Positions 1 to 64,000 of a stretch of 64,000 bases of DNA are shown piece after piece. The stretch is taken from positions 62,001-126,000 of IMG/VR virus record IMGVR_UViG_3300004151_000006; one strand, given 5' to 3'. The translations under genes and the position numbers were made by a program. The notes below the pieces were generated by a model. It did not search any database and was not told the DNA's origin. It saw only the letters and a list, made by a program, of their open reading frames with translations. How positions within the stretch are numbered: the stretch's first letter is position 1; the number at the start of each line of letters is the position of its first letter.

Positions 1-2
1 AT

Positions 3-1916
3 ATTCCCAAAACTTTAAATCCAATCAATAGAGTAATTACTCATGATACTTGTGATATCTGGGTAAGGAGGAAAGTCCCCCTTACCCGTAGTGTGGAAGG
101 TGCATATATGCACCGTGCAGCTAAACGTGGTGTCACTAATATTACACATAATGATTTTGGTATCCCTTTATATATCTTAGATGCATTTCGAGATCATCTA
201 GATACTCAAGATATCACATTGCATGTTGTGTGTCGTTATTATGATAAAGACAATACCTTAATAAGAGATGCATCATTCATTGATCTTCTTTATACTCAAG
301 ATGATGAGACTATCCTTACTACTTTAAAAGGTAATCTTAATTTCATTGGATTAGATTTTTGGAAAGCATATCAATTAGAACAAACTGAATATGTAAAGAT
401 GTTTTTCAATCTAGCCGAACTTTATAGTGTCAATTTAGAATATTATGTAAAAGCTTTAGGTTATTATCACACCATTGTACTATTGGCATCTCGTATAGCT
501 ACAAAGACCATCAGTATGGAAAGTACTCCTGAATTTTATGTGAATAGAGTTATGGTCTATGAAAAACCACCTCTTTATAAACAATATAAATCATTACCTT
601 TGGTCTATCGCAATGGGCTCAAATTAAAATATAGTGATTATGGATATGTTGATCAGGGTGATACTATCACCATTAGTATGGGTGATGATGTAGTATCTAA
701 CAGTGGTGATACTTTTACTACAGTATTGTATCTCGATGATGATAGATCTATTTATCTTGTAAATCCCAATACCACAGATACTTTCATTCAACTTCCTTAT
801 ACTAAATTTAAATTATATGAAGTCACCACTGATGAATATCGTACATTTAAGGGAGTGGATCAAACAAGTAATGTAAGTTATAAAGATGTGACTGATGTCT
901 ATGGACTCTATGCACTCCACACCACTGTGGATGGAATTTTACAATTAAGTTATGGTCCTGATATGCAAGACAAGACCTATGTTATTTGTAATGATAGATG
1001 TAGCTATGTTTATACGTATGATATTACTTCATTAGTTACTGCAGGTGAAAATGTGGTAATCCCCATTCAAATGAATGTGAAAAATAAAGCTAATGTACAA
1101 GTGCCCATCATTAATTTTAATAATATCTCAGTGTATATTAATGGTAGATATTTAATCAAAGACTTGGATTTCATTGTCAACACTGTCTATAATCATCTTG
1201 ATAATGTATCATTTAAACAGATCGTAATTCAGACTATGGAATATTTGATTGAACCTGGTACTAATTGGGTAGAAGTAATCCTCAATACAGATGAGATTGA
1301 TGATAGTTCTCTAAGTTTTCAAATCTCTGGTATCTGTACTGATCCTACTCCAGCCAATCTCTGGTTTCCCACCGTATCATTGTTACATATTGATGGTCAA
1401 TTGGTGAATCAAGTGACTGATAAAGGAGTATATCTTTCTGTTGATCCTGATAAATATAGACAAGGTGCACCTTATGAGGTACAAACTAGTGTGCCTGGTA
1501 TAGTAAGAGAGTTCATCTCTAAATATCATACTAATGAAGACAAAGCTCGTTTAGCAAAGATCAATGAATATTTTGGACAATTAAATCCCAATTATCCTGA
1601 TATAACTTTATTACCACAATCACACCGTATATATTCTACACTACTCAATAGGGTACTGAGAGATATTGTATTCGGTAATAAACAAATGGCTGATGATCCC
1701 GATAGTAATCGTATTAAAGAACAGCTTTTAGACTATGATTATCTTCGTGAATTAGACATTGTCCAACTCAATAAAAACAATTCTATGTATATTGATTATT
1801 ATCCAAGTTATAGACAATATGAATATACCTCTGAACAATTGTTGGTAATCAAAACTATCATCTCTTCTAACCTACCCAATGAAGCCATTAGGGCTAAGGC
1901 GGATACTCACAAATGA
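3..1916 (+). CDS. phiKZ-like virion structural protein (5'-truncated by window edge)
   Basis: Frame is open from the window edge (IPKTLNPINRVITHDTCDIW...) into the 93..1916 ORF; Tyr/Asn-rich, overlaps the next structural gene; resembles phiKZ-family virion proteins by recall only. Confidence 0.55.
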   Translation: MPKTLNPINRVITHDTCDIWVRRKVPLTRSVEGAYMHRAAKRGVTNITHNDFGIPLYILDAFRDHLDTQDITLHVVCRYYDKDNTLIRDASFIDLLYTQDDETILTTLKGNLNFIGLDFWKAYQLEQTEYVKMFFNLAELYSVNLEYYVKALGYYHTIVLLASRIATKTISMESTPEFYVNRVMVYEKPPLYKQYKSLPLVYRNGLKLKYSDYGYVDQGDTITISMGDDVVSNSGDTFTTVLYLDDDRSIYLVNPNTTDTFIQLPYTKFKLYEVTTDEYRTFKGVDQTSNVSYKDVTDVYGLYALHTTVDGILQLSYGPDMQDKTYVICNDRCSYVYTYDITSLVTAGENVVIPIQMNVKNKANVQVPIINFNNISVYINGRYLIKDLDFIVNTVYNHLDNVSFKQIVIQTMEYLIEPGTNWVEVILNTDEIDDSSLSFQISGICTDPTPANLWFPTVSLLHIDGQLVNQVTDKGVYLSVDPDKYRQGAPYEVQTSVPGIVREFISKYHTNEDKARLAKINEYFGQLNPNYPDITLLPQSHRIYSTLLNRVLRDIVFGNKQMADDPDSNRIKEQLLDYDYLRELDIVQLNKNNSMYIDYYPSYRQYEYTSEQLLVIKTIISSNLPNEAIRAKADTHK

Positions 1917-3613
1917 GCGGAAAGACTACAGTCAATTTATTTTGGAAAGAGGTACCCACTGGCTGCTACATGGATGATGTATACGATCCAGATAGGGACG
2001 GTACTGATCCTAATTTAGCCAATGGGAAATATGTCTTAAAAGAAGGATCTGCACCTATAATTGATCGTGAGATAGAAGGTGCTTGTTATTATGTCAAGAG
2101 TGTAGATCCCATCACGTTTAAACATACTTTTGCACCATTACGTATTATCATCCCCGATCAAGAAGATGAAGTCTCTATTGTTTCATATGGCAATGATAGA
2201 TTCATGTTGTATTATGATGATAGGACTAAACCCACTAAACTCATCGTAGATTCTAAATTGTTTTTTGTTGGTCCTTCTTTGGTGGAGTATAGACTCTATC
2301 GTGTGTTGGCTGATGGTACCAATGAATACATTTCTCTTTATTTAGATGCTGATGAACAATTCAAAGGTGAACGTATCCCAATGGCCACAGCCATGGAACG
2401 TGGTGATATCAAATATTGTACCAATTGTCACACCTTAAATAAGATCATTGATGGTGAAGTCATTATCTTGGAGATCTACAATACTGTTGGTGTACTTTCC
2501 ACTAAAGTGTCTTTAGTAGCTATGCGAGCAAATATCTTAAATGATTTAGCTACTGATGCAAATCCAATCGTCAAATTTGATATGGATTGTTTACAGAAAC
2601 GTGGTGAAGATTTTTATATCTATGCTAAGCAAGATCCCTATCAATTAAATATCACGCCTTATGTAATTTATGCTAATGGTGTCAGACGTGATATTCCCAT
2701 TGACAATCAAAGATGTTTCCTTTATGGATTTGAAGATTACAATCCTTCTTATCCTGGATATAGACAGCCCATTATGGCTAAGATCTTTTTATCCCCACGT
2801 GAAGTGGCTACCATTGGTGAAGATACTGGAAAGAATCGATATATCTCTGCAATCAGAAACCTAGTGACTATCCAGAATAACAATACTGTATATGCTAAAT
2901 TCAGTCTCATTCCATATTGGGATAAATTGAGTCAATCTTACAAGATCAGATGGTTTGCATATGTCAATACTCGAGATCATTTCTGGGATGTAACAGACTT
3001 GGTACGTGATGATAGTGAGACTCCTTTTGATGGTACAAAATATACAGGACAGACACAAAAGCTGACTGTCTCTATGGATCTGGCACAATTGATTGGATCT
3101 GACAGTACAATCATCCATTCTCAAAATGTTTGGTTGACTTTGTATCCTCAAATAGATTATATGCGATACACCTTTAAAGATGGTGTCAATGATAATTATT
3201 GTTATGGTGTAGAAGCAGCTTTATTCAGACGCCCATACATTCATTATGATGAAACTTTGACACAATATTTCATCCCAACATCTATCTTTAGGAATAAAGA
3301 AGCAGTACTTGAAAATTTCTATTATAATGCTAGACCCATGTTTAATCCTATCAATGAGACTGCTCCTCCAGTACCCACACATTTTAATATCCGTGATATG
3401 TTTGGACGTATGGTCATCTCTTCTCCTATTGAAATTGAACAATATACACAGGCTTGGAGTATCATCACTACTGGTCTAGCTAGTCAATATGTCAATGATA
3501 CCTTGATTGTAGAATGGTTAAAATCCAATGGTAGTGGTGGATATGAAATCATCTATGGTGTACCTGTAGAAGTACGCCGTAGTGATACTGGATATAACAC
3601 CGTTATTAATTAA
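1913..3613 (+). CDS. phiKZ-like virion structural (baseplate-region) protein
   Basis: 566 aa beta-rich ORF, ATGA overlap with the previous gene, followed by hairpin and T-tract. Confidence 0.55.
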   Translation: MSGKTTVNLFWKEVPTGCYMDDVYDPDRDGTDPNLANGKYVLKEGSAPIIDREIEGACYYVKSVDPITFKHTFAPLRIIIPDQEDEVSIVSYGNDRFMLYYDDRTKPTKLIVDSKLFFVGPSLVEYRLYRVLADGTNEYISLYLDADEQFKGERIPMATAMERGDIKYCTNCHTLNKIIDGEVIILEIYNTVGVLSTKVSLVAMRANILNDLATDANPIVKFDMDCLQKRGEDFYIYAKQDPYQLNITPYVIYANGVRRDIPIDNQRCFLYGFEDYNPSYPGYRQPIMAKIFLSPREVATIGEDTGKNRYISAIRNLVTIQNNNTVYAKFSLIPYWDKLSQSYKIRWFAYVNTRDHFWDVTDLVRDDSETPFDGTKYTGQTQKLTVSMDLAQLIGSDSTIIHSQNVWLTLYPQIDYMRYTFKDGVNDNYCYGVEAALFRRPYIHYDETLTQYFIPTSIFRNKEAVLENFYYNARPMFNPINETAPPVPTHFNIRDMFGRMVISSPIEIEQYTQAWSIITTGLASQYVNDTLIVEWLKSNGSGGYEIIYGVPVEVRRSDTGYNTVIN

Positions 3614-3621
3614 GATTATCT

Positions 3622-3653
3622 GACTAGGAGGTGGCATCTGCCACCTCCTAGTC
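3622..3653 (+). terminator. 15-bp stem/2-nt loop inverted repeat, likely terminator
   Basis: GACTAGGAGGTGGCA-TC-TGCCACCTCCTAGTC followed by TTTCGTCTTCTTTT. Confidence 0.75.
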
Positions 3654-3710
3654 TTTCGTCTTCTTTTCGTTTCACTCAAAGATATAATGGATGATATCCA
3701 TCACATATTT

Positions 3711-3731
3711 AAATATATATTATTTTATTGA
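3711..3731 (+). promoter_or_regulatory. phiKZ-type early promoter
   Basis: AAATATATATTA-N6-TGA motif, recurring about 11 times upstream of + strand gene runs. Confidence 0.65.
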
Positions 3732-3773
3732 ACTTTAATCCTTTAATATCTTTTACTTGGAGGTAATGTACAT

Positions 3774-4283
3774 ATGGATAAAATCTCAAAATTGAGACCT
3801 GAACTACAGGCACTCAAAGATCTATTTGATCCCCGTAAACGTGAACTAAAAAACATCCGTGAATTGGTCAAACATGATCCCTCTTATGTAAAAGAACTGC
3901 TGGGTGTAATTGAAGATGGACTTGATGATTTTAAATATCAATGTGAACTTGATAAATCACAACTTGCAAGTCAGGCATTGATTGGTATGATCGGCTTATT
4001 GTTGGATTATAAAAAGATAGCTAAAATCAACAGTGTTGCCGGAAAAAGAAAATTCTGTATCATGGTTATTGACACCATTTTATATCATTACCCCAACGGA
4101 TATCCTTTTCATGGTAGTCCAAATGATAAACAGTTTGTAGATACCTTTTGTACTTTTTATTTTCATGAAAATATTGCAGATTTACATGGTTCACATTGGG
4201 AAAAAGAAACTAAAGATTGTCATGAATATATGTGTAAGCTAAAGGAACAATGGATATCTATCCAAACAGGAGAAACATCATGA
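3774..4283 (+). CDS. hypothetical protein
   Basis: GGAGG RBS, 169 aa. Confidence 0.75.
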   Translation: MDKISKLRPELQALKDLFDPRKRELKNIRELVKHDPSYVKELLGVIEDGLDDFKYQCELDKSQLASQALIGMIGLLLDYKKIAKINSVAGKRKFCIMVIDTILYHYPNGYPFHGSPNDKQFVDTFCTFYFHENIADLHGSHWEKETKDCHEYMCKLKEQWISIQTGETS

Positions 4284-4756
4284 AAAATTTATATCAATAT
4301 GATGTATATGATCCGACTAAACGTGAGATTTTACATTATTATGGTATATCTGGTCCTGACCTGGAAGGTAATGATCTCATTTCTTTTAATATGAGAACTG
4401 AATCTAGTACTCATGCAAAATGTATCAAAAACAAAACTGTAATTCTGCAAGATGTGCTAGATAGTATTTATGTATTGGGTGGTACTTTGGATTCATGGAC
4501 TAAAGTTCATCCATTTAGTGCTGTGCATGAAACACTTATGTTGGCTATGATGAATGATATTAAAAATGAACATGTAGATTTCCTTAGATATGTATATATG
4601 ACAGATATTGATTTTACTGAACTCATGAAAAAAGGTATAGCAACATATACCAAAGAACATACTGCGTCAGTTGTATTTAATGATAAATGTGATAAAATGT
4701 ATAATTTTCATAAACTTGAAAAAATCCCCATCATGGAGGAAACTGATGATCACTAA
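4280..4756 (+). CDS. hypothetical protein
   Basis: AGGAG RBS, ATGA overlap; start revised from 4250. Confidence 0.7.
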   Translation: MKNLYQYDVYDPTKREILHYYGISGPDLEGNDLISFNMRTESSTHAKCIKNKTVILQDVLDSIYVLGGTLDSWTKVHPFSAVHETLMLAMMNDIKNEHVDFLRYVYMTDIDFTELMKKGIATYTKEHTASVVFNDKCDKMYNFHKLEKIPIMEETDDH

Positions 4757-5081
4757 AATCATGCTTCAAAATCGTGAAGATGATTCAATGTGGCATGTGC
4801 ATGATAAAATCATGTTTGATTTAGCACTATACGTGGATAATAGCTATTATGCTATTCACCTTGAAACTAAAGAAGAAAAACAATACGAATTAATTAATCA
4901 ACTGTATTTGTTGGAATCTTTATTTGGAAAAAAAGAAACCCAACAAATCTCAAATTTTATTTTAACTGATTTTGATAAAGCTGAAGCTGAATTGAAAAAT
5001 ATCATGGATATGTATCGAGAGGTTAAACATGGTAAAGATTATGAAAAACAAGGTATGTTAAATCGAGTCGATTTATGTTAA
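4746..5081 (+). CDS. hypothetical protein
   Basis: GGAGG RBS; start revised from 4671. Confidence 0.65.
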   Translation: MITKIMLQNREDDSMWHVHDKIMFDLALYVDNSYYAIHLETKEEKQYELINQLYLLESLFGKKETQQISNFILTDFDKAEAELKNIMDMYREVKHGKDYEKQGMLNRVDLC

Positions 5082-5524
5082 TAGTCTTATCACGAATAGA
5101 GAAATATAATGAATTGATCAATAGAGTGATTGAATATACCACCCTACCCGATGGGTGGGGTGGTCATGATACTGATAAAGCACCAAGTGATCTAGTCATC
5201 AATCAGGCACATCTATGGTTGCATCTTTGTAGTGAATATACAGATATCCCACCACCACACGTTACCTGTTCCACTGATAATGAAATTTGTTTAGAATGGA
5301 AACCAGATGGTGAATATAAAAGTTATTGTAGAATATTTATTAAAAATGATAGTATTTATGGTATGTTTGTGGATTATCAGAATAATAAATACTTTTCACA
5401 ATTACCCTGGTTTCATGCTACTACTCGAAAGGAACAATTCAAACAAATGAGTGTACTTCTTTTAAGAAATATTAACAATCTTGAACCCAAAAAGGAGACT
5501 CTAAGGTATGATGGATTATATTAA
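5075..5524 (+). CDS. hypothetical protein
   Basis: 149 aa, overlaps neighbours; LPDGWGG motif. Confidence 0.65.
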   Translation: MLIVLSRIEKYNELINRVIEYTTLPDGWGGHDTDKAPSDLVINQAHLWLHLCSEYTDIPPPHVTCSTDNEICLEWKPDGEYKSYCRIFIKNDSIYGMFVDYQNNKYFSQLPWFHATTRKEQFKQMSVLLLRNINNLEPKKETLRYDGLY

Positions 5525-6836
5525 TGAATTGCTCAAAGTAATTCAATCAAATCCGATAGCAGCTAGTATCTTTGGTGCATCCACTGTAGCTGGATTATTT
5601 GTATGGGCTAGAAATATTCCAATGCAATTATTTGATTTTATTATAAACCGTATCACAAAGACTCTCACACTTGACAATTCACAACATGGTTACATTATCA
5701 ATATATTGGAAACTTATATTGAAAAAATCTATTATGCACCTAAAAATGATTTTAGTCTATCCGATGATTTAAATTCTAAAAACCAAAATGGTTCTGCTGA
5801 TAAACTAACCATTGGAGAGAATTCTACATTTTATTGTAAATTGAATGGAAAAATATGTAAAATCTCAAAATATATAGCAGGACAAAATACAAGAAATTTT
5901 ACCATGGGAGCAATTGGTCATGGGCGTAATTCTACAGATAGGCAGGTTTATAATTTTACAATAATGACACTGCGAAATATAACTTTGCTAAATTGGTATA
6001 CTGAGATCAGATCAATTCATGATAGGAACTTAAAAAAGCGAGATCATCTATTGTGTATTTTAGATGAAAATAGAGCCACCTGTGAAAAACCCTTGATCAA
6101 TTTTGATAAACTTATTTTACCAAAATCCACTAAATCTCTGGTAGATACTATCATAAATAATCTTGAATCAAATAACACATTTTATCGAGAAAGAAATATT
6201 CCACATAAAGAAGGTATATTGTTATATGGATCCCCAGGTTGTGGAAAATCTCTCTTTATACAGGGTATAGCTAGCAAATATGGATATGTCATACAATATA
6301 TTAATTTAAATCAGGTTGATGAGAATGGTTTGTTAAATATATTCACTACTGAAATGGAAAAGGTCATATTTCTCATTGAGGATATTGATTGTCAAATCAA
6401 TACTTCAATCAATAGAAATGCTCAAATCAAGTCTGAAAATTCAGGTGTATCCTTAGCACTGTTACTCAATATCTTAGATGGTATCTTGACTAAATCTAAA
6501 CAATTTGTAATCGTGACTACAAATAACATTGATGCTCTTGATCCAGCACTCATTCGTGATGGCCGTTTTAACAGTAGGATAGAATTTAAACCATTTACAT
6601 CAGATTTGATTCTTGAATATTTAAAGATGTTCTATGGTGAAAATCTATGCAGTCTTCGTGAAGAACAAATAAAAAGCTTACTCAATAAATATCCAGAAGC
6701 TACCATCACACCTGCTAAACTTGCATCTATCTGTATCAGACATAAACAGGGTTTAAATAATGAAGCAGTCTCTGAATTAAAACAGCATTTAAAAACAACC
6801 ATTATGCTTCAAAAAGAAGGAAACAACAATGGCTGA
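5508..6836 (+). CDS. BCS1-like AAA+ ATPase with N-terminal membrane anchor
   Basis: Walker A GSPGCGKS, Walker B FLIEDID, LLNILDG, VTTNN, DPALIRDGRF; hydrophobic N-terminus. Confidence 0.85.
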   Translation: MMDYINELLKVIQSNPIAASIFGASTVAGLFVWARNIPMQLFDFIINRITKTLTLDNSQHGYIINILETYIEKIYYAPKNDFSLSDDLNSKNQNGSADKLTIGENSTFYCKLNGKICKISKYIAGQNTRNFTMGAIGHGRNSTDRQVYNFTIMTLRNITLLNWYTEIRSIHDRNLKKRDHLLCILDENRATCEKPLINFDKLILPKSTKSLVDTIINNLESNNTFYRERNIPHKEGILLYGSPGCGKSLFIQGIASKYGYVIQYINLNQVDENGLLNIFTTEMEKVIFLIEDIDCQINTSINRNAQIKSENSGVSLALLLNILDGILTKSKQFVIVTTNNIDALDPALIRDGRFNSRIEFKPFTSDLILEYLKMFYGENLCSLREEQIKSLLNKYPEATITPAKLASICIRHKQGLNNEAVSELKQHLKTTIMLQKEGNNNG

Positions 6837-7635
6837 CACATCATTTGAAACATCAAATGCATACTTAAAGAATTTCCTCAGAGATAAGTTATATGCAAAA
6901 TATACAGAGACTAAAGTCGTAGAACATCATTGCGCTATAAATGAAACATCTAGTACTCCAGAATATAATTACATGTTGGATGAAATCATGTTTCCCACTA
7001 CAAATGAATGGAATGAATGTTTTAAGATTATACTAAAAGGATATGGATATACCTCAGCTGAAATAATGAAAGCTAGTGAACAATTTATTTCAAATATTGG
7101 TGGAATGTTTTATCTTGAATGTGAAAAAGATCCCAAATATAAATTCACACATATAGATTACATCACCAAACAGATCACTGTTCTAGTTTCGCATGATAAC
7201 AAACATCCATGGGAACTTAATCTTGAATTTAATGATAAAAAATCTTTAGAAAATGAATTTAAGTTTTTATCTTCAATCCCCGACATTCAACGTGAAACAC
7301 GCCGATTTTTATATGATTACACTGATAATGATAAATTACTATTTAATATAGATTTTCCTAAAGATATCATTACCTTTCTTAATTTTGGTATAAATATAAA
7401 CAGTCGAATAGATTATAAAAGAAATAAAATCATCTTAGAAGCCACAGTGGCTGAATATTCAGGTCAAAAATATTATTATACTGTAACTGGAAGTAGATTA
7501 CGTGGCATGATGCAAAAACAACCCAATCACATGCATACCATTCCCCCAATTGAACGATACTTGAGTGATATTGGGATCCTTAATATGCATGAGATGTATG
7601 TTGAAATGTATCAGGATTTAATGCTCTTAATTTGA
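6829..7635 (+). CDS. hypothetical protein
   Basis: 268 aa ORF overlapping the ATPase stop. Confidence 0.7.
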   Translation: MADTSFETSNAYLKNFLRDKLYAKYTETKVVEHHCAINETSSTPEYNYMLDEIMFPTTNEWNECFKIILKGYGYTSAEIMKASEQFISNIGGMFYLECEKDPKYKFTHIDYITKQITVLVSHDNKHPWELNLEFNDKKSLENEFKFLSSIPDIQRETRRFLYDYTDNDKLLFNIDFPKDIITFLNFGININSRIDYKRNKIILEATVAEYSGQKYYYTVTGSRLRGMMQKQPNHMHTIPPIERYLSDIGILNMHEMYVEMYQDLMLLI

Positions 7636-7758
7636 ATATATCACTATATTTTTATAAAGTATTTTTATCTTATAATACCACCTCTGTTTACAGTCTATTC
7701 AAGTAGTGATCACCATGTAACTATATACCTACTCTTGGTATGTAAAAAGGATATCGAC

Positions 7759-8262
7759 ATGCAGGCTCTAGCTACTACAATCGATGTGGTGTCTCAGGCT
7801 GATGATATTAATCGTCTCTATGATGAATCTATGGAGATAGTCACACACTACTCTATTGAGCACATGCACTTCGAATTTGAGACGATCAATCCAAAACAAT
7901 ATAGACTGGTCCATCTGGATATGCCACGTGTGGGCGAATGGGATCAGATCTTTGTACAGGTACTCGGTGATATACTCTCGTATAATCAGTATCTCAAGTT
8001 GTATCCTACTTTTATAAAGAATCAATCTGCTACCAAACGTGTGATCTTTCCTTCCAATACTTACATTAACAAATTTAAATATGATACATCTCGAATGGAT
8101 GCTGTGATTGAATGGCCCACCGTAGAAGATACTTCTATGTATCAAGAGCGTACTGTGATTTATACACCCATTTTACTTAAAATTATGCAAAGTATCCACG
8201 GTATGTTGACTAATCTCCATCAGCTACATAATCAATACAATCGTATACATCTCGTCAAATAG
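7759..8262 (+). CDS. hypothetical protein
   Basis: AAGGA RBS; start revised from 7735. Confidence 0.65.
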   Translation: MQALATTIDVVSQADDINRLYDESMEIVTHYSIEHMHFEFETINPKQYRLVHLDMPRVGEWDQIFVQVLGDILSYNQYLKLYPTFIKNQSATKRVIFPSNTYINKFKYDTSRMDAVIEWPTVEDTSMYQERTVIYTPILLKIMQSIHGMLTNLHQLHNQYNRIHLVK

Positions 8263-8277
8263 ACAATGCCAATGAAT

Positions 8278-8315
8278 TGGATACAGAGGATCCCCATGGG
8301 GATCCTCTGTATCCA
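8278..8315. repeat. 38-bp perfect palindrome (no loop)
   Basis: TGGATACAGAGGATCCCCA|TGGGGATCCTCTGTATCCA. Confidence 0.95.
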
Positions 8316-8336
8316 CACCCATAAAGGAGTATCTTC

Positions 8337-8705
8337 ATGATCATTAAAGAAAGTGGTTTTTATGGGATCAGCCCACACCCTACAGACAATATCAACAGTC
8401 CCACCAATCAAATACCAACAGCAGTAGTATATCTCAATGGTGGGTGCATCGAAGGTGTCATTTCCAATATCCCAGGATTAGAAGTACATTTCCTTGATTA
8501 TGATACAGATGGTATTGATCAAGATGATCCTAATCTGATGGATCTCTCTGAAGAAGAAGACAAAACTGATCTCCAATACATGAGTACTCATGTGACAAAT
8601 GATATCATGAGTGATACCGAATATCAACATATTAAAGAATTGGAAGCTAAACGTATGGCTAGACATGAAGTCATTGAAAAGGAGAACAATAATGAACAAG
8701 TATGA
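8337..8705 (+). CDS. acidic hypothetical protein
   Basis: AAGGAG RBS, 122 aa. Confidence 0.65.
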   Translation: MIIKESGFYGISPHPTDNINSPTNQIPTAVVYLNGGCIEGVISNIPGLEVHFLDYDTDGIDQDDPNLMDLSEEEDKTDLQYMSTHVTNDIMSDTEYQHIKELEAKRMARHEVIEKENNNEQV

Positions 8706-9378
8706 TGAAGTCCATTTCATGTTGGATGTAGAGTCTCTTAGTCTTCAACCCGATGCAGTCATTTGTACTATCGGATGTTGTACCGTTAATCCATTTATTC
8801 GACTCAGTGATCCAAATGCAACAATCTCTGTAACTTCAGCTTTATTTTACACAAAAATAGATTGGCAAGTGGAAGATGGACATATTAGTACTGATACTCT
8901 TAAATGGTGGTTTGATAAAGAAAGATCACAAGATGCACGTCAAGAATTAACTCAATCTAAAGTACCCACCAATAAAATAATTCCAACTATTGGAAAGGAT
9001 ATAGAACCCGTAACCCTATCTGTAGCAATGGATAATTTGATGGATTTTTTCAAAAGACTATCTAAACCAGACCGTGTTGATAATAAAAACGTTTATATAT
9101 GGACTACCAATAACTTTGATACAAGTCTCATCCAATATCGATTTAAACAATTCGGTATCCCTTGGCCTTTCTATTATCGTAATATTTGCAATATCCGTGA
9201 TATTTATCGTACTGCTAAAATTAAAGATCCTACTTTTGATGCTAAAGAATATATGAAGAATTTAACTACGGATAAATTTGCAGAACATCGTGTAGATTTT
9301 GTAGCACATCGTGCCGATAGTGATTGTATCACACAATCCATCACACTTGCTGAAGCATATCGTATCATCCTCAGCTGA
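8692..9378 (+). CDS. DEDDh 3'-5' exonuclease (Rv2179c/RNase AS-like)
   Basis: MLDVESL, NFD, PWPFYYRNICNIRDI, HRADSD motifs; AAGGAG RBS. Confidence 0.8.
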   Translation: MNKYDEVHFMLDVESLSLQPDAVICTIGCCTVNPFIRLSDPNATISVTSALFYTKIDWQVEDGHISTDTLKWWFDKERSQDARQELTQSKVPTNKIIPTIGKDIEPVTLSVAMDNLMDFFKRLSKPDRVDNKNVYIWTTNNFDTSLIQYRFKQFGIPWPFYYRNICNIRDIYRTAKIKDPTFDAKEYMKNLTTDKFAEHRVDFVAHRADSDCITQSITLAEAYRIILS

Positions 9379-9383
9379 TATAA

Positions 9384-9421
9384 CTAGACTACCATGGGAC
9401 ATGTGTCCCATGGTAGTCTAG
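9384..9421. terminator. 18-bp stem/2-nt loop between convergent genes
   Basis: CTAGACTACCATGGGACA-TG-TGTCCCATGGTAGTCTAG, downstream T-tract. Confidence 0.8.
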
Positions 9422-9444
9422 ACACAATCTTTATTTTTTTTTAA

Positions 9445-10191
9445 CTATTTTGAAACTTTATTCTTTCTGGATTCTACTAAAGTGGTACCCAGGGTTATAT
9501 AACACAGCATCAATTTTTGCACTTCCTCATAGAAAATGATCCCGAATTCCATGAGGAATAAACACATATAAAATCTATCTATAGAATTCTTTGTATCTTC
9601 TTCCTTTTTCAAATTACTAGAAATGTAATCAATAGTATTATTGATAGTCTTTAAGAGATCATCCCAGAATATTAGTTTCATAAGATCCAACATACGATTC
9701 ACTGAGAGTCTCTGATTCAAATATGTGATCTTATCCCAATCCTGGATAGATCTTGATTCACTCATACTCTTGGCTAGATACTTTTCATTCTGAATCACTT
9801 GTATTTTAGAGTACATGAGCTTACCTTGAGAAATATAACTAAAGTCTTCTATCCCGATAGTAGACAAAATATCCTTAGTAAATAGGGTCTTTAGATCTAC
9901 GTATTCTCCTCTCACAGTCTTCCCAAGGGTGATACCCAGGACCTGTGAAAAACGCATTGTACCTTCCCAATGTACCTTCCAATCAGCAAATGGCATAGTG
10001 ATGATATTTACATTCTTTAAAGCTAAAGGATCTATCTCTACTTGTTTAAGTAAAGTCTCCAACTGATCGATATGTAATCTATGATTAGCAAACAATTCTT
10101 TAAACTTGGTGATAAAGTCTTTATATTTAAGCTGCATATTTTTTAACTTCACCATCCCGTCATTGAGAAGGAGTGTGTTCTCTGTATTCAT
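9445..10191 (-). CDS. hypothetical helical protein
   Basis: 248 aa, GGGGAG RBS. Confidence 0.7.
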   Translation of the reverse strand: MNTENTLLLNDGMVKLKNMQLKYKDFITKFKELFANHRLHIDQLETLLKQVEIDPLALKNVNIITMPFADWKVHWEGTMRFSQVLGITLGKTVRGEYVDLKTLFTKDILSTIGIEDFSYISQGKLMYSKIQVIQNEKYLAKSMSESRSIQDWDKITYLNQRLSVNRMLDLMKLIFWDDLLKTINNTIDYISSNLKKEEDTKNSIDRFYMCLFLMEFGIIFYEEVQKLMLCYITLGTTLVESRKNKVSK

Positions 10192-10937
10192 GATCTCCCC
10201 TTAAGTTAAGTCTATAACATAAAAACCATAATAGAACTTTCACACATGAGGTGCCTTCAGGCACCTCATGTACTAATTGATAAAAGATAAGATTTACTTG
10301 AGTAAAAATTTGAAGTGCAGCAATCTCGATCCTCCCTCATCTGGTGTGCAGGCCTACCCCCGGCCTGCACACGCAGACTCGGTTCGGATCTCGTAAGGAA
10401 TAAGAACTAGTACCATAAGATAACACAAAGAATATAAAATAATTTTAATATTCTTATTTTTATTAAATTAAACAATCTTAGTTTACTTTCATTACACTTT
10501 CTAAATAAGACAAAGGAATGAGATAGACAGGAGATGGATAAGACCATCTCCTGTCTATCTCGTCTTAAGAGATCCATATACAAGACAAATACAATATGGA
10601 ACTAGGAGATGTATCTTAAGATACATCTCCCCATATATGATATGAAGATCCCCCCTTCTTCCCCCACCCCAGGCAAAGCGGCACCACCACGGTGTCGTTT
10701 TGTCTGTGGTACAATATTGAGATATTCACCTTGGGTCATCACCCTTAGGGGCTGTCTTTAGTGTGAGTAAATACTCAGGATATACATCCGATGACCTCAG
10801 GTCATCACTATTTAAAATATATATCATAATGATGAAGACTATGTCATATCTCATTGAAATAGTGATCTTGGATCGGCTTATCTCCGTCGAAGACGCCGGA
10901 TGATCTGACTGTTTTTTCTATCCTTAAAAGGAGGATA
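10192..10937. other. ~745-bp structured non-coding region (candidate replication origin or ncRNA)
   Basis: No ORF; stems at 10244-10271, 10344-10372, 10520-10561, 10605-10630, 10670-10706, 10790-10806; AT-rich core ~10420-10505; repeated ATAAGA. Confidence 0.45.
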
Positions 10938-10940
10938 TTG

Positions 10941-11528
10941 ATGTTTGATGCACATTGTGTTGTAGTGGATCCACTACAATCTCCATTTCCTAAATTATTG
11001 TATCATGATACATCTATTGAATGTTTGATCTTTTGTACCAATGATTGTTCATTCATGGGATATGATCATACACACTTACCTTTTTTATTTGGTAAAGATT
11101 TATTGTGTCGATATGATGTTAAATTTGTATTGAATAATGGTTCTAGTCATTCCATTGAGTTGGATAAATTATATAAATATTGTACTGGTGAATTATTGTC
11201 CAATAAACTATCTGGGGATTCTAGATTAGCCATAGTCAATAGTGATAATTCACTTACTATGATTAATTGTGCTATAGATCCAAGGGAAGTATTTTTTGAA
11301 CTTTGTGCTAATGAAGAATATCATTTGAAAATCATTGATTTCTTAGATGAAAGGTTATATAAAGGGGTTACTTTTTATATGAAGCATGAATTCCAATTGG
11401 TTGAATATATATGTAATACAAAAGGTAATCATAAATCTATCCACACTATTGCTGCATTTCCTAAGATGGGATATCAACAATTTCATATGTTTGATCAATA
11501 TCTCAACAAAGAAGGAGAAAGCTCATGA
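10941..11528 (+). CDS. hypothetical protein (tandem paralogue 1 of 3)
   Basis: AAGGAGG RBS; EFQLVEYI motif shared with the next two genes. Confidence 0.65.
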   Translation: MFDAHCVVVDPLQSPFPKLLYHDTSIECLIFCTNDCSFMGYDHTHLPFLFGKDLLCRYDVKFVLNNGSSHSIELDKLYKYCTGELLSNKLSGDSRLAIVNSDNSLTMINCAIDPREVFFELCANEEYHLKIIDFLDERLYKGVTFYMKHEFQLVEYICNTKGNHKSIHTIAAFPKMGYQQFHMFDQYLNKEGESS

Positions 11529-12040
11529 TAGATCAAAACACACCGTTATATGTGGTGGATATGGTCCAAGATCTCTATGTCAAATTGGATATGGTAGATC
11601 GTGAAAGATTGTTTATACCACTCAGTATCACTCAAGTATATCGTTCATATAACGTATTGTTTAAGCTCGATAAAGATAATTTCAATATATCATTCAATAT
11701 GTTTATTGAGAGATATTGTCCACCATTATATCAAATCTTACGTCAGGATAAATATAAGAATAGTTTCACTATTGAACAAATGTGTCAGCCTTTATTTATA
11801 TCCCCATTGAATGAAATATTCTTAAATAATTTACAACAAATACATCCGGTGCATGGATTTCAATTACGTGAGTTTGATGAATTTACTGTAATGGAATACA
11901 TCTACAATTATGATCTTAGTTATTTTCATTGTAAAGAAATTTGTAAGATACCAACTCCTGAGATAGTCAGTATCATGAAAAGTAAACATAAACTTTTCTT
12001 AGAGTCTTTGAAGATCAGATCTATCACTCCATGGTGCTAG
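11525..12040 (+). CDS. hypothetical protein (tandem paralogue 2 of 3)
   Basis: EFTVMEYIY..KEI motif. Confidence 0.7.
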   Translation: MIDQNTPLYVVDMVQDLYVKLDMVDRERLFIPLSITQVYRSYNVLFKLDKDNFNISFNMFIERYCPPLYQILRQDKYKNSFTIEQMCQPLFISPLNEIFLNNLQQIHPVHGFQLREFDEFTVMEYIYNYDLSYFHCKEICKIPTPEIVSIMKSKHKLFLESLKIRSITPWC

Positions 12041-12547
12041 ATGTATCATGATCCAGCATTTAGGACTGATGTCAAAATCATTGAGATGAATAAAGGGCTG
12101 CCATATTGGGAACAGAGTCCGAGCACGATGAACTATCATGTACCAAGTAATATCAATAAATTATATCGAATGTATTGTATGGAATTCTATTTTCCCAATG
12201 GATATTGTGTCATTGAACCATTGGAAGACTTCATTAGAATGGCATGTCCAACACTCATGAATATACTCTCTCAATATAGTGAAAATAGTTTCTATCCAAT
12301 TTTTAATATTTGTATGCTGATGACATCTATTGAACATGTAGAAGAATTTAAACATCAATTAAAAGAAAGATATCTTTCGATTGACGAAGTAATAAAATTC
12401 ACGGTAATGGAATATATTTATGTTGAAGATATGAAATATATATGGAGTAAAGAGATCTATAGTTTTCCATACCCTTCAAAATTTGATATCATCAAACAGT
12501 TGCATAACAAGATCACTGCATGTGATCAGGAGGATCCCAGTGTCTGA
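12041..12547 (+). CDS. hypothetical protein (tandem paralogue 3 of 3)
   Basis: KFTVMEYIY..KEI motif. Confidence 0.7.
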   Translation: MYHDPAFRTDVKIIEMNKGLPYWEQSPSTMNYHVPSNINKLYRMYCMEFYFPNGYCVIEPLEDFIRMACPTLMNILSQYSENSFYPIFNICMLMTSIEHVEEFKHQLKERYLSIDEVIKFTVMEYIYVEDMKYIWSKEIYSFPYPSKFDIIKQLHNKITACDQEDPSV

Positions 12548-12791
12548 GATCACTATGGCTATCCCATCTATCCTGGCTAACAAGATGAAGCAACGCTATC
12601 GTAGTGATACCTGTACATTTCATGGTCCACAGGAGACACTCCCCAATGGTGTCCTTTGGATCCGTAAAGGTATCAAATATTTTCTTAAAGGTGATAATAC
12701 TGATATTGATAAACTGATCAGACAAGAACCCAATGTCATCCAAGCTATCACCAATACTATCAATCATGCAGAGGAGGATACCACATGTTGA
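12540..12791 (+). CDS. hypothetical protein
   Basis: GGAGG RBS, GTG start. Confidence 0.55.
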   Translation: MSEITMAIPSILANKMKQRYRSDTCTFHGPQETLPNGVLWIRKGIKYFLKGDNTDIDKLIRQEPNVIQAITNTINHAEEDTTC

Positions 12792-13303
12792 ACTGGATCA
12801 AAAGATTGTTTGGTATTAAAGCTAAAGTACAGTTCACTGATTGTCCACAGTATTGGGATTGTCAACATAAAGATTATAAAAGACGTTGTACTATCATGGC
12901 TACACCTGAGATGTGTCGTGAAATCAATAAAGATATGTTTCTGACTCCAAGTAAAAAGCTAAAGCCATATATACCAAATCATCGATCACATGGACCAACG
13001 ATGCGACCAGCCCCACCACCACCTCATGTAGTAGCTGAACAGATCTATGTGAGGGATGACGATGATACTGATTTAGAAGAAAGTGTAGCTGCTGGATTGG
13101 TATTGGGTGCTATGATCATGAGTGATACTCCAAGAACGGATGATATTACCCCTGGTGGTGGATCATTTGGTGGTGGTGGAAGTGGTAGTAGTTGGGATAA
13201 TAATAATGACAGCAGTAGTACTTCTTCTAGTGGAAGCAGTGATTCATGTTCCTCTGATAGTTCAAGTGATAGTGGTAGCTCTGATAGTGGAAGTAGTGAT
13301 TAA
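12785..13303 (+). CDS. protein with Cys cluster, one hydrophobic segment and Gly/Ser/Asp-rich tail
   Basis: GGGSFGGGGSGSSW...SSDSGSSD tail; GAGGAGG RBS. Confidence 0.7.
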   Translation: MLNWIKRLFGIKAKVQFTDCPQYWDCQHKDYKRRCTIMATPEMCREINKDMFLTPSKKLKPYIPNHRSHGPTMRPAPPPPHVVAEQIYVRDDDDTDLEESVAAGLVLGAMIMSDTPRTDDITPGGGSFGGGGSGSSWDNNNDSSSTSSSGSSDSCSSDSSSDSGSSDSGSSD

Positions 13304-13306
13304 ATC

Positions 13307-13891
13307 ATGAATCTTCAACTTAGATTATCTAAAAAATGTGATTATTATAGTGGATGTGGTGGTTATCCATATTCATGGAAAGATACACTTCAAGATATCA
13401 AATTAGCATTTGGGATGTTCTTTATACGTTTGGGTGGTGATGATTTTATTAGGACATCTATTCATTATAAATACAACTTGATAGATAAAGAGCAATTTGT
13501 AATTAATGGTGTGTCTCGTTTTAGAATCTCAAGTAGCCCCGATTCTGTTTTTTACTTATTGTATGGGCATGTTGGTAGAATTGAAGATCACAATCATTGT
13601 GCTACTTTTATATTATTTGAAAATAATATAAAAACTGGTGTGGTGTTACATTTTTGTACTAAAGATTTGTCTGGAAAAATATCCCAACTTCCAGACCTAC
13701 CAATACATGAAGATAAATCTACGTTTTATGATGTAGAACCAGAACCCCATTATGGTGGGCTTATACTCATATGTAGACAGAAATATGTTGGTATACCAAA
13801 AAATAAAGTATTTAAAAGTACTGTTAATTTAAAATTTGATGGAGAAAATTTCCAACTAGCCAATATTGTAAATGAAATGGTCCATTGGTGA
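13307..13891 (+). CDS. hypothetical protein
   Basis: 194 aa ORF. Confidence 0.6.
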   Translation: MNLQLRLSKKCDYYSGCGGYPYSWKDTLQDIKLAFGMFFIRLGGDDFIRTSIHYKYNLIDKEQFVINGVSRFRISSSPDSVFYLLYGHVGRIEDHNHCATFILFENNIKTGVVLHFCTKDLSGKISQLPDLPIHEDKSTFYDVEPEPHYGGLILICRQKYVGIPKNKVFKSTVNLKFDGENFQLANIVNEMVHW

Positions 13892-13928
13892 GTGTGATGG
13901 GGTGGGGATATCCCCACCCCATCACACT
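13891..13928. repeat. 38-bp perfect palindrome (no loop)
   Basis: AGTGTGATGGGGTGGGGAT|ATCCCCACCCCATCACACT. Confidence 0.95.
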
Positions 13929-13972
13929 TGATCAAAAAAGATAGTATAGAAGAAAGATATGGAGGAAAGCAT

Positions 13973-15325
13973 ATGTATGTGATAGATCGACTCTATAGAG
14001 TCAAAAACAAAGTCATCAAGATCCTTGATATCAGTGAATGCACTTTGATTGATGTAAAGTCTCAGATAGATCTTGATACTAGATTTTTTATAGCAGTGAG
14101 TGTGAAAGATGATCCATGTTATCATACTAGTATTGGTCTACCTGTGAATCTGATGTTACTAGAGACTCCTTTTAATAGTTGTATTACTTGGACAGAATTT
14201 GAAAATACATTGACTGAGATGTGGGTCATGTCTTATAAAGAGAAGATCCCTGGATTTATAGCTAATGCTGATTTTAGATCCGCTTTACGTGGGTATTATG
14301 TGTTTCAATATTACAATGAATTGGTAGATGTGGAGCTCAATACTACCACTGTAGAAAAGTTTACCATAGATTATTTTGATCATAGGGTCTGGGATAAAAG
14401 AAACATCCCATTGTTTAAAGGTGTGATGTATGATCTTTTGATCACTGGACCAGAGAGACTCAATCATAAAAATTGTGTGATCTGTTGTAATGGGCACATG
14501 CTACTTACTGATTATATTCGACCTATGGATGATCATGGTGAACAACTTTTAGTCAAGGATGGTGCTCGTCATCTTTGGAGTACTAATAAGAATTTTTATC
14601 CAGATGTGATTTGTTTTGATTTTAGTGGATTGGGTGATATAGCCCAATATCCACTTTCTACATTTAAAAATTATAATATTCATTATGATGGAAAAAGTGA
14701 TCTTTGTTTTAGATTCCCTGAATTAGACATGACACAATATACCCCTTTGGTAGTGATGGCTGGGAGTCTATTTTTTCCACATGAACTCACTAAATCCGGT
14801 GATAGTGTTTATTTTAATGTATCTAAATCTCGAGTAGGAGAGATGCTCCTTAAAAAGATCCATGATAAAGATGAATATATCTCAGGTACTATTGTACTGA
14901 CTTCAGATTTTACTCCATTAGAATATTTGACAAAAGTGATGTGGGAAGATACTTGTCATGATGCATTTATAATCCTGATTAAGAATAATGAAATTTATAT
15001 AGAAGAACATTTGGATTATCAATTTCCCATTAGTCAAAGTATTCAATCTCAAGTTGATATCCCAGGCATCTTACGTAAAAGGAGTACTGGATCAATTGAA
15101 GGATATGTTGATAGTAAGTATTATACTTGTCATTTACTTTATCTCAATAAGGAAAGCCCATTGTGGAAGCTATCTGAATTAGATAATCAGGGTGTGGTGG
15201 GTGTACCTATTTGGCATTGTAAACACACTAATAGATTGTGGGCTGATAAATTTAATGCATCAGATGATGATAGTTTCACTACTCAACATATTTCTACATT
15301 TGATATGTTTAATTTGATTTCATAA
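13973..15325 (+). CDS. putative phiKZ-like virion protein
   Basis: GGAGG RBS at 13961, ~450 aa, flanked by inverted repeats; function assignment weak. Confidence 0.45.
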   Translation: MYVIDRLYRVKNKVIKILDISECTLIDVKSQIDLDTRFFIAVSVKDDPCYHTSIGLPVNLMLLETPFNSCITWTEFENTLTEMWVMSYKEKIPGFIANADFRSALRGYYVFQYYNELVDVELNTTTVEKFTIDYFDHRVWDKRNIPLFKGVMYDLLITGPERLNHKNCVICCNGHMLLTDYIRPMDDHGEQLLVKDGARHLWSTNKNFYPDVICFDFSGLGDIAQYPLSTFKNYNIHYDGKSDLCFRFPELDMTQYTPLVVMAGSLFFPHELTKSGDSVYFNVSKSRVGEMLLKKIHDKDEYISGTIVLTSDFTPLEYLTKVMWEDTCHDAFIILIKNNEIYIEEHLDYQFPISQSIQSQVDIPGILRKRSTGSIEGYVDSKYYTCHLLYLNKESPLWKLSELDNQGVVGVPIWHCKHTNRLWADKFNASDDDSFTTQHISTFDMFNLIS

Positions 15326-15330
15326 ACACA

Positions 15331-15359
15331 TGGGATGAGGGCTCAAGGCCCTCATCCCA
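15331..15359. repeat. 12-bp stem inverted repeat abutting the next RBS
   Basis: TGGGATGAGGGC-TCAAG-GCCCTCATCCCA then AAAGGAG. Confidence 0.85.
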
Positions 15360-15371
15360 AAAGGAGAAAGT

Positions 15372-16190
15372 ATGGAGGAATCCAAAATAATTGATATGAT
15401 TAAATACTATCACAGTGTTGATGATTTATTTAAAATTGATTCAGTTAAATTGGAGATTGCATTTATTTTTATAAATGAATATCGTGGAATACAGCATAAG
15501 TTGGATGAAAAAGGACTTGAAATTATTAATAAATTAGAAGAAGATCCAATTTATAAACAACATTTTGTATTCATTTTGTGTTCTTACATATATGAACTTA
15601 CTGATGGACCGATATATTCAATATTTAATTGCAATACCATATATCAGAATGAAAAACTTTGGTTTAGACAAAACGTTAATTGGTGTATAGATCTTTTTAA
15701 TAGAATTGATTCAATGGTTGTATCAAACTCTAAAATAAACTACTTTATAAGTTTTGATCATTTTTGTAATTATTATGATGTTAATAATAATATTAACAAT
15801 AAATTATATATTAAATCGCTTTATGATAAGATTCATAAATCTAAAATATATTGGTATTTTGATGATGATATAAAACATAATGTTGAATTGTTTAAACATT
15901 ACATTAGACGATATAAAGAAAACCAATTATTAGAACAATTGCAGGATCCTAAATATGTATATTCTCAAAATACTGAACTTGCAGATTGGATCATTGAAGA
16001 GATTGAAGAGATGAAAAAATGTGTGAATGATCCTTTCATGGATAATATCAGATTTGCCAGATGCGCTTCTACGAGTCAAATGAAACGTTATTATGAACAA
16101 AAATCAAGAGGATGCTGTGGGTTTTATGATGGTATTGTAGTTCATCCGAAATTTGGTAAATATAAGATTGGTTGTAATTACGGGCATTGA
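15372..16190 (+). CDS. hypothetical protein
   Basis: 272 aa; C-terminal DNIRFA...GCCGFYD...IGCNYGH segment. Confidence 0.7.
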   Translation: MEESKIIDMIKYYHSVDDLFKIDSVKLEIAFIFINEYRGIQHKLDEKGLEIINKLEEDPIYKQHFVFILCSYIYELTDGPIYSIFNCNTIYQNEKLWFRQNVNWCIDLFNRIDSMVVSNSKINYFISFDHFCNYYDVNNNINNKLYIKSLYDKIHKSKIYWYFDDDIKHNVELFKHYIRRYKENQLLEQLQDPKYVYSQNTELADWIIEEIEEMKKCVNDPFMDNIRFARCASTSQMKRYYEQKSRGCCGFYDGIVVHPKFGKYKIGCNYGH

Positions 16191-16217
16191 CATTAACCTT
16201 AAACCCAAGAGGACATT

Positions 16218-16559
16218 ATGGAACATGTTATTTATACTCAAAACACTAGATTAATGGATGTATTAGAAAAAGTAGAATCTGCTGTTTTTGAATATGCTAG
16301 GATTAAGCTTGTAGCTTCATTTGATATTTTATTGAAAAATATAACTACTAGAAGATATGTTTATCCAGATGCTCACATCATGAATATATTGTTTGTGAAA
16401 AATGAAGATGGTGATATTAATGAGTTTTTAACTAATTTGCGTAAAGTGTGGAAAAAACTCCCAGAGCACACACATCTTTATTATTTTGAGAAGATTGAAA
16501 ATAAGTATATATTGATCTCTAAACATAAAGTAAATCTTTATTCTGATTGTATCCAATAA
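16218..16559 (+). CDS. hypothetical protein
   Basis: GAGG RBS, 113 aa. Confidence 0.6.
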   Translation: MEHVIYTQNTRLMDVLEKVESAVFEYARIKLVASFDILLKNITTRRYVYPDAHIMNILFVKNEDGDINEFLTNLRKVWKKLPEHTHLYYFEKIENKYILISKHKVNLYSDCIQ

Positions 16560-16574
16560 AATCATACATAGTTT

Positions 16575-16595
16575 AAATATATATTACATACTTGA
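16575..16595 (+). promoter_or_regulatory. phiKZ-type early promoter
   Basis: AAATATATATTACATACTTGA. Confidence 0.7.
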
Positions 16596-16622
16596 TACTA
16601 TCCAAAATAAGGAGGATTACCA

Positions 16623-18674
16623 ATGGCTGAATTCATCAAATTCAAAACTGCTGTAGCTAAACAATTTAAACTGATGTGTGAAAGTAATATATTGTATCGG
16701 GTAGATGTAAGTAAAGATGAATTGTGGGAAACTTATTTGGAATCTTATCCTGAAGAAACTAATCAAATTTATAAAGTGCGTAGAGAATATGATTGTAATT
16801 ATTGTAAGCGATTTATTCGTACAATTGGTGATGTGGTGATCATTACTCCTGATAATAAGTTGATGTCTATCTGGGATATCGATGTGGATGTACCCCATTT
16901 TCAATTGGTAGCTGATAAGATGTCTGAGTTGGTAAAGTCAAAACCTATTTATAGTAAATTCATGCATATTGAACGTGTGGCTGGTGTAGATAAGAATTTC
17001 TATGAAATCATCAATCCTGATGAAAGTAAAAGTACTGGTACATATGAACACTTCTTTGTAAATATCCCTGACATTTATGTTGCATCTGAAACTACTATCA
17101 ATGAAATTACTAATATGGTACGTACTGGTCAACAAGTATTTAAGCGTGCGTTGGATACTATCAACATTGAAGCTTTGGATGTAGTATTGGAACTCATTGA
17201 TCAAAATACTTTAGAACGTGGTGAAGAATTCAAAGCTATCGTTGAACGATTCAAAGATTTAAAGATCGAATATGAAAAATTAACCAATGAAGAAGAAAAA
17301 GAATTGTGGGCATGGAATACAAGTGTTAATACAGCCAATGGTCTTGTACATATTCGAAATCATGCTATTGGTACATTACTCATTGATTTATCTGAAGATA
17401 CTGAATTGGATGAAGCAGTACGTAAGTTTGAATCGGTGATGGCACCTGAGAATTATAAACGTACCAAATCTGTTGTTACAAAGAGTATGATTGATAAAGC
17501 CAAAAAGACTATCACTGAACTTGGATATACTTCTGCTTTGGAACGTAGACCAGCCACTATCAATGATATCACTGTCAACAATATCTTGTTCGTAGATAGA
17601 AACATTACGCCAAAACTCAATGGTGATGTATTTGATATGCTTGCTAAGACTACTAAGGAAAAGAAACAGTCTTTTGATAAAGTAGAAGATGTGACCATCG
17701 ATACATTTGTAAAAGATATTTTACCCAATATCAGTACATTGGAGATGATGGTGGAAAATAAACATAGCAATAATTTCATGACACTCTTGACAGCTAAAGA
17801 TCCCACTGCTAAATATATGTTTAAATGGGATAATCCTTTCTCTTGGTCATATCGTGGTGAGACAGCAGATGCTATCAAAGAACGTGTAAAGGCTGCAGGT
17901 GGTAGTGTGACTGGTGATCTGTGTATCAGATTGGCATGGGATAATGAAGATGATTATGATCTCCATGTACGTGAACCTAATGGATATGAGATCTTCTTTA
18001 TAAATAAAGGACGTATGTCTCCAAATGGTGGTATGTTGGATGTGGATAAAAATGCTCAAGGATATACTCTTACAACTACACCTGTGGAAAATGTCATCTA
18101 TACTAATCGTAGAAACATGCAAGAAGGTATCTATCTAGTATATGTACATAACTATTGTCAGCGTCGTAATGTGGATTATGGGTTTGAATTGGATATAGAT
18201 TATCTTGGTAGTGTGACAAAATTTAGTTGGGATAAGCTGTTTAAAACTAATGAACGAGTCAATGTGGTAGCATTTAAATATACATATGAAACTGGAATTG
18301 AAATTATGGATTCTATCCCAGCTAGTGATATGTCTAAGATCATTTGGAATATACCCACACATAAATTTGTAAAAGTGAAAACTATGATGTACTCACCTAA
18401 CTATTGGGATGATCATGGTGTTGGTAATAAGCATTATTTCTTTGTACTCAATGATTGTAAATGTGATGAAGCTGTCCGTGGTTTTTATAATGAATTCTTG
18501 AAAGAAGAACTTCATCTTCATCGTAAAGTGTTTGAAGTGTTGGGTGATAAACTCAAGATGGGTGTTGAAGATAATAGCACTCTTTGTGGTGTTGGATTTT
18601 CTAGTACACTTAGAAATGAAATTGTGTGCCGTGTGACTGGGGCATTCACTCGAGTCCTTCGAGTGAAGTTTTAA
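16623..18674 (+). CDS. conserved large-phage protein with YfaP/DUF2135-like domain
   Basis: CNYC motif; LAWDNEDDYDLHVREPNG...LDVDKN...VENV segment; AAGGAGG RBS. Confidence 0.6.
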   Translation: MAEFIKFKTAVAKQFKLMCESNILYRVDVSKDELWETYLESYPEETNQIYKVRREYDCNYCKRFIRTIGDVVIITPDNKLMSIWDIDVDVPHFQLVADKMSELVKSKPIYSKFMHIERVAGVDKNFYEIINPDESKSTGTYEHFFVNIPDIYVASETTINEITNMVRTGQQVFKRALDTINIEALDVVLELIDQNTLERGEEFKAIVERFKDLKIEYEKLTNEEEKELWAWNTSVNTANGLVHIRNHAIGTLLIDLSEDTELDEAVRKFESVMAPENYKRTKSVVTKSMIDKAKKTITELGYTSALERRPATINDITVNNILFVDRNITPKLNGDVFDMLAKTTKEKKQSFDKVEDVTIDTFVKDILPNISTLEMMVENKHSNNFMTLLTAKDPTAKYMFKWDNPFSWSYRGETADAIKERVKAAGGSVTGDLCIRLAWDNEDDYDLHVREPNGYEIFFINKGRMSPNGGMLDVDKNAQGYTLTTTPVENVIYTNRRNMQEGIYLVYVHNYCQRRNVDYGFELDIDYLGSVTKFSWDKLFKTNERVNVVAFKYTYETGIEIMDSIPASDMSKIIWNIPTHKFVKVKTMMYSPNYWDDHGVGNKHYFFVLNDCKCDEAVRGFYNEFLKEELHLHRKVFEVLGDKLKMGVEDNSTLCGVGFSSTLRNEIVCRVTGAFTRVLRVKF

Positions 18675-18703
18675 CTTAATCTTTTACTTGGAGGATACTC
18701 CCA

Positions 18704-19138
18704 ATGGCTATGATCACTGACAACATCTTCGAAAGCGCTACCCGTCTTGGCCTGACTTTCTCCACTTCTGTGGGTGAACTCATCGTCACTGATATTTGGC
18801 AGCTGCCTCTTCAGGGTAGCCGTTGTAACTTGGATGCACTGCTGGTGGATCTCCATAGTCAGCTCAAGAAGGATGAAGAGACTATCACCACCTTCATCCC
18901 GGAAAAGCAGCAGATCACTACTGCTCCTACGGCTGACCAGTTGAACAAGCTGCGCTTTGATGTGGTGAAGCATATCTTCGACGTCAAGTTGAAAGAAGCC
19001 AATGATGCCAAAGAGCTGCAACGCAAGCGTACCCTCAAGCAGGATCTCCTGGCTATCAAGGCCCAGCGTGAAAAGGACAACCTGGCCTCCAAGTCCGATG
19101 AGGACATCGATGCCCTCATCGCTGGGCTCGATGCTTAG
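18704..19138 (+). CDS. conserved phage coiled-coil protein
   Basis: FESATRLGLTFSTSVGELIVTDIWQLPL N-terminus; high-GC3 codons; GGAGG RBS. Confidence 0.7.
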   Translation: MAMITDNIFESATRLGLTFSTSVGELIVTDIWQLPLQGSRCNLDALLVDLHSQLKKDEETITTFIPEKQQITTAPTADQLNKLRFDVVKHIFDVKLKEANDAKELQRKRTLKQDLLAIKAQREKDNLASKSDEDIDALIAGLDA

Positions 19139-19159
19139 GTCTTAAGACCATCAAACTAG

Positions 19160-19195
19160 GATAGGTGTGGGTGGGATATCCCACCCACACCTATC
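19160..19195. repeat. 36-bp perfect palindrome (no loop)
   Basis: GATAGGTGTGGGTGGGAT|ATCCCACCCACACCTATC. Confidence 0.95.
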
Positions 19196-19208
19196 TAAAA
19201 AGAATAAT

Positions 19209-19607
19209 ATGCTTATTAAATCTCCACAGTTCGAAATCGATATCTCAAATAATTATATGATGTATTTCACTAAATTATCAGTATCAATACAATCAATGGT
19301 TAAATATATGAATGATATAGCTAAGACTTCAGATAATATTCATTATCGCTTAATTAAACAAAATGTACATGAAAAATATGATCCTGGTGTATCTCACATG
19401 TGGACTTATTACGATCATGAATTTAATACACTCATTGGTATAAAGTTATTTAAAGATGGTATGATACAGTGTCATTGTACTAATGGCAAAGAGCATTCAT
19501 TTCACGAATGCTCTTCTTTAGCTGGACGTAGGACTATGTTAATCACTATAAATGATTTTTATTTTTGGTTTATATCTGGATTTATTAAAAAAGGGAGAAA
19601 CCCATGA
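19209..19607 (+). CDS. hypothetical protein
   Basis: Start revised to lie after the palindrome. Confidence 0.55.
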   Translation: MLIKSPQFEIDISNNYMMYFTKLSVSIQSMVKYMNDIAKTSDNIHYRLIKQNVHEKYDPGVSHMWTYYDHEFNTLIGIKLFKDGMIQCHCTNGKEHSFHECSSLAGRRTMLITINDFYFWFISGFIKKGRNP

Positions 19608-20269
19608 ATAAATTGGACCTGACTCAATATGTGGAATCAGCATCATTTGATCGGATGATACCAGCTTTCACCATTAAAGGTACATGTAGTGTAGCTATTA
19701 ATAGTGACACTAATAATTCTAGGGAACTTGCAGAACAATATACTGAGTATTGTCTACGTGTTTGTAAATCATTCCATAAAATAAAGATAAATAATGCACC
19801 ACCTGAAATGAAATATTACTACGGACAGGAGATTATATCTCTTCCCAAAATGTTAAACAAAAGAGATCAGCAAGAACTCCATACTGTATTGAAATATCCA
19901 CTTGTGAGTTTCGGACTAGTATTAGAATCACCAACTCCACCAATATTTTCTCCGAATGGTAATACCCTTGTACCTGCTAGAATGAAAAGTGTACCATCTG
20001 GTGAAATATATCTAAGTTACGCTTTAGAAAATAAAACACATATTACCGAGGTTATATCTGATTGGATAGTTAAGCTTCAACATCCTGAAGAGTTTAAATC
20101 AGATGAAGATCCCATAGTAAGTTGGCACCATGATACTTATTCTACAAGTATGTTATTTATCGTGTACAATGAATTACCTACTTTGGAAAATATTAAAACA
20201 GTTATTCAAGATGTTTTAATCATAACTCGAATGTTTCCAATTATAACACCATATGAATCTTTAGTTTAA
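19604..20269 (+). CDS. hypothetical protein
   Basis: AGGGAG RBS, ATGA overlap. Confidence 0.65.
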   Translation: MNKLDLTQYVESASFDRMIPAFTIKGTCSVAINSDTNNSRELAEQYTEYCLRVCKSFHKIKINNAPPEMKYYYGQEIISLPKMLNKRDQQELHTVLKYPLVSFGLVLESPTPPIFSPNGNTLVPARMKSVPSGEIYLSYALENKTHITEVISDWIVKLQHPEEFKSDEDPIVSWHHDTYSTSMLFIVYNELPTLENIKTVIQDVLIITRMFPIITPYESLV

Positions 20270-20280
20270 AAGAGAATATC

Positions 20281-20739
20281 ATGCCAGAACAATCAACCAA
20301 ACTTGAAATCTTTAATAAATTGAAGATCCTTAAATATTATCAGGATGATGGGCATGGTAATAAAGAATTTGTACCAAAGACAATTGAGCTTGAAACTGGA
20401 GAAGTACTCAAATACAACCCAGTCGATTGTTCAGAAGAAGCTGATTTTGATGCAGCATTATTATTTATATATCAGTTGAATTTTGAATATTGCAGTTGTG
20501 CTAATATAGAAGCTGAATTAAGAACTATCTACAGATGTTTAAAGCATGCAATGAATGGTGATATGGAACTTTATTGGGGTGAAGAAGAATCAAAACATTA
20601 TGGTGAACGGATGTTTATTATTAAGACTTTAGATAAATTGGAATTATTGGAGCATGGTACTAGTGTACATTTTTCTTGGCTTACTGATAAAGGTAAAGAT
20701 TTATTTCATGATCTTGATCTCATCTTTACATATGGGTGA
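20281..20739 (+). CDS. hypothetical protein
   Basis: LLEHGTSV..SWLTDKG, wHTH-like C-terminus. Confidence 0.65.
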   Translation: MPEQSTKLEIFNKLKILKYYQDDGHGNKEFVPKTIELETGEVLKYNPVDCSEEADFDAALLFIYQLNFEYCSCANIEAELRTIYRCLKHAMNGDMELYWGEEESKHYGERMFIIKTLDKLELLEHGTSVHFSWLTDKGKDLFHDLDLIFTYG

Positions 20740-20901
20740 TGATGGTACATTCACGATGTATATTGATGCAGTGGCTGAGACCTATGCAGTGAGTTCCACT
20801 TCTAAAGAACGTATCCCTTGGGGAAATAAATCTATAGTAGAGATGTTTGCTGATGTAAGAAAAAGATCTATCATATAGATTTTCTATCCTTAGGAGGAGT
20901 A

Positions 20902-21093
20902 ATGATCAAGCTTATTCAATTAATTTGTGTTTCAATCATTGTGATGAGTATCATTGGTGTACTTGCTTGGTTTAGTACTATTGTTTTGATTGGTGTCGGT
21001 GTATTGATCACATGTGGTATTTTGTGGATGACTGTGATCGAACCAATCATTTATAAATTTAAGAGAAAGAAATATCTGACAAAACTTTGGTGA
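20902..21093 (+). CDS. small membrane protein
   Basis: AGGAGG RBS, long hydrophobic stretch, basic tail. Confidence 0.65.
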   Translation: MIKLIQLICVSIIVMSIIGVLAWFSTIVLIGVGVLITCGILWMTVIEPIIYKFKRKKYLTKLW

Positions 21094-21095
21094 TG

Positions 21096-21127
21096 ATGGA
21101 TGGATCCCCTGTAGGGGATCCATCCAT
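21096..21127. repeat. 15-bp stem/2-nt loop inverted repeat
   Basis: ATGGATGGATCCCCT-GT-AGGGGATCCATCCAT. Confidence 0.9.
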
Positions 21128-21170
21128 GTATAACATAAAGTCATTCATTTTTAAAACCTGAAAAGATAAT

Positions 21171-22277
21171 GTGAACCATTTGGAGGTTATTGTGGAAAAT
21201 ATTTCACACGATTTAGTAAAACATAGAAAATTAAATATTATTATGGATGGACAATTTGGTTCTACTGGTAAAGGGAGTTTAGCTGCATGGTTGGGTACTA
21301 TATCACCAGTTGAAATATACGTAAGTAATCTTAGTCCAAATGCTGGACACACCTATGATTTACAAGATGGATATGGTCCTAGAGTAGTAAAACAATTACC
21401 TATTGGTGGGATTATTAATAAACGATCACAGATTTATTTATCTCATGGATCAATCATCGAACCAAAAGCTTTATTAAAGGAAATAGAAACATTTAATGTT
21501 GATAAAGACCGAATATGCATTGATCCTAGAGCTGCTATTGTTACCGATGAATGTAAAGCTTTAGAAAAAGATAATTCTTCTTCAGTAGCTAAGATAGCTA
21601 GTACACAGAGTGGTACTGGTGTAGCACTTAGTCAAAAAATCATGCGTAGTGCTAAATTAGCAGAAGATATTCCAGAGTTAAAAGATATGATACATGAATT
21701 TGATTTAATGGAACATTTACAATTAGGATCAACTGCAGTTATGGAGACATCACAGGGTTTTGATCTTGGATTAAATTATGGACTTAGTTATCCACATTGT
21801 ACCTCTAGAGATGTGACACCATCTCAATGTTTAGGTGATGCAAAAGTGCATCCAAAATTCTTAGGTAATGTATTTCTTACTTTAAGAACATATCCAATAC
21901 GAGTGGGTAATTTGAAAGTTGGAGATATTACATATGGTGAAAGTGGACCATTTTATCTAGATTCTAAAGAGCTGAGTTGGGAAGAATTGATGGTCACACC
22001 AGAGAAAACTACAGTCACTCAACGTATACGTAGAGTAGCTACATTTTCACCAACACAATTGAAAAGAACGATATATTACACTAAACCAAAACATATATTT
22101 TTGAATTTTATCAACTACATCTTAACTGAAGAATATATTGAAATTATAATAGATGCATTCAGACAAATAAAACAATTTCCAAGTTTATTAGGATTCGGTA
22201 GGAGTATACTTGAAATATCACGAGCAAGAAATTTAACAGAATCCAAAGATATCATGTATGCACAATTATGTAAATAA
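21171..22277 (+). CDS. purZ: PurZ-type succinylaminodeoxyadenylate synthetase (PurA homologue)
   Basis: DGQFGSTGKG (Ser in place of the PurA catalytic Asp), SPNAGHT, QGFDL..YPHCTSRD, RTYPIRV, TTVT.R.RR, FLNFINY; short ~360 aa form. Confidence 0.8.
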   Translation: MNHLEVIVENISHDLVKHRKLNIIMDGQFGSTGKGSLAAWLGTISPVEIYVSNLSPNAGHTYDLQDGYGPRVVKQLPIGGIINKRSQIYLSHGSIIEPKALLKEIETFNVDKDRICIDPRAAIVTDECKALEKDNSSSVAKIASTQSGTGVALSQKIMRSAKLAEDIPELKDMIHEFDLMEHLQLGSTAVMETSQGFDLGLNYGLSYPHCTSRDVTPSQCLGDAKVHPKFLGNVFLTLRTYPIRVGNLKVGDITYGESGPFYLDSKELSWEELMVTPEKTTVTQRIRRVATFSPTQLKRTIYYTKPKHIFLNFINYILTEEYIEIIIDAFRQIKQFPSLLGFGRSILEISRARNLTESKDIMYAQLCK

Positions 22278-22330
22278 TATTAGTTTTTTATGTAAATATT
22301 ATAGTACTTTTCTACAAAAGGAGATGACAT

Positions 22331-23020
22331 ATGACTATTAATTTAGATAAGTATTTTCATATAGATGAAAAGAAGAATGCTACTATCTTTCTTGGTGATA
22401 AGTTAGAGATATTCATTCCCACTAGATATATCAACTATGGTCTTCTCTCCCATGATAAATCCCTTAATGCTTTAGGTATCTTTGAAATGAAGATCAATGA
22501 CACTATTACAGGTGGACTCTGTCTCCCAGCTAAACTCAGTATGATACCAAAAGAAACTTATACAACTACTATTGATGAAGTGTCTTACATGGTAGCTACA
22601 TTTCAAAAACATGATACCTTCATTGAGAATATGACGGTCATTAAAAATGATGCTTTAGGATATGTCCTTTGGAAAGAATTCATCTCTTTAGGTAATTTAC
22701 CTAAGTTCATTACGTATGATAATATTGGTACCCTCTTTGATCTCATTGCTCAAGTATGTGGTATCAATTTTGGTGTCAACCATGCAGTCTTTGAAATGAT
22801 CTATGCTCACCTCTATAGAGATCCAGATGATATCACTAAAGAGTATCGACTTTCTAAAATGAATAAACCACCAGTCTTCATTGAACTCAGGAATGTGAGT
22901 TATGGACCAGATACTACTACGGCTAAGATGCTTGGTAGTTATTGGAATGATGGTATCAATAGTAGTCTAGTCAATGCTTCAGATAAGGTCTCTGAGTTAG
23001 ACCACACCCTATTTAATTAA
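22331..23020 (+). CDS. conserved phiKZ-like hypothetical protein
   Basis: AAGGAG RBS, 229 aa. Confidence 0.6.
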   Translation: MTINLDKYFHIDEKKNATIFLGDKLEIFIPTRYINYGLLSHDKSLNALGIFEMKINDTITGGLCLPAKLSMIPKETYTTTIDEVSYMVATFQKHDTFIENMTVIKNDALGYVLWKEFISLGNLPKFITYDNIGTLFDLIAQVCGINFGVNHAVFEMIYAHLYRDPDDITKEYRLSKMNKPPVFIELRNVSYGPDTTTAKMLGSYWNDGINSSLVNASDKVSELDHTLFN

Positions 23021-23036
23021 AAGGAGATACACCCAG

Positions 23037-23396
23037 ATGCAGACATTTAAGATCTATTGGATAAATGGTACTACTGAAATCCTTATGGGGAGAGATATAG
23101 CAGATGCTTTTAATAGTGTTGGATATACTAAAGACCATGTAGAATCTATGGAACGATATGTACTAGTAATTAATGCTGATCCCACTTTAGTAGATAGTAC
23201 CATCTTTTCTTGTGGACGATGTAAAAGCATGCCTACTATAGAAAATAAAGATATTGAAAAGTGGTTAGTCTATTGTCCAGACTGTAGACAGAATGCTCAA
23301 GCTAAATTAATATTTGAACAAGAATGCGATGCTAAGATGGATTGGAATAAGAAACAATTAAAATATACTAGACTCCCTCTAGATACTGGTGAATAA
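23037..23396 (+). CDS. zinc-ribbon protein (Lar-like C-terminus)
   Basis: CGRC...CPDC...WNK. Confidence 0.55.
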   Translation: MQTFKIYWINGTTEILMGRDIADAFNSVGYTKDHVESMERYVLVINADPTLVDSTIFSCGRCKSMPTIENKDIEKWLVYCPDCRQNAQAKLIFEQECDAKMDWNKKQLKYTRLPLDTGE

Positions 23397-23405
23397 AGTT
23401 AAGAC

Positions 23406-23437
23406 AGATGGGAGACGGCCTAGGCCGTCTCCCATCT
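23406..23437. repeat. 32-bp perfect palindrome (no loop)
   Basis: AGATGGGAGACGGCCT|AGGCCGTCTCCCATCT, followed by an early promoter motif at 23445-23465. Confidence 0.95.
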
Positions 23438-23526
23438 CTGTTTCACATATATATTATTTATTTGATGAATTTTAATGATGATCCAATTACTATTTGATTG
23501 GACCATTTACCAAGGAGGCCTTTGCG

Positions 23527-23664
23527 GTGCACAATACCTACAAACCCCAATGGTGTCTCAAGGCCGGATACACTGTTGTTTCAGCAACAATGCATTCCCG
23601 TACAAAAAACAAACAAACCCACATAAGATTTCTATTCAAAATAAAAATTACTATTACAATTTGA
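23527..23664 (+). CDS. small basic 45-aa protein (not in ORF track)
   Basis: AAGGAGG 8 nt before GTG; MHNTYKPQWCLKAGYTVVSATMHSRTKNKQTHIRFLFKIKITITI; lies between promoter and terminator. Confidence 0.5.
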   Translation: MHNTYKPQWCLKAGYTVVSATMHSRTKNKQTHIRFLFKIKITITI

Positions 23665-23708
23665 TGCTCCCCGAGAGGGGAGCATCTAGCATATCTTTTT
23701 TTTGTTTT
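23663..23708 (+). terminator. intrinsic terminator with GNRA loop
   Basis: GATGCTCCCC-GAGA-GGGGAGCATC then a T-run. Confidence 0.7.
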
Positions 23709-23856
23709 TATATAAAATCTAGTAGCATTAAAGATGCTGATCATTTTATTTCAAATATATATAATTCATTTGATCTAATCTTTAGATCTGTGTCTATGGA
23801 GATCACATTTGGTTCACTATATACTCATCCCAATAGGGATAAGGACGGATAGCATC

Positions 23857-24213
23857 ATGTCGACTCCCATCAAGCAGTTTTTCATTCACCGTTTGGATAT
23901 CTTCAACTGGGTATGTTTCATGGTGATATTACTCACCGTAGAGTATATCTCGTACTGTATTGCACCAGACAATATACTCGTATTCATTGGTACAATTTCA
24001 GTAATCATGTTTCTCATATGTCTTTGGTTTACTTATCTTAGATCACCTAGACGAACATATCGACCCAAATGGATCAAGACATATCTTGAGTTCATGGGAT
24101 ACCATATTTATTCTGAGACAGAACTTAAAATCATCTTTCAATGCAACATAGTGGTGTGTATCATCACAATTGTTATGTTAGTAGAATGTATCTATTTCTC
24201 ATATCGTCCGTAA
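23857..24213 (+). CDS. membrane protein (3 TM)
   Basis: Three hydrophobic segments; followed by a 13-bp stem at 24225-24255. Confidence 0.6.
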   Translation: MSTPIKQFFIHRLDIFNWVCFMVILLTVEYISYCIAPDNILVFIGTISVIMFLICLWFTYLRSPRRTYRPKWIKTYLEFMGYHIYSETELKIIFQCNIVVCIITIVMLVECIYFSYRP

Positions 24214-24513
24214 TCAAGCACAGGGGAGAGGCACCCATCTCCTGGGTGCCTCTCCTGACCTGGCTGTTCACCCCAAACAAGGAAGCTCATGGTGCCCACA
24301 TACACCATAGGTATAAGACAGCTGATCCTCATCTATCCTACACCCATAGGATATTTGAGATGAAATATATTTAGATCTATATTTTTTTTTCATGATGAAA
24401 GAAATAAACTATATACTGTGAGTGATCCCATTATATATTCAAAACATCTTATGTCTATAGATACTCACACTAGTAATAGTGTTTACTATATCATTTGGAA
24501 AGGAGTCAAGCAA

Positions 24514-25305
24514 ATGGATGCATCTTGGAAATTTGTAGTGGAGGCTATGTCTGTAGTCGATGGTCGTATGATCAAAGGACTCAAGCCTGATGCTCAAGGA
24601 TACTACCATGATATCCCTTTGATGGGACTAGGTATGTGTGCTCGTAGTGGTATCTATTACAATCCTAAACCTATCATCGATGCTATCCGTTTACCAAAGA
24701 GTACATTCAATATGAAACTCACTGATGGTAATCTCTTTGGATGTATCAATCATCCTCCTACCTTTAAGAAAGAAGATATCCCTCTCATGTTAGAGATAGA
24801 TCAAAAAGAAGTCTCTCATCATTTCAAAAAGATCTATAGTGGTGATCTAGGTAATGACACTGGACTCATCTTAGGATGTCTTCGTCCTTGGGGTCCCTAT
24901 GGTCAGTACTTAGAGACCTCACTGCAAGATGAACATGTCAATACCTCATTCTCTGTACGATCATTGTGTAAACAGTATATGGAGCCCAACACTAGACGTA
25001 TGTGTCGTGATGTCGAGATCTTAGTGACGTTTGATTGGGTCAATGCTCCTGGATATAAAGAGGCTAGTAAACGCTATGTACCTGCTATGGAGAGTTACAC
25101 TATTGATATCATCCCTGAAGAGTTCATTGCTGCTGTAGAGATCTGTGGATGTGAGTCTATCAAAGACATTGATCTCATGAGAGTGTTTGGTATGAGTCAG
25201 ATCGAGATCGGTGAGATCCGTGGTGAGTATAGAGCTGGAAGAAAGTCATTCATTGGCACTGATGGGGATAGACATAGCTTGGTCCATGCACTGTTGGGAT
25301 GTTAG
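24514..25305 (+). CDS. prohead (head maturation) protease, phiKZ gp175-like
   Basis: GCINHP, VSHH, SFSVRSL, TFDWVNAPG motifs; candidate self-cleavage site AME-S; AAGGAG RBS. Confidence 0.85.
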   Translation: MDASWKFVVEAMSVVDGRMIKGLKPDAQGYYHDIPLMGLGMCARSGIYYNPKPIIDAIRLPKSTFNMKLTDGNLFGCINHPPTFKKEDIPLMLEIDQKEVSHHFKKIYSGDLGNDTGLILGCLRPWGPYGQYLETSLQDEHVNTSFSVRSLCKQYMEPNTRRMCRDVEILVTFDWVNAPGYKEASKRYVPAMESYTIDIIPEEFIAAVEICGCESIKDIDLMRVFGMSQIEIGEIRGEYRAGRKSFIGTDGDRHSLVHALLGC

Positions 25306-25313
25306 GAGGATAT

Positions 25314-26051
25314 ATGTTTAAAGTACCTAAGATGCTTGATGGTGAAATCGAATCACTCCCTGTAGATCCTTTGGAGATCCCAGAGCCTACACCAGAATCT
25401 ACTCCAATTCCAGTGAAGACAGAAGATTACAGTGACCAATATTTACATAGTCTCACTGATGCTAAACTCATCCCTACTAAAGCTCTCACTATTGAGCATA
25501 CTGATATCATGGGTCCTATGTCAAAGTGTCCAGTCTTTATCCATGAGCTCCAAGATGGGAGTCTGCATTGTATCGCATATGTGATAGGTCAGATCGGTGA
25601 TGTCAACGATTATCTTGATCTCATTGATATGATCACAGTACTACGTGAGCAAGATAAGATGCGAGTATATATTGATAGTCCTGGTGGATATGTGGCTACT
25701 GGAGCACATGTGGCTAGTGCTATGTCTTTGTGTAATGGTGAAGTCACTACTGTAGCAAGAGGTTTTTGTGCATCAGCTGCATCCCTCATGTGGTCAGCTG
25801 GACACAAACATCAACTCACCCCATTTTCTTTATTCATGTACCATATGAGTAGTCATGGTGATATGGGTAATAGCTTAGGTATCCGCAATCGTGCTGATGA
25901 TATGATCAGATATGTCAAGACTACATTACTCCGTGTACCTTTAGAAAAAGGTCATATCACTCCTGAAGAATTAGATCAGATTTGTATCAAAGGTGAAGAT
26001 CAATATATTGATGCAAAGACTATGTATCAGCGTCTTCGTAAAGGAGTCTAG
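25314..26051 (+). CDS. ClpP-like serine protease
   Basis: YIDSPGG, CASAASL (catalytic Ser), FMYHM (His), EDQYIDA; acidic Pro-rich N-terminus. Confidence 0.85.
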   Translation: MFKVPKMLDGEIESLPVDPLEIPEPTPESTPIPVKTEDYSDQYLHSLTDAKLIPTKALTIEHTDIMGPMSKCPVFIHELQDGSLHCIAYVIGQIGDVNDYLDLIDMITVLREQDKMRVYIDSPGGYVATGAHVASAMSLCNGEVTTVARGFCASAASLMWSAGHKHQLTPFSLFMYHMSSHGDMGNSLGIRNRADDMIRYVKTTLLRVPLEKGHITPEELDQICIKGEDQYIDAKTMYQRLRKGV

Positions 26052-26054
26052 TAT

Positions 26055-26825
26055 ATGAGTCAATCACCTTCACCATATGGGTTTTTAAAAGGATTGATGA
26101 TCAATATGGATGACATCCCTGCTGATCCTTTGGTAGTAGAAGAGACTCCCATTGAACCTATTGATACTCATCCTGATGAGACACCTGATATCACACATCG
26201 TGTAGATGGAGTCACTATAGGTACTGAGAGTATCTCATCTTTCTATCAATCATTTCAAATGGAAAAACAAGATCCACTCACTATAGAACAGAATGCTCTC
26301 AATACTCCTAGTAAAATGGGTATGTTCAACACTGTAAAACCCATGAATCACATACCCCAGATACGTACTACTGACCAGGTCAATTTCAGAGTATTCCTCA
26401 AAGCTCAACATGAATTTACAGATGAGTATATCACCAGGTTATGTAGATTCTTAGATAGTCGTACACCCAATCAAACTATCACATTTTATCTTGGTAATAG
26501 TTTATCATCTAGATACACCATGATCATTGGATCTGTCTTGTCATCTATCATGTCTTGTCCAGCTAAGACGATAGCTATTGCTGCTGGATGTTGTGGTGTA
26601 CCTGAGTCTATGATGTGGTGCTTTTGTCAGGAAAGACATATCGCTGAATATAGTGCACTCACTTTTGGTGGTACCAATCTCATCACCCACTATTCTTTTT
26701 ATAAATACTATTTAGAAGTCTGTTTTGAAAGAGCTGTGGAAGTGGGTATATTGAGTAAAGAGCAAGTGGATACTATTTGGAATGAAAATAAAGAGATCAT
26801 GATCACATATGTAGAACAGCAATAG
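26055..26825 (+). CDS. degenerate ClpP paralogue (ClpR-like, catalytic residues lost)
   Basis: TIAIAAGCCGVPESMMW aligns to TTVARGFCASAASLMW; LTFG replaces FMYH; acidic N-terminus. Confidence 0.6.
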   Translation: MSQSPSPYGFLKGLMINMDDIPADPLVVEETPIEPIDTHPDETPDITHRVDGVTIGTESISSFYQSFQMEKQDPLTIEQNALNTPSKMGMFNTVKPMNHIPQIRTTDQVNFRVFLKAQHEFTDEYITRLCRFLDSRTPNQTITFYLGNSLSSRYTMIIGSVLSSIMSCPAKTIAIAAGCCGVPESMMWCFCQERHIAEYSALTFGGTNLITHYSFYKYYLEVCFERAVEVGILSKEQVDTIWNENKEIMITYVEQQ

Positions 26826-26833
26826 TGATATAT

Positions 26834-26861
26834 TGGGATGGGGGCCCAAGCCCCCATCCCA
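26834..26861. repeat. 12-bp stem inverted repeat followed by early promoter (26882-26902)
   Basis: TGGGATGGGGGC-CCAA-GCCCCCATCCCA. Confidence 0.85.
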
Positions 26862-26931
26862 TATGCTGATCATCTTTTTACAAATATATATAATCAAAGT
26901 GAAGATAAACTTAAAGCCTAGGAGAAACACC

Positions 26932-27228
26932 ATGGCAAGTTATAATTTTAGCCTCCCCGGCCATTGCATGTCTTTCATTTCGAAGTTGCGGAAGCATCGT
27001 AATGACCCGCGTCGTTTGGTGGATTACATTCTTGTAGCCTTCGATACCACTGATCCTACCCATCCAAAGGAGCACCCCATGTGGGAGCATCTGGAGGAAG
27101 CCATTGCTGTCTGCAAGCAATATGGGTGGCAGTTCAGGACTATGTCCTGGAAGGATCAGGGGATCCAGGCTGTGGCAATATCCCCAGAAGAAGGATATTA
27201 CCATTCCAAGTTTCAACACAGCCATTAA
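26932..27228 (+). CDS. hypothetical protein
   Basis: AGGAG RBS; elevated GC. Confidence 0.65.
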   Translation: MASYNFSLPGHCMSFISKLRKHRNDPRRLVDYILVAFDTTDPTHPKEHPMWEHLEEAIAVCKQYGWQFRTMSWKDQGIQAVAISPEEGYYHSKFQHSH

Positions 27229-27254
27229 ACCTTCTAACCTAAACGAGGTATATC

Positions 27255-28136
27255 ATGCAGCGCATTATCACTCACTCCGGTAAGTTTCACGCTGACGAAA
27301 TCATTGCATGTGCCATCCTTCGCATGCTCAATCCACAGATCGAGATCATCCGTACCCGCGACACCAGCATCATCACCGACGATGATATCGCGGTCGACTT
27401 CGGCGGGATCTATGATCCCGAGAAGTATCGATTCGACCATCACCAAAAGGACGCCCCCAAGCGTCCCAATGGCAAGTCCTACTCCAGTGCCGGCATGGTC
27501 TGGAATTCCCCCCAGGTCCACTGCATGATGATGCAACTGGGCATGCCCAGCAATCTGCTCTCCGAAATCGTAGCTAAGGTTGATGAGAGCTTCATTGCCC
27601 ACATCGATGCGATCGACTCCGGGGAAGGATCTCTCGAAGGCTACAGTTTCAGCGCAGCCATCGGGTCCTTCAACACGTTCAATCTCCAGGATGGAGAAGA
27701 CGTGTGTTTCATGAAGGCCCTGGACTTTGCGCTGCAATTCCTGCCAAATATCATCCATGAGACTTATCTCCGCCTCAGTGAGGCGGAGTATGTCCGCGAT
27801 GCCGATACGACGTTCGATGGCAAGGTCATCGTCCTTGGTCGGGGGGTCCCATGGATCGAGACCGTCCTGACCGAGGCGAAGTTCGACAATGCCGAGTTTG
27901 TCATGTTCCCTCATATTGATGGGGTGACATGGAGACTCCAGGCCATCCCCAAGGAGATGGGGAGCTTCGAGAAGCGTCGAGCTTTGCCTGCCTCTTGGGG
28001 CGGATTGAATGGTCAAGACCTGGAATACGTCACCGGCGTGAAGGGTGCCGTGTTCTGTCACAAGGCCCTGTTCATTTGCGGTGCTAATAGCTTTGAAGCC
28101 ATGTTTGACATGGCTGGGTTGGCAGTGTCGCAGTAA
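27255..28136 (+). CDS. MYG1 (UPF0160) family DHH 3'-5' exonuclease
   Basis: THSGKFHADE, VDFGG.YD, FDHHQ, SSAGMVW, FCHKALF; markedly GC-rich. Confidence 0.9.
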   Translation: MQRIITHSGKFHADEIIACAILRMLNPQIEIIRTRDTSIITDDDIAVDFGGIYDPEKYRFDHHQKDAPKRPNGKSYSSAGMVWNSPQVHCMMMQLGMPSNLLSEIVAKVDESFIAHIDAIDSGEGSLEGYSFSAAIGSFNTFNLQDGEDVCFMKALDFALQFLPNIIHETYLRLSEAEYVRDADTTFDGKVIVLGRGVPWIETVLTEAKFDNAEFVMFPHIDGVTWRLQAIPKEMGSFEKRRALPASWGGLNGQDLEYVTGVKGAVFCHKALFICGANSFEAMFDMAGLAVSQ

Positions 28137-28143
28137 TTTATAT

Positions 28144-28177
28144 CTGCATGGGGGCCCATCCTTGGGCCCCCATGCAG
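28144..28177. terminator. 15-bp stem between convergent genes
   Basis: CTGCATGGGGGCCCA-TCCT-TGGGCCCCCATGCAG. Confidence 0.8.
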
Positions 28178-28190
28178 TACTGTGATTATT

Positions 28191-30221
28191 TTATTTTTTC
28201 ATTTCTTGGATCACCATATCTAAAGTCTGGGTTTGATCAGATAAGGTGTGTATAGCTTTTGTAGAATGTTGCATAGCTGTAAGATTTTGTTTAGCTATAT
28301 CTGCTGTAGAGATGATGAGTCTACCTATTTCTTCAGCAGTAGCAGATTGTTCTTCAGCAGCTATAGCAATGGATTGTATTTGACTAGTAGTACCATCAAT
28401 AAGAGTATAGATCTCAGAGAGTGTATCACCACCTATCTTGACACGTTTATCTATTTCATTGATAGCTGAAGCTACTTTCTCAACATAATTAATACTTTTT
28501 AATGTACTATCTTGAACAGTGGTAATGGTGGTTTCAATATCACGTGTAGCTACTTGTGTACGTTCTGCTAACTTTCTTACTTCATCAGCCACTACAGCAA
28601 AACCTTTACCAGCTTCTCCGGCGTGAGAACTTTCGATTGCCGCGTTAAGTGCTAATAAATTAGTCTGATCTGCAATATGTGAAATAGTTTCAATGATCTC
28701 ATTGATACCACCGACTTGATCACCTAATACATGAATATCATTTTTAAGGATGATAGCTAACTCTCGGATACCATTGATTTCACTGATGATAGTTTGAATA
28801 ACAGTAGTTCCATCATGTGCTTTCTGTTTAGCTATAGATGCTGATTCACTAGTGTGACTGCTATTTTTAGCTACTTCTAAGATGGTAGCATTCATTTCTT
28901 CTACTGCTACTGCTGTTTCATCCATCTGAGTAGATTGTGCTTCACTACCACGAGTAGATTGTTCTATTTGTGTGGATAAAGATTCAGTGTGATTAGCTAT
29001 CTCTCTGACTGTAGTGTCTAATTTGATAGCAGCTTGGTGGATACCATCTTTGAGTGCTTGCTCAGCAGCAGCTTTAAGCCGATTGACATCTGTGATATCT
29101 TGGATGAGTTCAATATATCCGATGGTATCACCATGTCTATTTTTGAGTATGGAAGTATCCACCATGTAATCATTTTCTGGTATGCCAGGTATATTGAAAT
29201 GGCATTTTGTATTACCTTGTTTACATTGTTTTACTGCGCAATCAGTTTCATTACAGATGGTAGTACCTAAAGATATACAAGCTTTTCCTATATAAGTTTC
29301 TTTATCAAGATGAAAAGTCTTGAGAGCATGATCATTAAGATATGTGATATATTTTTCATTACTGACTACCATGATAGGAAAACTAATAGAGTTCAATACA
29401 TTTTCATACCAATGAAGTTTATCCACTACTGTATCCAATGCTTTATTGAGATACTTTGATGTTTTACCTATTTCATCATCACTGTTGACCTGGAGCCTTG
29501 TAGTGAAATCACCTTGAGAAAAAATGATAGCTGCATTAAGTATCTTCTTTAAAGGTACACTGATCTTTTGTACAATGAAGATACTGATAGCTATACCAAT
29601 CATAAAAGATAAACCAAGTACAATCAATATAGTATCCATATCACGATTGACAATACGTTGTGTCTCTATCTTAGCTAGTGAAGTAGATTCTTTAGTATCT
29701 TTGATGATAGCTAAGATCTCATTGAACATTTGACCGTTGACACGATTTCCAACAGTATAACAATAATCAAAAGCATTTTGATATAAATCAAGATTATTAA
29801 GATCATTTTCCCATGTATGTATCATATCAAATATCTTATTGTTTTCTCTTTTAGCTTCATCTAAAGTGGTAGTGAATTTCTCCCATAATACCTTTTCTTT
29901 ATATCCTCTGGGTATAGTACTGAGTGTTTTGATTATTTCAGTATATTTATCTCTATGTAATTTGATATCCTCGTATTGTTTAGCTCTTTGTTCTTTAGTG
30001 ATATTTCTTTTAAGCAACATAGTCTGTGCTAACAATATTGATTGAAAATGATAGGGTAAAATATTGAGTGCTTCTAAACTTGGTAGATGTGTTTCTGTGA
30101 TAGTGCTGAGTGATTCCTCTGCATCCTGCATCCCAGTGTATCCTACTATCCCACTAATAGATGAAATACAGATCAGGGCCATAGTACCTATGATCAGTTT
30201 AAGTTTTAAAGAGATGTGCAT
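28191..30221 (-). CDS. methyl-accepting chemotaxis protein (TM-4HB sensor-TM-HAMP-PAS-MA)
   Basis: [12 protein letters not shown]...[21 protein letters not shown]; HAMP PLKKI...GDFT..DEIG; PAS-like segment; two TMs; AGGAGG RBS. Confidence 0.93.
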
Positions 30222-30290
30222 ACTACCTCCTATATATGTTGTGTGCGTATAATATCTGAGTCATCAATACATTGAAATCCATGAATATAC

Positions 30291-30311
30291 AAATATATAT
30301 TACATATAGGA
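30291..30311 (+). promoter_or_regulatory. phiKZ-type early promoter
   Basis: AAATATATATTAC. Confidence 0.6.
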
Positions 30312-30338
30312 TACAACCATTTATTTAGAGAGGTATGT

Positions 30339-30653
30339 ATGTCTGAAAGATCTCGTATTTGTTTTACTGTTGATAGTGATCTGGTAGAGCACATCATCAT
30401 GCGGCTAGAAGCTACCTGGGGAATTAAAAATGCTTCAGTGAATCCCATTTTCTCAGGTACTCATGGTGAGTACCTAAAGATGCTTCGAAAGAAGAAAAAG
30501 ATGACCCAACAACAATTAGCTACACTTTCTGGGGTACATCAAGTGAATATCACAATGATGGAACGTAACAAACGTACTATTGGTTTAAAGAGTTCAATAG
30601 CTTTAGGTGAAGCCCTTGGTGTCAACCCGTTATCATTTCTTATGGAGGAATAG
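30339..30653 (+). CDS. XRE-family HTH regulator
   Basis: LKMLRKKKKMTQQQLATLSGVHQVNITMMERNKR. Confidence 0.88.
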   Translation: MSERSRICFTVDSDLVEHIIMRLEATWGIKNASVNPIFSGTHGEYLKMLRKKKKMTQQQLATLSGVHQVNITMMERNKRTIGLKSSIALGEALGVNPLSFLMEE

Positions 30654-33113
30654 ATGATTTCATTACCTATCGATAAATACTATCCGGAGATCATGGCTTC
30701 TATCAAAGATTATCCGGTGACACTCATTGTGGGTGAGACTGGGTCTGGTAAATCAACTCGTGTTCCTCGGATGTGCATTGAAGATGGTCATTCTTGTATC
30801 ATCACTCAACCCAGACGTTTGGCTGCTATCAATGTGGCTAAGCGTGTGGCAGATGAACTCAATGGTGACTTGGGTGGTGTGGTGGGTTATTCCACCAGAT
30901 ACGAAAAGGAGTATTCAAAATATACTACTTGTTTATTTTGTACTGATGGTCTTGGTCTGGTGAGAGAGATGTTGACTGAACATAAGTTTGACATCCTCAT
31001 CTTAGATGAAGTCCATGAATTTAATTTATCTATTGAAGCCTTGTTGGCTTGGATCAAATATCAGTTGGATCATGGTGAAATGAATCGTAGATATGTACTC
31101 ATGTCAGCCAGTGTAGATGTGATTAAATTTAAAGAATATTTTGGTGAATATCTCCATATTTTAGAGGTTGAAGGTCGTACCTTTCCAGTGATAGATCACT
31201 CTGAAAAATATAGTAGAGTGATCTGTGATGAGCATGATGTATTTAAAGTGGTTGTTAATTTGATACATGAAGAAAAAGATATCCTTATGTTTTTGCCTGG
31301 TAAAAAAGAGATCTCTGATTATAAGCGTAGATTCAATGATGCTGGTTTAAATGCAGAGGTATTAGTGTTACATGGTGATATGACATATAAAGAACAGTGC
31401 TTAGCATTTGGAGAATATGGTAGACCTAGGTTAATCTTATCTACTAATGTGGCACAGACTTCAATTACACCAGATGTTGATGTGGTATTGGATTCTGAAT
31501 TGGAAAAGTGTATATTGATACGTGATGGTGTAGAAGGTCTTTATCTGCAACGTATCTCCAAAGCTGATGTGCAGCAACGAATGGGTCGTGCAGGTAGAAC
31601 CAAAGTGGGTGAATATATTTCATTTATTCAGGTAGCCAATTTAGATGTGGAAAGTTTGGTACAAAATGATTATGCCACACCCGAGATAGAACGGTTGTAT
31701 CTTGATCATGTATATCTTAAATTGTGTGCTGCTGGATTGGATCCGCTTCAGTTGGATTTCTTTCACAATCCCAATATCCGCCAATTGGCAATGGCTAAAA
31801 AAGGTCTTTATCAATTGGGTTGTATCACTTTTGATAGTGAAATTACGGAATTAGGTAAAATACTGGTGAAATATCCACTGGATGCACGTTATGCTAAGAT
31901 CCTTTATTTAGCATCTGAATATGGTGTCTTTGAACCCTGTCTTCAGATCATATGCTGTTTGATGTCAAATGTGAGATATAAATATCCCAGAAGAGATGTT
32001 TCTTCTGATCTTGAAGCATACGGTACATATTTACAATATACAAATAATAAATCTAATGATGAGTTGAAGCGTGCTGAGCTCAATCTTAAAGCACATTATG
32101 GTATGATAGAAATGTACAAACGCATGTTTAAAGATAAAAATATTGAAATCAATAATGATAATACACATGATGATTGGAATAAAATGCATGATACAATTGA
32201 ACGTATCTTCGTATCTTGTATGTTAGATAATTTATGGGCTACAGGTAATATCACATATGGAAATTTTTATCATTTGGATTCATTGAATGTCAAACAGAAT
32301 GTGTGTACTGAAGCAGATATTGTAGGTAGATCAGTTAATAAAAATTATAACAATACACACAATATGGTATGTTGTGTTGGTATCCCCATCGACATTCAAA
32401 TAAAAACTAGATATGGATACAATACTTTAAGACTTTTGAATTTCATTATTCCTTATCGTGATATTTGGATGGAATGGTTCCCTGATAAATTTAAATTGGA
32501 TTTGGAATTTAAAGAGAGTTTCCAATATAATGTGGTGGGGTATCCAATTATGAAATGTGGTAATATTAAATTAGGAAATACTCAATATAGTGGTTTAGAT
32601 TTTCATATTGTAGATAAATGCCCCACAGCATTACAGTACATTAAGTTCTTTAATATGCGCATAGCACAATATTTGAATTCATTTAAAGATGAATATAATG
32701 TAGTCCCTTCAGATAAATCTGTTGAACAATTGAATATACTCATCCTTGGTATGTTGAAAACATATGCACGTTGGAATAATTTTGAAATGTGGGATCCATG
32801 GACTAATCTTAGAATTTATCGTGGTAAACAACCCAATCAATATGGTGAAGTTAACCATTTTGCAGAATATAAAGAATTTACAGATGCTCGAGATGATATT
32901 CCTGAAGTAAAAGTGGATTATAAACAATATATTCCAGTGCCTAAAATGATTCCTAAAAAGGAGGTGCAACTTTGGCATTCTGTTAGTGCTGGAAAAGTAA
33001 TGTGTCCTAAAGGACATGTCATGAAGATGTCAAAAGCATTGGATCATGATCCAACTAAGTTATATTGCCCTATCTGTAAGACTGAGGGCAAGATCACTGG
33101 TCTTGGATCTTGA
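30654..33113 (+). CDS. HrpA/HrpB-like DEAH-box helicase with C-terminal zinc ribbon
   Basis: GETGSGKST, TQPRRLAA, DEVHE, MSAS, FLPG, STNVAQTSIT, QRMGRAGR; CPKGH...CPIC. Confidence 0.9.
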   Translation: MISLPIDKYYPEIMASIKDYPVTLIVGETGSGKSTRVPRMCIEDGHSCIITQPRRLAAINVAKRVADELNGDLGGVVGYSTRYEKEYSKYTTCLFCTDGLGLVREMLTEHKFDILILDEVHEFNLSIEALLAWIKYQLDHGEMNRRYVLMSASVDVIKFKEYFGEYLHILEVEGRTFPVIDHSEKYSRVICDEHDVFKVVVNLIHEEKDILMFLPGKKEISDYKRRFNDAGLNAEVLVLHGDMTYKEQCLAFGEYGRPRLILSTNVAQTSITPDVDVVLDSELEKCILIRDGVEGLYLQRISKADVQQRMGRAGRTKVGEYISFIQVANLDVESLVQNDYATPEIERLYLDHVYLKLCAAGLDPLQLDFFHNPNIRQLAMAKKGLYQLGCITFDSEITELGKILVKYPLDARYAKILYLASEYGVFEPCLQIICCLMSNVRYKYPRRDVSSDLEAYGTYLQYTNNKSNDELKRAELNLKAHYGMIEMYKRMFKDKNIEINNDNTHDDWNKMHDTIERIFVSCMLDNLWATGNITYGNFYHLDSLNVKQNVCTEADIVGRSVNKNYNNTHNMVCCVGIPIDIQIKTRYGYNTLRLLNFIIPYRDIWMEWFPDKFKLDLEFKESFQYNVVGYPIMKCGNIKLGNTQYSGLDFHIVDKCPTALQYIKFFNMRIAQYLNSFKDEYNVVPSDKSVEQLNILILGMLKTYARWNNFEMWDPWTNLRIYRGKQPNQYGEVNHFAEYKEFTDARDDIPEVKVDYKQYIPVPKMIPKKEVQLWHSVSAGKVMCPKGHVMKMSKALDHDPTKLYCPICKTEGKITGLGS

Positions 33114-33179
33114 TATATCTTTCTATAGGGATCTGAAATAATTCAGATTTCAAACACATCATCACTCAGGAGGATCACC

Positions 33180-33605
33180 ATGGGTAAGAAACTCATCGAC
33201 ATGACGGGGACCAAGACTGAAGACATGAGCATCGAGAACCGGATCACCGTTGGGATGTCCGAAGAGCTCATGCGCATAATGGCTCTGTCCGATGAGGCCA
33301 AGATCACCGTCATCGGTGACCTTGAAATCCTTTCCGATGCCGGGAAGGCTTATTTTAAGAAATACAGTGAAAAACTCGTCAATGACGAGATCTCTGGCAA
33401 GTACTATGCTGCAATGCATGTCACCAAACTGAAAGCTATGGTACCCCGTACCATTGATACCAACTACCGTGAGTACATTAAGTACCTGCGCAAGCTTTGG
33501 CGTCGCCGCAATGAACTTTCCGTCACCAACATCACGTTGGGCGACATCAGCAATACGGTGCTCCAGCAGCTGATGCCGCAAGTGGCGGAACAAGCCCAAG
33601 CCTAA
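33180..33605 (+). CDS. hypothetical protein (high GC3)
   Basis: AGGAGG RBS, GC-rich codons. Confidence 0.7.
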   Translation: MGKKLIDMTGTKTEDMSIENRITVGMSEELMRIMALSDEAKITVIGDLEILSDAGKAYFKKYSEKLVNDEISGKYYAAMHVTKLKAMVPRTIDTNYREYIKYLRKLWRRRNELSVTNITLGDISNTVLQQLMPQVAEQAQA

Positions 33606-33622
33606 AGTTCATTTCACCAGAG

Positions 33623-33652
33623 GAGGATGCATCCCATATGGGATGCATCCTC
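33623..33652. repeat. 30-bp perfect palindrome (no loop)
   Basis: GAGGATGCATCCCAT|ATGGGATGCATCCTC. Confidence 0.95.
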
Positions 33653-33720
33653 TCCTCAAGTGATTTCACTATTTTTTTATATTATGCTATGAAATCTTAA
33701 ATAGAATTGGGGGAATTTAT

Positions 33721-35967
33721 ATGTTGATGTTTGAATCAGATTTTACAAGACCGTTTTCTATTAAGTTGGGCCATGATGTATCTAGGACATTTTATCCTAG
33801 ATATCATGCCAATACAAAAAATGATAGTTTTATAAGAGTATGTATGATATTGAAAAATATGGGCGTAGAAAACCATTTATTCCCTTTAGGTATTTATCAT
33901 CATGAATTATTAGATGTAGATCCAAGATCTAATGATCTCTCAGATGAACAAAGACTCATGATAATGACAGAGATTAAGATTAATCCGTGGTATTATTTTC
34001 GAGAGGTAGTGAGAATCCCCACTACTGGTGGTGAACCAATCCCATACATTTTATCGAGAGCAAACTTAGCTCTTACGTGGTGTTATTACAATGGTATTGA
34101 TGTTGGCTTAGTACAACCTCGTCAAACTGGTAAAACTATTGGTACACAGGCTATCATGTCACATGTTATGTATTTCTTAGGATTTCACTTTGAAATAGCC
34201 ATGCTCACTAAAGATGGTGCCTTAATTAAAGACAACGTAAGACGTCTTCGGGATATTAAAGAAACATTACCAAAATGGATGATACTTAAAAATTACAATG
34301 GTAAAGATGAAGATAATAAAGAAGGACTTTCTTATACTTTTTTAGAAAATATCTATAAAACTTTTACCAATGCTATTGATGATGCAGGTGCTGATAAACT
34401 CGGTCGTGGTATGACTTCTCCCACTCAACATTGGGATGAAATTGCTTTCTTTAGATATATCTGGACAACATTTCCTGCTGCAGTGGCAGCTACTGGTGCT
34501 GCTCGAAAGAATGCTGCTGAACGTGGACTTCCTCATGCTAACATATATACCACTACTGCAGGTAACCCAGATAAAAGATCTGGTAAATTTGCTATGGATC
34601 TTTTTTTAGATTCATGTTTATTCACTGAGAAACTTTATGATTGTAAAGATCTTAATGATCTTCATAATACCGTAATTAAAAATAGTGTCCAAGGTACGAA
34701 GTCTGTCTATTGTGTATATTCACATAGACAATTGGGTTTCACTGATGATTGGCTTAGAGAACAGATTTTACGTACTAAAGCTACACAAGAAAAAGTGGAT
34801 AGAGATTATTTGAATTTATGGAAATCTTCTTCTGATGATGGACCTATTCCACCAGATTTATTAGATAAAATCAATAGAAATGTTATTGAACCCCTGTATA
34901 GTGAAGTGAAAGATAGATACATTCTTAATTGGTATCTCTCTGAACAAATGGTCAATTCTGAAGAATTTAAAAATCGTACGCTTATCGCTGGGCTAGATAG
35001 TTCAGAGATGATAGGTAGAGATTTTACTACATTTGTCATTCTTGATTCGTATGACATGAGTGTAGTTGGTACACTTCGGTGTAATGATTCTAATGTTATT
35101 AATCTTGGTAATCGCATAGCACAGATTATGTTGAAGTATAGAAAGATGATATTAGTACCAGAATGTAAATCTACTGGAGTAGCTATTGTAGATGCTATCA
35201 TCAATGTACTCAAAGAAAATGGTATCAATCCTTGGCAACGTATCTTTAATTTGGCAGTACAAAAGAAAGATGAAAGGGAGTTTGAAAATTTTAATATTCA
35301 TACAGAACCCACTGAAGGTCTTAATAAGAAGTTGTTTGGATTTAGGACTACTGGAGGTACTGGTTTATTTAGTCGTAATATGCTTTATAAATCCACAATG
35401 CTAAAAGCTATATATCTTAACTATTCCCGTGTCCATGATGAGATGCTCATTAAAGAATTCAATGGACTTCGTACTAAAAATGGTAGAATAGATCACAATG
35501 AAGATAGCCATGATGATATGATCATCTCTTATTTATTGGCTTGTTTCTTTATATTCTTTGGTAAGAATCTTCATCATTATGGGATCAAACCAGAACTCTT
35601 TTTACATAAAATTACCAATGATGAAGATGGTGTGGATAAGTATAAAAAACAAGAACAATTGGAAGTTCGTAGTCATATAGCCCAATTAGAACATGCTGTC
35701 AGAAGATCAACTTCGCATCTTGTACGTATGAGTTACGAACGTGAACTCAACGAAATAAAGAGATATCTTGATGATGGGATCATTGATGTAAAACCTATTG
35801 CCACTACTCAGTTTAAACGTGATAGTGAATTGGTGTCTACTTTTAATAAACCCGATACTGAGCAAGCAGTTAACTTATTATCTAGTGTATACACTGCCAA
35901 TAATATGAATACTTCAAAATACCAATATCCTCAATATAGGGTAGGCTATGGTGGCATAGTCAATTGA
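33721..35967 (+). CDS. terL: terminase large subunit, phiKZ-type
   Basis: NPWYYFREVVR, QPRQTGKT (Walker A), WDEIAF (Walker B), TTTAG, GLDSSE, RIDH...HDD nuclease motifs. Confidence 0.9.
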   Translation: MLMFESDFTRPFSIKLGHDVSRTFYPRYHANTKNDSFIRVCMILKNMGVENHLFPLGIYHHELLDVDPRSNDLSDEQRLMIMTEIKINPWYYFREVVRIPTTGGEPIPYILSRANLALTWCYYNGIDVGLVQPRQTGKTIGTQAIMSHVMYFLGFHFEIAMLTKDGALIKDNVRRLRDIKETLPKWMILKNYNGKDEDNKEGLSYTFLENIYKTFTNAIDDAGADKLGRGMTSPTQHWDEIAFFRYIWTTFPAAVAATGAARKNAAERGLPHANIYTTTAGNPDKRSGKFAMDLFLDSCLFTEKLYDCKDLNDLHNTVIKNSVQGTKSVYCVYSHRQLGFTDDWLREQILRTKATQEKVDRDYLNLWKSSSDDGPIPPDLLDKINRNVIEPLYSEVKDRYILNWYLSEQMVNSEEFKNRTLIAGLDSSEMIGRDFTTFVILDSYDMSVVGTLRCNDSNVINLGNRIAQIMLKYRKMILVPECKSTGVAIVDAIINVLKENGINPWQRIFNLAVQKKDEREFENFNIHTEPTEGLNKKLFGFRTTGGTGLFSRNMLYKSTMLKAIYLNYSRVHDEMLIKEFNGLRTKNGRIDHNEDSHDDMIISYLLACFFIFFGKNLHHYGIKPELFLHKITNDEDGVDKYKKQEQLEVRSHIAQLEHAVRRSTSHLVRMSYERELNEIKRYLDDGIIDVKPIATTQFKRDSELVSTFNKPDTEQAVNLLSSVYTANNMNTSKYQYPQYRVGYGGIVN

Positions 35968-36001
35968 GGATACTAATTATTACTCAGGAGGGATAGATCT
36001 C

Positions 36002-36508
36002 ATGTATAAAGGAAAAGGATATTTATTTGTTGTTTTTAGTGTTATGATGCTCTTGAGTTTTGGTTGTGTGAAAAAGACTGTACCAAATAATAATCCAGCT
36101 AGTTATATTAATGAAGATAAGGCTGTAGTTGAAAAGAGTAATGAAATTAAAGCTACTGTAGATACTACAGTTACTCCCACTGTTGCTGATATCAAAGATC
36201 CGGTTGTACAAGTAGATCAAAAGACTATGGGTGATCTTAAAGCAGGATTTAAATATATCAAAGCTTCTTATACTGCTATTTTAGCTGGGATTGATAAAAT
36301 CAAAAATTATGATATTGGTAAGTATAATACAATCATTGATAAAATTTATCCTTTGATGGTACAACTTGGTGAAGTCATTGATACCTACAGCGATGCACTT
36401 AATAATATGGATGATAATAAAGCACTCACAGCATACAATATTGGGAGACCTCTCATTACCACTATTCTTAAGGTGGGTGGACCCATCTTGATTTCGATGA
36501 TCTTCTGA
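36002..36508 (+). CDS. lipoprotein
   Basis: Signal peptide with lipobox LSFG-C. Confidence 0.7.
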   Translation: MYKGKGYLFVVFSVMMLLSFGCVKKTVPNNNPASYINEDKAVVEKSNEIKATVDTTVTPTVADIKDPVVQVDQKTMGDLKAGFKYIKASYTAILAGIDKIKNYDIGKYNTIIDKIYPLMVQLGEVIDTYSDALNNMDDNKALTAYNIGRPLITTILKVGGPILISMIF

Positions 36509-36516
36509 GTCATGAT

Positions 36517-36548
36517 GTGGGATGGTGGGGATCTCCCCACCATCCCAC
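36517..36548. terminator. 15-bp stem/2-nt loop inverted repeat
   Basis: GTGGGATGGTGGGGA-TC-TCCCCACCATCCCAC. Confidence 0.8.
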
Positions 36549-36564
36549 TGTAATTCTTTTAAAA

Positions 36565-36669
36565 GGATGTGAGTAGATGCAGCCACTCACATCCACACTG
36601 GACGACAAGACCACCCGGATCAGATCCCACGGAGGAGTGGGGGTATGTCCCTTTTTAATATGCTGCATC
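36565..36669. ncRNA. candidate pseudoknotted RNA element
   Basis: 10-bp stem whose loop GATGCAGC (36576-83) complements GCTGCATC (36662-69); nested stems in between. Confidence 0.3.
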
Positions 36670-36742
36670 ATACTTCAAAAGTTCATAGTATATCTCTACT
36701 GACGATACTATAGATGCATTATTGTACAAGGAGAGACTGACG

Positions 36743-38041
36743 ATGTCAGATCAAATAAAGACTGCTTTAGATGGTGCAATTCCAATTACCATGGATAAGC
36801 TCCATGCTGATAAAGTACGTAGATTTTGTTTTATGTTTGAAACTACAGGTACTAATCCAGAGGCTCTCAATACACCATTTTTAGGTGTGACTAAGATCTA
36901 TTTTCTTCCAAGAGATCAAGAAGAATTTCTTGATATATTTCAAGTGACTAATCTACAACTTAATCGATTAAATATAGATAAATTTATGAATTCTATAGTT
37001 GGATCAGATATTAGAAAAATATTATCCAAATTAGATGCTGTTGATACTAGCCGTAAAGTACAATCTGATCCTTTTAATATTTTCATATCTTATTTACTTC
37101 ATTGTACATATAGAAACAATAGTTTGACGTTAGAAGAGAAACAAAATACCATGCTTGCATTGGTGAAGATATTACAGTATAAATTTTTTACTTCATTGGT
37201 GAATCATCGATTTGTATATGGTACTGATCTAGCTACAATGCAAGCGACTATCAATAGTCTTTCTAATAAATTTTCTATAGTTCAATATGGTACTTGGAAA
37301 AAAGTCATGGAAGTCAGAGCTGAAGAACTCACTGCTAAAAATAGTATTCATTTTTCAACTATAGTCAATTACAATGATGATGCTGGTATCTTTTATCTTA
37401 TCACTGACATTCAGACACGTATACGTAATCAAATCAATCTTATCATGGTACAATATCATAAACACAAAGAAGAAAATGACAAAGTCTCTTCATATGGTCT
37501 AGCTGGAAATGATATTGATGGTGAAAAAGTGATTCTTGGGAGTACTTCCACTTTAGATGCCATGACTTCTAACATATCTGCCGAAATACTCAGTGTACAT
37601 CAATTTATTGATATGCAACTCATTGCTAGTACTTGTAAATTATTTCCGGGTTTAAAAGAATATATGTTTAAACAGACTTTAGAAAGATTTAGTGTATTAG
37701 CTTTAGAACAGAGACAGAAGAATGATTTACTTAAAGTAACACATCGTAATAATACTGAACAGTATGTTGGTGCATCTATATTGGTACGTAATATTATTCA
37801 AAAGACATATCGGCATTGTGCACAAAATAAAGTTAATATCAAAGCAAAGATACCAATTTTAATTTGTGCTAAAGATGCCTATAGCAGTTCACGTATCATT
37901 GATCCCGATATATTAGCAGTAAGAAATTCAGTCAGTACTTTTATTGATAGTTGTAATATTACAAGACGTGAAGCTACTAAATCATCACTCAAGATAGCTT
38001 TTATACTATATATAATCATTAAATCCTTTAAATATATCTAG
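36743..38041 (+). CDS. conserved phiKZ-like virion protein
   Basis: AAGGAG RBS; DPFN, LQYKFFTSL, YGTW motifs recalled from phiKZ-family structural proteins. Confidence 0.55.
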   Translation: MSDQIKTALDGAIPITMDKLHADKVRRFCFMFETTGTNPEALNTPFLGVTKIYFLPRDQEEFLDIFQVTNLQLNRLNIDKFMNSIVGSDIRKILSKLDAVDTSRKVQSDPFNIFISYLLHCTYRNNSLTLEEKQNTMLALVKILQYKFFTSLVNHRFVYGTDLATMQATINSLSNKFSIVQYGTWKKVMEVRAEELTAKNSIHFSTIVNYNDDAGIFYLITDIQTRIRNQINLIMVQYHKHKEENDKVSSYGLAGNDIDGEKVILGSTSTLDAMTSNISAEILSVHQFIDMQLIASTCKLFPGLKEYMFKQTLERFSVLALEQRQKNDLLKVTHRNNTEQYVGASILVRNIIQKTYRHCAQNKVNIKAKIPILICAKDAYSSSRIIDPDILAVRNSVSTFIDSCNITRREATKSSLKIAFILYIIIKSFKYI

Positions 38042-38061
38042 GGATCAGGAGGTACCACCAT

Positions 38062-39111
38062 GTGTGGCTAGAGGGTCTGTTGAAATATTCTAAAAATTAT
38101 ATACCCTCTACTTCAGAAAATATAAAATTGGTGCCACTTAAATATCGAGATAAAAAGACATTGAAGAAATACGGTGATATTGTACTTCATATGTATAATA
38201 GTTTTCAAATGTGGCATCATGAAAAAGACATCCTCATTGTACGCCAAGTATCAAAAAGACTCAGACCATTATTTGTCACCATAGAAGATCTACTCAATAA
38301 CATTATTACAAATATAGATGTGGAATTGTCAGTAGTTTTATTTGAAGATATTGTGATTGGTTTCGTATCGTATTATATCAAACCAAATACATGCCTTTAT
38401 ATGTTAGATGTATGGATAGAACCAGATTATAGAAATAAAGGAATGTTTACAGTGGTTCATCGGATACTAAGACGTATGGCTACAGTACTTCATTGTAAAT
38501 ATATGGATCTTGAAGTACTTATGAATAATAAAGATAGTTATTGTAAATATGTCACTATGGGTTATATACCCTATATTGGAACTTATACTCAGGGGATATC
38601 TAAGGAAAGATTAAAAATCACAGATAGTTTAAAAGATATATTTATACCAATTTTGCTCAATCAAAACAATTATAAATTATATGAAAAAGATATTGAATTT
38701 TTATGGTATAAATATCATGAATATAAAATACTCAGATTTAAATTATTGGGTGTGGATATCATGAGAAATATTCCATGGGATATGAAATATGTTATACAAG
38801 AAAGACTCAAAGCTGAAGTATCTTGGATACTCTTTTATTTAGAGAAAGATCCGGTTGGTATAATCACCATTGTAAGATCTGATTTACATGTAGTAGCTGC
38901 AGCACAGATCAATGATTTTTATTTTCTTGAACCATATCTAGAGAATTTTATAGATATCATTTTACGATATATTAAAGAGTATATTCAATCACATTTACGT
39001 AATGTAGTTTATTTTTCCACATTTGCAGCATTGAGTGACAATATTAAAATTAATGCCTTTGAAAAGAATATAATGATACATAGAGCTGACAATCTTTATT
39101 TAAAAATATAA
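38062..39111 (+). CDS. GNAT acetyltransferase (possibly tandem GNAT)
   Basis: VWIEPDYRNKGM acetyl-CoA motif; N..S...Y...GY. Confidence 0.75.
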   Translation: MWLEGLLKYSKNYIPSTSENIKLVPLKYRDKKTLKKYGDIVLHMYNSFQMWHHEKDILIVRQVSKRLRPLFVTIEDLLNNIITNIDVELSVVLFEDIVIGFVSYYIKPNTCLYMLDVWIEPDYRNKGMFTVVHRILRRMATVLHCKYMDLEVLMNNKDSYCKYVTMGYIPYIGTYTQGISKERLKITDSLKDIFIPILLNQNNYKLYEKDIEFLWYKYHEYKILRFKLLGVDIMRNIPWDMKYVIQERLKAEVSWILFYLEKDPVGIITIVRSDLHVVAAAQINDFYFLEPYLENFIDIILRYIKEYIQSHLRNVVYFSTFAALSDNIKINAFEKNIMIHRADNLYLKI

Positions 39112-39131
39112 TCAAAGGAGGATATCTGACT

Positions 39132-39371
39132 ATGCACATTTATAAAGATAAGAAAGGACAAGAAAAATATATTATTGCGGGTCAAGTATTTACAAATATG
39201 AATGAAGTTATGAATTATCTGGTAGATGTGAAACAATTGACTCCTGCAGTACTTGAAGTATATCTTAGTAAACATACAAACAAACCGAGTATCAATAAAA
39301 AACAAGCTATCCAAACTATTAGAGATATAACCAATGTTAGTATTAAAAAGGCGTCCATGATGTTGGAATGA
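39132..39371 (+). CDS. small protein with ribosomal L7/L12 CTD-like motif
   Basis: KKQAIQTIRDITNVSIKKA; AAGGAGG RBS. Confidence 0.45.
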   Translation: MHIYKDKKGQEKYIIAGQVFTNMNEVMNYLVDVKQLTPAVLEVYLSKHTNKPSINKKQAIQTIRDITNVSIKKASMMLE

Positions 39372-39376
39372 TATGC

Positions 39377-39404
39377 ATCAGGGTGGGCATATGCCCACCC
39401 TGAT
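39377..39404. repeat. 28-bp perfect palindrome between convergent genes
   Basis: ATCAGGGTGGGCAT|ATGCCCACCCTGAT. Confidence 0.95.
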
Positions 39405-39407
39405 ATC

Positions 39408-40217
39408 CTACAACATAAAAGCCAACAATGATCCCATTTCATCTCTAGACAATAAAGTGGCACCACAAAAGAGTCTCAATTTCTCAGGATATTGTTCTAA
39501 ATATTGTTTACCTTCTTCTATCATTTCTTTCATGACATTGAGTTCTTGACCTGCAGATAAAAAGGTCCTACTTGATTCAAAGATACCCATGGTATATATG
39601 TATCCTCTCACTGCAGTATAAACTAGATCAATAAAACTATGTATGGTGGTAGGATCCATACTGGTAAAGTTTCTATCCCATTCTAAACGACATTCAATCA
39701 CCCAATCCATATGAGTCATTTGAGGTGGTATCAATTGCACCATATCACCTTGTAACGGCTTAGCTATTGGGGTAGGATATGAATTAGCAAAAGTCTGTGC
39801 ATTGAGTACAGCTGAAGCAAGACTACCCATAGTAACACCACCCATCCCATTTGTAAATGGTTGATTCATTCCACCATATGAATTGAAATTATAGGGATAT
39901 CGTACACCTTGGATAGATACAATGTTTCTATATTCTCTATCTTGTGGTGGAATTCGATATATTGCATATTGTCCTACATCCAGACCATATGTGGGTGTAG
40001 GAGGAGGACAATACACTGCATTTTCAGCCTTCAAAGGTATAGTGGTTTTAGCTCCACCCACTAAATTGATATCATTGAGTACTTTGCCATCTATGATATC
40101 ATGTCTAATAGCTTCATCTAAGGTAATACCCCGTAACATAGGTTTGAATATATTGATCAACAGTTCTGGGGATATATTGAAATACAGATGCTGTAATGTC
40201 ATCTGGATAGCATCCAT
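39408..40217 (-). CDS. conserved phiKZ-like (probable virion) protein
   Basis: 269 aa, AGGAG RBS; VL.DINLVGG motif. Confidence 0.55.
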   Translation of the reverse strand: MDAIQMTLQHLYFNISPELLINIFKPMLRGITLDEAIRHDIIDGKVLNDINLVGGAKTTIPLKAENAVYCPPPTPTYGLDVGQYAIYRIPPQDREYRNIVSIQGVRYPYNFNSYGGMNQPFTNGMGGVTMGSLASAVLNAQTFANSYPTPIAKPLQGDMVQLIPPQMTHMDWVIECRLEWDRNFTSMDPTTIHSFIDLVYTAVRGYIYTMGIFESSRTFLSAGQELNVMKEMIEEGKQYLEQYPEKLRLFCGATLLSRDEMGSLLAFML

Positions 40218-40518
40218 GTCTGATCTCCTAAGGTATAATGTTCATAGTATGGATATTTTTAATATTGTGACCATTAATACTCTAAAAGATATATCTGATA
40301 TTATATGGTTAGGCCATGCTAATCATCCTGCTCATCCCGCTATGCTACAGTGCTTGGTCAGTGCACTCCTTTATCCTCCACGCCATGGGGGACTCCAGTG
40401 TGGGTTTGATATCATCATCGATCACGGGTAAGATGATATATCATCGGTGGCTGTACCCCACGTAACTGACTATACAGTATCACCACTGGTGTGGTAGTCC
40501 TTCCCATACCGTCACATC

Positions 40519-40558
40519 TACTACATGAGGCATGGTGCGGGCCATGCCTCATGTAGTA
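40519..40558. repeat. 17-bp stem inverted repeat followed by early promoter (40581-40599)
   Basis: TACTACATGAGGCATGG-TGCGGG-CCATGCCTCATGTAGTA. Confidence 0.9.
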
Positions 40559-40639
40559 TGTGGATGTCAATGGATCATGGATATATATTACTAGTATGAA
40601 ATCTGTCATTAACCTAAACTTTTTAGAGGTAAACACATC

Positions 40640-41170
40640 ATGGAAAAGCTCAGCAAGGTCATCGGTACTATCGTTCCGTTTTCTTATAAGACGTCGACAT
40701 ATACCCGTGTGCTGGATAACTGTACACTATCCGATCATGACCAATACTACAACATCTGTCACATGGATGAAAATGAAGTCGTACAATCCATACTCGAATA
40801 TCTCTGTATCATGTTGTTGAATTATCATGTATTGGAAATACCGACAGGATCAATGTTTCGACTCATCTGTCATCCAAAAAACAGGAATCGGTTGCTCAAA
40901 GGACTCAACTCCGAAAAACTGAAAGAATACACGGTACAGCGTGATGGGGTGATTTCTTTGAAATTCACCTGGGATAACCTTCAAAAGGCTCAAGAGGTGG
41001 CTGGTTTCATAGATACTCAAAAAGGATTTATCATTCCGGATGAACCGGGTTGGCTCACCGTTTCCGATGAAGCTAAAGAGCTCATTGATGCCAATGGTGT
41101 TGAAAAGGTAGCAGAATTTCTGGCTACGGAATTTGTGGCCACACATATGGTGGATAAAACCAAAAACTGA
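40640..41170 (+). CDS. hypothetical protein
   Basis: GAGG RBS, 176 aa. Confidence 0.7.
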   Translation: MEKLSKVIGTIVPFSYKTSTYTRVLDNCTLSDHDQYYNICHMDENEVVQSILEYLCIMLLNYHVLEIPTGSMFRLICHPKNRNRLLKGLNSEKLKEYTVQRDGVISLKFTWDNLQKAQEVAGFIDTQKGFIIPDEPGWLTVSDEAKELIDANGVEKVAEFLATEFVATHMVDKTKN

Positions 41171-41180
41171 GGATACCATC

Positions 41181-41468
41181 ATGAAAAGTATTCGGACGAT
41201 ATTGATAGTGACGGTAATTTGTTTGTTTACCACGGTCGCATATGCCCAGCCTCGGGGATATGGTCCGGGACCAGGCCCTGGTCCTATCCTGGCATTGCCC
41301 ATATTCATGATGGGCATGCTCTTTGGTGGGATCATAGCATCGACCCCTTCTCCCCCACCGCAAGTGTACTATGTCCCACCGCCACAGTATCCGGGAGTAC
41401 CTTGTCCTCCAGGGTATATGTTTGTGCCACCCTATCCACCATATGGTGGATACTGTACACCACGATGA
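41181..41468 (+). CDS. Pro/Gly/Tyr-rich exported or membrane protein
   Basis: Signal peptide (AYA), GPGPGPGP, hydrophobic segment, PPPQY repeats. Confidence 0.7.
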   Translation: MKSIRTILIVTVICLFTTVAYAQPRGYGPGPGPGPILALPIFMMGMLFGGIIASTPSPPPQVYYVPPPQYPGVPCPPGYMFVPPYPPYGGYCTPR

Positions 41469-41476
41469 AAAGTCTC

Positions 41477-41507
41477 GATAGGGTGCTGCATAATGCAGCA
41501 CCCTATC
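41477..41507. repeat. 15-bp stem/1-nt loop followed by early promoter (41533-41544)
   Basis: GATAGGGTGCTGCAT-A-ATGCAGCACCCTATC. Confidence 0.92.
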
Positions 41508-41592
41508 ATCCATTGAAATTCATATATTTTTTAAATATATATTATTTTAATGTAATGATTAGTTAACCTTTAATTTATCCTTGGAGGATATC

Positions 41593-41931
41593 ATGGAATT
41601 TGTAACAAAAGAACCTGAAATGAAAGATAAAACAATACCTATTTCAGAATGTAAAATCGGTGATACTTTTATGCTGTGGACTACTGATGATCGAGTATTT
41701 ATGGTCACAGATGATGAAAACTTTTTTCATCGTGAAAGTCAGAATGTTGAAGCTGGTGGATTATTTCATATGAATAAAGGATTTGGTATTGAGTATAGTA
41801 AATGCATATTGACAATTGATCTTAAAAATAATAAATTGTATCTTTTTAATAAAAAGGTTAATGTGATCAAAGTTGATATTACCATAACTGTAAAGTTACC
41901 ACCAAAGATTGTGGTAGAAGGAGATAATTAA
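41593..41931 (+). CDS. hypothetical protein (paralogue of next gene)
   Basis: GDTFMLW..D.RVF..SQNVE..DLKNN.LY. Confidence 0.75.
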   Translation: MEFVTKEPEMKDKTIPISECKIGDTFMLWTTDDRVFMVTDDENFFHRESQNVEAGGLFHMNKGFGIEYSKCILTIDLKNNKLYLFNKKVNVIKVDITITVKLPPKIVVEGDN

Positions 41932-41966
41932 TGTCAGACATCATTCCACTAAATTAGGAGGAAAAC

Positions 41967-42305
41967 ATGAACTTGACCATGAAACATGACCAACCAAATT
42001 ATCGATCTTTAGCTGTAGCTAAATTGTGTGTTGGTGATGTATTTATGTTGTGGGCTGAAGATTCACGAGTATTTATAAAGCTTCAAGATGAAGAATTTAG
42101 AACAAGACCATCACAGAATATAGAAGGTTCATCCCTTTTGGATATGGGTGCGGCATTCGGTCATGAATATAATAAATATGTATTAGCAGTAGATCTTAAG
42201 AATAATATATTGTATGTGTTTAAAAAAGATACATCAGTTATTAAGGTTTCATATGAATTGAAAATCACACTACCATCAATTATGCTAAACAAAGGAGAAA
42301 ACTAA
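41967..42305 (+). CDS. hypothetical protein (paralogue of previous gene)
   Basis: GDVFMLW..D.RVF..SQNIE..DLKNN.LY. Confidence 0.75.
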   Translation: MNLTMKHDQPNYRSLAVAKLCVGDVFMLWAEDSRVFIKLQDEEFRTRPSQNIEGSSLLDMGAAFGHEYNKYVLAVDLKNNILYVFKKDTSVIKVSYELKITLPSIMLNKGEN

Positions 42306-42307
42306 AC

Positions 42308-43330
42308 ATGTCAGACATCATTCCACATCCGGATAACTCATGTGGTGGAAACTATTCTGATTGGTTAGATGTCATGCTTCTTCCGGAATGTAATGGACAT
42401 TGTTCTTGGTGTATTGAAAAAGATGGATATCATCCAGAAGAAAGAGCCAATGTAGATACATTGCTTGATAAAGTTAAATTGATTGGTAGAAAGAATATTG
42501 TGTTGCTTGGTGGTGAACCTTTTCTTTATCCAAATTTATTGCGATTAGTTAAAAGACTCCATGGAGATGGATTTAATGTATATATCACTACCAATGGTTC
42601 ATATATCACACATCCTATTTTTGAAGAGGTTGCACCATATTTGACTGGTATAAATTTTTCTATTCATCATCATGATTTACCTAGAAATCGAGTCATTACT
42701 GGGATCACTATAAATCAATATACATTATTTACTAAGATTCAATATTTGAAAAAGTTTGGTGTCAAAGTTAGATTTAATTGTAATTTGATCAGAGGACAAA
42801 TTGACACAGGTGTAGCATTTAATACCTATGTGATTTTCAGTAAAATGATGTATGCTGATTCAGTTAAGTTTTCAGAATTGTCTAATGTTGAACCTGAAGA
42901 TTTTGTCAGTATGAATGTCATTGGGATACCTGGATTAGATATCAATCTTTCTGCAGATCCTTTTATCCATGGATGTAGTAATAAATCATTCATCCACATG
43001 GAACAAATGATCCACCTTAAACAATCATGTGGTATCATTCAACATGGTATTGGTAGATCAGATCATAATGGTGTTGAATGTGTACTTAAACCAGTGTTGT
43101 ACTACGATGGATATATTTATTCTGGATGGAAAAGTAAAAATTGGAATGGTGAAAATATTGATTCTTTGTATGAAGCTAAGGATGTAACTGTTTATATGAC
43201 GAAAAGTAAATTTGAAGAAATCTCTAAATTGATGCCAGTCGTTGCAGAAAATTCATGTAGACGATCTACCCCATGTAAACAAACATATCAGTATACTGGT
43301 TGTCATAGTAGTGGGTGTGGGAGAGATTAA
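42308..43330 (+). CDS. radical SAM protein
   Basis: CNGHCSWC, LLGGEPFL, ITTNGS; Cys-rich C-terminus. Confidence 0.88.
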   Translation: MSDIIPHPDNSCGGNYSDWLDVMLLPECNGHCSWCIEKDGYHPEERANVDTLLDKVKLIGRKNIVLLGGEPFLYPNLLRLVKRLHGDGFNVYITTNGSYITHPIFEEVAPYLTGINFSIHHHDLPRNRVITGITINQYTLFTKIQYLKKFGVKVRFNCNLIRGQIDTGVAFNTYVIFSKMMYADSVKFSELSNVEPEDFVSMNVIGIPGLDINLSADPFIHGCSNKSFIHMEQMIHLKQSCGIIQHGIGRSDHNGVECVLKPVLYYDGYIYSGWKSKNWNGENIDSLYEAKDVTVYMTKSKFEEISKLMPVVAENSCRRSTPCKQTYQYTGCHSSGCGRD

Positions 43331-43331
43331 T

Positions 43332-43628
43332 ATGTGCAAAACCTATCGTGATTGTTTTCTTGAAGAGATGCAAAAACATAATGAATGTTTTGAAGATGTC
43401 AAATATCGCATTGGTAAAGGATTTGATCATCTTGATGAAACAGTACTTGAACACACTGATGCTACTCAACCCGAATTAGATATCGTCTTTCATGTATATA
43501 CGGATAATTGGTTATATTGTTTAAGATATTTTGAAGAATATGAAATTAATTTACATTGGTATGTAATTTCATTACCACTTCCTAATAATCCGCAGTTTAA
43601 AGATCTCGCCATTAAGGAGAAACCATGA
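43332..43628 (+). CDS. hypothetical protein
   Basis: Start revised from 43242; fills the operon gap. Confidence 0.6.
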   Translation: MCKTYRDCFLEEMQKHNECFEDVKYRIGKGFDHLDETVLEHTDATQPELDIVFHVYTDNWLYCLRYFEEYEINLHWYVISLPLPNNPQFKDLAIKEKP

Positions 43629-44437
43629 AAGTCAAACTCACCAAGGAAGCTAAACTTTTTGGGTATTATAATTGTATTGAGAGTAATGATGAATTTAATG
43701 ATTGGATTCAAATTAAACCAGACAATCAATACGATCTGATGCCGGCACTTAGTGCTTATATTGAAATTGAAGAAGGTTTTACTCTACGACATTTCTTTGA
43801 ATTCATCAAAGAGTATAAATTAGAAAATCTTCATAAGGGGTTTACTTCTTTCATGGTGTTTTATGAAAAGTATTGTAAAAATGGTCCTATTAAAATGGAT
43901 CCAAATTATGAATATCTTGAACTTAGTAGATGTACAATGCTTAATAGAAATAAAGTATTTTTTCAACGTAAACTCAAAGAAAAGATGCCCAAGATGGAAT
44001 TTAAACTCAAATATTCTACTCAAGATATGAGCCTTTCCATTTATGATGATCTAAATTTGATTGTGTGTGCATATAGAGATGATGAAGATGGTATGGGATG
44101 TAAAAAAGGTGATCCAATAGTTTATTCCATTAGTATGTTAACTATTAATAAGATTATTGACCTAGAGATACGCATTACACCCCGTGAATTTCAAATTGAA
44201 AAAGACCGCGAACGATATGAAGATTTTACTAACCATAAAATTGAAAAGTTTTTAATGGATGATTGGCACTTTACCCTGATTCAATTTATCCAAATTATCA
44301 TGGAAAGTATCACTGCTTGGGGTGATACAGTAGAAGAGAATGAAGCACATGAAGCATATATGTTAGATTGTGTAGATGAAGTAAAAGATAAAGAAGAAGT
44401 ATATAAAGTGTTGGGTCTAGACCAAGAGGAAGACTAA
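43625..44437 (+). CDS. paralogue family A member 1
   Basis: IEEGFTLRHFF...IIDLEIRI...FTLIQFI. Confidence 0.7.
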   Translation: MKVKLTKEAKLFGYYNCIESNDEFNDWIQIKPDNQYDLMPALSAYIEIEEGFTLRHFFEFIKEYKLENLHKGFTSFMVFYEKYCKNGPIKMDPNYEYLELSRCTMLNRNKVFFQRKLKEKMPKMEFKLKYSTQDMSLSIYDDLNLIVCAYRDDEDGMGCKKGDPIVYSISMLTINKIIDLEIRITPREFQIEKDRERYEDFTNHKIEKFLMDDWHFTLIQFIQIIMESITAWGDTVEENEAHEAYMLDCVDEVKDKEEVYKVLGLDQEED

Positions 44438-44439
44438 TC

Positions 44440-45306
44440 GTGAATAGACAACAACTTTCACAATACCCCGTGCATTTTGTACGTGGAATGGTGTTAGGTG
44501 AGATCACACCAAATCATTTCATCTGGGATACTGAATCGAAAAATTATCGAAGTATAGCTTTAGATTTTGACATAGTACTAAATCAAGAACAATATGACGA
44601 AGTATTTCCTTTACCTAAAGATATTGATATTTCACCAAATTTTGATATTGAAGCACGGTGTATCAAACAGAAAAAGACCATTGAAATGTTTAATGAATGT
44701 TATAAAAATGGATCAGAGCCGATTAGTTGGCTTAAATTCTTATTTGGTATTGATATATATATCAACCATCCTACTTTGGAATCGTATGAGATTTGGAAAC
44801 AATTTCATGAAGAAAGAATCAAAGCTAAACAAACTAAATTACCCAGACGTTTTGTGCGATCTGTTTTATGTGGTGAAATAAATTATACCCATTTTACAAA
44901 AGAGGATTATATTACCAAATCATGCACTTTTATTTCTCAAGATCTAATACGTATATATGGTCAAATTACAATCACTGAGGGTGAGTTTAATATATTATTT
45001 CCAGAAGATCCAAATAGAAATAAATTTTCTAATATATATGCATTTACTGAAAACCACAGAATGGGAATTGGGGTATTAAGAATTGCAGATGTATTGGTTC
45101 GTATGGCAGATTTTGCTAATATCGATGTAACTACGGTATTACGTTGTTTGACACAATTTAATCATGAATTTCCCAATGCAACTTTACTGCCAGCTGAATG
45201 TGTGAATGTAGCCATTGAACAATATCAACAACATAAAGAATCTATTGAGAAAAATTTTAATATAATTGAAGCTGTAGATATGGGAGGAACTGATCATGAT
45301 TCATAA
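44440..45306 (+). CDS. hypothetical protein with internal duplication
   Basis: PVHFVRGMVLGEITPNHF...QYDEVFP repeated as PRRFVRSVLCGEINYTHF...EFNILFP. Confidence 0.7.
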   Translation: MNRQQLSQYPVHFVRGMVLGEITPNHFIWDTESKNYRSIALDFDIVLNQEQYDEVFPLPKDIDISPNFDIEARCIKQKKTIEMFNECYKNGSEPISWLKFLFGIDIYINHPTLESYEIWKQFHEERIKAKQTKLPRRFVRSVLCGEINYTHFTKEDYITKSCTFISQDLIRIYGQITITEGEFNILFPEDPNRNKFSNIYAFTENHRMGIGVLRIADVLVRMADFANIDVTTVLRCLTQFNHEFPNATLLPAECVNVAIEQYQQHKESIEKNFNIIEAVDMGGTDHDS

Positions 45307-45739
45307 AACACACAGTGTGATAGATATTCTTGATCTAGAAAATAGAATAAATAAGGAAAAGATTGCTGTATTGCGGAATTTACTCAATACTAAATGTGTG
45401 GATGTTAATAACTTAGAAGATAGTCATGGACTTATTTTAAAATTTAACAAAGTCAATGGAATTGAACATTACATCTTGGAGGAATTGAAAAAATCCAGTG
45501 ATGCTGGTTTTGGTAAATTTAAGTGGATGATAGTGTACTGGTGTTTTGGTGGATTTGCTGGTGAGTGGTGGATTGATCATGCTGTAAATGTAGATGGGGA
45601 TATTGCAAGTGTTGAATTTGATAAAGATACAAACAGTCTTGTTTTAAAAATCACTACATTTAAAGATTGTGATGTATCGGCTCATATTAAATGTTTAATT
45701 TATTCTAGATATTTGTCTTGTATGGAAAAAGATATCTAA
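45296..45739 (+). CDS. hypothetical protein
   Basis: GGAGG RBS. Confidence 0.65.
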   Translation: MIHKTHSVIDILDLENRINKEKIAVLRNLLNTKCVDVNNLEDSHGLILKFNKVNGIEHYILEELKKSSDAGFGKFKWMIVYWCFGGFAGEWWIDHAVNVDGDIASVEFDKDTNSLVLKITTFKDCDVSAHIKCLIYSRYLSCMEKDI

Positions 45740-45770
45740 AGTTAAAACGTTATTTCAGAAACACTATAGA

Positions 45771-45802
45771 CTCATACTGGATACAGCTGTATCCAGTATG
45801 AG
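45771..45802. repeat. 32-bp perfect palindrome abutting an RBS
   Basis: CTCATACTGGATACAG|CTGTATCCAGTATGAG then AGGAGGAG. Confidence 0.95.
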
Positions 45803-45815
45803 AGGAGGAGCTCTT

Positions 45816-46520
45816 ATGGCTGAATATGTATTGTTAGATGGGACTAAAAAGGACCTTAATTTGGGATTTGCAGAAATCAACACTCCTGTCAGTGGTGAAA
45901 AATATCAAACTAAACAAAAATTCATTCCTGCTGAAAAAATCTATGAATATCTTAATTATCCGTTGATCCCAAATCAAATGACTATTCGTAAATATTTTCA
46001 ATTTATTGAAAGATATGGTCTGTTTAAGTTTCACCATCAGCTTAAAGATTATAATGATGCTGTAAAACAAGTGAAACCCCTCGAGAAAAAAGATGGATAT
46101 ATCAGAATGTGCAAACAACATGGCGTAGAATACACTGATGGTATGGAGAAGAAGATCTTAGAATTTTTAAATAGTCCTAAAGATAAATTATTAATTGATA
46201 CATCGATGTTATCGAGTGATCACATTTATGATGAGATGGCTATTTGGAGAAGACCTGCAGATAATAAAGATTTAGATGGTGTGCCCGAAGGATATTACAC
46301 TATCGGTGAATATATCCCAACTAGTTTAGCTATTTGTAAATTAGAAAATATCATTGATCTCCCTATTGTATTTGAAAATGATAAATGTATCATTGAATGT
46401 GGTATGGTAGAAGAGATACAGTTCCTTGATAATGAAAGTACCATCTCTCTTTATAACTTCATCTGGGGTGTGATCGATAGTCTTTGTGAAATGAATTGTG
46501 ATCCTAAGGGAAGGATTTAA
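45816..46520 (+). CDS. paralogue family A member 2
   Basis: YLNYPL..MTIRKYFQFIERY...LENIIDLPI...ISLYNFI. Confidence 0.7.
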   Translation: MAEYVLLDGTKKDLNLGFAEINTPVSGEKYQTKQKFIPAEKIYEYLNYPLIPNQMTIRKYFQFIERYGLFKFHHQLKDYNDAVKQVKPLEKKDGYIRMCKQHGVEYTDGMEKKILEFLNSPKDKLLIDTSMLSSDHIYDEMAIWRRPADNKDLDGVPEGYYTIGEYIPTSLAICKLENIIDLPIVFENDKCIIECGMVEEIQFLDNESTISLYNFIWGVIDSLCEMNCDPKGRI

Positions 46521-46525
46521 ATACA

Positions 46526-46936
46526 ATGAGTACTGAAAATGTTTTCAATAGATTTAAAAAGAAAATGGTTGCTTTTTTTAATAAGAAAATAAATGCCCTT
46601 TTTAGTGTAGAAATAGTCAATGGTGGACCACAGTCTGTAGTGGAAGATGAATCACCAGAACATGCAATTATTGGTATATCAGAACCTATGTATGGTGCAT
46701 TAAAATGTATTGCTATATCACATCATCTTTCCACGAATGAGGTTATACAACAATTTTTTAAACTTGGGTTTTTAGTCAATCATATCGAGCAGACTGGTGG
46801 TAAATTTGGTATTAAAAATAAAGATGCTAAACGTATTGAATATTGTTCCTTTTTAAAAGATCTAGATAGTAAGCGACAAGTAGCACGCTTACTTGATGAA
46901 GTCCTCAACACTTTACCAAAGAAGGAGGAAGACTAA
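46526..46936 (+). CDS. ribbon-helix-helix-like DNA-binding protein
   Basis: IGISEPMYGALKCIA...EVIQQFFKLG...QTGGKFGIK, similar to 47695..47907. Confidence 0.5.
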   Translation: MSTENVFNRFKKKMVAFFNKKINALFSVEIVNGGPQSVVEDESPEHAIIGISEPMYGALKCIAISHHLSTNEVIQQFFKLGFLVNHIEQTGGKFGIKNKDAKRIEYCSFLKDLDSKRQVARLLDEVLNTLPKKEED

Positions 46937-46937
46937 T

Positions 46938-47702
46938 ATGTTTATTTTGACTAAAGGTGGTAGTGTTTATTATACGGAACGTTCTTATGAGGATATTTTT
47001 CAGTTCCACATGGAATATATCCAGGGTATCATAGAGGATAATAAAGAAGTCACCTTGGTGACTAGTAATAAGATCTTACATAACATGCATGCGCAAGATG
47101 TATATTTGGAAGAAGGATACACATTCTTTGATTTCATCATGATGTTGGTGAATTATCCCAACCTTAAGTTGTTGAATGTATATATTCAAAGCCATCTGGA
47201 TCGATTGGAAACCATCGATCTCAATTATGTTGATGGTAAAACTTATGATGGTGGGCATCTGGGTATTCTTAAAATGTTTTATCCCCAAAATGAAGAACAT
47301 TATTTTGGTACTTTTGATACACAAAACACCCAATTACGATGGTTCTTTGATAAAAATGAAGAACGTCATGAGGGTGTAATGATCAATACTTGGGAAACCT
47401 ATAAAGAAATGGTCGGAAATAGTACTTTAAATTATGGTTGGATAGAACAATATGGTTATGGAATGGATGGTGAAATTCATTGGGATAAATTGATCAATAA
47501 TGAAATCTTTCTCATGTACAATATCTATGATTATGAAGATGGTACCATGATCTCCGAATGTCCCAGTATCAACTTTCATGAATTCTTGACTACACTATTG
47601 AATTCTGTGTGCTGCAGGCCAGCTGATGAAGTAGGTGGATATATTCAGTCTATCATTGGTAGTGATGATGAAGAATTAGAAGATGTGACAGAAGATGAGT
47701 AA
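46938..47702 (+). CDS. paralogue family A member 3
   Basis: VYLEEGYTFFDFIMMLVNYP...KLINNEI...INFHEFL. Confidence 0.7.
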   Translation: MFILTKGGSVYYTERSYEDIFQFHMEYIQGIIEDNKEVTLVTSNKILHNMHAQDVYLEEGYTFFDFIMMLVNYPNLKLLNVYIQSHLDRLETIDLNYVDGKTYDGGHLGILKMFYPQNEEHYFGTFDTQNTQLRWFFDKNEERHEGVMINTWETYKEMVGNSTLNYGWIEQYGYGMDGEIHWDKLINNEIFLMYNIYDYEDGTMISECPSINFHEFLTTLLNSVCCRPADEVGGYIQSIIGSDDEELEDVTEDE

Positions 47703-47907
47703 AAATATCAAACGATATAATCTAGCATTACCTAAACGGATAATGGATGATATCATTGAAGTATGTAAACAGGAAGGTATGACTATCCTGGAATTTATCA
47801 GAAAGTGTGTTCGTATGGGCGTATTTATCGACACTGCTATAAAACAAGGTGGGAGATTATACATTAAACGTAAAAATGGGAGTAAAGAATATTTGGAGAT
47901 CATTTGA
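47695..47907 (+). CDS. ribbon-helix-helix (CopG-like) protein
   Basis: RYNLALPKRIMDDIIEVCKQEGMTILEFIRKCVRMG. Confidence 0.65.
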   Translation: MSKNIKRYNLALPKRIMDDIIEVCKQEGMTILEFIRKCVRMGVFIDTAIKQGGRLYIKRKNGSKEYLEII

Positions 47908-47908
47908 T

Positions 47909-48346
47909 ATGATGAAAGAATTTAAATCTTTCATCAGGGCACTTACTGTAGCAAATCAATTTATTATAACAGATGATCCAATTGGAATGAAATTAAAAAG
48001 ACAGATATGTATGACATGTACTTTTGATTTTAGAGTCACATTAGTTATCTATACTGCTGGTTATTCAAACAAACTATCACACAATAAATTTAATGAATAT
48101 TTAGTTGCTTTAGTAAATTTTGAATATACGAATATCAGTAGTCTAAAACCTTGGATACAAGAGTATTGCGATAAATGGGGATATTCTTTTGAATCTCAAT
48201 ATCAAAAATTTAAGAAAGGTAAAGGTCAGATTTGGAGCTATTATGTACTTGAACAATATGTAAAATATTTAGAATTTGATATTTTTAAAGATTCTAAAAC
48301 TGAAATATTAGTTCTAGGCATGGTGGATATTTTGGAAAATATGTAA
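47909..48346 (+). CDS. hypothetical protein
   Basis: GGAG RBS; start revised from 47849. Confidence 0.6.
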   Translation: MMKEFKSFIRALTVANQFIITDDPIGMKLKRQICMTCTFDFRVTLVIYTAGYSNKLSHNKFNEYLVALVNFEYTNISSLKPWIQEYCDKWGYSFESQYQKFKKGKGQIWSYYVLEQYVKYLEFDIFKDSKTEILVLGMVDILENM

Positions 48347-48350
48347 TAAA

Positions 48351-48397
48351 GTACACTACAGGGGTATAGTCGAGATGACTATACCCCTGTAGTGTAC
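48351..48397. repeat. 21-bp stem inverted repeat followed by early promoter (48416-48436)
   Basis: GTACACTACAGGGGTATAGTC-GAGAT-GACTATACCCCTGTAGTGTAC. Confidence 0.92.
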
Positions 48398-48471
48398 ACA
48401 AATTCATGTGTTTTTAAATATATATTATTCGAGTGATAAACATTATTTCTTCTCAACGGAGGAGTGTACAT

Positions 48472-49530
48472 ATGTCTTATTTGGAGAATCGACCACAAAT
48501 ACAATTAGAGTTGGATGATATCTTAAATGTGGATTCAAATCGATCGATTCCTGATTTAGAATGGTTCTATGAACAGATTATACAAGATCGTTTCGAATTA
48601 TTGGAAAAAGATACAGTAGTTTATGATAAATTACGTGATAAAATTTCCATTCCAGGCAAGCAGGTACGAGAAAATGAAACCAAAGAATGTATAAAACATT
48701 ATTTAAAATTGAGATTGAAGGGATTGATTGAAATCCCAAATGTCAGACAAATTGATTTTCATCGATTTGTATGGATGTATTATCATCGTCAGTTGATACC
48801 GGAAGGATATCAGATACACCATAAAGATGAAGATAAGTGGAATAATTGGCATGAAAATTTAGAACTAATAACTCTAAAAGAACATGTTGGGCATCACTAT
48901 AATAAAAATAATGGAGTTAACTTACATTCGGAAGTCTCTAAAAATGAATCGTTGGTAGGAAATCTGGAATTTAATAAATTGAGAAAGAAATATTTTTATA
49001 TGGGCAATATGAAATTGTGTTCATGCTGCAACAGATTTCTTACATTGGATAAATTTACTAAAGACGGTGGAACGCATGCTGCTATAAATTTTAGACCAGA
49101 ATGTAAAGAATGTAGAAGTGTGCGTCGTAGCAAAACATCAAAAGAGATCTATCAATTTCCACTAGGTATGCTCAATGACTACATCATCACCGATATACGA
49201 TTCAAATTTAATATCATGAATTGGACTTTTAATGCGATTCTAAAGAAATATATTTCAGAAGGGCTCACTGAAGAAACTCTCAAGGATATACTTTTAGGTA
49301 AGACCTATACTCATCTTAAACTAGTACATGGTAAAAGTAATACCACGTATAGAAATCCAGAATATGTAACAGAAATCGAGTACAACCATATCCGTACAGC
49401 CAAAGCACAAGCTGACTTTACTATAGATGAACTTTGTATGATCTATGGAAGAGATAAAGAGATTATAGAAACTATATTGAAACATAGAAATTATGAAAAT
49501 ACATTTGGGCAACACATTATATGTGAATAG
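48472..49530 (+). CDS. HNH homing endonuclease with zinc finger
   Basis: HRFVW...PEGYQIHHKDEDKWNNWHENLEL; CSCC...CKEC. Confidence 0.85.
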   Translation: MSYLENRPQIQLELDDILNVDSNRSIPDLEWFYEQIIQDRFELLEKDTVVYDKLRDKISIPGKQVRENETKECIKHYLKLRLKGLIEIPNVRQIDFHRFVWMYYHRQLIPEGYQIHHKDEDKWNNWHENLELITLKEHVGHHYNKNNGVNLHSEVSKNESLVGNLEFNKLRKKYFYMGNMKLCSCCNRFLTLDKFTKDGGTHAAINFRPECKECRSVRRSKTSKEIYQFPLGMLNDYIITDIRFKFNIMNWTFNAILKKYISEGLTEETLKDILLGKTYTHLKLVHGKSNTTYRNPEYVTEIEYNHIRTAKAQADFTIDELCMIYGRDKEIIETILKHRNYENTFGQHIICE

Positions 49531-49538
49531 TTCTTAGT

Positions 49539-49615
49539 GGCCGGGTAGCACAGAGGCAGTTTGCGCCCCGCTTACACCGGGGAGGTCGGGATTTCAAAAT
49601 TCCCCCTGGCCACCA
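49539..49615 (+). tRNA. tRNA-Val(UAC), CCA encoded
   Basis: Acceptor GGCCGGG/CCTGGCC, anticodon arm CCCCG-CTTACAC-CGGGG, T-loop TTCAAAA, 3' ACCA. Confidence 0.85.
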
Positions 49616-49621
49616 ATCAAT

Positions 49622-49694
49622 TCCTCGGTAGCACAATTGGCAGTGCTGGCGACTGTTAATCGCCCCGTTGGCAGTTCGAGTCTGTCCCGAGGAG
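49622..49694 (+). tRNA. tRNA-Asn(GUU), CCA not encoded
   Basis: Acceptor TCCTCGG/CCGAGGA, anticodon arm GGCGA-CTGTTAA-TCGCC, T-arm GGCAG-TTCGAGT-CTGTC. Confidence 0.92.
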
Positions 49695-49742
49695 AAGATA
49701 TCGGAGCGATTTCGCTCCGACCATATATTGAGCAGTGTGATC

Positions 49743-49772
49743 ACCAGAGCACCCAGTATTGGGTGCTCTGGT
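49743..49772. repeat. 13-bp stem inverted repeat followed by early promoter (49798-49818)
   Basis: ACCAGAGCACCCA-GTAT-TGGGTGCTCTGGT; a further hairpin at 49701-49720. Confidence 0.88.
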
Positions 49773-49852
49773 AGTCCTCGATTCTCATATATTTTTTAAA
49801 TATATATTATTTTAGTGAACATGGATGTTTAAACTTTTTTAAGAGGGGTTAT

Positions 49853-50257
49853 ATGGAACCAAAATTTATGAAAACTACATTCTCTCAAATACTATACGTA
49901 CTTCAATTTACTTCTTATCATGATCGACATGATAATAGTGATTATATCAATGAATATTTGGAATTCTTACATAGCTGGAATGATTGGGATAGTTGGGAAA
50001 ATAGGGCTAAATATAGAGGCTTAGCTAATTATATTCTTTGCATGAATCTCTGGATAATAGTCAAGAAATTACAATATCGATATCAATATAAAGAAGGATA
50101 TTCCAATCTTATTATAAATTTGAAAGATTTTTTATATGAGAATAAAATTCCTATCAATGAACAATTTGACTATCAATATATTCTAGGCTATCTTTTTGGA
50201 TTTTCTGATAGATATAAATTAGGTATTGATGATATCTTTAAAAAGGAGGAGTCCTAA
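49853..50257 (+). CDS. hypothetical protein
   Basis: GAGG RBS; ILGYLFGF motif. Confidence 0.65.
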   Translation: MEPKFMKTTFSQILYVLQFTSYHDRHDNSDYINEYLEFLHSWNDWDSWENRAKYRGLANYILCMNLWIIVKKLQYRYQYKEGYSNLIINLKDFLYENKIPINEQFDYQYILGYLFGFSDRYKLGIDDIFKKEES

Positions 50258-50258
50258 C

Positions 50259-50840
50259 ATGAATACAACTAGCTATATTGTCCCAGCATGCCCTGACATT
50301 ACAGATAAATTATCACTTCAATTCAATCTGGTGATCAAAGATGATCAACAAATATTGGAACATTGGAATGATAATAATATTGGAGAATTGTTAGCTGGTG
50401 AAGTGTTACTACTTAATCCATTTCCAGAGAAAACATCATTTCTATTTACCATGAGACATCTCATTGAATTTTGTATACGTAGGCCTTCGATAAATATGAT
50501 ATTTCAAAATTTTACATATCTGATGGATGCATATCTGGATCTTATTCCAACGATGAATAAATCCGAATATACTGATAAGAATATTAACTTTGATTTTGAA
50601 GATATCTTATTCACACAAAAACACGGTGATTATCAATTCATTCTTTCAGAGAATGGTGTTGGTGAATCTGATACAGCATTTAAATTGAATAGACCTAAAC
50701 AATTTGGAAACATTCATTTGATTGATATTTTAGATCTCCCTATCTTTTATGATAAAAACTATAATTTCAATACCTGGTTTAATTTTATTACTATATTTAT
50801 AAATAGTACCATTTATACTGTTAATATTGTTTTAGTATAA
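50259..50840 (+). CDS. paralogue family A member 4
   Basis: FTMRHLIEFCIRRP...LIDILDLPI...WFNFI. Confidence 0.65.
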   Translation: MNTTSYIVPACPDITDKLSLQFNLVIKDDQQILEHWNDNNIGELLAGEVLLLNPFPEKTSFLFTMRHLIEFCIRRPSINMIFQNFTYLMDAYLDLIPTMNKSEYTDKNINFDFEDILFTQKHGDYQFILSENGVGESDTAFKLNRPKQFGNIHLIDILDLPIFYDKNYNFNTWFNFITIFINSTIYTVNIVLV

Positions 50841-51349
50841 TGTTGATAGATATTAAATCCCTTATTGTTGGAAATGAATCCATATTGCTTTCAAATGTAA
50901 AATCTGTATCAGATATACAAGAGTGTATGAAAGATATTGAATATGAAAGATTTACTGATGAAACTAAATATATTGTAAAGACACCAGATCAAGTGCTTAA
51001 GCAAAAGAAGTGTGTGTGTTATGATGCTGTGGAATTGGAAAGAGTATTATTTGAAAAATTGAGATATGAATATCGAACATATTTTATCTATGAATTTGAT
51101 GAGTCTGGTATATCGGGTACTCACACTTTTCTACTTTATAAAGAAGATATGAAATATTGGTTATTTGAACATAGTTGGGTAAAACATCGTGGTATCCATG
51201 GTCCATTTAAAACCTATGAAAATGGAAAACAATATGTAACTAATAAGTTTAAAATGGAATCTCATGTGGCTATCAAAGAATATAAAAAGTTTAATTTCAA
51301 AGGTATGGATCTAAACCAATTCGGGCAATATATCATGGATCATTATTGA
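50840..51349 (+). CDS. transglutaminase/papain-like cysteine enzyme
   Basis: TPDQVL...VCYD (Cys), THTF (His), FEHSW (Glu). Confidence 0.6.
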   Translation: MLIDIKSLIVGNESILLSNVKSVSDIQECMKDIEYERFTDETKYIVKTPDQVLKQKKCVCYDAVELERVLFEKLRYEYRTYFIYEFDESGISGTHTFLLYKEDMKYWLFEHSWVKHRGIHGPFKTYENGKQYVTNKFKMESHVAIKEYKKFNFKGMDLNQFGQYIMDHY

Positions 51350-51398
51350 TTCTAATCCTCTTTAATCTCTTAACCCTCTAACCTAAGGAGAAGACTCC

Positions 51399-52118
51399 AT
51401 GGAACTTAATATCATTGCTGGGGTTGCAGGGTCTGGTAAAACTCTTAAATTGATGAATACAGTATTTGAAATTGAACCAAATAAAGAGGAACCAAAAGAA
51501 TTGGTTGTTATCACTACTAACATGACTGGTGCTATTGGTGTATTGATTAGACTTATTGCTGATGAAATGGAAAGACCTATGTGGGAGAATCTCTCTTTTG
51601 ATGAAAAGCTTATTTATGTGAAAAAATATTTTAGCATGAAGAAAAGATACAATATTGTGTTTTATGATACCATTACTGAATTCTTATTTAAGACTGAATA
51701 CAAACCTATTGATATTGATCATTTATATATTGATCGTCCCGGTGAAGATCCCACTAAATTTGAAGATATTGCTCGAGTGTATAAAGCCACTGAGTGTGTT
51801 ATTTTCATGGTATTTGATCTTAATCGTGCTGCACACCAGTTAATGTTTGAACAATATTCTCGTAATGATCCAAATGGATTGCGTGAATTGAATCATACTC
51901 ATTTTTGTAGTATACAAGAAGTAACTTTATATAAAGAAGCAGATCGTGTAGTGATGACAAGAATAAGTCATAACCCAAGTCCTGAAATGGATGGTGATGG
52001 TAAAAGCATATTTTATCAATATATCAATAAAGAAAGATATACTAAATGTCAGGGTAATCTTTATAAATATGAGATTAAACCATCTTGTAAATTAGTGGGA
52101 GTTGATAATACAGATTAA
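51399..52118 (+). CDS. P-loop NTPase, divergent DnaB/RecA-like
   Basis: GVAGSGKT, LYIDRP, DLNR, EADRV, KERY. Confidence 0.5.
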   Translation: MELNIIAGVAGSGKTLKLMNTVFEIEPNKEEPKELVVITTNMTGAIGVLIRLIADEMERPMWENLSFDEKLIYVKKYFSMKKRYNIVFYDTITEFLFKTEYKPIDIDHLYIDRPGEDPTKFEDIARVYKATECVIFMVFDLNRAAHQLMFEQYSRNDPNGLRELNHTHFCSIQEVTLYKEADRVVMTRISHNPSPEMDGDGKSIFYQYINKERYTKCQGNLYKYEIKPSCKLVGVDNTD

Positions 52119-52504
52119 TGTGTAAGCTCAATCCACCAATTGAAACTGATTTAAAATCAAACACTCTTCAAATGTATTGGGATGAATTATCATTTTTCTC
52201 TACACCAGGATTGACAAGATGGGCGTTTAATCAGATAGTGGAAGATTGTATTCTTGAAAGAGATGGGTGGGTCAATACTGATATTTCCAATAGTGAGTTT
52301 ATATTAAAATGTAAAAAATCAATCAATGGAGAGCATAAAGCAGATATAAGTCGTATGTATCATTGTAGAGGCACCAGTAAATCAAACTTAGTTGCAGCTT
52401 CATTTATCAAACAAATTTTAGATAAATATATATATCGTTGGAATCCCAATTATAGTTTTATAGATAGTATTTATAAATGGAGGGCTTCCCATGGATCTGA
52501 ATGA
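52118..52504 (+). CDS. hypothetical protein
   Basis: 128 aa, translationally coupled. Confidence 0.55.
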   Translation: MCKLNPPIETDLKSNTLQMYWDELSFFSTPGLTRWAFNQIVEDCILERDGWVNTDISNSEFILKCKKSINGEHKADISRMYHCRGTSKSNLVAASFIKQILDKYIYRWNPNYSFIDSIYKWRASHGSE

Positions 52505-52871
52505 TTACCCTAAGTCTGTGGTAGAAAGTGCAATAAAAGTAAGTGAAATGTTTCGAACGCTTTATTGCAATCCTGAGATATTTTCTGGAAAAATGACCGA
52601 TGAAGAGATTGTGATAGCACTTCTTAATGAATATGGAATTTCTAAAAAAGATAAAATGTGGGATTATGTTAGTGGTGATAGTTTACTTGGTATAAAAGAG
52701 ATTATGGAAGTGTGTGAATTCTTTGAAATTCATCCAGGAATATTCACAAAGTTTAGAGTGTTGTGTTTGAAAGTTCCTCAAAAATATCGAATTCAAGAAG
52801 ATAGTGGTGATGACGATGATCTTCCTCCAACCAATCCAATTGGTGCATTTATTCATAAAAATTACTTTTAA
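52491..52871 (+). CDS. hypothetical protein, possible HTH
   Basis: GGAGG RBS; YGISKK..WDYVSG..LGIKEIMEVCEFF. Confidence 0.55.
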   Translation: MDLNDYPKSVVESAIKVSEMFRTLYCNPEIFSGKMTDEEIVIALLNEYGISKKDKMWDYVSGDSLLGIKEIMEVCEFFEIHPGIFTKFRVLCLKVPQKYRIQEDSGDDDDLPPTNPIGAFIHKNYF

Positions 52872-52883
52872 TGAGGAAACTAA

Positions 52884-53450
52884 ATGAAAATAGTCATTCA
52901 GAATGATGGTGTTTTATGTACCTTAGATAATAATAATGATTATACTGAACCCCATTGTATGTTTGAAAGAATTGTATACAGATTCAACCATAAAATATTA
53001 CAATATTTAAACTATCCAGTAGAATTCTGGGGTACTGTGCGTTTAAGTAGTATCATGATGATGTTAAAAAAGTATCCCAGTTTTTATAAATGTTTTCCTG
53101 AACTCAAAAAACTTGTAGATAAATATGAGGAAGTAAAATATAAGCCATGCAATAAACCAAAGTTTAAGTATATTGAATTCTTTAGTTACATTGATACACA
53201 AATTACTATTGAAAAAATTAAGATTGATAATAAACTTGAAATTGAATATGTTCCAGCAATGATCCATACTGATATTGATATTGGGACTAAAGATGAAACA
53301 ATATGTACACCAAGTAATAATCTTGAGGATATCTTAGATCTACCCATTAGACTCAATACACAACGTCTACCAAATAAAATAAATTTTACTTTATTTGAGT
53401 TTCTTGGTATATTGGAATATAGTCTTTGTAAGGAATTCAAACAATATTAA
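52884..53450 (+). CDS. paralogue family A member 5
   Basis: YLNYPVEF..VRLSSIMMMLKKYP...LEDILDLPIRL...FTLFEFL. Confidence 0.7.
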   Translation: MKIVIQNDGVLCTLDNNNDYTEPHCMFERIVYRFNHKILQYLNYPVEFWGTVRLSSIMMMLKKYPSFYKCFPELKKLVDKYEEVKYKPCNKPKFKYIEFFSYIDTQITIEKIKIDNKLEIEYVPAMIHTDIDIGTKDETICTPSNNLEDILDLPIRLNTQRLPNKINFTLFEFLGILEYSLCKEFKQY

Positions 53451-53461
53451 GGAGAATTACC

Positions 53462-53770
53462 ATGTTTAATCGTCTCATCCAAACTCTGTGTTTTATAGTC
53501 ATGTTGCTTTCTACCACTGTAGCTATCTCTGGTCCCTATCAGGGATACAATCACACACAACATCCCTCCATCTATTTTGGTGGAGATGAATATCGACCTT
53601 ATACTCCCGGTTTTCAAGAGGATCTGATGTCTGGTGATGATACTGCGTATGATAAAGCATTTAATAATGAATATGATTGGGCTCCTGGTACAAATTCTTC
53701 AAGTTATTATAATCCCATTGGGTTACCTCGAGTAGTGTGGGTAAGCCCATATACTAAATCCGGATATTAA
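53462..53770 (+). CDS. secreted hypothetical protein
   Basis: Signal peptide; ends WVSPYTKSGY. Confidence 0.65.
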   Translation: MFNRLIQTLCFIVMLLSTTVAISGPYQGYNHTQHPSIYFGGDEYRPYTPGFQEDLMSGDDTAYDKAFNNEYDWAPGTNSSSYYNPIGLPRVVWVSPYTKSGY

Positions 53771-53772
53771 AA

Positions 53773-54225
53773 GTGGATACATACTCATTATTTAAACATG
53801 GTTATTCTAAACAATATGATCATAAGAATCAATTACGCCGATTAATGTTTGATCCGGTAAGGGCATTTGCATATTTAATTCATGATAAATATAATAGTTA
53901 TATTCAGTATTTTAAAGAAGCAGTAATTTCGGGTATTTATGAGAATATGTACGTGGATATGTCTCATGTGTTTGCTGCAGATTTTGTAGATATTAGTGTG
54001 GATGTTGATGATGAAAAAGATTTGCGATTGTTGTTTCATTTGGTGATAAAGGATCCTAAATATGGATATCACATATATGGTATGTTAAAACGTGGTGAAC
54101 TGGTAGCTGATGGATATCGTGATCGCATAGAGGCCACACATATGTGGGATTTGAATAAATTACAAAAAATATTTAAGTTAAAAAATAATGCTTATTCTGA
54201 GTATATCAACAATTGTAATAAATAA
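53773..54225 (+). CDS. hypothetical protein
   Basis: 150 aa, followed by an inverted repeat. Confidence 0.55.
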   Translation: MDTYSLFKHGYSKQYDHKNQLRRLMFDPVRAFAYLIHDKYNSYIQYFKEAVISGIYENMYVDMSHVFAADFVDISVDVDDEKDLRLLFHLVIKDPKYGYHIYGMLKRGELVADGYRDRIEATHMWDLNKLQKIFKLKNNAYSEYINNCNK

Positions 54226-54232
54226 TTTATTT

Positions 54233-54263
54233 GATAAGGTGCTCCACAGTGGAGCACCTTATC
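54233..54263. repeat. 15-bp stem/1-nt loop inverted repeat
   Basis: GATAAGGTGCTCCAC-A-GTGGAGCACCTTATC. Confidence 0.92.
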
Positions 54264-54339
54264 TCAGGAGTTTTAATGGAACCATCTATCACCTTTTTAG
54301 AATTTTTATATAGTGTCATGGATAATTTTAGGAGGAATA

Positions 54340-54588
54340 ATGGAAGAAATCTTCATAACATTGCAACGATGTAGTATTCCACTTATTGTTTATTTTATTA
54401 CTTTTCTAATTTATTTTAACAATGGTGAAAAACTTGTACTATTTTTTCCAGCAATACTGGGTGCTGGCCCAGTCTTATTTATGGCTAGATTATATCAGGA
54501 CGTTTATTCTTTGATGTTGTGGGCATTAATGTTATTATTGGTGATAGCTGTTGGAATTCATCATACACCAAATCGTACCTCATCTTAG
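54340..54588 (+). CDS. small membrane protein
   Basis: AGGAGG RBS, three hydrophobic segments. Confidence 0.6.
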   Translation: MEEIFITLQRCSIPLIVYFITFLIYFNNGEKLVLFFPAILGAGPVLFMARLYQDVYSLMLWALMLLLVIAVGIHHTPNRTSS

Positions 54589-54600
54589 TCCGGGAGTAAT

Positions 54601-54846
54601 ATGGACTATTATCTTAATATCTTGATTCAATACTACACTATTTGGATCATAATTTGGTTTTGTGGATTTTTATTTGCATTAAGTTTACCGGATTTAGCAC
54701 CTCTCGGAGCTATAATATCCGTTATATTTTTAATTGTAGCTAATTTTTATGGTCACATTAACATAGATGTCACTATTGTTGGATATGTACTTTTTATAGT
54801 ACTTGGTACAATGCAATTTGGTATATTGTTTGGAAGAGATTGGTGA
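54601..54846 (+). CDS. small membrane protein
   Basis: GGGAG RBS, three hydrophobic segments. Confidence 0.6.
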   Translation: MDYYLNILIQYYTIWIIIWFCGFLFALSLPDLAPLGAIISVIFLIVANFYGHINIDVTIVGYVLFIVLGTMQFGILFGRDW

Positions 54847-55145
54847 ATATAATTCTGTGTCATGGTGGTGATAGGTTTTTAGATAACAATGATGAAATCT
54901 TGTGTCCAAATGCAAAGTGGTGTTTATGCCACAATATGTTAAAATATCAAAAAATTATCCATGATGAACCATTGAAAAATGCAGCTAATAACGTCGGTGG
55001 TAGAAATCAATATGGTGGTGGATACATTACAATGGGTCCTGGTAGTATTGACCAGTGTTTCCCAAATTGTTCAGATTTTATACCAATTTATAAACCCTAT
55101 CGAGGTATGATAGCTACAATAAAGAAATGGAGGAAATGCAAATGA
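54840..55145 (+). CDS. Cys-rich hypothetical protein
   Basis: 101 aa, overlaps neighbours. Confidence 0.5.
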   Translation: MVNIILCHGGDRFLDNNDEILCPNAKWCLCHNMLKYQKIIHDEPLKNAANNVGGRNQYGGGYITMGPGSIDQCFPNCSDFIPIYKPYRGMIATIKKWRKCK

Positions 55146-55300
55146 AATATTGGATCTTTGGGATATGTTGTATTGTAGCTAGCACATTCAGTTCATATAT
55201 TTTAATGACTGCTGGTATCATCTCAGTGTGTCTTGGTATCTGTAAACTGGTAGAAGAACATCTCCCTAAGAGTGTCAAAAATTATGTAGAGCTGCTTTAG
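55142..55300 (+). CDS. small membrane protein (not in ORF track)
   Basis: GGAGG RBS; MKYWIFGICCIVASTFSSYILMTAGIISVCLGICK... Confidence 0.5.
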   Translation: MKYWIFGICCIVASTFSSYILMTAGIISVCLGICKLVEEHLPKSVKNYVELL

Positions 55301-55328
55301 ATATAGTGTACTATAAAGGAGGAAATCT

Positions 55329-57683
55329 ATGAAAAAGAGAAAATTATTTCCTAAAAACAGTTTTAACAATTCCAAGATTCGAACTGTGTATAAATTTAAA
55401 TCATTAAAAGATTGTAAAAAGAAAAATCCTTTTATTAATTGTCATGAACACCAAAGTCCTTGGTGTTTCGGATGGATTAAATTAATAGTGGACGATATGG
55501 TTAAACGTCCAACACTTCTTTATGGTGAATTAGTATTTGATTGTTGTCGTGGAAAAAAGATGCCATGTGTGGTGTTTGATGATCATGCATTTTGTAATCC
55601 TACATTAACTTGGACTGAAACATATGAAAAAGATTCACGTTGGCATCCTGATAATTTAAAGAAATGGGTAGAATTTATTAAGGATAACAATAAAGCTCTT
55701 GCTTCTGAATGGGACATTGCAGATATACCCAAATTTATGAAAGAGAAATATGCTAGTATGACCAAAACAGATAAACCTCATTTTAATTTTATCATTACTA
55801 CTCCTGGTAATGACACTAAATACACCCATCTATTTGAAGCAATGAAGAAGTATAATGAAGAACATGGTGTGACTCTTTCTACTGATTTTGGTAAATGTAC
55901 TAAAGACAGCCCTTTTTATGTACGTAGAGGAATGAAGAATCCTACCACTGAAAAGATGGATTGGAGTGATATAGTTCTCATGAAACCTGAAGATATCAAA
56001 AAGAAATATAATTATAAAATCCCACTTAAAGAAGGAAGGATGTTTCCAGTTGATATTGAATATACTTATGATGAATTACGAAGAGAATTAACTCCTGAAG
56101 AATTGGAAAATGGTATCAAAATAAATTATACTTTCATGCCTGGCAATGGTAACCCAGTTAAATCTGATGACATCATCATGAAATTTAGAAAACCAAATAT
56201 TGAAAAAGATAATATTTCTTTTGAAGATCAATGTGAACAATGGAGAAAAGATATAGCTAATGCATGTATGGTACCATACAATATGTTATTTGGAAACCTT
56301 TATTCTAATGATATTTATAAGTATGCATTTATATCTAAAATATTTCCTTCATTTGGAATTTGTGTCGGTAAAGAAGGACAACATATTGGAAGGGTGAAAC
56401 ATGAAATAAAACGATTTGTTGATTTAGCTATGAACAATAATGATTTATGTATGAGATCAAAAGTATTTAAGTTCTATAGTGAGTTTATTAAATGGATTGA
56501 TAAAACATATGAAAATATGGAGTTAATGCCACTGAATATTAAATATTTGAGATGGTTACTTTATTGTAAGCGATACCAACTAAAAATAGAGTTGAATTCT
56601 GTATATGGATATCCAGGTATGAGTATTAGAGATGTTGAAAGTAATAAAATATTCTTTCCAGATAGTTGGCACATTGATTGTCGTAAAGGAAATATTAAAG
56701 AATTTAGAAATATTACAGATACAGCTAGATCCTTTATGGATAATTTCAAACATATGCAACAACCACCATACAATCAATTTGTTGAATATATGGGTGAAGA
56801 TGTTGTACATATTGATACTGGCCATTTTAAAATATCCAATATAAATGGTATTCCAATGGTATCTATGGACTATAATTATAAACTTGAAGATAAAGAAGGT
56901 TTGGTTGAAGGTAAACCGATTGAATCCATAAAAGACATACATTTACAGTTTGGACTTAATTACAGTGCTGTCATGACTGAATTTGATAAAGCAGTATCTG
57001 ATCCTAAATTTATGGAAGATGTGAGACAGATAGTCAGAGAAACACCATTGAGTGGAAAACCTTTAGATTTGGGTGATATTAAAATTGGTGGGATTATTGA
57101 ATCATTGACAATTAGTAGGGGTGATGAAACTATAGATTATGGTACACATATTACTGAATTTAATGAAAAGATGTCATTTAAACAATTTATTAAAAATGGA
57201 GAACAAATGTTTCAAAAATTTATCAATTCCAAAGGAGGGACTCCCATGTCGGAGCAAAAGACTGATTCGGTTATCAATATTCCATTGCCAGATAATCATA
57301 TTTATGAACTCTTGGGACAAGAAGAAATTGATCATGAAAATGGTGAAGTGATTCGTGATGTGCGTGGTAAGATCATTGATTATAAGTGGCGTGTAAAATT
57401 GATCAATTATCAGAATGCTAAGGGTGTCTTGATTGCTTGGCCTGATGAGAAAAAGAAAGTGATCTTTGTTGGTATGTCGTGTTGTGATGCTGATGAACAG
57501 TTTGAATTTGGAAAGAAAGTGATGCAAGCTATGCAGAATGCTTATGATCGCGATTATGAATTTCCTGAAGATTATAACCAACATTTGAATACGTTTCTTA
57601 GTAGGTGTCGTGTAGAATATCCTCAATTGGAAGAAGCTGATTGGGGTCTGTATTTTTATGATCGTAAGACTGGAGGTAAGTAG
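55329..57683 (+). CDS. large mosaic hypothetical protein with probable internal start at 57246
   Basis: AAGGAGG RBS at the start and again before ATG 57246; C-terminal domain paralogous to the next gene. Confidence 0.65.
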   Translation: MKKRKLFPKNSFNNSKIRTVYKFKSLKDCKKKNPFINCHEHQSPWCFGWIKLIVDDMVKRPTLLYGELVFDCCRGKKMPCVVFDDHAFCNPTLTWTETYEKDSRWHPDNLKKWVEFIKDNNKALASEWDIADIPKFMKEKYASMTKTDKPHFNFIITTPGNDTKYTHLFEAMKKYNEEHGVTLSTDFGKCTKDSPFYVRRGMKNPTTEKMDWSDIVLMKPEDIKKKYNYKIPLKEGRMFPVDIEYTYDELRRELTPEELENGIKINYTFMPGNGNPVKSDDIIMKFRKPNIEKDNISFEDQCEQWRKDIANACMVPYNMLFGNLYSNDIYKYAFISKIFPSFGICVGKEGQHIGRVKHEIKRFVDLAMNNNDLCMRSKVFKFYSEFIKWIDKTYENMELMPLNIKYLRWLLYCKRYQLKIELNSVYGYPGMSIRDVESNKIFFPDSWHIDCRKGNIKEFRNITDTARSFMDNFKHMQQPPYNQFVEYMGEDVVHIDTGHFKISNINGIPMVSMDYNYKLEDKEGLVEGKPIESIKDIHLQFGLNYSAVMTEFDKAVSDPKFMEDVRQIVRETPLSGKPLDLGDIKIGGIIESLTISRGDETIDYGTHITEFNEKMSFKQFIKNGEQMFQKFINSKGGTPMSEQKTDSVINIPLPDNHIYELLGQEEIDHENGEVIRDVRGKIIDYKWRVKLINYQNAKGVLIAWPDEKKKVIFVGMSCCDADEQFEFGKKVMQAMQNAYDRDYEFPEDYNQHLNTFLSRCRVEYPQLEEADWGLYFYDRKTGGK

Positions 57684-58444
57684 TGATGTCTCAGACTTTC
57701 ACCTGTACTAAAGAACATAATGTGACTTTACCTAAGCATGCTATCTACGATTATATCGCTGATGAATACATTGATGTTGAAACAGTGATGGAAGTGAAAG
57801 ATGAACTTGGTCGTGTGAAAGATTTGGAATACAGTAAGAAACAAAATATCAAAGGTTTGATGTTGGCTTGGCCTGATGAAGAAAATAAACTCATTCGTAT
57901 TGGATATTCGAGATGTCATACATCTGATAAATTCAATATGGTAGATGCTATCAATGTAGCACTGGAACGTGGTAATACTAAATATGAATATATTGTATTT
58001 GATGAAGTGAGAGAATTTGAAACCCAGTTTATGAAGTTTCGTGATCGTGTGAAGAAATATTACAAACAACTTATGTTTAAAGAGTGGCGTATGTTTAGAT
58101 ATCTTGAAAAGTGCCAATCACCAACAATAACTCTCGTATCTGTTGATGAAAATGGATTTGTACGTATGAAAATTCCTGAAAATTTTAATTTTAGTTGTAA
58201 TCGTAATAATCGTATTTATACCCCAGAAGCAGTGGGTGAAGCTATTGGAAAAATACATGAAGAAAGTAAAAAGTGTTTTAAGAATAAAACTACTACGGTT
58301 ACTAATGAAGGTAAGAATGATATTGTCCATTTAATTATCAGTGGTACTAGTCATATTGATTTTTCTATGATTAAGTTTAATCATGTTGGAAATAATAGTA
58401 TTCATATCCCTGGTGACGTGGTAGTTACCGTTAGACCCAAATAG
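57683..58444 (+). CDS. hypothetical protein
   Basis: KGLMLAWPDE..IGYSRC domain shared with the previous gene. Confidence 0.7.
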   Translation: MMSQTFTCTKEHNVTLPKHAIYDYIADEYIDVETVMEVKDELGRVKDLEYSKKQNIKGLMLAWPDEENKLIRIGYSRCHTSDKFNMVDAINVALERGNTKYEYIVFDEVREFETQFMKFRDRVKKYYKQLMFKEWRMFRYLEKCQSPTITLVSVDENGFVRMKIPENFNFSCNRNNRIYTPEAVGEAIGKIHEESKKCFKNKTTTVTNEGKNDIVHLIISGTSHIDFSMIKFNHVGNNSIHIPGDVVVTVRPK

Positions 58445-58452
58445 TATAGCTA

Positions 58453-58480
58453 TGAGTGGAGAGCCTTAGCTCTCCACTCA
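58453..58480. repeat. 12-bp stem inverted repeat before an RBS
   Basis: TGAGTGGAGAGC-CTTA-GCTCTCCACTCA. Confidence 0.85.
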
Positions 58481-58494
58481 CACAAGGAGACATC

Positions 58495-59211
58495 ATGGAT
58501 TTTAATTTTTCAACACACCGAAAACTTAATTCATTAAAGAAACAAATTGTAGATGAATTTAATGAATATTTAAAACCTAGAAACATTCTGTTAAATGATC
58601 ATTCTCCTCTTGCAGTACAAATGGAATTGCATGCTGTAAATCTGAAGTTTATTGAAATACCTTTAAATGATGATGATGTGATGAATGCTAGACTGGTAGT
58701 TATGGCTGATAAAGAAATATTTGATATTTATTTCAATACACATAATAAAGCTACTGAATTCTATGAAAGTATTGATAAACCAACACAGGCAGCAATGGTG
58801 TTTGGTATGTGCACAATGTCAATTCCATCTGATTTACAATGTTTGATTCGTGAACTTAATGATAAAAATAATAAGCTATATCAGATGTTTATTGAATTGT
58901 GTATGGAAATCCGATTAGCCAATCTGGAATTGATGATAATTAATAGTTTAGTGAATGTTGATAGATATGAGTTGGGAAAAGATATTCAAGATTTACTCAA
59001 TACTGGAGAACATGCATATATTCATGTATTGATTGATTATTGGTTTGGTACCATTACACTAGAAGACTTAAAGAGTAAAGTTGGAAAGGCGGACAAATAT
59101 GGAATATTGAAGATCATTGATAGGGTTATTATTTCTAAATATCAAATCTATCGTGAATATCAAGATCATTATACTGATTATTTTCAAAGTCACTCTGCAA
59201 AGGATAGATAG
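58495..59211 (+). CDS. hypothetical protein
   Basis: AAGGAG RBS; start revised from 58456. Confidence 0.7.
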   Translation: MDFNFSTHRKLNSLKKQIVDEFNEYLKPRNILLNDHSPLAVQMELHAVNLKFIEIPLNDDDVMNARLVVMADKEIFDIYFNTHNKATEFYESIDKPTQAAMVFGMCTMSIPSDLQCLIRELNDKNNKLYQMFIELCMEIRLANLELMIINSLVNVDRYELGKDIQDLLNTGEHAYIHVLIDYWFGTITLEDLKSKVGKADKYGILKIIDRVIISKYQIYREYQDHYTDYFQSHSAKDR

Positions 59212-59240
59212 TGTGGGCCCCATATGGGGCCCACACTATC
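59207..59240. repeat. 34-bp perfect palindrome between convergent genes
   Basis: GATAGTGTGGGCCCCAT|ATGGGGCCCACACTATC. Confidence 0.95.
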
Positions 59241-59261
59241 ATCATAAGTTTATTATATTTT

Positions 59262-60164
59262 TTATCTACTACCTGGAAAAGGTTTATCCCATTTACATTC
59301 AGTAGCTGCAGTATGTATCCAATATACACCATCAGATAACCTTTCAGCTTTTCCAGTCTTTAAGTATTTTTCAATATCTTTAAAAATATGTTCACACTCA
59401 TTAGCTCTTTCCCAAGCAAATCCAACTGTACCAACATATATACCTTCTTCAAAGAGTGGTGTCTTTAAGACATCAAGAACGATGAGTTTATCACCAATAT
59501 ATCCACATTCTACATATCTACATTGTTTACCTTGATCTCGAGCATGAAAATCAGTATTCATACAAAGATCACCAAAAGTATGTCTGATTTTTTTAGATTC
59601 TCTAAAAGCATCTAAGAGTTCAGCATCATCCATACCAACAATGTCACAAGTATCTTTCATACCAAAAAAGAAATCACACCAAGTGGGATCACAATATAAA
59701 TATCTACCTTTACTATCTTTGTACCAAACATATCCACCAGCAGCAGCTACCATAGCTTTGATGATCTTATTTTGTCTACGTAATGCATCATATTTAAATT
59801 CTTTTCTAACTAAGCCATCACTATACCAACACAATGAAGAGAAAATAATAAATATCATACCTTCTAAGAGTGGCCAAATCAAATCATGGAATTCATCATT
59901 TGGTACAAAGATATCAATAGTCTGTGCCATCAAATATGAAATAGATAACATGATAGTACCCCAAGTAAGCTTACTAATATAGACTAATGAAACAGGATTC
60001 TCATTGGGTTGATTGAAGGGATAAATCTTTCTAATGTTTTGATAATATATATAAAGTTTGATACCTAAAGTAAGTGCCACAATAGCTGCCACTAATGAAA
60101 ATGAATATTGTATTAATTTTGTGATCACTGGATGAAGATCAATGAATATGTTAATGGGAAACAT
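59262..60164 (-). CDS. membrane-anchored PAS-domain protein (3 TM + PAS, no output domain)
   Basis: VWYKDSKGRYLYCD...DIVGMDD...LDVLKTPL..GIYVGTVGFA is a PAS/PAC pattern. Confidence 0.8.
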   Translation of the reverse strand: MFPINIFIDLHPVITKLIQYSFSLVAAIVALTLGIKLYIYYQNIRKIYPFNQPNENPVSLVYISKLTWGTIMLSISYLMAQTIDIFVPNDEFHDLIWPLLEGMIFIIFSSLCWYSDGLVRKEFKYDALRRQNKIIKAMVAAAGGYVWYKDSKGRYLYCDPTWCDFFFGMKDTCDIVGMDDAELLDAFRESKKIRHTFGDLCMNTDFHARDQGKQCRYVECGYIGDKLIVLDVLKTPLFEEGIYVGTVGFAWERANECEHIFKDIEKYLKTGKAERLSDGVYWIHTAATECKWDKPFPGSR

Positions 60165-60786
60165 CTTTTTTACTCTTAGATTTGGTGGTAGTTTTCTTTT
60201 TAGGTGTTACATCTTTAACTGGAGTATCTTTTACTGTAGGCGTGATTTTCTTAGATTTAGTTGATGGTGTTTTCTTTTTTGGTATAGTTACTTTTTTAGG
60301 AGGATAATCACAAAAAGTATCATCTGAATCAATAGATAAACCACCATCTTCATCATCTAAGAATTCTTTTGGGATCCTTTTAGGTGAACGATATTCAGTT
60401 TCGTCATATTCATGTTGCATTTTACGTAAAGCATATTTTTCACGTTTACTCATTGGTACAATCCGTTCAATGATTAAATGAATAATGGTAATAAAATGTC
60501 TATCCCAGTGGGTGGATGTAAATCCAACAGCAATACATAGAATCATTTTCATATGAGCAGAAATAGCAGTCCATTCATAAACAGCTAACATAGTCATCCA
60601 ACAAAAAACAATACTCACACCACAGTTACTGAAGATCTCTTTAAATTTAGTCTCACTGTTATTTTTATTTCTCCAGTTAGCAGAAAAGTATCCTGTGACA
60701 GTACCGATAAATGTGGGTATAGATAAGATCTTGAATAAATAACTGAAAGTGAGGACTTCATCCATGTTCTGGACTGGCTGTGACAT
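60151..60786 (-). CDS. holin-like membrane protein with long charged C-terminal tail
   Basis: Three short TMs, then acidic and Lys/Thr/Pro-rich tail. Confidence 0.45.
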   Translation of the reverse strand: MSQPVQNMDEVLTFSYLFKILSIPTFIGTVTGYFSANWRNKNNSETKFKEIFSNCGVSIVFCWMTMLAVYEWTAISAHMKMILCIAVGFTSTHWDRHFITIIHLIIERIVPMSKREKYALRKMQHEYDETEYRSPKRIPKEFLDDEDGGLSIDSDDTFCDYPPKKVTIPKKKTPSTKSKKITPTVKDTPVKDVTPKKKTTTKSKSKKDVSH

Positions 60787-60801
60787 GTGTTTTCACCTAT
60801 C

Positions 60802-61473
60802 CTATTTCGGGACTAAAAATAAAAAATAGGACCAGGTACCAACTAAAAACACTAATGAATATGAAACTACATTGATAACATTTTTAATGATCAACCAAGA
60901 TACTATTTCCACTAATGCCATAAACATAGATAACAAACTGACAGCCAACAAATATTGATCTGGATCCCATGTGTGAAAATGATTACCATATGTATACATG
61001 CCATGACTAAATACCATACCAACAAAGATACTAGCTAATACGAGGTACCATTTGAAAGTGGCATTTACTCCAGATTTACCCCGATTATCCAACTGACATT
61101 TACAAGATGTAGACATATAGACTTGAGCTGCCCACAATATCAATGTAGTACACATGGGTGAAATAAAGAAATTGATATATGCTTCCATTGGTTTTTTAAT
61201 AGCAAATTCTGGATCTAATGATAATGAAATCCGCACAATAGATACACCAATTTGTATGATCGGTATAAGTGCACATACTAGTATCATTAATTTGACTATA
61301 GGTGCAGTATGTCTAGTTGGGTGTAAGCGTAAGAATACAAATTGCAAAAGTAAAAAAATACATCCCAATAATTGGATGACTATCAAATACCTATATAAAA
61401 ATACTGGATCTATCCAATATTGCATATTAGCCGTTGGGCTACAACCACAGACAATACTTTCAACAATAGACAC
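60802..61473 (-). CDS. polytopic membrane protein (~6 TM)
   Basis: AGGAGG RBS; hydrophobic segments; Cys pairs. Confidence 0.7.
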   Translation of the reverse strand: MSIVESIVCGCSPTANMQYWIDPVFLYRYLIVIQLLGCIFLLLQFVFLRLHPTRHTAPIVKLMILVCALIPIIQIGVSIVRISLSLDPEFAIKKPMEAYINFFISPMCTTLILWAAQVYMSTSCKCQLDNRGKSGVNATFKWYLVLASIFVGMVFSHGMYTYGNHFHTWDPDQYLLAVSLLSMFMALVEIVSWLIIKNVINVVSYSLVFLVGTWSYFLFLVPK

Positions 61474-61515
61474 ATATCACCTCCTGGGTGTGATGAATCA
61501 AAAGACTGTTTAGAT

Positions 61516-61884
61516 TTAAAAAGTAATAGTACTGATGTTTTCAGAAGAAGCGATCTCCATGGCAGTGACACCAGTGCCAAGGATGAATCCAGGAGGAAGA
61601 TCATCTTCACTGATATTACGTGTAGCACAGCAGGGTTTACAACACAGGATCTCAATACCGCTATCCAAGATGACTTTCATGTGATCAGCCATCTGATCAC
61701 CAGTGACAGCTTTCACATTCGCTGTCACCTGGGGGTTGGTAAAATAGACTGCATCATCCACCAACATGATACCTTTAAGGGTACCGCTGTCTTTGGCCAG
61801 CTTTGCAAACTGAAAACAGCGAGTAGCCTTTGTGGGATTTTCAGGACCACAGGTCAAAATGAAAAAGAGTGATTGACGGGTCAT
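61516..61884 (-). CDS. DsrE/TusD-like sulfur-carrier protein
   Basis: AGGAG RBS; LTCGPEN...LVDDAVY...ILCCKPCCATRNI...TITF. Confidence 0.8.
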   Translation of the reverse strand: MTRQSLFFILTCGPENPTKATRCFQFAKLAKDSGTLKGIMLVDDAVYFTNPQVTANVKAVTGDQMADHMKVILDSGIEILCCKPCCATRNISEDDLPPGFILGTGVTAMEIASSENISTITF

Positions 61885-61903
61885 GTGTATAACTCCTATC
61901 GGA

Positions 61904-62275
61904 TCACAGATCCGTAGTCGATTGAAAAAGATCAGAATGATTTTCAACAGTTTTATTGTCCGGATGATCCACTTTATAACTCACTAAATACATACTGATA
62001 ATGTATACCCACAATGCACCATGCTTACAGAAGAAAGGTATCCACCATCCAGCATTGAGATTACCCTCTATCATCACAATAGATTGATAACATTGCATGA
62101 TAGAGAGAAACATTACACTGACCACCATAAAGTGCATATACTTATTATTCTCTTTATTTTGAGTCTTAAATTTAGTAGAGATCCAAATAGATATTCCGAC
62201 ACAAAAAACTGATGATGCTAAGAGATAAAAATATCCAATCTTAATCAGATTGACTTCCATTGATGTGAATTGCAT
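61904..62275 (-). CDS. membrane protein (3 TM)
   Basis: GGAGG RBS before ATG 62275. Confidence 0.65.
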   Translation of the reverse strand: MQFTSMEVNLIKIGYFYLLASSVFCVGISIWISTKFKTQNKENNKYMHFMVVSVMFLSIMQCYQSIVMIEGNLNAGWWIPFFCKHGALWVYIISMYLVSYKVDHPDNKTVENHSDLFQSTTDL

Positions 62276-62371
62276 TACACCTCCCATGTGAAACACATTC
62301 TTGCCCCAACTCATAAGATATTTTTTAAAGACCTATCGTATGAGTAAATATTTTAAGGAGGGATATATCCC

Positions 62372-63118
62372 ATGACTACAAATTTTCAAGCTGCTAAAGC
62401 AGAATTGGGTGATATTGAGGGATTCTATTCTAATGATTCAAAAGATAGGGGTGGTGAAACTCTTTATGGTTGGGCAAGAAATTATCATCCTGAGATTGAA
62501 TTTTGGTCTAAACTTGACCAATATAAAAAACAGTATGGTGGTTGGAATGATAAGTGTGCTGCTGCAGTAAAGGCTGATCCATATTTTAAAGAAGTATCTG
62601 ATAGAGAATATAAGAAGCAATATTGGGATTTCTTTGATGGTGATAATATACCCTATTCATTATCCCTTGAAATTTTTGAGGTTTGTGTCAATCTTGGCGT
62701 TGGTGGAGGAGTGAGATTGCTTCAAGCCGTGCTCAATGGTCACAATTATGAAAATAAATTTGGTATTGATTTGAAGATGCCTTATGATGGGGTGTTTGGT
62801 GATAATACACGAAAAATGTTCAAAGCTATGTTAGCTGCTGGGTATGCTGAATCTATTCAATATGGGATAAATGCTGAGCAGGGACATTATTATCGGACAA
62901 GGACTGAAGAAAATATAGATAAACGAAAGTATTATCGGGGTTGGTTACGTACTCGGTGTAAAGCATCTTTTAAACAAAATCCTGGAGACATTGTTGTAAC
63001 AAATACTGCACCTGTGATAGTTGAATCTAATTCAACCAATCTATTTACAGAAGATGATATTAATAATATTAAGATGTTGACTGAAACGTTACAATCAATC
63101 TTAAAGAAAGTGATGTAA
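62372..63118 (+). CDS. GH108 lysozyme (endolysin) with peptidoglycan-binding domain
   Basis: EGFYSNDSKDRGGETLYG, YKKQYW, LLQAVLN..DGVFG..T, YYRGWL. Confidence 0.88.
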   Translation: MTTNFQAAKAELGDIEGFYSNDSKDRGGETLYGWARNYHPEIEFWSKLDQYKKQYGGWNDKCAAAVKADPYFKEVSDREYKKQYWDFFDGDNIPYSLSLEIFEVCVNLGVGGGVRLLQAVLNGHNYENKFGIDLKMPYDGVFGDNTRKMFKAMLAAGYAESIQYGINAEQGHYYRTRTEENIDKRKYYRGWLRTRCKASFKQNPGDIVVTNTAPVIVESNSTNLFTEDDINNIKMLTETLQSILKKVM

Positions 63119-63190
63119 ATTTTATTATAGTAGTGAAATTATAGTTGTTATCTTGATAAAGTTAGCTATTAAATTGTAAATGACAATATC

Positions 63191-63223
63191 ATAGCTCTGG
63201 GTGCACAGTGCACCCAGAGCTAT
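63191..63223. repeat. 16-bp stem/1-nt loop followed by early promoter (63241-63251)
   Basis: ATAGCTCTGGGTGCAC-A-GTGCACCCAGAGCTAT. Confidence 0.92.
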
Positions 63224-63270
63224 ATTCATCAATATTTTAAACATATATTACACAATAAGGAGGATAATAA

Positions 63271-63810
63271 ATGATCAAATATAAACACGGTGACATAGTT
63301 GAAGCACTGATTAAAACTACAGATATAGATGTATGTTTTCACCAAGCAAATTGTTTCTGCAATCTTGGAGCGGGCATAGCTAAACAATTAGCAGCTGTAT
63401 TTCCAGCATTGGTGGATGTAGATGATACTACTTCTGTAGGTGATAAAAATAAATTAGGTACATTTACGTATGCTGAATTTTATCAATCACATCAATTTAG
63501 AATCTACAATTTATATGGTCAATGGGCATTTAGATATGGTCTTATCTATAAATGGATAGATGGAGTAAAACATCAATTTACAATACCTGAAGAATATGAT
63601 GAAAATGGTCTTAAGCCCATGACTTCACTCCCGCATCTAAGACAGGCTATCGAAGGTATGATCAATCATGTCTGTGGTGTCAAACATGACTTAAGATTTG
63701 CTACAGTGAAGATTGGTGCTGGTCGTGGTGGTGCTGATTGGAATAGTCAAGTATATCCCATGCTAGAGGAATTGTTTGATGGTTTGGATTTGACAGTATA
63801 TAGATTTTAA
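63271..63810 (+). CDS. macrodomain ADP-ribose hydrolase (Poa1p/TARG1-like)
   Basis: GDI, HQANCFCNLGAGIAKQL, NLYGQ, KIGAGRGGADW. Confidence 0.88.
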   Translation: MIKYKHGDIVEALIKTTDIDVCFHQANCFCNLGAGIAKQLAAVFPALVDVDDTTSVGDKNKLGTFTYAEFYQSHQFRIYNLYGQWAFRYGLIYKWIDGVKHQFTIPEEYDENGLKPMTSLPHLRQAIEGMINHVCGVKHDLRFATVKIGAGRGGADWNSQVYPMLEELFDGLDLTVYRF

Positions 63811-64000
63811 ATCAAGTATAAAGGAGAGCCTACTTATGAAGATTTTCATTGAGATTTTAAAATGAAGAAAGATTATTTTTATTATAAACAGTTAGGATAT
63901 TGCACACAAGAACATTATTTCATGCGAGAATTGTTAATTATCAAAAATAAAGAATTTGAAAAATCACTGATATTTAATTTAATTGTATTGGGTTTAATAA

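What the first reader, a model, noticed from the sequence alone, without database searches (positions are those of the whole stretch)
59262..63118. Membrane operon with DsrE and an orphan PAS sensor, divergent from the endolysin: candidate signal-gated lysis system
Seen: five tightly packed minus-strand genes (3-TM protein, DsrE-like Cys protein, ~6-TM protein, holin-like 3-TM protein with charged tail, 3-TM + PAS protein with no kinase or output domain). They share a ~100-bp divergent intergenic region with a GH108 lysozyme, and the block is bounded by palindromes at 59207 and 63191. Established: DsrE/TusD proteins carry persulfides; PAS domains sense redox or ligands; a GH108 lacking a signal peptide needs a holin. 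Inference: a lysis cassette whose timing is gated by sulfur/redox state through a PAS antiholin-like regulator. I know of no described equivalent.
Basis: partly seen in the sequence, partly recalled or inferred. Interest (0 to 1): 0.78.

Follow-up and report, generated by a model that had tools for sequence, protein, structure and literature searches.

The report
Jumbo-phage lysis cassette with redox accessories
This is the cell-bursting (lysis) gene cluster of an uncultivated 287-kb freshwater phage, in which the usual wall-cutting enzyme and membrane hole-former travel with two undescribed membrane proteins, a small redox-type (CxxC) protein and a membrane-anchored PAS sensor, so lysis timing may respond to the host's redox state, though nothing here tests that.

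Summary
Five operon-packed minus-strand genes (59262-62314) lie back to back with a soluble GH108 muramidase (62372-63118), and GC-rich palindromes bound both units. The window is part of a 286,688-bp IMG/VR phage from freshwater.

- **gB** is a probable LydA-type holin. The evidence is PHROG holin E=5e-5, PF16083 on its 6160-bp-contig ortholog, and PF16083 on the gene in the same position in other phages.
- **gD** is a DsrE-fold protein with an invariant C-K-P-C. This matches the CxxC/UxxC "DsrE-like" thiol-oxidoreductase and YchN branch, not the TusD/DsrE persulfide carriers.
- **gA** has three TM helices plus a cytoplasmic PAS fold. Foldseek gives 47 PAS hits, and there are four invariant Cys and two invariant His.
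- **gE and gC** are new families with no Pfam match. gC has no fold match.

The conserved core is gE-gC-holin, adjacent in 8 of 9 lineages seen (LydA-type by a family match in 5) and with gE and gC fused in one. DsrE-like genes join this core in three lineages. The PAS gene and the adjacent GH108 occur only in this clade.

"Lysis cassette" is well supported. "Redox/PAS-gated lysis" is plausible but untested. Persulfide chemistry is the less likely reading. I rate it a new variant of a known kind, interest about 0.6.

The parts
62372..63118 (+). GH108 muramidase with PG_binding_3 domain. It is a soluble endolysin with no signal or SAR segment. A ~40-aa C-terminal extension is absent from relatives, which are 207-209 aa.
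   Evidence: PF05838 E=2.2e-11, PF09374 E=3.6e-5, phrog_315 endolysin E=3.2e-23. No hydrophobic window. No second GH108, SLT or T4-lysozyme family hit in the genome; other lysin families not searched.
62276..62371 (.). Divergent intergenic spacer between gE and GH108. It is 96 bp with the SD-backed gE start and 57 bp with the first ATG.
   Evidence: It lacks the genome's repeated promoter-like motifs.
61904..62275 (-). gE: 123-aa, 3-TM protein of an undescribed family. Invariant residues are W-W-x-P-x-x-C-K (62024-62047) and L-S-x-x-Q.
   Evidence: Homologs sit next to gC-family genes in L010, L014, L016, L017-19, L020 and L021, and are fused to gC in P0025. No Pfam or PHROG family.
61516..61884 (-). 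gD: 122-aa cytoplasmic DsrE-fold protein with invariant C-K-P-C (61630-61641).
   Evidence: PF02635 E=1.6e-10. Atlas model pLDDT 0.92, TM 0.91 to DsrE clusters. Alignment A1. YchN C-K-T-C alignment. GC 44% against 32-35% for its neighbours.
60802..61473 (-). gC: 6-TM protein of an undescribed family. The likely start is 61425. Conserved residues are Q74, R81, S-P at 105-106, W114, G152, E189 and G212.
   Evidence: 17 cluster representatives among 1.84 billion proteins. Alignment A3. AF2 pLDDT 86.8 with six helices. No fold match in PDB, AFDB, Atlas or VIA-wide. No Pfam family.
60151..60786 (-). gB: probable LydA-type holin. Three TM segments span roughly residues 13-100. A conserved acidic motif and a Lys/Thr/Pro-rich cytoplasmic tail span residues ~101-211.
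   Evidence: phrog_199 holin E=5e-5. The ortholog on the 6160-bp contig carries PF16083. Genes in the same position hit PF16083 at 1e-13, 1.3e-6, 8e-4 and 5e-3. hhalign to those genes gives E=2e-4, probability 46%. Tail conservation is shown.
59262..60164 (-). gA: three TM helices (residues ~12-113), a linker helix, then a cytoplasmic PAS fold (59310-59747) with no output domain. C158, C163, C173, C201, H195 and H207 are invariant. Its start overlaps the end of gB by 14 nt.
   Evidence: The gB/gA overlap is conserved in L002 and in the 6160-bp contig.
59207..59240 (.). GC-rich perfect palindrome acting as a bidirectional terminator-like hairpin. It closes the five-gene unit and the convergent plus-strand unit.
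63191..63223 (.). GC-rich palindrome, terminator-like, closing the single-gene GH108 unit.

Best explanation
The block is the lysis cassette of an uncultivated 287-kb freshwater phage.

**Shown by sequence and homology:**
- A soluble GH108 muramidase, which cannot cross the inner membrane on its own.
- A divergent five-gene transcription unit that encodes a LydA-type holin candidate (gB).
- Two integral membrane proteins (gE with 3 TM, gC with 6 TM) that sit immediately upstream of such holins in many phage lineages.
- A DsrE-fold protein with a CxxC motif.
- A membrane-anchored cytoplasmic PAS protein whose gene overlaps the holin gene.

**Inferred mechanism:**
1. gB accumulates in the inner membrane and, at a set time or on loss of membrane potential, forms holes that release GH108 to the wall.
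2. gE and gC form a membrane complex with the holin and set or restrain its triggering, acting as a co-holin or antiholin-like partner.
3. The CxxC DsrE/YchN-like protein acts as a cytoplasmic thiol-redox component on this complex. The conserved Cys of gE or the cytoplasmic tail of gB are candidate targets.
4. In this clade, the Cys/His-rich PAS protein is made in step with the holin through translational coupling. It binds the holin through its TM helices and adds a second cytoplasmic input, such as redox state, O2, a metal or a ligand.

**My probabilities:** lysis cassette with gB as holin, about 0.75. gE and gC act on lysis, about 0.5. DsrE-like and/or PAS tune lysis timing, about 0.35.
For: - GH108 and PG_binding_3 are present, with no TM segment. 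No second GH108, SLT or T4-lysozyme family hit in the genome; other lysin families not searched.
- Synteny within the clade is GH108<->gE-DsrE-gC-holin-PAS.
- The gE-gC-holin trio appears in L014, L015, L016, L017-19, L020 and L021. gE and gC are fused in P0025.
- DsrE-like genes lie inside the module in three lineages whose DsrEs are only 31-42% identical to each other. The window clade is closer (44-53%) to a free-standing cellular homolog.
- This DsrE has no hit in 50,697 GenBank phages or in IMG/VR, so the repeated linkage is not a background effect.
- The CxxC aligns with YchN CKTC and with TGA-L-P-C in L020. UxxC DsrE-like selenoproteins are classed as thiol-oxidoreductase homologs (PMC9312934, PMC1794560).
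- PAS fold. Invariant Cys and His. The positive-inside rule places the PAS domain in the cytoplasm (sequence).
- The 14-20 nt gB/gA overlap is conserved.
- There is a precedent for a cytoplasmic regulator acting on a jumbo-phage holin's cytoplasmic domain: phiKZ gp142/gp143 (PMC12894885).
Against: - There are no functional or expression data, and no RNA run was listed.
- gB itself does not reach PF16083, even at E<=1. Its link to the LydA-like genes in the same position in other phages is weak (hhalign probability 46%).
- The gE-gC fusion gene in L012 has no holin, lysin, DsrE or PAS beside it, so gE and gC can function away from a holin.
- In distant lineages no endolysin is adjacent within the contigs seen.
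- The predicted position of the gE Cys is near the periplasmic face, out of reach of a cytoplasmic DsrE.
- PAS occurs in only one clade. Its cofactor or ligand is unknown, and the AF2 model is poor (pLDDT 60).
- No spanin pair was identified in the block.
Confidence: 0.55

Rival explanations
1. gE, gC and the DsrE-like protein form a membrane redox or transport module that serves the infected cell. It could be an auxiliary metabolic function, membrane remodelling or superinfection exclusion. On this view it sits beside the holin only because membrane and late genes cluster, and it does not affect lysis timing.
For: - The gE-gC fusion stands alone, without a holin or lysin, in a tubulin-encoding jumbo phage.
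- gC is a confident 6-TM bundle of transporter-like size.
- The DsrE gene is a compositional outlier (44% GC), like an acquired host gene. Its nearest cellular homolog is free-standing.
Against: - In 8 of 9 independent contexts the gene directly after gC is a small TM protein; it matches LydA/PHROG holin models in 5 of them.
- Intergenic gaps are tight or overlapping.
- gC has no transporter fold or family match.
Confidence: 0.2
2. The DsrE-like gene is a sulfur-relay auxiliary metabolic gene. It would carry persulfide for tRNA thiolation or sulfur oxidation, as TusD or DsrE do, and would have nothing to do with lysis.
For: - The Pfam DsrE match.
- Atlas structural neighbours include archaeal TusA-DsrE fusions.
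- dsrE has been listed among viral sulfur AMGs in groundwater viromes (PMC11310336).
Against: - No NCBIfam TusD or DsrE equivalog hit.
- No DsrF/H or TusB/C partner is encoded in the block (ORF list; Pfam); the rest of the genome was not searched for them.
- The CxxC/UxxC motif is typical of thiol oxidoreductase-type 'DsrE-like' proteins and YchN (PMC9312934).
- It is embedded in the holin module in three separate lineages.
Confidence: 0.08
3. gA is a general phage membrane PAS sensor, or a decoy, acting on a host signalling pathway. It is only co-transcribed with the holin.
For: - ESM-Atlas holds large viral clusters of ~233-aa TM+PAS_4 proteins. Stand-alone membrane PAS proteins are therefore common in phages beyond this cassette.
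- gA occurs in only one clade of the module.
Against: - The start overlap with the holin gene is conserved in three relatives.
- There is no output domain.
- A soluble homolog, P0005, keeps the same Cys/His set, which points to a conserved sensing chemistry rather than a decoy.
Confidence: 0.12

Closest known systems
Phage P1 lysis system (LydA holin, LydB antiholin, Lyz endolysin; Pfam PF16083 Phage_holin_3_3)
   Same: The holin candidate and its counterparts in the same position in other phages belong to, or border on, the LydA family. The holin is accompanied by extra regulatory genes.
   Different: - gB itself is below the Pfam threshold and carries a ~110-aa charged tail.
- The lysin is a soluble GH108, not a SAR lysozyme.
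- The partners (gE, gC, DsrE-like, PAS) have no P1 counterparts.
phiKZ lysis cassette (gp142 class III holin with a large cytoplasmic domain, plus cytoplasmic regulator gp143; PMC12894885)
   Same: It is a jumbo-phage lysis cluster in which a cytoplasmic protein is proposed to act on the cytoplasmic part of the holin and to change timing.
   Different: - There is no sequence relationship.
- phiKZ has one TM in the holin, a transglycosylase lysin and a clear spanin pair.
- Here there is a 3-TM holin, two extra polytopic proteins, a CxxC protein and a PAS protein.
T4 lysis inhibition (holin T, antiholins RI and RIII)
   Same: It shares the concept of signal-dependent delay of holin triggering, through a membrane-anchored sensor protein plus a cytoplasmic helper.
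   Different: - RI senses from the periplasm and responds to superinfection.
- Here both soluble domains are predicted to be cytoplasmic, and their chemistry points to redox or ligand sensing.
- There is no homology.
DsrE-like UxxC selenoprotein family and E. coli YchN (PDB 1jx7)
   Same: Same DsrE fold. The C/U-x-x-C lies at the same place, aligned.
   Different: Those proteins are cellular and of unknown physiological role. None has been reported in a phage lysis module.
VqmA of vibriophage VP882 (PAS plus HTH; PDB 7dwm)
   Same: It is a phage-encoded PAS sensor that controls when the host is lysed. It is among the top Foldseek matches.
   Different: VqmA is soluble, binds DNA and acts on transcription. 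gA is membrane-anchored with no output domain and is coupled to a holin gene.
CidA/LrgA-CidB/LrgB holin-like pairs
   Same: A small ~3-4-TM protein plus a ~6-TM protein, encoded side by side and occasionally fused.
   Different: There is no Pfam LrgA or LrgB match for any of 7 gE or 17 gC members, and no fold match. The resemblance is one of format only.

Membership tests
GH108 phage muramidase (endolysin) | Pfam PF05838 match above threshold, with the N-terminal E-G-x-Y...D-x-G-G-x-T motif | tested here: met
   44.6 bits against a cut-off of 21.2. The motif I-E-G-F-Y-S-N-D-S-K-D-R-G-G-E-T is visible.
GH108 phage muramidase (endolysin) | Holin dependence: no signal peptide or SAR domain | tested here: met
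   No hydrophobic 19-residue window.
LydA holin family (PF16083, holin superfamily III) | Profile match above the curated threshold | tested here: not met
   gB has no PF16083 hit, even at E<=1. The threshold is met by its 6160-bp-contig ortholog (precomputed) and by the genes in the same position in L015 (28.9 bits) and L020 (51.6 bits). hhalign of gB to those genes gives E=2e-4.
LydA holin family (PF16083, holin superfamily III) | Small protein with 2-3 TM segments and a charged C-terminus, next to an endolysin | tested here: met
   Three hydrophobic segments within residues 13-100, a charged tail, and GH108 1.6 kb away. The 211-aa size is atypical.
Holin (functional class) | Timed, uncoupler-triggerable membrane permeabilisation that releases endolysin | not testable with these tools
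   Needs expression assays.
DsrE/TusD persulfide-relay proteins | DsrE fold (PF02635) | tested here: met
   E=1.6e-10. Atlas TM 0.91.
DsrE/TusD persulfide-relay proteins | Equivalog-level match to TusD or DsrE, with partner subunits (DsrF/H, TusB/C) or TusA nearby | tested here: not met
   No NCBIfam hit. The only PF02635 match in the genome is gD itself.
DsrE-like CxxC/UxxC thiol-oxidoreductase-type family (YchN branch) | C/U-x-x-C at the active-site turn | tested here: met
   C82 and C85 are invariant. They align to YchN C-K-T-C. L020 has TGA-L-P-C. The motif is listed in PMC9312934.
DsrE-like CxxC/UxxC thiol-oxidoreductase-type family (YchN branch) | Redox activity of the dithiol | not testable with these tools
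   Needs biochemistry.
PAS domain | Sequence-profile match | tested here: not met
   No Pfam or NCBIfam PAS hit for gA, for its PAS part alone, or for its homologs.
PAS domain | Five-stranded antiparallel sheet with flanking helices (PAS fold) | tested here: met
   Foldseek gives 47 PDB hits at E<=1e-3, all PAS, with TM by target 0.57-0.67. Atlas features score 0.94 and structure TM is 0.66 to viral PAS_4 clusters. The model is only pLDDT 60.
Antiholin | Binds the holin and delays or alters its triggering | not testable with these tools
   Only gene overlap and co-conservation are available.
LrgA/LrgB (CidA/CidB) | PF03788 or PF04172 match, or a shared fold | tested here: not met
   No hits among 7 gE and 17 gC members at E<=1. 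No fold match.
Spanins | i-spanin (N-terminal TM plus periplasmic coiled coil) with an embedded or adjacent o-spanin lipoprotein | tested here: not met
   None of the five proteins has this format. The only nearby lipobox ORF is at 64193-64345, outside the window.

The most novel reading that the evidence does not exclude
gE, gC and the LydA-type holin form a conserved three-protein holin machine. Its firing would be set by cytoplasmic thiol redox state through a dedicated CxxC (in one relative UxxC) DsrE-fold protein. In this clade a Cys/His-rich, metal-, heme- or Fe-S-binding PAS protein coupled to the holin would add a further input. This would be a redox-sensing lysis clock that lets the phage time its burst to the host's energetic or oxygen status.
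Probability: 0.25. Interest if true: 0.8.

Novelty: new variant of a known kind. Interest (0 to 1): 0.6.

Why it matters
Holin timing is the main determinant of phage burst size. Known timing controls are few: dual-start antiholins, T4 RI/RIII, P1 LydB and phiKZ gp143.

This analysis adds the following:
- Two undescribed membrane protein families that travel with LydA-type holins across diverse uncultivated phages.
- A redox-type DsrE-fold protein recruited to that module at least three times.
- A holin-coupled PAS protein.

If any of these affect triggering, they would form a new class of lysis regulators that link burst timing to host physiology. The result would also give the orphan YchN/"DsrE-like" CxxC family a first functional context.

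All the parts are small, so the hypotheses can be tested directly in E. coli lysis-complementation systems.

Tried and rejected
- **Cultured and IMG/VR relatives.** No similarity in GenBank phages by DNA or protein for the block, gA, gD, gC or P0025. No IMG/VR relatives for gA, gB, A1 or A3. The genome contigs and metagenome-contig scans with A3 could not be run because no stretch was conserved enough.
- **gC as a known fold or family.** Rejected. This covers CcdA/DsbD-like, LrgB, rhodopsin and GPCR-like hits. Foldseek PDB gives best E=0.1, AFDB best E=0.9, Atlas TM<=0.43 and VIA-wide Z<=7.6 with generic bundles only. The ESM feature hits to eukaryotic THH1/GPR137 are below the reliability marks.
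- **CxC motifs of gC as redox sites.** Rejected. They are not conserved, and the N-terminal one is probably untranslated.
- **The TM domain of gA as a paralog of gE, or gE as a paralog of gC.** Rejected (hhalign probability 0.2%).
- **TAG recoding in L002** to explain the in-frame TAG. Rejected, because TAG ends two genes there.
- **SECIS downstream of the L020 TGA.** Not supported. There is no Rfam hit and the fold z-score is -0.2. Selenocysteine against a fresh nonsense mutation stays open.
- **Defence-system membership.** No PADLOC hit for any cassette protein.
- **Shared promoter class with structural genes.** Could not be settled. Neither of the two repeated intergenic motifs occurs in the divergent spacer.
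- **Literature.** Nothing found on DsrE or PAS in lysis cassettes. One apparent hit was 'DsRed'.
- **Plus-strand ORFs inside the block** (for example 61420-61872 and 59641-59982). These are shadows of the minus-strand genes and have no family support.

Full report
**Source.** The window is bases 62001-126000 of a 286,688-bp IMG/VR virus record. CheckV rates it 100% complete, it has 60-bp perfect inverted termini and 35% GC. It was assembled from a freshwater metagenome. It encodes a large terminase and virion proteins. It has no close relative among 50,697 GenBank phages.

**The observation.** The five minus-strand ORFs and the plus-strand GH108 gene are as described.
- Start-site inspection puts gE at 62275, behind GGAGG, which gives a 96-bp divergent spacer.
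- It puts gD at 61884 (122 aa, like all its homologs).
- gC probably starts at 61425. The family begins there, and the L002 ortholog has a stop at codon 18 of the longer frame.
- The genes are separated by 15-90 nt, and gB and gA overlap by 14 nt.
- The flanking palindromes are real. They belong to a set of 103 GC-rich perfect palindromes in this genome, 81 of them intergenic.
- These palindromes define two transcription units, the five-gene unit and GH108 alone. They are not a special feature of this block.

**GH108.**
- It matches PF05838 and PG_binding_3 and has the family's N-terminal catalytic motif.
- It has no hydrophobic segment.
- No second GH108, SLT or T4-lysozyme family hit was found in the genome; other lysin families were not searched.

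**gB, the holin candidate.**
- It hits PHROG 199 'holin' at 5e-5 but not Pfam.
- Its ortholog on a 6160-bp Logan contig carries PF16083.
- The genes in the same position in other phages hit PF16083 at 1e-13 (L020), 1.3e-6 (L015), 8e-4 (L014) and 5e-3 (L016).
- hhalign links gB to these genes at E=2e-4 with probability 46%.
- Its ~110-residue tail has a conserved acidic motif followed by a Lys/Thr/Pro-rich stretch.

**gD, the DsrE-like protein.**
- It is a confident DsrE fold (PF02635 1.6e-10; Atlas pLDDT 0.92).
- It has no TusD or DsrE equivalog match.
- C82 and C85 (C-K-P-C, 61630-61641) are invariant.
- A profile search of the PDB aligns this motif with C-K-T-C of E. coli YchN.
- In L020 the first Cys position is a TGA, and the frame stays open to a family-like C-terminus.
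- 'DsrE-like' proteins with UxxC are a recognised selenoprotein family, classed with thiol oxidoreductase homologs (PMC9312934, PMC1794560).
- A redox dithiol role is therefore better supported than a persulfide carrier role.

**gA, the PAS protein.**
- It has three TM helices. By the positive-inside rule, its C-terminal domain is cytoplasmic.
- That domain is a PAS fold by ESM-Atlas and by Foldseek, with 47 PDB hits, all PAS. These include WalK, BvgS, NifL, LOV, Aer and phage VqmA.
- Four Cys and two His are invariant across five homologs, including a soluble one.
- This hints at a metal, heme or Fe-S cofactor, but that is inference only.

**gE and gC.**
- Neither has a Pfam, PHROG, NCBIfam or PADLOC match.
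- gC gives a confident six-helix model (pLDDT 86.8). It has no fold relative in PDB, AFDB clusters, the ESM Atlas or a VIA-align wide search.

**Comparative context within the clade.**
- One relative, with gA at 62% identity, has the same order GH108<->gE-DsrE-gC-holin-PAS.
- Another has GH108<->gE-DsrE-gC.
- L002 has DsrE-gC-gB-gA.
- L010 has gE-DsrE.

**Comparative context beyond the clade.** An exhaustive HMMER search found only 17 gC-family clusters among 1.84 billion representatives. Nine independent contexts were read.
- In eight of them the gene directly after gC is a small TM protein. It matches LydA or PHROG holin models in five (window clade, L014, L015, L016, L020). The L017-19 (183 aa) and L021 (127 aa) genes have no holin hit.
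- gE-family genes precede gC in all contexts where upstream sequence exists (local HMM E=1e-21 to 1e-22).
- In a tubulin-encoding jumbo-phage contig, gE and gC are fused into one 346-aa protein that stands alone.
- A DsrE-like gene sits inside the module in three lineages. In the window clade and in L016 it lies between gE and gC. In L020 it lies just after the holin.
- These DsrEs are 31-42% identical to each other. The window clade is 44-53% identical to a free-standing cellular homolog on a 63%-GC contig.
- The window's gD is 44% GC in a 32-35% GC neighbourhood.
- This pattern suggests repeated recruitment, but it was not tested with a tree.
- The PAS gene and the adjacent GH108 were seen only in the window's clade.

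**Interpretation.**
- The lysis-cassette reading is well supported.
- The conserved unit is gE-gC-holin. That is a new finding and the best-supported result here.
- The DsrE-like and PAS proteins are lineage-specific additions. Their placement supports a role on the holin complex: both are cytoplasmic, the PAS gene overlaps the holin gene, and the DsrE-like gene has been linked to the module repeatedly.
- That support comes only from genomic association.
- The nearest functional precedents are phiKZ gp143 acting on the cytoplasmic domain of holin gp142 (PMC12894885), T4 RI/RIII and P1 LydB. None is homologous.
- Points against are listed in the Against line. The main ones are the stand-alone gE-gC fusion, the sub-threshold family match of gB, and the lack of any expression data.

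**Verdict.** This is a new variant of a known kind of system. Interest is about 0.6. The most novel reading, a redox-sensing holin clock, has a probability of about 0.25.

Noticed in passing
L020:7981-8328 (TGA at 8209-8211): A DsrE-like gene next to a LydA holin has TGA exactly at the invariant first Cys of C-x-P-C. The frame stays open for 38 more codons to a family-like C-terminus. It may be a selenocysteine (UxxC) protein on a phage-like 123-kb contig, or a one-step nonsense mutation. No SECIS was found by Rfam or by folding.
   Followed up: partly
L012:3360-4400 and L013:685-1725 (protein P0025): A natural fusion of gE-like and gC-like parts (346 aa) lies in a 31%-GC contig that also encodes a tubulin (PhuZ-like). 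No holin, lysin, DsrE or PAS gene is beside it.
   Followed up: partly
window 3714, 16578, 23448, 30294, 41536, 48419, 49801 and about 20 more sites in the genome: A strong promoter-like consensus (tCCAT, about 10 nt, AAATATATATTA[C/T]) has about 28 intergenic copies, all on the plus strand. A second motif, CTATAAGAT(G), occurs at about 12 intergenic sites on both strands. Neither lies in the gE/GH108 spacer, so the cassette's promoter class is unknown.
   Followed up: partly
window 63271-63810 (+): A macro-domain protein lies just downstream of the GH108 terminator (phrog_335 E=1.8e-33, with weak DarG-like hits in NCBIfam and PADLOC). It may be an ADP-ribosylation counter-defence gene.
   Followed up: no
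window 63862-64047 (+), and 64193-64345 (+, just beyond the window): A 61-aa protein with a C-terminal TM anchor and a 50-aa lipoprotein (lipobox L-I-S-C) lie about 1 kb from the lysin. They are the only nearby candidates for outer-membrane disruption (spanin-like) functions. They do not have the classic spanin format.
   Followed up: partly
window 61425-61475 and L002:168-235: Behind a strong AGGAGGTGAT Shine-Dalgarno sequence, ATG and GTG starts overlap in two frames. A 21-codon mini-ORF in the ATG frame is open in both phages and ends at the same TAG. The GTG frame is interrupted by TAG in L002. The true start of gC, and any coupling or reinitiation, is unresolved.
   Followed up: partly
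window 61516-61884: The DsrE-like gene is 44% GC against 32-35% for its five neighbours. This is consistent with acquisition from a higher-GC source. The closest cellular homolog (52% identity) lies on a 63%-GC bacterial contig (L008).
   Followed up: partly
whole genome (G000), including window 59207-59240 and 63191-63223: There are 103 GC-rich perfect palindromes (stem of 10-20 bp, loop of 0-6), mostly intergenic, in a 35%-GC genome. This is a very regular terminator-like punctuation of transcription units.
   Followed up: yes
gA residues 90-288 (window 59301-59897): The ESM Atlas holds two large virus-only clusters (159 and 119 members) of ~233-aa TM+PAS_4 proteins that are structurally similar to gA. 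Membrane-anchored stand-alone PAS proteins may be widespread in phages. Their gene neighbourhoods were not examined.
   Followed up: no
L021:5637-6083: In a 136-kb, 38%-GC phage contig, a DUF5675 protein (E=7.8e-30) lies two genes upstream of the gE-gC-TM-protein trio. It might be that phage's lysin, but this was not tested.
   Followed up: no
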